NCBI GenBank assembly: GCA_963663355.2
Contig: CAXXKS010000005.1
Span: forward strand, 61,033-85,032
DNA: 24,000 nucleotides
Source: Alphaproteobacteria bacterium
GTDB taxonomy: Bacteria > Pseudomonadota > Alphaproteobacteria > UBA2966
Direction: 5' to 3'
The translations under genes and the position numbers were made by a program. Position 1 is the first letter of the stretch. Each line of letters opens with the position of its first letter. The notes below the pieces were generated by a model that saw only the letters and a list, made by a program, of their open reading frames with translations, made no database searches and had not been told where the DNA came from. Positions 1-24,000 of this stretch are shown piece after piece.

Positions 1-674
1 AGTCCCGCCCGCAGCAAGCCCCGCGCAAAATCGTAACGTTCCTTCGGCGTCCCCTCGGGCAGCAGCGACTTGGGCTGTTCCGGGGTCGGGGACGCGGTTT
101 CCGCGGCGCTCCCCTCCGGAGGCGCACGGCCGACGGGGATCGTTCCCAGCACGCCCGGCTGGCCGGAAGGGCCGGGAACCCGGTGTGCCGCGCCCGCGCC
201 GGACGGAGGCCGCGCCCCGGACTCGCCCTGAACCGCCACGGCCGCCGTCTCGGCAAGGGCGCGTTCGATGGCGGCCAGCCGGAAATCGACGTCCTCGACC
301 AGCTTGTCGAGGCGCCGGCCGGCGGTATCGACCTTGTGCCTGATCTCCTCGATCGCGCCGGTGAGTCCCCGAAGCTTTTCCTCGAGGGCGGTCACGCGCA
401 CCAGCCCGCCGGTGGCCCGCCGTCTATCGGTTCCGACACCCGCGTCCGCCCGGTCCCGCCGGGGCGAAACGGAACCGGGCGCGGCCGGGGCTTCGTCCCG
501 GTACACGTAACGCTGAATATCCGTGAGGTCGCGGCGAAGCCGTTCGATCTCCTCGTTCAGCGCCCTCACTTCGCCGCCTTGGGCCGATACCGGTTCGGAC
601 GGCGCCAAGCCGGCCAGCACCAGAAGGATCAGGCACACCGCCGAGAGGGTTGGACTTGAGCCGGATCTCATCAT
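1..674 (-). CDS. cpoB: Tol-Pal system protein CpoB/YbgF, 5' part only (gene continues past the left window edge)
   Basis: Absent from the ORF track because there is no stop inside the window. Hand translation of the minus strand from ATG at 674 stays open to position 1: MMRSGSSPTLSAVCLILLVLAGLAPSEPVSAQGGEVRALNEEIERLRRDLTDIQRYVY...LEEKLRGLTGAIEEIRHKVDTAGRRLDKLVEDVDFRLAAIERAL...PKERYDFARGLLRAG. It has a signal peptide, a coiled-coil N-domain and the start of a TPR-like region. It lies directly downstream of pal, as expected for cpoB. Confidence 0.8.
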   Translation of the reverse strand, partial: MMRSGSSPTLSAVCLILLVLAGLAPSEPVSAQGGEVRALNEEIERLRRDLTDIQRYVYRDEAPAAPGSVSPRRDRADAGVGTDRRRATGGLVRVTALEEKLRGLTGAIEEIRHKVDTAGRRLDKLVEDVDFRLAAIERALAETAAVAVQGESGARPPSGAGAAHRVPGPSGQPGVLGTIPVGRAPPEGSAAETASPTPEQPKSLLPEGTPKERYDFARGLLRAG

Positions 675-806
675 CGGGGGCTTGGGCTTCGGGGATCGGC
701 TCGCGCGGGCCTCGACCGCGCCGCGCCGCACTCGATGTCATGACAGCGCACGATCTTGTCCAAATCAAGTCAATCGCGCCGAGCGAACGAACCGCGCCAC
801 ATACGG

Positions 807-840
807 AAACCGCCCGGCGGACAGCGGCCGCGGGCGGCTT
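807..840 (-). terminator. Candidate intrinsic terminator or stabilising hairpin after pal
   Basis: Minus strand, ~27 nt after the pal TAG: AAGCCGCCCGCGG-CCGCUGU-CCGCCGGGCGGUUU. This gives about 13 mostly G:C pairs with one bulged C, ending in only three U. The weak U-tract makes efficiency uncertain. Confidence 0.4.
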
Positions 841-867
841 CGAACGCGCGAGGAGGCAAACCGGGCG

Positions 868-1404
868 CTACTTGATCACGGTGACCCCGCGCCGGTTCTG
901 CGCCCACGCTTCCTCGTTGGATCCCGGAACCTCCGGCCGCTCTTTGCCGAAGCTGATGACCTCGACCCGCTCGGCCGAAACTCCGAACGCGACGAGATAG
1001 TCTCGAACGGCGGACGCGCGCCGCTGACCGAGCGCCAGATTGTACTCCCGCGTCCCACGCTCGTCGCAGTGCCCCTCGATCGTGACCGTCACGCTCGGAT
1101 ACCGCATCAGCCACTTGGCTTGAAGGTCGAGGGTGGCCTGCGCCTCGGGCTTCAGATCGTACTTGTCGAAATCGAAGAAGACGCGGTCGCCGACGTTGAC
1201 CACGAAGTCGGCACTGGACCCGGGCTCGGGTCCCGCCGGCCTCGCCGGTTCCACGACCTTCGGAGCCGGCGCACTTTCCACCTTGGGGGGTGGAGGCGGT
1301 GCGGCGGCGCCCGAACCGGACGCCTCGCCGGTCTCTTCCGGGGCCGTCGCGCAAGCGGCAACGAACGAGAGCGCGGCGATTGCTATGAATGCCTTAAGAC
1401 GCAT
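868..1404 (-). CDS. pal: Peptidoglycan-associated lipoprotein Pal
   Basis: Track ORF 868..1476 trimmed to the internal ATG at 1404, which has AAGGAG 6 nt upstream. The product starts MRLKAFIAIAALSFVAAC (lipoprotein signal with lipobox Cys). It ends in an OmpA-like domain (FDFDKYDLKPEA, TIEGHCDERGTREYNLALGQRRA, NRRGV). Position after tolB supports the call. Confidence 0.93.
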   Translation of the reverse strand: MRLKAFIAIAALSFVAACATAPEETGEASGSGAAAPPPPPKVESAPAPKVVEPARPAGPEPGSSADFVVNVGDRVFFDFDKYDLKPEAQATLDLQAKWLMRYPSVTVTIEGHCDERGTREYNLALGQRRASAVRDYLVAFGVSAERVEVISFGKERPEVPGSNEEAWAQNRRGVTVIK

Positions 1405-1559
1405 CGAAAACTCCTTTACGGTGCACCGCGGCGCGCGGGGACCGTAGCAGACATCGGAAAGGTACGGCGTCCGCACGGCGAATGCAGCAACCGCGCTCGG
1501 TCCCTCCTGAAGAGCCCAACAGTCTGTAAATCCGTGGAATTCTTACGATTCCAGCGGCG

Positions 1560-1588
1560 AATATAATAGCATCCCACTATCGAATCAA
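1560..1588 (-). promoter_or_regulatory. Candidate sigma70-type promoter for pal
   Basis: This is the only AT-rich patch in the 172-nt tolB-pal spacer. Minus strand reads TTGATT (1588-1583), 17 nt spacer, TATATT (1565-1560). The -35 overlaps the last tolB codons. Motif match only, no expression data. Confidence 0.3.
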
Positions 1589-2932
1589 GGGGGGCGGACT
1601 CGGCGGCGACCAGGCGGGATCCGACGCCTGCGTCGGCGTCACGATACGCCGCTCGTTGTGGCCCGTGAGATCGACCGAATAGAGCCACGTCTCCCCGCCC
1701 GAGCCGTCGTCCCGCGTGGGCCGCTGCCGAAAGAACATCAGAACCCGGCCGTTCGGGGCCCAAGTGGGTCCCTCGTCGAGAAAGCTTTCCGTCAGCAGGC
1801 GCTCGCCGGTGCCGTCGGGGCGCATCACGCCGATGAAGAAACGTCCGTGGGTGAACTTGGTGAACGCGATGAGGTCGCCGCGCGGCGACCACACCGGCGT
1901 CGCGTAGCGGCCGCCGCCGAAACTGATGCGGCGGATGTCGCGGCCGTCCGCGGCCATCACGTAGAGCTGCTGGCTTCCGCCGCGGTCCGAGTTGAACGTG
2001 ACCCGCGAGCCGTCGGGGGAATAGGAAGGCGACGTGTCGATCGCCTCGTCCCGCGTCAACCGCGCGATCCTCCGGGTTCGCAGATCCATCGTGTAGATGT
2101 CGGAGTTGTCGCCCCGGATGAAGCTCATGACGACCTTGTTGCCGTCGGGCGAGAACCGCGGCGCGAAGGTCATGCCCGGAAAGTCTCCGAGGACTTCCTG
2201 CTGCCCGGTGTCGATGTTGTAGATGAACACCCGCGGCGTGCCCTGCCGGTAGGACAGATACGTGATTTCCTGCGAGGTTGGGGAGAACCGGGGAGTGAGG
2301 ACCAAGTGAACGCCGTCCGTCAGAAAGCGGTTGTGGGCACCGTCCTGGTCCATGATGGCGAGCCGCTTGATCCGCGCGGTCTGCGGACCGGTTTCCGCGA
2401 CGTATACGATCCGCGTATCGAAATAACCGGCTTCTCCCGTCAGCCGCTGGTAGATCGCGTCGCTGATCAGGTGCGCGATCCGGCGCCGGTTTTGAGGAGC
2501 GGTAGAGTACGCCAGCCCGACCATCTGCTGGCCGGCGAACACGTCCCAGAGCCGGAATTCGACGCGCAGCCTGCCGTCCTCCAGCATGCCCGCCGCGCCC
2601 GTCACCAGCGCCTGCGCGTCGATCGCCCGCCAATCCGCGAAACGGGGCCGGACCTTCATCTCCGCTGGCGCCTGGATGAACGCCCCGCGGTCGATGGGCC
2701 GGAACAGGCCCGACCGCTCGAGGTTGCGGGCCACGACGTCCGCGATGTCGCGCGCCGCCTCCCGGCCGCCTGCGTCCTCCGCGTGAAACACGCTGACCGC
2801 GATGGGGAGCGGATCGACCACGCCCCGGGTGATATCGATCTCGAGGACGGCGGACGCCGGGGTCGCCGCGAGGACGACGGCCGCCGCCGCCAAGGGAGCC
2901 GCCGCGCACCTGAGGATCGACGAGACGCGCAT
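1577..2932 (-). CDS. tolB: Tol-Pal system periplasmic beta-propeller protein TolB
   Basis: 451 aa with signal peptide [28 protein letters not shown]. It has a TolB N-domain followed by propeller blades with recurring SPDG-type motifs ([39 protein letters not shown]). It starts 4 nt after the tolA stop. Confidence 0.95.
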
Positions 2933-2936
2933 GCGG

Positions 2937-3785
2937 CTAACCGAGCATTCTGCTCGGATCGAACGTGAGCTCGATCTCGCGCCATCGGCTGTACTTGGCG
3001 AGGGGCAGCATCTTGAACGGCTGGCATTTCCGAACCGCGCGAACGGCGCTTTCCGCCGCCGCCCGGAAAAACGGATCGCCCGCCAGCCGCCCCTCGTCGA
3101 CGATCCGCGGCGCGTCGCGCAGGGATCCGTCCTGATTGAGAAAGATGCGAATCGTCACGACGAGATCCTCCGCGTAACGCGCCCCCGCCGGAAGGTTCCA
3201 GCAGTCCTCGATCCGCGCTCTGAGAGCATCTACCTCCGACAATGTCAACGGCTGCCCCTCGAGGGGCTGGGCGTCCGGCGACGTGATCTCGGACGGCGCC
3301 TCGGGGGTCTCGGGCGCCGACCGCTCGCGGGGCGTCTTGTCGATCAGCGCCGCGATCCGGTCGGCGTCGAAATCGTACTTCTTCGACGCCGCGCGCTTGG
3401 GCGGTTCGGGCTTCGCCTCCGGGGCCTTCCTGGGTGGCGGCGGCTTGCGCCTGGGCTTGGCGACCTTCTTGGGCGGCTTGGGCTTGGGCATCGTCTCGGG
3501 AACGACGGCCGCGACCTCCGTCTCGGGTTCCGGCGGGGGCGGGGGCGCTTCGACCGGCTTCGGCGGCGCGGGTCTTCGCCGGGGGTTCGGCGGGGGCTTG
3601 TCTTCCTTCGCCGGTTCCGGCTTCGGACGCGCCGCCCTGGTTTCCTCGGAGATCGTCACGAGCTCGACGACGACGGGCTGCTCGGCCAGTGCCGGGTCCG
3701 GACGCCACCACTCGGGCAGGCCCACGAAACCGACCCACAAGGCCGTCGCGTGGATGGCGGCGGATATGAAAATCCCCTTGCGCAA
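2937..3785 (-). CDS. tolA: Cell envelope integrity protein TolA
   Basis: 282 aa. N-terminal TM helix ([20 protein letters not shown]), a long Pro/Lys/Glu/Ala-rich linker ([35 protein letters not shown]...) and a C-terminal TolA/TonB-like globular domain. It sits between tolR and tolB. Confidence 0.88.
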
Positions 3786-3791
3786 CGTCCG

Positions 3792-4250
3792 CTACCGCTC
3801 GCGCGCTCCTGAAACGTCGGTTCTCGCCGTGATGAGCGCCACCCGCGAAAAACCGGCCTGGTTGATGGTCCCCATGACTTCCATGACGCGCCCGTAGGGA
3901 ACGCCCCGGTCGCCGCGCACGAATATTCGAATGTCCGGCTTGTTGCCCGAGATGGCGATCAATCTCGGAACGAGGTTGCCGAGCTCGATCGCGGTCTCCT
4001 GAAGGAACAGCCCGCCCTGTCCGTCGATGCTCACGGCGAGGGGTTCGTCCTGCCCCTGAACGACTCCGGCCTTCGTCTTGGGCAGATCGACCTGAACGCC
4101 GACGGTCAGCAGGGGCGCCGTCACCATGAACACCACGAGCAGCACCAGCATGACGTCGACGAACGGCGTGACGTTGATCTCGCTCATCACCTTGAAGTCG
4201 CGCCCCGCGCGAAGGCGCGGCCCGGAACGGCCCCGGATCACGACAGCCAT
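3792..4250 (-). CDS. tolR: Tol-Pal system protein TolR (ExbD/TolR family)
   Basis: Track ORF 3792..4853 trimmed to ATG at 4250: MAVVIRGRSGPRLRAGRDFKVMSEINVTPFVDVMLVLLVVFMVTAPLL... The conserved TM Asp is present (PFVDVML). The ATG overlaps the tolQ TGA (minus-strand TGATG, 4252-4248). The upstream part of the track ORF is tolQ read in a wrong frame. Confidence 0.92.
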   Translation of the reverse strand: MAVVIRGRSGPRLRAGRDFKVMSEINVTPFVDVMLVLLVVFMVTAPLLTVGVQVDLPKTKAGVVQGQDEPLAVSIDGQGGLFLQETAIELGNLVPRLIAISGNKPDIRIFVRGDRGVPYGRVMEVMGTINQAGFSRVALITARTDVSGARER

Positions 4251-4990
4251 CAGCTCGTCCACCCGCGCTCGTCGAGCTGGCGGGACAGGATGGCCAGGAA
4301 TTCGCCGGCAAAACTCTCGAGACGATTCGCGTAGCGCGAAATATCGGTCGAGAACTTGTTGTAGGCGACGACGGCGGGAATGGCCGCGACCAGCCCCAGC
4401 GCCGTGGCGAACAGCGCCTCGGCGATACCGGGAGCGACGACGGCCAGGCTCGTGTTCTTGGTCAGGGCGATGGCCTGAAAGCTGTTCATGATTCCCCAGA
4501 CCGTCCCGAACAATCCGATGAAGGGCGCGGTCGATCCGACCGTCGCGAGAAAGCCCAGATAGCGTTCGAGATTCTCCACCTCCCGGTTCATGGTCAGTTG
4601 CATGACCTGTCCGATCCGATCCCGAATGCCGGCATGGAGCGTCTGTTCGCTCCCGGCGCCTCCTCCGGTGCTGCGCCGCCACTCCCGCATGGCCGCCGCG
4701 AACAGGAAGGCCATGGGATGGTCCGGCCGGCCGCCGATCCGGTCGTAGAGGTCCTCCAGAGAACCTCCCGACCAGAACGACTCCTCGAAACCGTCCGCTT
4801 GCGCCACCAGCCGGCGCAGCCTCAGCATCTTCTCGACGATGATCGCCCAGCACCAGAACGAAGCCAGGATCAACACGACAAGCACGGCCTTGACGACGAC
4901 GTCGGCACGCAGAAACAGGCCGACCAGGGAAAGGTCCTCGGCCCCCACGGAGCCCGCCAGAACGGCTGCGTCTATCGCTTCTTTTTCCAT
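4250..4990 (-). CDS. tolQ: Tol-Pal system protein TolQ (MotA/TolQ/ExbB channel family)
   Basis: 246 aa with family signatures FLATVGSTAPFIGLFGTVWGIMNSF and VAPGIAEALFATALGLVAAIPAVVAYN. It is flanked by ybgC and tolR. Confidence 0.95.
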   Translation of the reverse strand: MEKEAIDAAVLAGSVGAEDLSLVGLFLRADVVVKAVLVVLILASFWCWAIIVEKMLRLRRLVAQADGFEESFWSGGSLEDLYDRIGGRPDHPMAFLFAAAMREWRRSTGGGAGSEQTLHAGIRDRIGQVMQLTMNREVENLERYLGFLATVGSTAPFIGLFGTVWGIMNSFQAIALTKNTSLAVVAPGIAEALFATALGLVAAIPAVVAYNKFSTDISRYANRLESFAGEFLAILSRQLDERGWTS

Positions 4991-5009
4991 ATCCGGTTCG
5001 TCGTGTCGT

Positions 5010-5471
5010 TCAGCTCGGGCGGGAGCAGGTCAGGGCGGCGAGCGCTTCCCTGACGGGCGCGGGCAGGCGCCGCGGCTTCCCGGAGCGGTCGAGGCAAGCG
5101 ACGTTCACGATCGCCTTGACCAGATCCGCGCCGTGCCGCCGGACGATTTGCTCGGCTTGGAGCGAAGCGCCGCGAATGTCGGTGAAACGGGTGTGGACCT
5201 CCAGCTCGTCGTCGAGCCGGGCCGGCGCCAGGTAGTCCACTTCGCAGCGTCGCACGGCGAACATGACGCCGCCGTCCTCGAGCAACGCGCCCTGTTCGAT
5301 ACCGGCGCGGCGCAGCACGTCGGTGCGGGCGCGTTCGACGTATTTCAGATAGTTGGCGTAGTACACGACGCCCGTGCCGTCGGTGTCCTCCCAGTAGACG
5401 CGCAACGGCAGCACGTGCGCGGGACCCCGTGGCCGGGCGCCGCCGGGACGGCCGTCAACCATCTTCGACAT
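5010..5471 (-). CDS. ybgC: Tol-Pal-associated acyl-CoA thioesterase YbgC (4HBT hot-dog fold)
   Basis: 153 aa with [28 protein letters not shown], typical of 4HBT/YbgC thioesterases. It lies between ruvB and tolQ. An alternative ATG exists at 5462. It overlaps the ruvB 3' end. Confidence 0.85.
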
Positions 5472-6504
5472 CCTCGTCGGCGACCAGTTCCAGTTGGACC
5501 GAGAACCGCTGCGGCGCCCGCAGGCCGAGGTGTCCGAATCCGGACGCCGTGAGCATGCGCCCGCGCGATGTCCGCTGGGAGAGCCCCTGCTGAATCAGAA
5601 ACGGCTCGATGATCTCCTCGATCGTGTCCCGCGGCTCGCTCAGGGCGGCCGCCAGGGTGTCGACCCCCACCGGACCTCCGCCGTAGTGGTCCGCGATGAG
5701 GGTGAGATAACGGCGGTCGAGGGCGTCGAGGCCCCGGCCGTCCACTTCGAGGCGCCGGAGCGCGCCGTCGGCGACCGCCCGGTCGATGGATGTCACGCCT
5801 TCCACGCTGGCGAAGTCGCGGACCCGCCGCAGGAGGCGCCCGGCCACGCGGGGCGTTCCGCGCGAGCGTTTGGCGATCTCGACCGCCCCGTCGGCGGTGA
5901 TCGCGACGTTCAGAACACGCGCGCCCCGCTCGACGATCTCCCGCAGTTCTTCCAGCGTGTAGAAGCCGAGCCGGGCGTGAATCCCGAAGCGGTCCCGAAG
6001 CGGCGTCGTCAGCAGACCCGAGCGGGTCGTGGCGCCGATCAGCGTGAACGCCGGCATGTCGATGCGCACCGAACGCGCCGCCGGGCCTTCGCCGATGATG
6101 AGATCGAGGTGGAAGTCCTCCATGGCCGGGTAGAGGATCTCCTCGATCGCCGGACTCAGCCTGTGGATCTCGTCGATGAACAGGACATCCCGCGGATCGA
6201 GATTGGTCAGGATCGCGGCGAGGTCTCCCGCCCGGGCGACCACGGGACCCGAGGTTGCCCGAAAGCCAACCCCCAACTCGCGGGCTATGATCTGAGCCAG
6301 GGTCGTCTTGCCGAGGCCCGGCGGCCCCACGAACAGGACATGATCCATCGCGTCGCCCCGGCCGCGCGCGGCGTCGACGAAGACCCGCAGGTTCTCGCGG
6401 ACGGACTTCTGTCCGATGAATTCATCCAGGGCCTTGGGCCGGAGGCTGGGCTCGGCGGCGTCGCCGGACCCGAAATCCGCCGCGATCACACGCTCGCCCG
6501 TCAC
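5455..6504 (-). CDS. ruvB: Holliday junction branch migration helicase RuvB
   Basis: 349 aa with Walker [12 protein letters not shown] and Walker [10 protein letters not shown]. The GTG start overlaps the ruvA stop (minus-strand GTGA, 6504-6501). Confidence 0.96.
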
Positions 6505-7112
6505 CGTCCCAGTTCCTTCAGCCCCGCCTTGATCAGCGCTTCGACCGGCGTGCCGTCACCAAGCGCGGACGCGGCGCCGGCAACGGCCGCGAACGCCTCG
6601 GCACGGCCGTAACCCAGATTGACGAGCGCGGAAACCGCGTCGCCGGTTTCGGTGCCCGGCCCTTCGGCCCGCGGCACGACGGCGTCGGACCCATCCACCG
6701 CGACCGCCGACCCCGGGACTTTGTCCTTCAACTCGGCGACGGCCCGGCGCGCGAGCTTCGGTCCCACGCCCGGCGCCTGGGTGAGCGGCACGTGGTCCTG
6801 CGCGGCGACGGCGCGGAACAGGTCCGCCGGGGAAAGCGCCGACAGGACTCCGAGAGCGACCCGGACTCCGATCCCCTGCACGGTCCGCAGCGCCCGGAAC
6901 CAGTCGCGCTCGGACGCCTCGGAGAACCCGAACAGATGGATGTGATCCTCGCGGACGTGCGTTTCGATCTCGAGGGTCACGGAATCGCCGACGCGGGGCA
7001 TGGCGTTCATCGTCCGGCCCGGGCAGAACACCCGGTAGCCGACGCCGCCCACGTCGACGACGACATGGTCCTCTCCCGCCAGGCGCAGGACGCCGTGAAG
7101 CCACGCGATCAT
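6501..7112 (-). CDS. ruvA: Holliday junction DNA-binding protein RuvA
   Basis: Track ORF 6501..7256 trimmed to ATG at 7112: [31 protein letters not shown] (RuvA OB-fold N-terminus). HhH segments are [17 protein letters not shown] and [14 protein letters not shown]. The discarded 48-aa extension is Arg/Pro-rich and overlaps ruvC. Confidence 0.93.
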
Positions 7113-7113
7113 C

Positions 7114-7671
7114 TCACAAGCCGCCCTCCAGGGCCGGATCGGCCCGCGCCCGGGTCCGGCGCTCCGGCGACCGCTTGCGCGGCGCCGGTGTCCAACGCTG
7201 CCGGGTCGAGCGGTGATGGGCGTGGCAGATCGCCACCGCCAGGGCATCGGCGGCATCGGAGCTGTCGATGACGACGCCGCCCAGCAGGGTCCGCACCATC
7301 ATGCGCATCTGTTGCTTCACGGCGTGACCCACGCCGACGACGGACTTCTTTATGAGGTTCGCCGGATACTCCGCGACAGGCAGTCCGCCCATCGCCGGCG
7401 CCAGCAGGGTCACGCCGCGGGCCTGCCCCAGCTTGAGCGTCGAGACGGGATTGCGGTTGACGAAGGTCTCTTCCACCGCCGCCTCGTCGGGCTCGAACTC
7501 CGCCAGGACGGCGGCGATGCCTTCGAACAACTGGCGCAACCGCTGCGCGAACTCGTCGTCCGACCGCGACGTCACGACGCCGTTCGCCACGTGCCGCAGC
7601 CGATTGCCGGACACGTCGATCACGCCCCAGCCCGAACGCCTCAATCCGGGATCGATTCCGACGATCCTCAT
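7114..7671 (-). CDS. ruvC: Crossover junction endodeoxyribonuclease RuvC
   Basis: 185 aa beginning [19 protein letters not shown] (RNase-H-fold catalytic Asp), with a C-terminal [12 protein letters not shown] motif. The stop lies 1 nt before the ruvA ATG. Confidence 0.95.
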
Positions 7672-7701
7672 CGGGCAACCGTGAACCAGCCGCGCATCCC
7701 G

Positions 7702-8451
7702 TCAGGCGTCCAGCCGATCGAGAACGTCCTTGGGGATGTCGAAATTCGCCGATACCCGCTGAACGTCGTCGTTGTCCTCGAGCGTCTCGAGAAGCTTGAT
7801 CAGTGAACCCGCCTGGGCCTCGTCGACCGGAACCGTCGTTCGGGACTTCCACGTCAAACCCGCGTTCCGCCATGCGCCGAAGCGCCGCTCCAGGGCGTCC
7901 CGGACCTCGTTCAGCTCGTCGGGGCCGCAGTTGATCTCGTGCCCGTCCTCGGTCGTCTCGCACTCGCCCGCACCGGCCTCGATGGCGGCTTCCAGCATTT
8001 CCTCCTCGGACGCCGCGTCCGGCAGGTAGCTGATCGAACCCACGCGATCGAACATGAACGAGACGCTTCCCGTTTCGCCCAGGGTTCCGCCGAACTTGCC
8101 GAAGGCCGAGCGCATGTCGGCCGCCGTGCGATTGCGGTTGTCCGTCAGGGCCTCGACGATGAGGGCCACACCCGCGGGCCCGTACCCCTCGTACCGGACC
8201 TCTTCGTAGTCGGCGCCGTCCTCCCCGCTCGAACCCCTCTTGATCGCCCGCTCGATGTTGTCCTTCGGCATGTTGGCCGCCCGCGCGGCGGCGACGGCCG
8301 CGCGAAGGCGGGGATTCATCTCCGGGTCGGCCATTCCCGTTCGCGCGGCGACCTGGATTTCCCGCGCCAGCTTCGAGAACAGCTTGGACCGCCGGGCGTC
8401 CTGAGCACCCTTGCGGTACATGATGTTCTTGAACTGGGAATGGCCTGCCAT
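7702..8451 (-). CDS. yebC: YebC/PmpR-family DNA-binding transcriptional regulator
   Basis: 249 aa. The hallmark N-terminus [32 protein letters not shown] is present. The conserved position upstream of ruvC supports the call. Confidence 0.92.
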
Positions 8452-8553
8452 CGGTTCACGTTCTGTATTTGGTCGTGAGCTTCGGGCCTTATACCAGATA
8501 TTGTGGGACGCGGCAGCATATTGGCCGGCCGGAACGAGGCGGCGACGCTCGGC

Positions 8554-9408
8554 TTAAGCGAGCAATGTGGCGGATTTTTGACCGCTCCGCCCCGGGGACT
8601 CGGGCTCGGCGGGCATGAGGTGCCCGCCCTTGCGGACGGGCGCGACGAACGTGGCGAGCCCGCTCGAGTCGTCGGTTTCGACGTAGACGCCACACAGCGT
8701 CGCGCGGCCCGACGCCGGAGTGAACCGTCCGCCGGGAACCTTGGTCACGAACCTGTTGATCGGCTCTTCCTTCTCCATCCCGATGACCGAGTCGTAGTCG
8801 CCGCACATTCCGAGATCGGTCTGGTAGGCGGTCCCGCCCGGGAGAACGCGGGCGTCCGCCGTCGGCACGTGAGAATGCGTTCCCACGGCCATCGAAGCCC
8901 GTCCGTCGACGTAGTGGCCCATGGCGTTCTTCTCGCTCGTCGCCTCTCCGTGCACGTCGATGACGACGGCATCGGCCTCGCGCCCCAAGGGGAGGGGAGC
9001 GAGTTCCTCGTCGACGCGCGCGAAGGGATCGTCGAGCGGGTCCATGAACACCCGACCCATCACCTGAATGACGGCGACCTTTCGATCTCCCGGCAATCCG
9101 TACAATCCCACGCCGCGGCCGGGCGCGCCCGAAGGGAAGTTGCACGGCCGCAACAGGCGCTCCTCGTTGTCGATGAAGGTGAATATCTCCTTCCGATCCC
9201 AGACGTGATTTCCGGTGGTAATCACGTCCACGCCGGCATCGAAGAACTCGTCGCAGATCTCGCGGGTGATGCCGAAACCGCCAGCCGCGTTCTCCCCGTT
9301 GGCGATCACGAAATCGAGCTTCAACCGCTCCCGCAAGGCCGGAACGTGCTCGCGCACGACTTTCCGTCCTGCGCGGCCGACCACGTCGCCTACGAACAGG
9401 AGCCTCAT
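8554..9408 (-). CDS. YmdB-family metallophosphoesterase (2',3'-cyclic-nucleotide phosphodiesterase-like)
   Basis: Track ORF 8554..9828 trimmed to ATG at 9408. Motifs include MRLLFVGDVVGRAG, ANGENAAGGFG, TTGNHVWD, IDVHGEATSEK and GTHSHVPTAD (calcineurin-like metal-binding motifs in the YmdB arrangement). The ATG overlaps the upstream TGA (ATGA, 9408-9405). Confidence 0.85.
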   Translation of the reverse strand: MRLLFVGDVVGRAGRKVVREHVPALRERLKLDFVIANGENAAGGFGITREICDEFFDAGVDVITTGNHVWDRKEIFTFIDNEERLLRPCNFPSGAPGRGVGLYGLPGDRKVAVIQVMGRVFMDPLDDPFARVDEELAPLPLGREADAVVIDVHGEATSEKNAMGHYVDGRASMAVGTHSHVPTADARVLPGGTAYQTDLGMCGDYDSVIGMEKEEPINRFVTKVPGGRFTPASGRATLCGVYVETDDSSGLATFVAPVRKGGHLMPAEPESPGRSGQKSATLLA

Positions 9409-9983
9409 GCGAATGCCCTCGCGAAAACCTCGGTGACGACCCAGTCCAGGCGCTCGTCCGTTTCGCCGTGCGGAACGGCATCGACCTCCTGCCCGGCATA
9501 AGCGAACCCAACCGCCAGACAGGCCCCCGCGCCACGGCGGAGCGAACGGATCGTGCGGTCGTAGTAGCCGCCTCCGTATCCCAATCTGTACCCGTGCCCG
9601 TCGAAAGCCAGCAGCGGCACGATCAGCACCTCCGGCACGACGACCGGCGCGCCGGGAGCGGGTTCGCTGGTCCCGAACCCGGCCCTCGTCAACGGATCGC
9701 CGGGAGTCCATTCGCGAAATTCCAGGGGACGTTCGCGCCCGGCGATGGCAGGAAGGGCGCAGCGCGCGCCCCGCCGTTTCAGCTCCGTCAGCAACGGCCG
9801 CGGATCCAGTTCGCCCCGGATCGGCCAATAGCCCGACACGGCGCGCGGCCCCGACGCCCCTGTCCGATCGAGGAAATTGTTCGCCGCGAGCTCCGCGGCG
9901 TTCGGCGGCGCGGAGTCGCGCAGTCCCAGGCGCCGGGTCCGGGCAATTCCCCGCAAGGACGCCTTGGCGGATACCTCGTCCAT
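9405..9983 (-). CDS. 5-formyltetrahydrofolate cyclo-ligase
   Basis: Track ORF 9405..10325 trimmed to ATG at 9983 (192 aa). Motifs include YWPIRGELDP and the hallmark PLLAFDGHGYRLGYGGGYYDRT. The discarded extension covers the structured RNA region. Confidence 0.88.
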   Translation of the reverse strand: MDEVSAKASLRGIARTRRLGLRDSAPPNAAELAANNFLDRTGASGPRAVSGYWPIRGELDPRPLLTELKRRGARCALPAIAGRERPLEFREWTPGDPLTRAGFGTSEPAPGAPVVVPEVLIVPLLAFDGHGYRLGYGGGYYDRTIRSLRRGAGACLAVGFAYAGQEVDAVPHGETDERLDWVVTEVFARAFA

Positions 9984-9996
9984 GACATCAAGAATA

Positions 9997-10180
9997 CGCG
10001 ACGCCCGTCCGCGCGTGCAGGCCGCGTTCGTTCGCGCGGCCGGCGGGACCGCCGCGGCCGTCGCCGGAGCCGATCCTCTGTGGCCTGCGTGTGCAGGTGG
10101 GCGCCGCGTACCGGAACCGCGGTCCCGGCAGAGGCAGCTCCCGATAGACCGGTTTGACCCCAGGGACGATACCGTCGACG
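9997..10180 (-). ncRNA. ssrS: Candidate 6S RNA (ends approximate)
   Basis: A 226-nt non-coding gap lies between zapA and the 5-FCL gene, the classical zapA-ssrS-ygfA position. The minus strand folds by eye into a 6S-like shape. Closing stem: CGAC-GGUAU-CGUCC (10179-10166) pairs with GGACG-GGC-GUCG (10010-9999). Apical hairpin: CCUGC-ACAC-GCAGG (10097-10084). Helix GGAGC-UG-CCUCUG pairs with CAGAGG-AUCG-GCUCC. A small 3'-side hairpin GCCGCG-CGAACGAA-CGCGGC (10040-10021) resembles the 3' bubble hairpin of 6S RNAs. No covariance-model score is available. Confidence 0.55.
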
Positions 10181-10209
10181 CGCCGGGCAGAACCCGCCGT
10201 TCCTTCAAG

Positions 10210-10560
10210 TTAGGCGCTCCGCAACCGATCGGCAATATCGTCGAGACGCGCCGCCGCCCTGTCGATCTCGGCGTTCGCCGCCGAGACGGCCCCTTCCGCG
10301 GCTTCGTCGCCGGCCCGTTTCGCATCGACGATGTCCGCCTTGAGGCGGGCGACGGCGTTGCGGGACTCGGACAACTCGTCCGCGAGGAGCAGCCCGGCCA
10401 TGAGCATGAGGCGCGCCTCTCCGACCTGGCCGATGGATTGAATCAGTTCCGTGACGGTGCGGCCCAAATAGTCCGCCAGCTCGAGCAGGTGCTCCTCTTC
10501 GCCGTCCTCGCAGGCGATGAGGTATTCCCGGCCGTTGATCGTCACCGCCACCTGGGCCAT
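10210..10560 (-). CDS. zapA: Cell division protein ZapA
   Basis: 116 aa beginning MAQVAVTINGREYLIACEDGEEEHLLELADYL, then GEARLMLMAGLLLADEL and a C-terminal coiled coil. This is the typical ZapA layout. Confidence 0.88.
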   Translation of the reverse strand: MAQVAVTINGREYLIACEDGEEEHLLELADYLGRTVTELIQSIGQVGEARLMLMAGLLLADELSESRNAVARLKADIVDAKRAGDEAAEGAVSAANAEIDRAAARLDDIADRLRSA

Positions 10561-10561
10561 G

Positions 10562-10834
10562 TCAGGCGCTCAGGACTTCGCGGAGCCGGCCGATCGTCCC
10601 GTCCAGTCGATCCCGAACGGTGTCCGTCACGCTCTCCAGGACGCGGTATTCGACGTTCGCGTTCCGCAGCGCCGCCGTGAGCGCATCCTTCTCCGCCTGC
10701 ACCGACTCTAGCCGGGACTTCAGGGACTCGATTTCGGAATCGAGCGGCTCGACCCGCTCGGCGATCGCCCGTTCGAGCCGCTCGACCGACTGTTCCAAGC
10801 GTCCGGCGGCCAAACCCTCCTCGTGCGCGGCCAT
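10562..10834 (-). CDS. DUF4164-like coiled-coil protein (ZapB-like cell-division accessory candidate)
   Basis: Track ORF 10562..10873 trimmed to ATG at 10834, which has GGAGTGGGAAG just upstream; the 10873 start has no SD. The ~90-aa product is entirely heptad-like (LEQSVERLERAIAERVEPLDSEIESLKSRLESVQAEKDAL). The stop is 1 nt before the zapA ATG. The family name is from memory. Confidence 0.65.
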   Translation of the reverse strand: MAAHEEGLAAGRLEQSVERLERAIAERVEPLDSEIESLKSRLESVQAEKDALTAALRNANVEYRVLESVTDTVRDRLDGTIGRLREVLSA

Positions 10835-10982
10835 CGTTCTTCCCACTCCGTCCGGCGACAGGCCAACAGACAATTTGTCGTTCTATCGAAAGGGGTTATC
10901 TGATGACCTTCGCAGACAGCATAGGCTCGACTCCGCCGAGCCGTCAACCGCGGGACGGCCGGACGCCGACGAGACGACGCGG

Positions 10983-11224
10983 ATGCCCGGAACGAGTCCA
11001 GCCATGACGAGGGGGCCAGGGGTGAGCCGGGTATACGGGCGGGACACCTGCGTACCCAGGGGAGCCGGGTGCGGGGCGACCGGCCCCGACTCCGTGCGAA
11101 CTGTGCGAATTCATCCGTCACCCCCCCTCCGTCATGCCCGGACCTGATCCGGGGGCCGGGGTATGATGGGGGCGGGGACAGGCAGGAAATCCAGACCGGA
11201 CAGCGATGGACTCGTTCCGGGCAT
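10983..11224. repeat. 18-bp perfect inverted-repeat pair bracketing 206 bp, with a third partial copy inside
   Basis: ATGCCCGGAACGAGTCCA at 10983-11000 and its exact reverse complement TGGACTCGTTCCGGGCAT at 11207-11224. The seed ATGCCCGGA recurs at 11134-11142 inside a small hairpin CCCGG-ACCTGAT-CCGGG (11137-11153). The sequence resembles short palindromic intergenic repeats of alphaproteobacteria that give spurious '...MPGTSPAMT...' ORFs. No flanking target-site duplication is seen. Confidence 0.6.
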
Positions 11225-11284
11225 TTCCACCGCCGGGCGGCCGCCGGACTGACACTCGCGCGGGCGCCGCGGTAAACTTCCGGG

Positions 11285-11947
11285 ATGTCTTCCGCCGGAT
11301 GCCGACTCTACCTCGTGACGCCGCCCCGGATCGACGCCGTGCGCTTCGCCAAGCAGCTCGAGGCCGCGTTCGACGGCGGCGACGTCGCCTGCCTCCAGTT
11401 GCGGCTGAAGGACGCCGACGACGGGGACGTCCTGCGCGCGGCGGAGCTGCTGGCGCCCGTCTGCCGCCGGTACGACGCCCCGCTGCTCGTCAACGACCGT
11501 CCCGACCTCGCCGCGGCCGGCGACGCGGACGGCGTGCACATCGGCCAGGAAGACGCGTCCTTCGAGGAGGCCCGGGAGCTTCTGGGACCGGACAAGGTTA
11601 TCGGCGTGACATGCCACGACTCACGCGACCTCGCCATCGCGGCCGTGGAGAACGGGGCCGATTACGTGGCCTTCGGCGCCTTCCATCCGACCGGCACGAA
11701 GTCCGCCAGGACGCGGGCGGCGCCGGATATCCTGGAATGGGCCGCCGATCTCCTGCCGGTTCCGGCCGTCGCCATCGGCGGCATCACGCCGGTGAACTGT
11801 CCGGCGCTGGTTCGCGCGGGCGCGCATTTCCTCGCCGTCGTCTCGGCCGTATGGGACCATGAACGCGGGCCGGCAGCTGGGGTTCGCGCCTTCAACGACG
11901 CGATCGCGCGCACGCTGGAGCAGGCTCCCGGCGAGTCGGGCCGATAG
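11285..11947 (+). CDS. thiE: Thiamine-phosphate synthase
   Basis: 220 aa with motifs RLYLVTP, LQLRLKD, LLVNDRPDLA, GVHIGQED, GADYVAFGAFHPTGTK and VPAVAIGGIT. Confidence 0.9.
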   Translation: MSSAGCRLYLVTPPRIDAVRFAKQLEAAFDGGDVACLQLRLKDADDGDVLRAAELLAPVCRRYDAPLLVNDRPDLAAAGDADGVHIGQEDASFEEARELLGPDKVIGVTCHDSRDLAIAAVENGADYVAFGAFHPTGTKSARTRAAPDILEWAADLLPVPAVAIGGITPVNCPALVRAGAHFLAVVSAVWDHERGPAAGVRAFNDAIARTLEQAPGESGR

Positions 11948-12037
11948 CGGTCCGATCGATTGAACGGGTGCGGCCAAGCTGTTAGGTTCCGCGCCTCCGG
12001 CGGGAGTGGACCCGCACCCGGACCGCGGGCGACGACC

Positions 12038-12604
12038 ATGCGCATAAACGGCAACGCAATCCGGCCCGGAATGGTGATCGAGCACAACGGCGGATTGTGG
12101 GCCGCGGTGAAGATCCAGCATACGCAGCCGGGCAAGGGGGGCGCCTACCTCCAGGTCGAGCTCAAGAATCTCAAGAACGGATCGAAGCTCAACGAGCGCT
12201 TCCGGTCGTCGGAGTCGGTCGAACGGGTTCGGCTCGACCAGAAGGAGCATCAGTTCCTGTACCCGGACGGAGAGCTGCTCACGTTCATGGACACGGAGAC
12301 ATACGACCAGACGCAGCTCCCCTCGGACCTCGTCGGCGAGCCCGCCGCGTTCCTGCAGGACGGCATGATCGTGACGATCGAGAGCCACGAAGGCTCCCCG
12401 ATCCGGGTCGAGCTTCCCGAGACCGTGACCATGGCGGTGACCGAGACCGAGCCCACGGTCCGTGGACAGACTGCGGCCGCCTCGTACAAGCCCGCCATAC
12501 TGGAAAACGGCGTGCGCACCATGGTGCCACCGTTCGTCGAGACCGGCGACCGGATCGTGGTCAACACGGCCGACGGGAGCTACGCCAGGCGGGCCGAGAC
12601 CTGA
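12038..12604 (+). CDS. efp: Translation elongation factor P
   Basis: Track ORF 11960..12604 trimmed to ATG at 12038 (188 aa): [50 protein letters not shown]. The PGKG loop is followed by two OB-like domains. Confidence 0.95.
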
Positions 12605-12633
12605 ACCGCGCACGGGAACGGGGAACGCCGGCC

Positions 12634-13440
12634 ATGGCACTCCGGTCCGCTTTGATCAACGTCATGACGGGCGCCGCCCGCAAGGCCGCGCGGGCTCTCG
12701 TCCACGATTTCGGCGAGGTGGAGCAGCTCCAGGTCTCGATGAAGGGGCCCGCGGATTTCGTGTCCGCCGCGGACAGGCGCGCGGAACGGACACTCCTCGC
12801 GGAACTCACGTCGGCCCGCCCCCGGTACGGCGCGCTGGTCGAGGAATCGGGCGAGATCCAAGGGGAGGACACGTCGAATCGCTGGATCGTGGACCCCCTC
12901 GACGGAACATTGAACTTTCTCCACGGAATTCCGCACTTCTGCCTCAGCATCGCCCTCGAGCGGGACGGCGCGGTCTTTGCCGGCGTCACGTACGATCCCC
13001 TGCGCGACGAGATGTTCTGGGCGGAGAAGGGCGCCGGCGCATACCTCAACCACAAGCGCCTGCGGGTCTCCACCCGCAGGCGCCTGGAGACGGCGGTCCT
13101 GGCGACGGGTCTTCCACCGCGGGAGCGGCGGAACCACCGCGGCCTTGCCGCGGAGCTGTCCGCCATGACGCCGAAAACAGCCGGAATTCGGCGGCTGGGG
13201 TCCGCGGCGCTCGATCTCGCCTACGTCGCGGCGGGCCGGCTCGACGGGTTCTGGGAAAAGGGGCTTCGTCCCTGGGACCTGGCGGCCGGAATCGTGCTGG
13301 TCCGCGAAGCCGGGGGATTCGTGGGGGAGACCGGCGGTGGAAACGGGATGATGGACACCGGCGACGTCGTCGCGGCCAACGATCGCCTGTTCGACGCGAT
13401 CGCGGCAACGCTTCGGAACGCGGGGGGCGAAGAGCGGTGA
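12634..13440 (+). CDS. Inositol monophosphatase family protein (SuhB-like)
   Basis: The real gene is the last 268 codons of track ORF 12097..13440, from ATG 12634 (MALRSALINVMTGAARKAAR). IMPase signatures present: WIVDPLDGTLNFLHG and RPWDLAAG. Confidence 0.92.
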   Translation: MALRSALINVMTGAARKAARALVHDFGEVEQLQVSMKGPADFVSAADRRAERTLLAELTSARPRYGALVEESGEIQGEDTSNRWIVDPLDGTLNFLHGIPHFCLSIALERDGAVFAGVTYDPLRDEMFWAEKGAGAYLNHKRLRVSTRRRLETAVLATGLPPRERRNHRGLAAELSAMTPKTAGIRRLGSAALDLAYVAAGRLDGFWEKGLRPWDLAAGIVLVREAGGFVGETGGGNGMMDTGDVVAANDRLFDAIAATLRNAGGEER

Positions 13441-13476
13441 CGGCGCCCCTGCGGCCCAGATGCAGCGGCTAACCTG

Positions 13477-13505
13477 TTGTCGGGCAATACCCCCTGGGCT
13501 ATTGT
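13477..13505 (+). promoter_or_regulatory. Candidate sigma70-type promoter for the OmpA-like/MotA-like/MotB-like operon
   Basis: TTGTCG (13477-13482), 17 nt spacer, TATTGT (13500-13505), in the 127-nt gap after the IMPase gene. Each hexamer matches consensus at 4 of 6 positions. Motif only. Confidence 0.3.
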
Positions 13506-13567
13506 GCCTGACCGTTGAACGGGCGAGGGGGATGGCCGCAAAACATATAACGGAGTGGGATCGGGTC

Positions 13568-14482
13568 ATGTCGTTTTGCGTGCCGTCGGGGCAGGTTGCC
13601 CACAATACAAGGTTTCGTTCCGCCGCCCCCGTACTGGGGACGCTGGCGTTTTTCTGCTGGCCGGCGGCGGAGTCCCTGGCGCAGTCCACCGTGGTCATCG
13701 GGGGCAGCGGCAGGCCCGCGGTGGAAGTGAATCTCGACGTACTCGACGCGCCGCGGGGCCAACCCTCGAGCACGGGCCGGCGGCTTCTCATGCCGGGAGA
13801 GCGGCCCGGAGACGTCGTGCGGCTGCGCCTTCCGGGGTCCGGGACGCAGGGCCCCGCCGCTTCGGAGGCGTTGCCTCCGGCCTTGCGGCCCCCTGCCCCC
13901 GCGCCCCGAATTCGCGTGGCGCCGCCGGCTGCGGAACCAATGCCCGCCCTGTCCCCTCCGATTGTGACGCAACGCGCCGTCCAGGCGCCGGCTCCAGCGG
14001 TGGCGCGCGTGATGCCGCCGGCCCCTCCTCCACCCCGGCCCGCCTCGCAGGCGCCGTCGCCCGCTCCGGCCCGGGCAGTCGTCAAGGCGCCGACGCCGTC
14101 GCCCGCCGCACAACCCGGCCGCGCGGAGCGCCAGGTCGCGGCGTTGCCCAAGGTCCCGTTGCTGCCGGCCGGCGGACAGGTCCTCCGCATCGATTTCCTC
14201 GGCGCGAGCACGCGGCTGACGCCGGACGCCGAACGAAAACTGGCGTCTCTTGCCGCGACGATGGTGGAGAGCGACGGCCGTCTGCAATTGAAGGCGTACG
14301 CGGGCGGGACCGGCGAAACCTTCAGCGCGGCCCGGCGCCTCTCGTTGTCGCGGGCGCTCGCGGTACGTTCGTTCCTCATCGAACAGGGAATACGAAGCAC
14401 ACGGCTCGACGTTCGGGCCCTGGGGCGCGCGGTGGACAACGAGCCGCCCGAACGCGTCGACATCGTTCTCCTGATCCAGTGA
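13568..14482 (+). CDS. Secreted proline-rich OmpA-like (peptidoglycan-binding domain) protein
   Basis: Start chosen at ATG 13568 (alternatives 13532 and 13460). MSFCVPSGQVAHNTRFRSAAPVLGTLAFFCWPAAESLA|QS looks like a Sec signal peptide. The middle ~90 aa are Pro/Ala-rich (PPALRPPAPAPRIRVAPPAAEP...PPAPPPPRPASQAPSPAP). The C-terminus is OmpA/MotB-like (LRIDFLGASTRLTPDAERKL, FSAARRLSLSRALAVRSFLIEQGI, ERVDIVLL), but the usual 'TD' of the PG-binding pocket reads YAGGTGE. Confidence 0.75.
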   Translation: MSFCVPSGQVAHNTRFRSAAPVLGTLAFFCWPAAESLAQSTVVIGGSGRPAVEVNLDVLDAPRGQPSSTGRRLLMPGERPGDVVRLRLPGSGTQGPAASEALPPALRPPAPAPRIRVAPPAAEPMPALSPPIVTQRAVQAPAPAVARVMPPAPPPPRPASQAPSPAPARAVVKAPTPSPAAQPGRAERQVAALPKVPLLPAGGQVLRIDFLGASTRLTPDAERKLASLAATMVESDGRLQLKAYAGGTGETFSAARRLSLSRALAVRSFLIEQGIRSTRLDVRALGRAVDNEPPERVDIVLLIQ

Positions 14483-14510
14483 CCACGGCCGAATCCAGAG
14501 GTAACGGACC

Positions 14511-14537
14511 GAGTGGGAGCGAACGGCGCTCCCGCTC
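14511..14537 (+). other. Intercistronic stem-loop between operon genes 1 and 2
   Basis: GAGUGGGAGCG-AACGG-CGCUCCCGCUC: 11-bp stem (one G:U) with a 5-nt loop. It lies 29 nt after the gene-1 stop and 23 nt before the gene-2 ATG. No U-tract follows. Confidence 0.5.
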
Positions 14538-14559
14538 GGGTATCGCTCCGGTCGCCCGC

Positions 14560-15702
14560 ATGACCCGCCCGCAGAGTTTCCTGATGCGGATGAGCCTTTT
14601 CGTCGTGGCCGTCGTCGGCGTGGCGGCGCTTCTCGCCGAGCAGCTGGAACGCTCGTTCATGGCCAACCCCGGCCTCAACGGGTTGATTCTCGGCGTGTTG
14701 CTGTTCGGCGTCATCTATGTGTTCCGGCGGGTCCAGGTCCTGGGACCCGAGGTCGAGTGGGCCGAACGCTTTCGCCATCGGGAAGCGGGCGTGTCGGTGC
14801 ATCGGTCCCCCACCCTCCTGGCCCCGATGGCGACGATGCTCGGCGATCAGCCCAGCCATCGCTGGCTTTCGACATTGTCGATGCGCTCCCTGCTCGACGG
14901 CATCGCGTCGCGGCTCGAAGAATCCCGGGAAATGGCGCGGTATCTGATCGGCCTTCTGATCTTTCTCGGCCTTCTGGGCACGTTCTGGGGTCTTCTTCAA
15001 ACGGTGACGGCGGTCGGCGACACGATCCGCGACCTCACGGCGGAAACGGACGACCCTGCCGGCCTGTTCGGGACGTTGAAGGCGGGACTGGAAGCGCCGC
15101 TCGCCGGAATGGGGACGGCCTTTTCATCGTCCCTGTTCGGTCTCGCCGGCTCCCTCGTGCTGGGGTTCCTGGAGCTCCAGGCGGGTCAGGCGCAGAACCG
15201 GTTCTACAACGAGCTGGAAGAATGGCTTTCCAGCATCACCCGACTCTCCTCGGGCATCGGCGTCGGGGACGGCGAGCAATCCGTGCCCGCGTACGTGAGC
15301 GCGCTGCTGGAGCAGACGGCCGAGAGCCTGGATACGCTGCAACGAACGATCGCCCGCGGCGCCGAGAGCAGCGCGTCGGCGAACTCCACCCTGCTCTCCC
15401 TGTCGGACCGCCTGGCGACGCTGACCGATCAAATGAAATCGGAACAGGACCTCATGGTCAGGCTCGCCGAAAGCCAGATGGAAATGCAGCCGGTCCTGGA
15501 ACGGCTGGCGGACGTCAGATCGGCGGAGCCGGCGATTTCCCTGGACGAGGCGAGCCGCGCGCATCTGCGCAACCTCGACGTGTACGTCAAGCGCTTGCTG
15601 GAGGAGTCCGGTCCTGCCCGCGAGCACCTCATTCAGGAGTTTCGCGGCGAGATAAAACTGCTCGCCCGGACGATGGCGGCGCTCGGGCGCGACTCACGCT
15701 AG
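14560..15702 (+). CDS. MotA/TolQ/ExbB-family ion-channel (stator A-type) subunit with long coiled-coil C-terminal tail
   Basis: The real gene is the last 380 codons of track ORF 13555..15702, from ATG 14560 (ATGs at 14584 and 14590 are also possible). Four hydrophobic helices: ~aa 11-28, 38-56, 126-148 and 182-205. The last two carry family signatures LIFLGLLGTFWGLLQTV and LAGMGTAFSSSLFGLAGSLVLGF, followed by QNRFYNELEEWL as in ExbB/TolQ. Residues ~206-380 are heptad-rich (LLEQTAESLDTLQRTIA, LSDRLATLTDQMKSEQDLMVRLAESQMEMQPVLERLA). Confidence 0.8.
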   Translation: MTRPQSFLMRMSLFVVAVVGVAALLAEQLERSFMANPGLNGLILGVLLFGVIYVFRRVQVLGPEVEWAERFRHREAGVSVHRSPTLLAPMATMLGDQPSHRWLSTLSMRSLLDGIASRLEESREMARYLIGLLIFLGLLGTFWGLLQTVTAVGDTIRDLTAETDDPAGLFGTLKAGLEAPLAGMGTAFSSSLFGLAGSLVLGFLELQAGQAQNRFYNELEEWLSSITRLSSGIGVGDGEQSVPAYVSALLEQTAESLDTLQRTIARGAESSASANSTLLSLSDRLATLTDQMKSEQDLMVRLAESQMEMQPVLERLADVRSAEPAISLDEASRAHLRNLDVYVKRLLEESGPAREHLIQEFRGEIKLLARTMAALGRDSR

Positions 15703-15747
15703 CGGCAGGGGAACGACGCCGTGCCCGCGCTCGCCAATCGAGGAAGA

Positions 15748-17025
15748 ATGCGGCGCGGCGACGATATCTGGCCGGGGTTCGTCGATGCACTCGCGACCCT
15801 GCTTCTGGTCATCATCTTCGTTCTCGCCGTCTTCATGATCACGCACTTCTTTCTCAGCCAGGCCCTGACGGGGCGGGACGAGGCCCTCCAGAGATTGAAC
15901 CGGCAGCTCGCGGAAATCTCGGAACTTCTCGCGCTGGAACGCCAGACCAACGAGGATTTGCGCCTCAACGTCGCCCAATTGTCGGCGACGCTGCAGGAGT
16001 CGGCGCGCGAACGCGAGCGACTCGCCCTCGATCTGAAGGGGGTGGAATCCACGCTGGCGTCGGCCGTGGAGACCGCCGCCGCGGACCGCGAAACCATCGA
16101 GGCGCAGCTCGGCGAGATCGAGCGTCTCAAGCGCGACATCGCCGCACTGAAGTCGGTGCGGCAGGTTCTGGAGCGGCAGGTGGACTCGCTCGCCGGGTCC
16201 CTGAACGAGTCCGGGGCGCTCGCCGCCCGTCTTCGCGACAGGAGCAAGGCGCTCGAGGCGCGACTCGCCGACGAACGGGAACGGACCCTGCTGGCCCAAA
16301 AGGATCTGGAAGAACGGGACCTCCGGCTTTCGGAGCTCCAGCGTCTGTACAACGAAAGCAGCGACTCCCTGAACAGGGAAATGGACCTGTCCGCCGAGGC
16401 CCGGGCGCAGGTCGCGCTTCTGAATCAGCAGCTCGATGCCGTGCGCCGGCAACTGGCGCGCCTCAATGCCGCCCTGGAGGCGGCCGAGGCGAAGGACGAG
16501 GAGCAGCAGGCCGTGATCGCCGATCTCGGCAGGCGGCTCAACGTGGCGCTCGCCCAGAAGGTCGAGGAGCTCTCGCGCTACCGGTCGGAATTCTTCGGGC
16601 GCCTGCGCGAAGTGCTGGGAGACAGGAGGGACATCCGCGTGGTCGGCGACCGGTTCGTCTTCCAGTCGGAAGTCCTGTTCGCGTCCGGCTCCGCGGAGAT
16701 CGGCATCAACGGGCAATTGCAACTCGCCCAGCTCGCGAGAACCCTGCTGGAGATCGCGGACTCGATTCCGCCGGAAATCTCCTGGGTGCTGCGCGTGGAC
16801 GGCCACACCGACGTCGTCCCGATCTCTACCCCCAGGTTTCCCTCGAATTGGGAGCTGTCCACGGCCCGGGCCGTCTCCGTGGTCAAGTTCCTCGTGGATC
16901 AGGGCGTGCCGCCGGCACGCCTCGCGGCGGCGGGGTTCGGCGAATTCCAACCCCTGGACTCGCGCGCCGACGAAATCGGCCATCGCCGCAACCGGCGCAT
17001 CGAGCTGAAACTGACCGAGCGCTGA
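15748..17025 (+). CDS. MotB-like stator B-type subunit: TM Asp helix, ~240-aa coiled coil, OmpA-like peptidoglycan-binding domain
   Basis: Start at ATG 15748 (GAGGAAG just upstream); a GTG at 15721 is an alternative. The N-terminus [29 protein letters not shown] resembles MotB/TolR/ExbD, with Asp (codon 15784-15786) at the conserved proton-binding position. Residues ~40-280 are continuous heptad-like sequence. The C-terminus is canonical OmpA-like ([54 protein letters not shown]). Confidence 0.85.
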
Positions 17026-17038
17026 CGGAAGATCGGGA

Positions 17039-17061
17039 CCGCGCGGGGAAGCCCCGCGCGG
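17039..17061. terminator. GC hairpin between convergent stops (candidate bidirectional terminator)
   Basis: CCGCGCGGGG-AAG-CCCCGCGCGG, a 10-nt perfect inverted repeat. It sits in the 37-nt gap between the MotB-like TGA (17025) and the ABC exporter TAG (17063). No flanking U-tracts. Confidence 0.4.
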
Positions 17062-17062
17062 A

Positions 17063-18823
17063 CTACCCCGCCGCCACGGCCGCGTCCGCGTTCTCCGACG
17101 TCTCGAACTGCAGCCGGGCCAATCGCGCGTACAGTCCGTCCTGCGCCATCAGTTCCCCATGCGTCCCGCTGGCCACAACGTCGCCGGCCTCCATCACCAC
17201 GATCCGGTCGGCCTTGAGCACCGTCGCCAGACGATGGGCGATGACGACCGTCGTTCTCACGTCCATGAGCGCCTCGAGCGCCTGCTGAACCATCCGTTCG
17301 TTCTCCGCGTCGAGCGCGCTGGTCGCCTCGTCCAGGAGAAGTATCGTGGGATTGCGCAGTATCGCGCGGGCGATGGAAATCCGCTGGCGCTGGCCGCCGG
17401 ACAGCCGGGCGCCGCGCTCGCCCAGGAACGTTCCGTACCCGTCCCGCAGCCGGTCGATGAACTCGGCCGCTCCCGCGGCCTCCGCCGCAGCGCGGACCTC
17501 CCCGTCGGTCGCCTCGGGACGCCCGTAGCGGATATTGGCCCAGACGTCGTCGGCGAAAATGACTGGATCCTGGGGCACCAGGCCGATGCGCCGCCGCACG
17601 TCCTCGGGCCTGGCGTCCCGCAAGTCGACGCCGTCGATGGAAACCCGCCCCGACTCCGGGTCATAGAACCGGAGAAGGAGCTGGAACACCGTCGTCTTTC
17701 CCGCGCCCGACGGACCCACGAGCGCGAGCCGTTCGCCCGGCGAGACCGACAGGGAGTACGAGTCCAGCGCGCGGACGCCGGGCCGGGTCGGGTACCGGAA
17801 GGTGACGCGGTCGAAACGGATCGCGCCGCGCGCGGGCCGCGGCAGGCCGACGGGCGATTCCGGAGTGGAGATCGGGGACTCCGCCGCCAGCAGCTCTATC
17901 AGGCGTTCGGCCGCCCCGGCGGCGCGTTGAAGGTCGCCGTAGACTTCCGACAGCGAGCCGACGGAACCGGCCACCATGACCGCGTAGAAGACGAACGCGG
18001 CGAGTTGGCCGCCCGTCGTCGTACCCGCGATCACGTCGCGCGCGCCGATCCACAGGACGATGTCGACCGCGCCGAAGGCGAACAGGATGACGATGCCGGT
18101 GAGCAGGGCGCGGGACCTGATCTGGCGAAGGGCCGCCGCATAGGCGGCCTCGACGATTCCGCCGAATCTCCGGCGATTGGCGTCCTCGCGGTTGAATGCC
18201 TGCACCGTCCGCACCGCGTAAAGGGACTCGCCGGCGAACGCGCCGACGTCCGCCACCCTGTCCTGGCTCTCGCGGGACAGTTGCCTGACGCGGCGGCCGA
18301 AAAAGACGATGGGCAGCACGACCAGGACGACGATCAGGAAGACGAGACCCGTCAGCTTGGGGCTGCTGACAACCAGCAGCGCCGACGCGCCGACGAAGAT
18401 CAACATGTTGCGCAAGGCCACGGAAGCGCTCGACCCCACGACGGTCTGGATGAGCGTGGTATCCGTCGTCAGCCGGGAGAGGATCTCTCCCGTGCGCGTG
18501 GACTCGAAGAACTCGGGGCTGAGGCCGACGATGTGCTCGTAGACCTTGCGGCGGATGTCCGCGACGACCCGCTCGCCCAGGGACGATACGGCGTAGTACC
18601 GGCAGTAGGTCGCCGCGGCGAGCAGCGCGACGATTCCCAACAGCGCGAGGAAGTACTGATCGAGAACCGTGCTGTCCGCGCTGAACCCGAAATCGACGAC
18701 GCGGCGAAGCGCCTGACCGATGGCGAGGACGGCTCCGGCGGCGACGAGGAGAGCGACGAGGGCCGCGACGACACGCAGGCGGTAGGGCCGAAGGAACCCG
18801 GCAACGTGCCGAAGGACCTCCAT
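17063..18823 (-). CDS. ABC exporter, fused permease/ATPase (MsbA-like, ABCB-type)
   Basis: Track ORF 17063..18958 trimmed to ATG at 18823 ([27 protein letters not shown]...), 586 aa. The N-terminal half is a six-helix type-I exporter domain. The NBD has Walker [15 protein letters not shown], signature [14 protein letters not shown] and Walker [13 protein letters not shown]. Substrate is unknown. Confidence 0.9.
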
Positions 18824-19002
18824 ATTGCCGCCTTTCGGCCTGTCTTCGATGAACGGTTTCCTGCTCACGCCACGATACCGAAAATCCCGGAGTCCCGAAG
18901 GCCACGGAGGCCGCCGCCGGGGGTCGCAGACCCTAGTATCCGCCCGAAGGCGGCGCAATTGCCCGCGCCGTCCGCGCGCCCTCGAATGCCGGCCGATTCA
19001 CC

Positions 19003-19032
19003 TTGCCGAAACGGCGTCCCGCGCGATATAAC
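19003..19032 (+). promoter_or_regulatory. Candidate sigma70-type promoter for rpmE
   Basis: TTGCCG (19003-19008), 18 nt spacer, TATAAC (19027-19032), about 40 nt upstream of the rpmE ATG. SD GGGAG lies at 19062-19066. Motif only. Confidence 0.35.
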
Positions 19033-19072
19033 CCGCCGCTTGGTCCTCGGAAACCGCCGTCGGGAGCTCGCG

Positions 19073-19300
19073 ATGAAAAAGGACATCCATCCGGATTACC
19101 ACACGATCACCGTCGTCATGACGGACGGCACGAGCTTCGAGACGCGTTCGACCTGGGGCGGCGAGGGAGACACGTTGACCCTCGACATCGATCCCAAATC
19201 CCATCCGGCCTGGACCGGCGGCGCGGGCCGCCTGGTCGATACGGGCGGCCAGGTCGCCAAGTTCAACAAGCGGTTCAGCGAGTTCGGCCTGAAGTCGTAG
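19073..19300 (+). CDS. rpmE: 50S ribosomal protein L31
   Basis: The real gene is the last 75 codons of shadow ORF 17159..19300: [29 protein letters not shown]...[13 protein letters not shown]...[10 protein letters not shown]. It is a cysteine-free L31 variant. Confidence 0.95.
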
Positions 19301-19339
19301 CGCGGCGTTTCCGAAGTTCGCGGCGGACCGGCGCCGCCG

Positions 19340-20128
19340 CTAGATCGCCTCCCTGATCGCGTCGAGCACCTGATCGGGCCTTTCGATCATCGCCATATGC
19401 CCGCAGGCGTCGATGACGACCGTCCGGGCGGACGGGATCGCGTCCGCCAGCTCCCGCGCGGCGCGCGGCGGAGTCATGCGATCTTCCCGCCCCAGCACCA
19501 GGAGGACGGGGCAACGGACCCGCGCCGCCGCCTCGAGGCCGTCGCGATACCCGTCGCAGGCGCGGAGGTCCGCGTGGAGTACGCCGGCGCACGCCCCTTC
19601 GAGCAGGCGTTCGGCGCCCCCCGTCATCCACAGGCCCGGAGCCATGTGACCGCCGAGGCGCGCGTCCCGCCCGTGGCCCCACGCCGTGATCATGTCGATG
19701 GCATCGCGATTGTCCGCCTTCGCGGCCGACAGGAGTTCCTCGCTCACCGCCATGGGGAACGCGGTCGACAGCAGCGCGGCCGCGTCGACGCGTCCGGGAA
19801 AGCGGGCGCACAGCTCGAGCGCGGCGAGAGACCCCATGCTGTGACCCACGATCGACGCCGTCTCGATGTCCGCGGCATCCATGAGTCTCGCGAGCCACTC
19901 CGCCATGTCGCCGACGGACGCGAGCGGCGGGCCTTCGGAGCGCCCGTGCCCCGGAAGATCGACCGCCAGCACGTTGCGCCCGTGGTGCGCGAAATACCGC
20001 GTTTGCAACACCCAGACCGTGCGGTCCATGCCCGCGCCGTGCACCAGGATCACGGCCTTTTGCCCGGGTACGTGGAGCCGCCCGCCGGTCGTGGCGAACG
20101 CCCGCCTGCCGTCGACCCGGAGTTCCAA
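19340..20128 (-). CDS. Alpha/beta-fold hydrolase, unknown substrate
   Basis: 262 aa with HGAG oxyanion-hole motif, nucleophile elbow GHSMGS and C-terminal DACGHMAM (catalytic His). The only available start is TTG at 20128, with GGAG 9 nt upstream. It begins 21 nt after the metY stop. Confidence 0.8.
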   Translation of the reverse strand: MELRVDGRRAFATTGGRLHVPGQKAVILVHGAGMDRTVWVLQTRYFAHHGRNVLAVDLPGHGRSEGPPLASVGDMAEWLARLMDAADIETASIVGHSMGSLAALELCARFPGRVDAAALLSTAFPMAVSEELLSAAKADNRDAIDMITAWGHGRDARLGGHMAPGLWMTGGAERLLEGACAGVLHADLRACDGYRDGLEAAARVRCPVLLVLGREDRMTPPRAARELADAIPSARTVVIDACGHMAMIERPDQVLDAIREAI

Positions 20129-20149
20129 GATCGCGGTCTCCGGCCCGGC

Positions 20150-21442
20150 CTACCGCCGCGAGGCGCGCAGGCCGCGGTCGAGATCGTCGATGAGATCCTC
20201 CGGATCCTCGAGGCCCACGGAAAGGCGGATGAGATTCTCGGAGATTCCCGCGGCCGCGAGCGCGTCGGCGTCCATCTGCTGATGCGTCGTGGTCGCGGGA
20301 TGAATGACCAGCGACTTCGCGTCGCCGACGTTTGCGAGATGGGAGAACAGGCCCACCGCCTCGATGAACTTTCGTCCCGCCTCGCGGCCGCCCTCGATCC
20401 CGAAGCTGAAGACCGCGCCGCATCCGTTCGGGAGCCGGGCCTTGGCGAGCTCGTGATCCGGGTGGCTCGGCAACTCGGGATAGCCGACCCAGGCCACGGC
20501 CTCGTGACCGTCCAGAAACGCGACGATCCGGCGCGTGTTGTCCACGTGCCGCGTCATGCGCAACGGCAGGGTCTCGATGCCCTGGATGATCTGGAACGCG
20601 TTGGCGGGGCTCATGCAGGCGCCGAAGTCCCGCAGCCCCTCCGACCGCGCCCGCATCGCGTAGGCCTGGGGTCCGAACTCCTCGACGAAATCGAGGCCGT
20701 GATAGCCGGCGTAGGGCTCGGTGAGCGTCGGAAACTTCCCCGAAGCCTCCCAATCGAACGTCCCGCCGTCGACGACGACGCCGCCGATGGCGACCCCGTG
20801 CCCGCCCAGGAACTTGGTCGCAGAATGAATGATCAGGTCGGCACCCCATTCGAGGGGCCGGAAGAGGTAGGGGGTGGCGAAGGTGGAATCGACGAGGAGG
20901 GGCAGGCCCGCCTCGTGCGCCACGTCCGCCACGGCCGGAATATCGAGTATCTCCAGCCCCGGATTTCCCAACGTCTCGCCGAACAGCAGGCGCGTTTCCG
21001 GCCGGATGGCGTCCTTGAACGCCTGCGGGTCGCGTGGATCGACGAAGGTCGTCTCTATCCCGAACCTGGGCAGCGTGTGGGTGAACAGGTTGTGCGACCC
21101 GCCGTAAATCGAGCCGGACGAAACGATGTGGTGGCCGGCATCCAGGATGGTGGCGACCGCCAGATGCAGCGCCGCCTGGCCGCTCGCGGTGCATACGGCT
21201 CCGACGCCGCCTTCGAGGCTCGCGATTCGCTCCTCCAGCACCGCGGTCGTGGGATTGGAGATCCGCGAATAGATGTGGCCCGCCCGCTCGAGGTTGAACA
21301 GCGAGGCGGCGTGGTCGACGTCCCGGAACACGTAGGATGTCGTCTGATACAGGGGAACCGCGCGCGCTCCGGTCGCGGGATCGGGATGCTGGCCCGCGTG
21401 CAGGCTCAGCGTGTCGAAGCGCGGGAAGTTGGGCTTGGCCAT
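20150..21442 (-). CDS. metY: O-acetylhomoserine sulfhydrylase (aminocarboxypropyltransferase), PLP-dependent
   Basis: 430 aa with motifs [29 protein letters not shown] and the PLP-lysine motif [11 protein letters not shown]. Confidence 0.92.
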
Positions 21443-21509
21443 GCGTCCACCCGGTGGGAAGGACGCAACCTATACAGCGCCCCGGCGCGCGTCCAGCGCC
21501 GCTTCCCGC

Positions 21510-21695
21510 CTACCTCCCGAACACCGACTCGGCGTCCCCCCGCGCCGCTCTCTTTGCGGCGATGACCTCGCGGATACGAGCGATTTCCTCCTCGAGCTCC
21601 GCGATCCTGCTCTCCAGTTCCTCGATGCCCAGCGTCTCGAGCTTGGGCGGCTCCGGCCGCTTGACCGGCAAGCCTTCGAGGTCGTCCATGCTCAT
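21510..21695 (-). CDS. DUF1192-like small coiled-coil protein
   Basis: 61 aa: MSMDDLEGLPVKRPEPPKLETLGIEELESRIAELEEEIARIREVIAAKRAARGDAESVF. SD GGAGGGG lies directly upstream. The pattern (acidic N-terminus, LExLSIEEL, ExEIxR, AAK, FxR) matches my memory of DUF1192. Confidence 0.7.
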   Translation of the reverse strand: MSMDDLEGLPVKRPEPPKLETLGIEELESRIAELEEEIARIREVIAAKRAARGDAESVFGR

Positions 21696-21783
21696 GGTCC
21701 CCTCCCCGCCCGTCGGCGTTCCTGCCGGGGCGGCGCGCCACTGTACGTGACTGTGGGACGGCGGCTCAACCGCCCTCGCAAGA

Positions 21784-21824
21784 CCGCAGGCGCCGGTCCG
21801 TGCCGCCCGGACCGGCGCCTGCGG
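21784..21824. other. Perfect 17-bp inverted repeat / stem-loop in a divergent intergenic region
   Basis: CCGCAGGCGCCGGTCCG (21784-21800), TGCCGCC loop, CGGACCGGCGCCTGCGG (21808-21824). There are no mismatches and no U-tract on either side. It lies 89 nt from the DUF1192 ATG and 98 nt from the DUF1013 ATG. Confidence 0.7.
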
Positions 21825-21922
21825 GGCGCGTCTCCGCGGCCGGACGAATTCGCTTGTGCGGGAAGCGCAAAATGGACATGGTGCCGCAAATCCACCGCGG
21901 CCGATCTCGAGAGGAGCTTTTC

Positions 21923-22702
21923 ATGCCGCTGCCGTTGATGCCGAAGGCGACCGCCGTGTGGCTGATCGACAACACGTCGCTGACGTTCGATCAGATCGCC
22001 GAGTTTTGCGGCCTGCATCCCCTCGAAGTGAAAGGCATCGCGGACGGCGAGGTGGCGATCGGCATCCAGGGGCGCGACCCCGTCCCGGACGGCGAATTGA
22101 CGCGGGAGGAGATCGAGCGGTGCGTGGCCGATCCGGGCGCGCGGCTGAGCATGGCGGCCTCCGACATTCCCCGGCCGAAGGCGCGGACGAGCGGACCCAA
22201 GTACACGCCGGTCACCAAGCGCCAGGACCGCCCCAACGCCATCATGTGGCTGCTCCGCTATCATTCGGAGCTGTCCGACGCCCAGATCTGCCGGCTCGTC
22301 GGCACCACCAAGCCGACCATCAATTCGGTGCGCGAGCGCACCCACTGGAACATGGCGAACCTCAAGTCGGTCGACCCGGTGTCCCTGGGAATGTGCTCGC
22401 AGGTCGAGCTCGACGAGGCGGTGACCAAGGCCCGTGCGCGGCTGCGGTCGCGGGAGGCGCGGGAACGCGAGGCCCCGGCGTCGACGGCGGCCGCGCCCGA
22501 GCCCGCCGCCGCGCTCCGGCCGGAGCCGGCGGCGCCGGAACCGCCCGCCGAACCGCAGGATCACAGCGTGGAGAGCGTCTTCGGCGCCGCCCCCGAACCG
22601 GCGCCCGCCGAGCCCGAGCCGACGACGTCGGACGTGTTCCGGACCCCGGCACGGTCGGGCGGCGAGGACCCGCCCCCCGAGGAGGAACAGCCCGCGGGCT
22701 AG
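21923..22702 (+). CDS. DUF1013-family protein (alphaproteobacterial; putative DNA-binding / cell-cycle-related regulator)
   Basis: Track ORF 21800..22702 trimmed to ATG at 21923 (GAGGAG 6 nt upstream). MPLPLMPKATAVWLIDNTSLTFDQIAEFCGLHPLEVKGIADGEVA...KYTPVTKRQDRPNAIMWLLRYHSELSDAQICRLVGTTKPTINSVRERTHWN matches my memory of DUF1013. The C-terminal ~70 aa are low-complexity Ala/Pro/Glu. The functional label is recollection only. Confidence 0.7.
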   Translation: MPLPLMPKATAVWLIDNTSLTFDQIAEFCGLHPLEVKGIADGEVAIGIQGRDPVPDGELTREEIERCVADPGARLSMAASDIPRPKARTSGPKYTPVTKRQDRPNAIMWLLRYHSELSDAQICRLVGTTKPTINSVRERTHWNMANLKSVDPVSLGMCSQVELDEAVTKARARLRSREAREREAPASTAAAPEPAAALRPEPAAPEPPAEPQDHSVESVFGAAPEPAPAEPEPTTSDVFRTPARSGGEDPPPEEEQPAG

Positions 22703-22763
22703 GGTCGTGTCACACGACGAATGCCGGGCACCGGCGGACCGCGCCGACGTTCCGGCCCGCGCG

Positions 22764-23543
22764 TCACGCCTTGGACGGCATGACGTGGTTGAGGGCCAGC
22801 CGCCCCCCTTCCACGTAGATGGTCTGGCCCGTGATGTAGCTCGAGTCGTCGCTCGCCAGGAACAGCGCCGCGCCGGCGATGTCCTCGGGCTGGCCCATGC
22901 GGTGCAGCGGCGTTCGCGACATGACCCGGGCCAGGGACTCCTCGTCGGAGAGGACCACCGCCGCCATGTCGGTCTCGATCGAACCGGGTCCGATGGCGTT
23001 GACCCGCACCCCCCGGTGGGCCAGGCCGACGGCCATGGCCTTGGTGAGGCCGTTGACCCCCGCCTTCGAGGCCACGTAGGCCGCCTGGTTGCCGATCGCC
23101 ATGACGGCCGTCACCGACGCGATGTTGACGATGCTGCCGGCTCCCCGCTTGACCATCTCCCGGGCCGCCGCCTGGCACACCAGGAACGCGCCCTTGAGGT
23201 TGACGCCGACGACCCGGTCCCACTCGGCTTCCTCCGTTTCGAGCACGTCGGAGCCGTCGACCGGGATGACGCCGGCGCAATTCAGCAGAACGTCGAGCCC
23301 GCCGTAGGCGTCGGCGGCGGCCCGCACCAGGGTCTCCGCCTGCCGTGGGTCGCCGACGTCCGCGTGCCTGTACAGGGCCCTGCCGCCCTCCGCCTCGATC
23401 TCCGCGGCGACGGCCGCTCCCCGGTCGTCGATGACGTCCGCGATCACCACCGCCGCGCCCTCGGCGGCGAACCGCCTGGCGCAGCCCCGGCCGATTCCCT
23501 TGCTGCCGCCCGTGACGATCGCGACCTTTCCCTCGAGTCTCAT
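22764..23543 (-). CDS. Short-chain dehydrogenase/reductase (classical SDR)
   Basis: Track ORF trimmed to ATG at 23543 (MRLEGKVAIVTGGSKGIGRG). It has the cofactor motif TGGSKGIG, NCAG, and catalytic NIASV...YVASKAG (YxxxK). Confidence 0.88.
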   Translation of the reverse strand: MRLEGKVAIVTGGSKGIGRGCARRFAAEGAAVVIADVIDDRGAAVAAEIEAEGGRALYRHADVGDPRQAETLVRAAADAYGGLDVLLNCAGVIPVDGSDVLETEEAEWDRVVGVNLKGAFLVCQAAAREMVKRGAGSIVNIASVTAVMAIGNQAAYVASKAGVNGLTKAMAVGLAHRGVRVNAIGPGSIETDMAAVVLSDEESLARVMSRTPLHRMGQPEDIAGAALFLASDDSSYITGQTIYVEGGRLALNHVMPSKA

Positions 23544-23581
23544 GCCTCCGCCCCTCCCCGTCCGGTCCGGGTTTCCCGGGC

Positions 23582-24000
23582 TCACCCGTCGAACGGCAGA
23601 ACGATGTTCTGGATCAGCCGCCCGCCGTCGACGAACACGGTGTGCCCGGTGAGATAGGCGGCATCGTCGCTGGCGAGAAACAGCACCGCGTTGGCGATCT
23701 CTTCCGGCTCGGCCAGCCGTCCGAGCGGCGTCCGCGCCAGCACGCGCTTCATCGCGGCGCCCCCGCCGTCGTATCCGAGCGCCGACTCGGACAGCTCCGT
23801 CCGGACCGTGCCGGGCCCCACCGCGTTCACCCGGATGCCCTTGTCCGCCAGCGCGAGGCCGATGCTCCGGGTCATCTGAAAGACCCCCGCCTTCGACGTG
23901 CAGTAGCTCACCTGATCGGGCATGCCCGCCATCGCCGTGACCGAGCAGATGTTGACGACGGCGCCCTTGGTGCCGGCCGCGGCCATCCGGCGGGCGGCGG
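23582..24000 (-). CDS. Short-chain dehydrogenase/reductase, C-terminal part (5' end beyond the right window edge)
   Basis: The frame stays open upstream of the listed Met (..AARRMAAAGTKGAVVNICSV). It has the catalytic YCTSKAG, IRVNAVGPG, and a C-terminus LASDDAAYLTGHTVFVDGGRL paralogous to the neighbouring SDR. Confidence 0.85.
   Translation of the reverse strand, partial: AARRMAAAGTKGAVVNICSVTAMAGMPDQVSYCTSKAGVFQMTRSIGLALADKGIRVNAVGPGTVRTELSESALGYDGGGAAMKRVLARTPLGRLAEPEEIANAVLFLASDDAAYLTGHTVFVDGGRLIQNIVLPFDG

Follow-up and report, generated by a model that had tools for sequence, protein, structure and literature searches.

The window, the whole 24,000-nucleotide stretch of alphaproteobacterial DNA that we analysed, contains three consecutive genes on one strand, with a promoter-like element upstream and a GC-rich hairpin downstream (Table 1). 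The ORF coordinates agree with the gaps given in the first-pass annotation, 77 nt between genes 1 and 2 and 45 nt between genes 2 and 3 (start at ATG 15748); the GTG 15721 start reduces the latter to 18 nt. The unit is flanked by efp, the IMPase gene and an ABC exporter, as had also been stated. The genes pal, tolB, a questionable tolA, tolR and tolQ are located at 868-4990 on the minus strand, and the remaining genes of the window are housekeeping ones. The host organism is Rhodospirillales-like and does not belong to Rhizobiales. Since the unit is kept in thousands of homologues, a chance ORF pattern was ruled out.

Table 1. Features of the three-gene unit (window coordinates)
Feature	Coordinates	Strand	Description	Evidence
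Promoter-like element TTGTCG-17 nt-TATTGT	13478-13506	+	upstream of gene 1	read from sequence
Gene 1	13568-14482	+	secreted 304-aa protein, C-terminal degenerate OmpA-like domain	Pfam, signal peptide, GC3
Gene 2	14560-15702	+	380-aa A subunit, MotA/ExbB/TolQ/ZorA class	profiles, AF2, Foldseek
Gene 3	15721-17025 (GTG), alternative ATG 15748	+	434-aa B subunit	NCBIfam, Pfam, AF2
Codon of the invariant TM Asp, gene 3	15784-15786	+	Asp22 counted from GTG 15721	
GC-rich hairpin, gene 3/ABC exporter interval	17039-17061	.	10-bp perfect stem, 3-nt loop	

The promoter motif noticed earlier is present and identical at every base in the nearest relative, Alphaproteobacteria bacterium UBA2966. However, a strict sigma-70 consensus scan found no promoter at the unit, as the element falls under its threshold. 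The spacer immediately 5' of it, on the IMPase side, is not conserved in UBA2966 and contains a 55-nt indel. We consider the element a putative promoter. The hairpin reported after the last stop codon was confirmed as well (-29.2 kcal/mol, z -2.4). It was not reported by the terminator scan because it has no T tract. The hairpin is situated between gene 3 and the ABC exporter genes, which are convergent, and is a possible bidirectional terminator.

The unit had been described as an orphan. This is not the case: the unit is a core cluster, inherited vertically, that occupies a conserved locus in Rhodospirillales, Acetobacteraceae, marine alpha lineages and Sinorhizobium. From Rhodospirillales to Sinorhizobium the genes recur in the order efp-IMPase-(gene 1)-gene 2-gene 3, and the longer synteny thiE-efp-IMPase-(gene 1)-gene 2-gene 3-ABC-rpmE extends to S. 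meliloti and to low-GC lineages. Genes 2 and 3 adjoin each other in nearly all of the roughly 90 loci, as far as these are long enough to tell, although some distant homologues of gene 2 are not followed by gene 3. Sequence identity is 89% in the closest genome and about 35-45% in Sinorhizobium and the low-GC lineages, and the synteny is retained throughout. The homologues form 581 clusters at 50% identity (E<=1e-30). Zorya effector, Ton and gliding genes are linked to the unit neither here nor in the approximately 90 related loci. The statement that it is unlinked to flagellar, Ton, gliding or Zorya genes thus holds here and in these loci, except for flagellar genes near the pair in two of the 90 and for the channel itself, which is most ZorA-like.

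In S. meliloti, the gene order would make SMc03993 and SMc03992 the orthologues of the pair. Both are absent from the essential-gene comparison table of PMC5929573, so growth in rich medium probably does not require the system. The first-pass annotation named no characterised orthologue, and our literature search found neither phenotype data nor a functional characterisation of the three-gene unit.

The product of gene 1 matches Pfam OmpA (36.5 bits, residues 210-287) and has a signal peptide with cleavage at about SLAQ-S. An in-frame signal peptide ending in AxA-Q is present in all 16 orthologues checked. The protein is thus exported and OmpA-like, as had been claimed, with a degenerate domain: the motif LQLxAYAxG...ARRLSLSRALAVR...DRVD has neither the Asp of the canonical GHTD nor NRR. 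A conserved VVIGGSGRP motif is followed by a Pro/Ala-rich linker. Neither a lipobox nor a barrel was found in gene 1. The start ATG and the GGAG box are kept in the closest genome, and GC3 climbs from approximately 13580, consistent with coding from this point. Of 80 close loci, about 60 have gene 1 together with the pair of genes 2 and 3, and gene 1 also stands beside the pair in a distant low-GC lineage; it is missing from about a quarter of relatives, and Defluviicoccus, MarineAlpha12 and S. meliloti lack it. By analogy, it resembles MotY, the secreted OmpA-like accessory of the flagellar stator. Its probable role is that of a dispensable accessory in the periplasm, which would help to position or activate the stalk or wall-binding domain of the gene 3 product, similar to the situation with MotY and PomB.

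Gene 2 encodes a protein with four TM-like segments (7-25, 37-55, 128-146, 186-206), a TM2-TM3 cytoplasmic loop of about 65 residues and a cytoplasmic helical-hairpin tail of about 175 residues, modelled by AF2 as two long helices (244-322 and 330-377). The Pfam search recovered OmpA in genes 1 and 3; the MotA_ExbB match of gene 2 is just below the gathering cut-off (21.3 bits against 22.9, E 2.5e-4). The PADLOC ZorA profiles match gene 2 with E-values from 9e-13 to 4e-8, and ZorA1 and ZorA3 match all 46 family members tested. When the family profile was compared with solved structures, the sole motor subunit retrieved was ZorA (8vvn_C, E 6e-4), the alignment covering LGxxGTFxGL and AFxxSxxGxAxS. 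No MotA or PomA model of NCBIfam matched gene 2, and hhalign of the family against the window's own TolQ aligned only 46 columns. Judged by sequence profiles, the closest relative of gene 2 is ZorA rather than MotA, TolQ or ExbB. The unit is not the Tol motor of the window, which is encoded separately, as had been noted.

The AF2 model of gene 2 (pLDDT 84.8) agrees with the earlier description of a four-helix channel subunit of the MotA/TolQ/ExbB type. All 50 matches listed by Foldseek against PDB are A subunits (TolQ, ExbB, ZorA, MotA, PomA). The similarity is modest (E 3e-3 and weaker, TM 0.3-0.5), and among the matches listed TolQ and ExbB rank best for the TM core. Positions T141, G137, G140, G144, P180, M184 and F188 are invariant; conservation of S189/S191 is 90% or higher. 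In the alignment with ZorA, T141 and S189/S191 appear to correspond to T147/S184, which contact Asp26 of ZorB (PMC11946911). The tail module HLRNxD is duplicated three to five times in longer homologues. However, these tail motifs do not occur in every homologue, and the S. meliloti orthologue has a shorter, divergent tail, which makes a single conserved cytoplasmic partner less likely.

The gene 3 product has one TM-like segment (23-41) followed by a periplasmic coiled coil of about 250 residues, variable in length, with a break at 183-190 in the AF2 secondary structure. The OmpA-like peptidoglycan-binding end proposed for it is supported by Pfam OmpA (50.8 bits) and NCBIfam NF006543 (PRK09039.1-2; 454 bits, cut-off 305). 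NCBIfam MotD (E 7e-33) and MotS are matched too, and ZorB profiles give good matches. Foldseek aligns the domain with periplasmic domains of MotB-like proteins, MotS and PomB (TM 0.8, rmsd 2.3-2.6 A). In alignments of 22 and 24 homologues, the WPGxVD motif (W17, P18, G19, V21, D22) and residues of GHTD, NWELSxxRA and NRRIE are invariant, including the peptidoglycan-contact motif N376/L379/R383, D364 and R425/R426. The Asp noticed in the MotB-like start is thus confirmed, both as a codon and as an invariant residue; the orthologues in S. meliloti and the low-GC lineages retain it too. A MotB plug was looked for in gene 3 and none was detected. By these profile and motif matches, gene 3 is a B subunit of the MotB/ZorB type with a canonical OmpA-like peptidoglycan-binding domain, not of the TolR/ExbD type. 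It is a full member of the 'peptidoglycan-binding protein' family PRK09039 of NCBIfam (NF006543 to NF006546). This name is an annotation label only and the model is silent on a partner channel; no functional study of the family was found in the literature.

We propose, with a probability of about 0.6, that the products of genes 2 and 3 form a 5:2 rotary motor, driven by protons and of the MotAB/ZorAB kind, with a housekeeping role in Alphaproteobacteria. The earlier assignment of these genes as the A/B pair of an ion-driven 5:2 motor is supported by the profiles, fold and invariant residues. A gene 3 dimer would place its two TM helices inside a ring of five gene 2 subunits, and protons would cross the Thr141/Ser189-191 filter and then bind Asp22. 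The dimer would be held on peptidoglycan by its OmpA-like domains at the end of the coiled-coil stalk, and proton flow would rotate the gene 2 ring and its bundle of helical-hairpin tails about this fixed axle. Since the tail would turn with the ring, the motor would deliver its output to the cytoplasm or the inner membrane, like ZorAB and MotAB, and not through a periplasmic arm similar to TolA or TonB. However, an extended stalk would measure approximately 25-37 nm (estimated at 0.15 nm per residue), far above the distance of about 9 nm between the inner membrane and the wall in E. coli (PMC11946911), and this counts against the anchoring as drawn. One possibility is that the break at 183-190 in the model folds the stalk into a hairpin.

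Several other readings were considered. Loss of ion conduction and motor activity, leaving a static tether or scaffold between the inner membrane and the wall, would fit the very long stalk, the extra OmpA-like protein and the weak generic MotA_ExbB match, which is consistent with divergence from active motors. We find this very unlikely, as homologues down to 35% identity keep the Asp, the Thr/Ser filter and the Gly/Pro-rich signatures of TM3-TM4 unchanged or nearly unchanged, which is hard to explain without an ion-coupled function. An accessory or alternative flagellar stator, a paralogue of the MotCD or MotPS kind, would share with MotAB and PomAB a four-TM A subunit and a B subunit that combines an N-terminal TM Asp with an OmpA-like domain of the MotB type. 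Homologues are named MotA or MotB in public annotations, and the MotD and MotS matches and the fold of gene 3 point the same way. However, the cytoplasmic loop of MotA is about 100 residues long, and the shorter loop of gene 2 has no obvious torque-generating interface. The long coiled coil is unlike stator linkers, no plug or MotA/PomA match was seen, and S. meliloti retains a separate flagellar motA (SMc03022). The two loci with flagellar linkage belong to one distant lineage, where the pair adjoins flgE, flgD and fliK; in a sister contig the same block adjoins topA instead. Such a stator is highly improbable.

The parallel with Tol-Pal drawn in the first-pass annotation proved weak. Genes 2 and 3 belong to the same motor superfamily as TolQR-TolA-Pal and ExbBD-TonB, and the envelope context and the parts list (a channel, an Asp-bearing anchor and an additional secreted OmpA-like protein) are similar. 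They could power a periplasmic or outer-membrane output, with a Pal-like gene 1 product, so that the wall and the outer layers are drawn together. The frequent presence of gene 1 beside the pair agrees with this, as does the long stalk, which could cross the periplasm like domain II of TolA. The S. meliloti pair is two genes away from rgsF, a growth-zone factor whose product co-purifies with Tol proteins. On the other hand, SMc03993 and SMc03992 are absent from the Rgs pull-down lists consulted, gene 3 has an OmpA domain instead of an ExbD/TolR domain, the neighbouring genes include no TM transducer of the TolA or TonB type, and gene 1, degenerate and sometimes missing, does not encode a lipoprotein. 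With the gene 2 core also nearer to ZorA than to TolQ, a tether of this kind seems unlikely. A minimal or degenerate Zorya-type anti-phage system is scarcely credible, although ZorAB (E. coli type I, PDB 8QYD; Shewanella, 8VVN) is the nearest relative of gene 2 by sequence and ZorA profiles are its top named matches. Each system pairs an A subunit bearing a Thr/Ser filter with a B subunit that has a TM Asp and a dimer-type OmpA-like domain for wall binding, and in each the A subunit carries a C-terminal cytoplasmic helical tail varying in length by lineage (PMC11946911), in gene 2 through module duplication. However, the unit contains no zorC/D/E/F/G or further PADLOC match, all its neighbours are housekeeping, and synteny across orders despite falling identity is a core-gene pattern, not that of a defence island. 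Gene 2 has four TM segments against three in ZorA and a hairpin tail against a 70-nm tube of about 500 residues, the wall-binding domain of ZorB is fused straight to the TM helix with no stalk (PMC11946911), and ZorAB has no counterpart of the secreted gene 1 product.

For the proposed rotary motor, our best guess at the physiological role is envelope surveillance or maintenance. The three-gene unit would thus represent a conserved cell-wall-anchored motor that has no function described in the literature found, resides at a housekeeping locus, and is most like the motor of the Zorya anti-phage system.

The unit formed by genes 1-3 is a predicted ZorAB-like, wall-anchored proton motor conserved in Alphaproteobacteria, gene 2 encoding the A subunit, gene 3 the B subunit and gene 1 a secreted OmpA-like protein. 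ORF placement and a check of the sequence recovered all three genes with the positions, gaps, motifs and Asp codon described in the first-pass annotation, and the GC hairpin reported after the last stop codon is a perfect stem. The promoter-like motif stood in part. The upstream element is conserved in the nearest genome, as are the GGAG box and the ATG of gene 1, with a 55-nt indel in the spacer adjoining the IMPase stop; strict scans for consensus promoters and terminators found nothing relevant at the unit. Between this element and the gene 1 start lies a 27-nt block (ACGGGCGAGGGGGATGGCCGCAAAACA) that shows no difference from the nearest relative; a leader element or an alternative start (ATG 13532) could explain it. 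An Rfam search of the gene 1 leader gave no match.

Features of the locus and its surroundings, numbered from the start of the window
Feature	Position	Strand	Remarks
pal, tolB, probable tolA, tolR, tolQ	868-4990	-	opposite strand to genes 1-3
TolR, TolQ	3792-4990	-	TolR PF02472, E 8e-28; TolQ E 8e-37
Stretch of ~850 nt	8554-9400	-	between yebC and the cyclo-ligase gene; long ORFs 8489-9535 and 8554-9828
Probable 6S RNA (ssrS)	10042-10196	-	RF00013, full-length match (model 1-187)
zapA	10210-10560	-	next to ssrS
zapA and DUF4164 (ZapB-like) gene	10210-10873	-	adjacent genes
Promoter-like element	13478-13506		TTGTCG-17-TATTGT; conserved in the nearest genome
Conserved block	13519-13545		27 nt
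Gene 1	13568-14482	+	OmpA-like protein
Gene 2	14560-15702	+	77-nt gap after gene 1
Gene 3	15748-17025	+	45-nt gap; alternative GTG start at 15721 (18-nt gap)
TM Asp codon of gene 3	15784-15786	+	present
Hairpin	17039-17061		perfect 10-bp GC stem between the gene 3 stop and the ABC exporter
ABC exporter	17063-18958	-	TIGR02204 'MsbA_rel', 862 bits (cut-off 780); convergent with gene 3
TrcR-family cell-cycle regulator gene	21800-22702	+

The G+C content of the window is 68.8%. The unit is preceded by thiE, efp and an IMPase-family gene and followed by the ABC exporter; the remaining genes are housekeeping ones. Together with tol-pal and ruvABC, the zapA, ZapB-like and TrcR-family genes give the window a high content of housekeeping genes for division and the cell cycle. 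The candidate 6S RNA gene lies between zapA and the 5-formyltetrahydrofolate cyclo-ligase gene, zapA-ssrS-ygfA being a classic gene arrangement. Its score of 35.1 bits (E 2e-5 in a 701-nt search) is below the RF00013 gathering score of 46.4, and it is missed at that threshold. The long ORFs of the stretch between yebC and the cyclo-ligase gene have neither Pfam or NCBIfam matches nor a clear GC3 signal.

Gene 2 scores 21.3 bits (E 2.5e-4) against the MotA_ExbB family PF01618, just short of the gathering score of 22.9. Of the Pfam domains expected in the first-pass annotation, OmpA was confirmed in genes 1 and 3, MotA_ExbB remained under its threshold, and the MotB plug (PF13677) was not found in gene 3 at E<=0.01. 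The PADLOC profiles ZorA1 and ZorA3 match gene 2 with E-values from 9e-13 to 4e-8, the ZorA3 match lying wholly inside the transmembrane (TM) core, and both match each of the 46 sequences in an alignment of diverse gene 2 homologues. Among NCBIfam motor models, only those of ZorA subfamilies match gene 2, weakly; the MotA, PomA, TolQ and ExbB models do not at E<=0.01. A search of the whole PDB with a family profile built from the 46-member alignment retrieved a single motor subunit, ZorA of the Shewanella type I system (8vvn_C, E 6e-4). In the alignment with this subunit, LGLLGTFWGL stands opposite LGVIGTFMGL and GMGTAFSSSLFGLAGS opposite GAKIAFLTSVWGVALS. The sole result of the PDB search with the single gene 2 sequence, apolipoprotein A-I, is a coiled-coil false positive. 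With the window's own TolQ the family profile can be aligned over 46 columns only, and the genuine tol set is indeed separate, as had been claimed.

The AlphaFold (AF2) model of gene 2 is confident (pLDDT 84.8). All 50 PDB matches listed by Foldseek are A subunits (TolQ, ExbB, ZorA, MotA, PomA), with probabilities of 0.85-1.00 and TM scores, normalised on the target, of 0.3-0.57. From the model and these matches, the TM core is helical, and its last two TM helices make up the hairpin predicted to face the B subunit. Four TM-like segments were found in gene 2 and one in gene 3, in line with the earlier description. T141 of gene 2 is invariant and S189 and S191 are conserved in at least 90% of the aligned homologues. 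By the alignment with 8vvn_C they appear to correspond to T147 and S184 of ZorA, which contact Asp26 of ZorB (PMC11946911).

The TM2-TM3 loop of gene 2 comprises residues 61-125 only. Beyond TM4 the model continues into the cytoplasm as two long helices, 244-322 and 330-377. The module of this tail that contains the motif HLRNxD is repeated 3-5 times in longer homologues, so the tail length varies by module duplication, and in this variability the family resembles ZorA. The homologues P0121 and P0150 (574-614 residues) carry the modules in tandem; in P0123 there is instead a Pro-rich C-terminal extension of ~170 residues. The S. meliloti orthologue has a shorter tail that lacks the HLRNxD and EIRLLARTIA motifs.

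Gene 3 is a full member of the NCBIfam family NF006543 (PRK09039.1-2, 'peptidoglycan-binding protein'; 453.9 bits, cut-off 305) and contains an OmpA domain (PF00691, 50.8 bits). Its single TM helix is N-terminal (23-41), and residues W17, P18, G19, V21 and D22 at the helix start are invariant in all aligned homologues, D22 being the Asp noted in the first-pass annotation. The wall-contact residues D364, N376, L379, R383, R425 and R426 are also invariant, and both groups are retained in the S. meliloti and low-GC orthologues. The ExbD/TolR domain PF02472 was sought in gene 3 and not found. In the AlphaFold model the TM helix leads straight into a coiled coil of ~140 residues, remaining helical to residue 182; after a break at 183-190 there follow a second helix (191-299) and the OmpA-like domain, which is similar to the periplasmic domains of MotB-like proteins, MotS and PomB (Foldseek TM 0.8). 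The middle of the coiled coil contains large insertions and deletions, and the length of homologues ranges from 342 to 570 residues. If extended, the stalk of ~250 residues would measure ~25-37 nm by our estimate (0.15 nm per residue), which exceeds the distance of ~9 nm between the inner membrane and the wall in E. coli (PMC11946911). One possibility suggested by the model is a hairpin at the 183-190 break.

The Pfam OmpA domain of gene 1 is at residues 210-287. The family motif LQLxAYAxG ... ARRLSLSRALAVR ... DRVD contains neither the canonical GHTD Asp nor the NRR of wall-binding OmpA domains. All 16 examined orthologues have an in-frame signal peptide ending in AxA|Q, usually followed by VVIGGSGRP and then by a Pro/Ala-rich linker. 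The GC3 profile supports coding from ~13580. Public gene calls of the homologues (P0396-P0515) are mostly 99-190 residues long and cover the C-terminal domain only, so that the signal peptide and the linker, although conserved in frame upstream, are lost from annotation. Start sites are here systematically misplaced, in sequence that is G+C-rich and Pro/Ala-rich. The most plausible role of gene 1 is that of an optional accessory in the periplasm.

Genes 2 and 3 each have at least 8000 matches at E<=1e-5, and at E<=1e-30 the gene 2 homologues form 581 clusters of 50% identity. In the best 80 genome loci (Rhodospirillales, Acetobacteraceae, marine alphaproteobacterial MAGs and one Sphingomonadales MAG) the two genes are adjacent wherever the contig allows. 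Most of these loci have efp-IMPase upstream, ~60 have gene 1, and ~13 have the convergent ABC exporter. The closest genome among them is Alphaproteobacteria bacterium UBA2966 (89% identity in gene 2). The low-GC lineage (37% identity) retains the order efp-IMPase-gene 1-gene 2-gene 3 with overlapping genes. In the S. meliloti locus L085, from a chromosome that PLSDB lists as a plasmid, the order is thiE, a Sel1 protein gene, IMPase, the orthologues of gene 2 (45% identity) and gene 3, the ABC exporter (8056-9870, minus strand) and rpmE; gene 1 is missing. The gene order and the locus are the same in 80 genomes of several orders and in Sinorhizobium, identity declining with taxonomic distance while synteny stays, and the pair is not an orphan as had been supposed.

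Its proposed lack of linkage to other systems was borne out for tolQ, tolR and tolB, found beside the pair in none of 90 loci, and for Zorya effectors, but not entirely for flagellar genes: two of the 90 loci, both of one lineage, have flgE, flgD and fliK no more than 6 kb away. In that lineage DUF456-gene 2-gene 3 adjoins the flagellar hook genes or topA. Of two distant gene 2 homologues, one is followed by mraY and the other by genes for a soluble MCP-signal protein and a STAS protein. In the latter locus (L090, 6001-8674) the genes after the homologue P0227 encode a soluble 350-residue protein carrying an MCP signalling domain and then the STAS protein, with no gene 3-like anchor; here the same channel may have another set of partners. 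The names of homologues vary (MotA, MotB, ExbB/TolQ, hypothetical), and those of the homologue cluster members are generic only. Together with the truncated gene 1 calls, this mixture is an annotation problem.

A literature search for the gene 2/3 family, including the terms PRK09039, ZorAB-like and stator-like, found no study, and the first-pass author had likewise named no characterised orthologue. A survey of stators (mBio 2025) went no further than to class these pairs as generic ion transporters. The S. meliloti genes thiE2, rgsF (for the Sel1 protein) and suhB bear the locus numbers SMc03996, SMc03995 and SMc03994; from gene order, SMc03993 and SMc03992 would be the pair. With the numbers so assigned, neither occurs in the essential-gene comparison list of PMC5929573 or in the Rgs pull-down lists examined. 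The Sel1/TPR protein RgsF is periplasmic and essential, localises to the growth pole and septum and co-purifies with RgsA and Tol proteins; the motor pair is located two genes downstream of rgsF (L085 3430-4575). There is no RgsF-like gene in the window. The comparison with Rhizobiales growth and septation factors suggested in the first-pass annotation yielded no relative, as RgsA-S are neither MotA- nor OmpA-like.

The ZorA-like core of gene 2 raises the possibility of a Zorya defence system. PADLOC applied to genes 1-3 gives only ZorA- and ZorB-like matches, in genes 2 and 3, with none in gene 1. However, zorC with zorD, zorE, and zorF with zorG are all missing, and the neighbours are IMPase, efp, thiE, the MsbA-related ABC exporter and rpmE. 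The same locus and order in 80 genomes and Sinorhizobium do not fit the patchy, island-like distribution usual for defence genes. The architecture differs as well: the TM segments number four in gene 2 and three in ZorA, the tail is ~175 residues long in gene 2 against ~500 in ZorA, and in ZorB the wall-binding domain is fused to the TM helix with no linker corresponding to the stalk of gene 3 (PMC11946911).

A flagellar stator of the MotAB/PomAB type would share the wall-binding domain of gene 3; gene 2 matches no NCBIfam MotA or PomA model and lacks the large cytoplasmic torque domain between TM2 and TM3, and among the 90 loci linkage to flagellar genes is limited to the single lineage. Both the flagellar and the defence readings thus fail on membership. 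The parallel with Tol-Pal drawn in the first-pass annotation from the list of parts is weak, as is a Ton-like role: gene 3 has no ExbD/TolR domain, no TolA/TonB transducer is encoded nearby, and the true TolQR are encoded elsewhere in the window. This analogy is weaker than that with ZorAB and MotAB.

The known 5:2 ion-driven motors MotAB, ExbBD, TolQR, GldLM, AglRQS and ZorAB each power a dedicated process. That genes 2 and 3 form an ion-coupled A/B motor is supported by their strict pairing, by the fold and by two conserved features, the invariant Asp and the Thr/Ser filter. As the B subunit is a canonical wall binder, gene 3 would, by analogy with MotAB and ZorAB, be the axle fixed on the wall, with the gene 2 ring turning round it. 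The output would then pass through the A subunit, whose sole elaborated part is the cytoplasmic tail. A bolder reading, with a probability of about 0.3, is that the unit is a housekeeping counterpart, and possibly the evolutionary source, of the ZorAB sensor: a wall-anchored proton-driven rotor, Alphaproteobacteria-wide, that uses a short rotating cytoplasmic tail to signal the mechanical state of the envelope or to act on it, with gene 1, a secreted pseudo-OmpA protein, as a periplasmic modulator.

If so, 5:2 motors would have a previously undescribed class of output, and this in one of the major classes of bacteria. The predicted motor has stayed at a single locus throughout Alphaproteobacteria, including rhizobia, Brucella relatives, acetic acid bacteria, and magnetotactic and marine lineages, and points to an unrecognised function dependent on the proton-motive force at the envelope or the envelope-cytoplasm interface. 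The Asp22 codon, the duplicable tail modules, the stalk of variable length and the optional secreted partner are testable in tractable species, and through the ZorA-like core one can ask how a housekeeping motor became the Zorya defence sensor, or the sensor a housekeeping motor.
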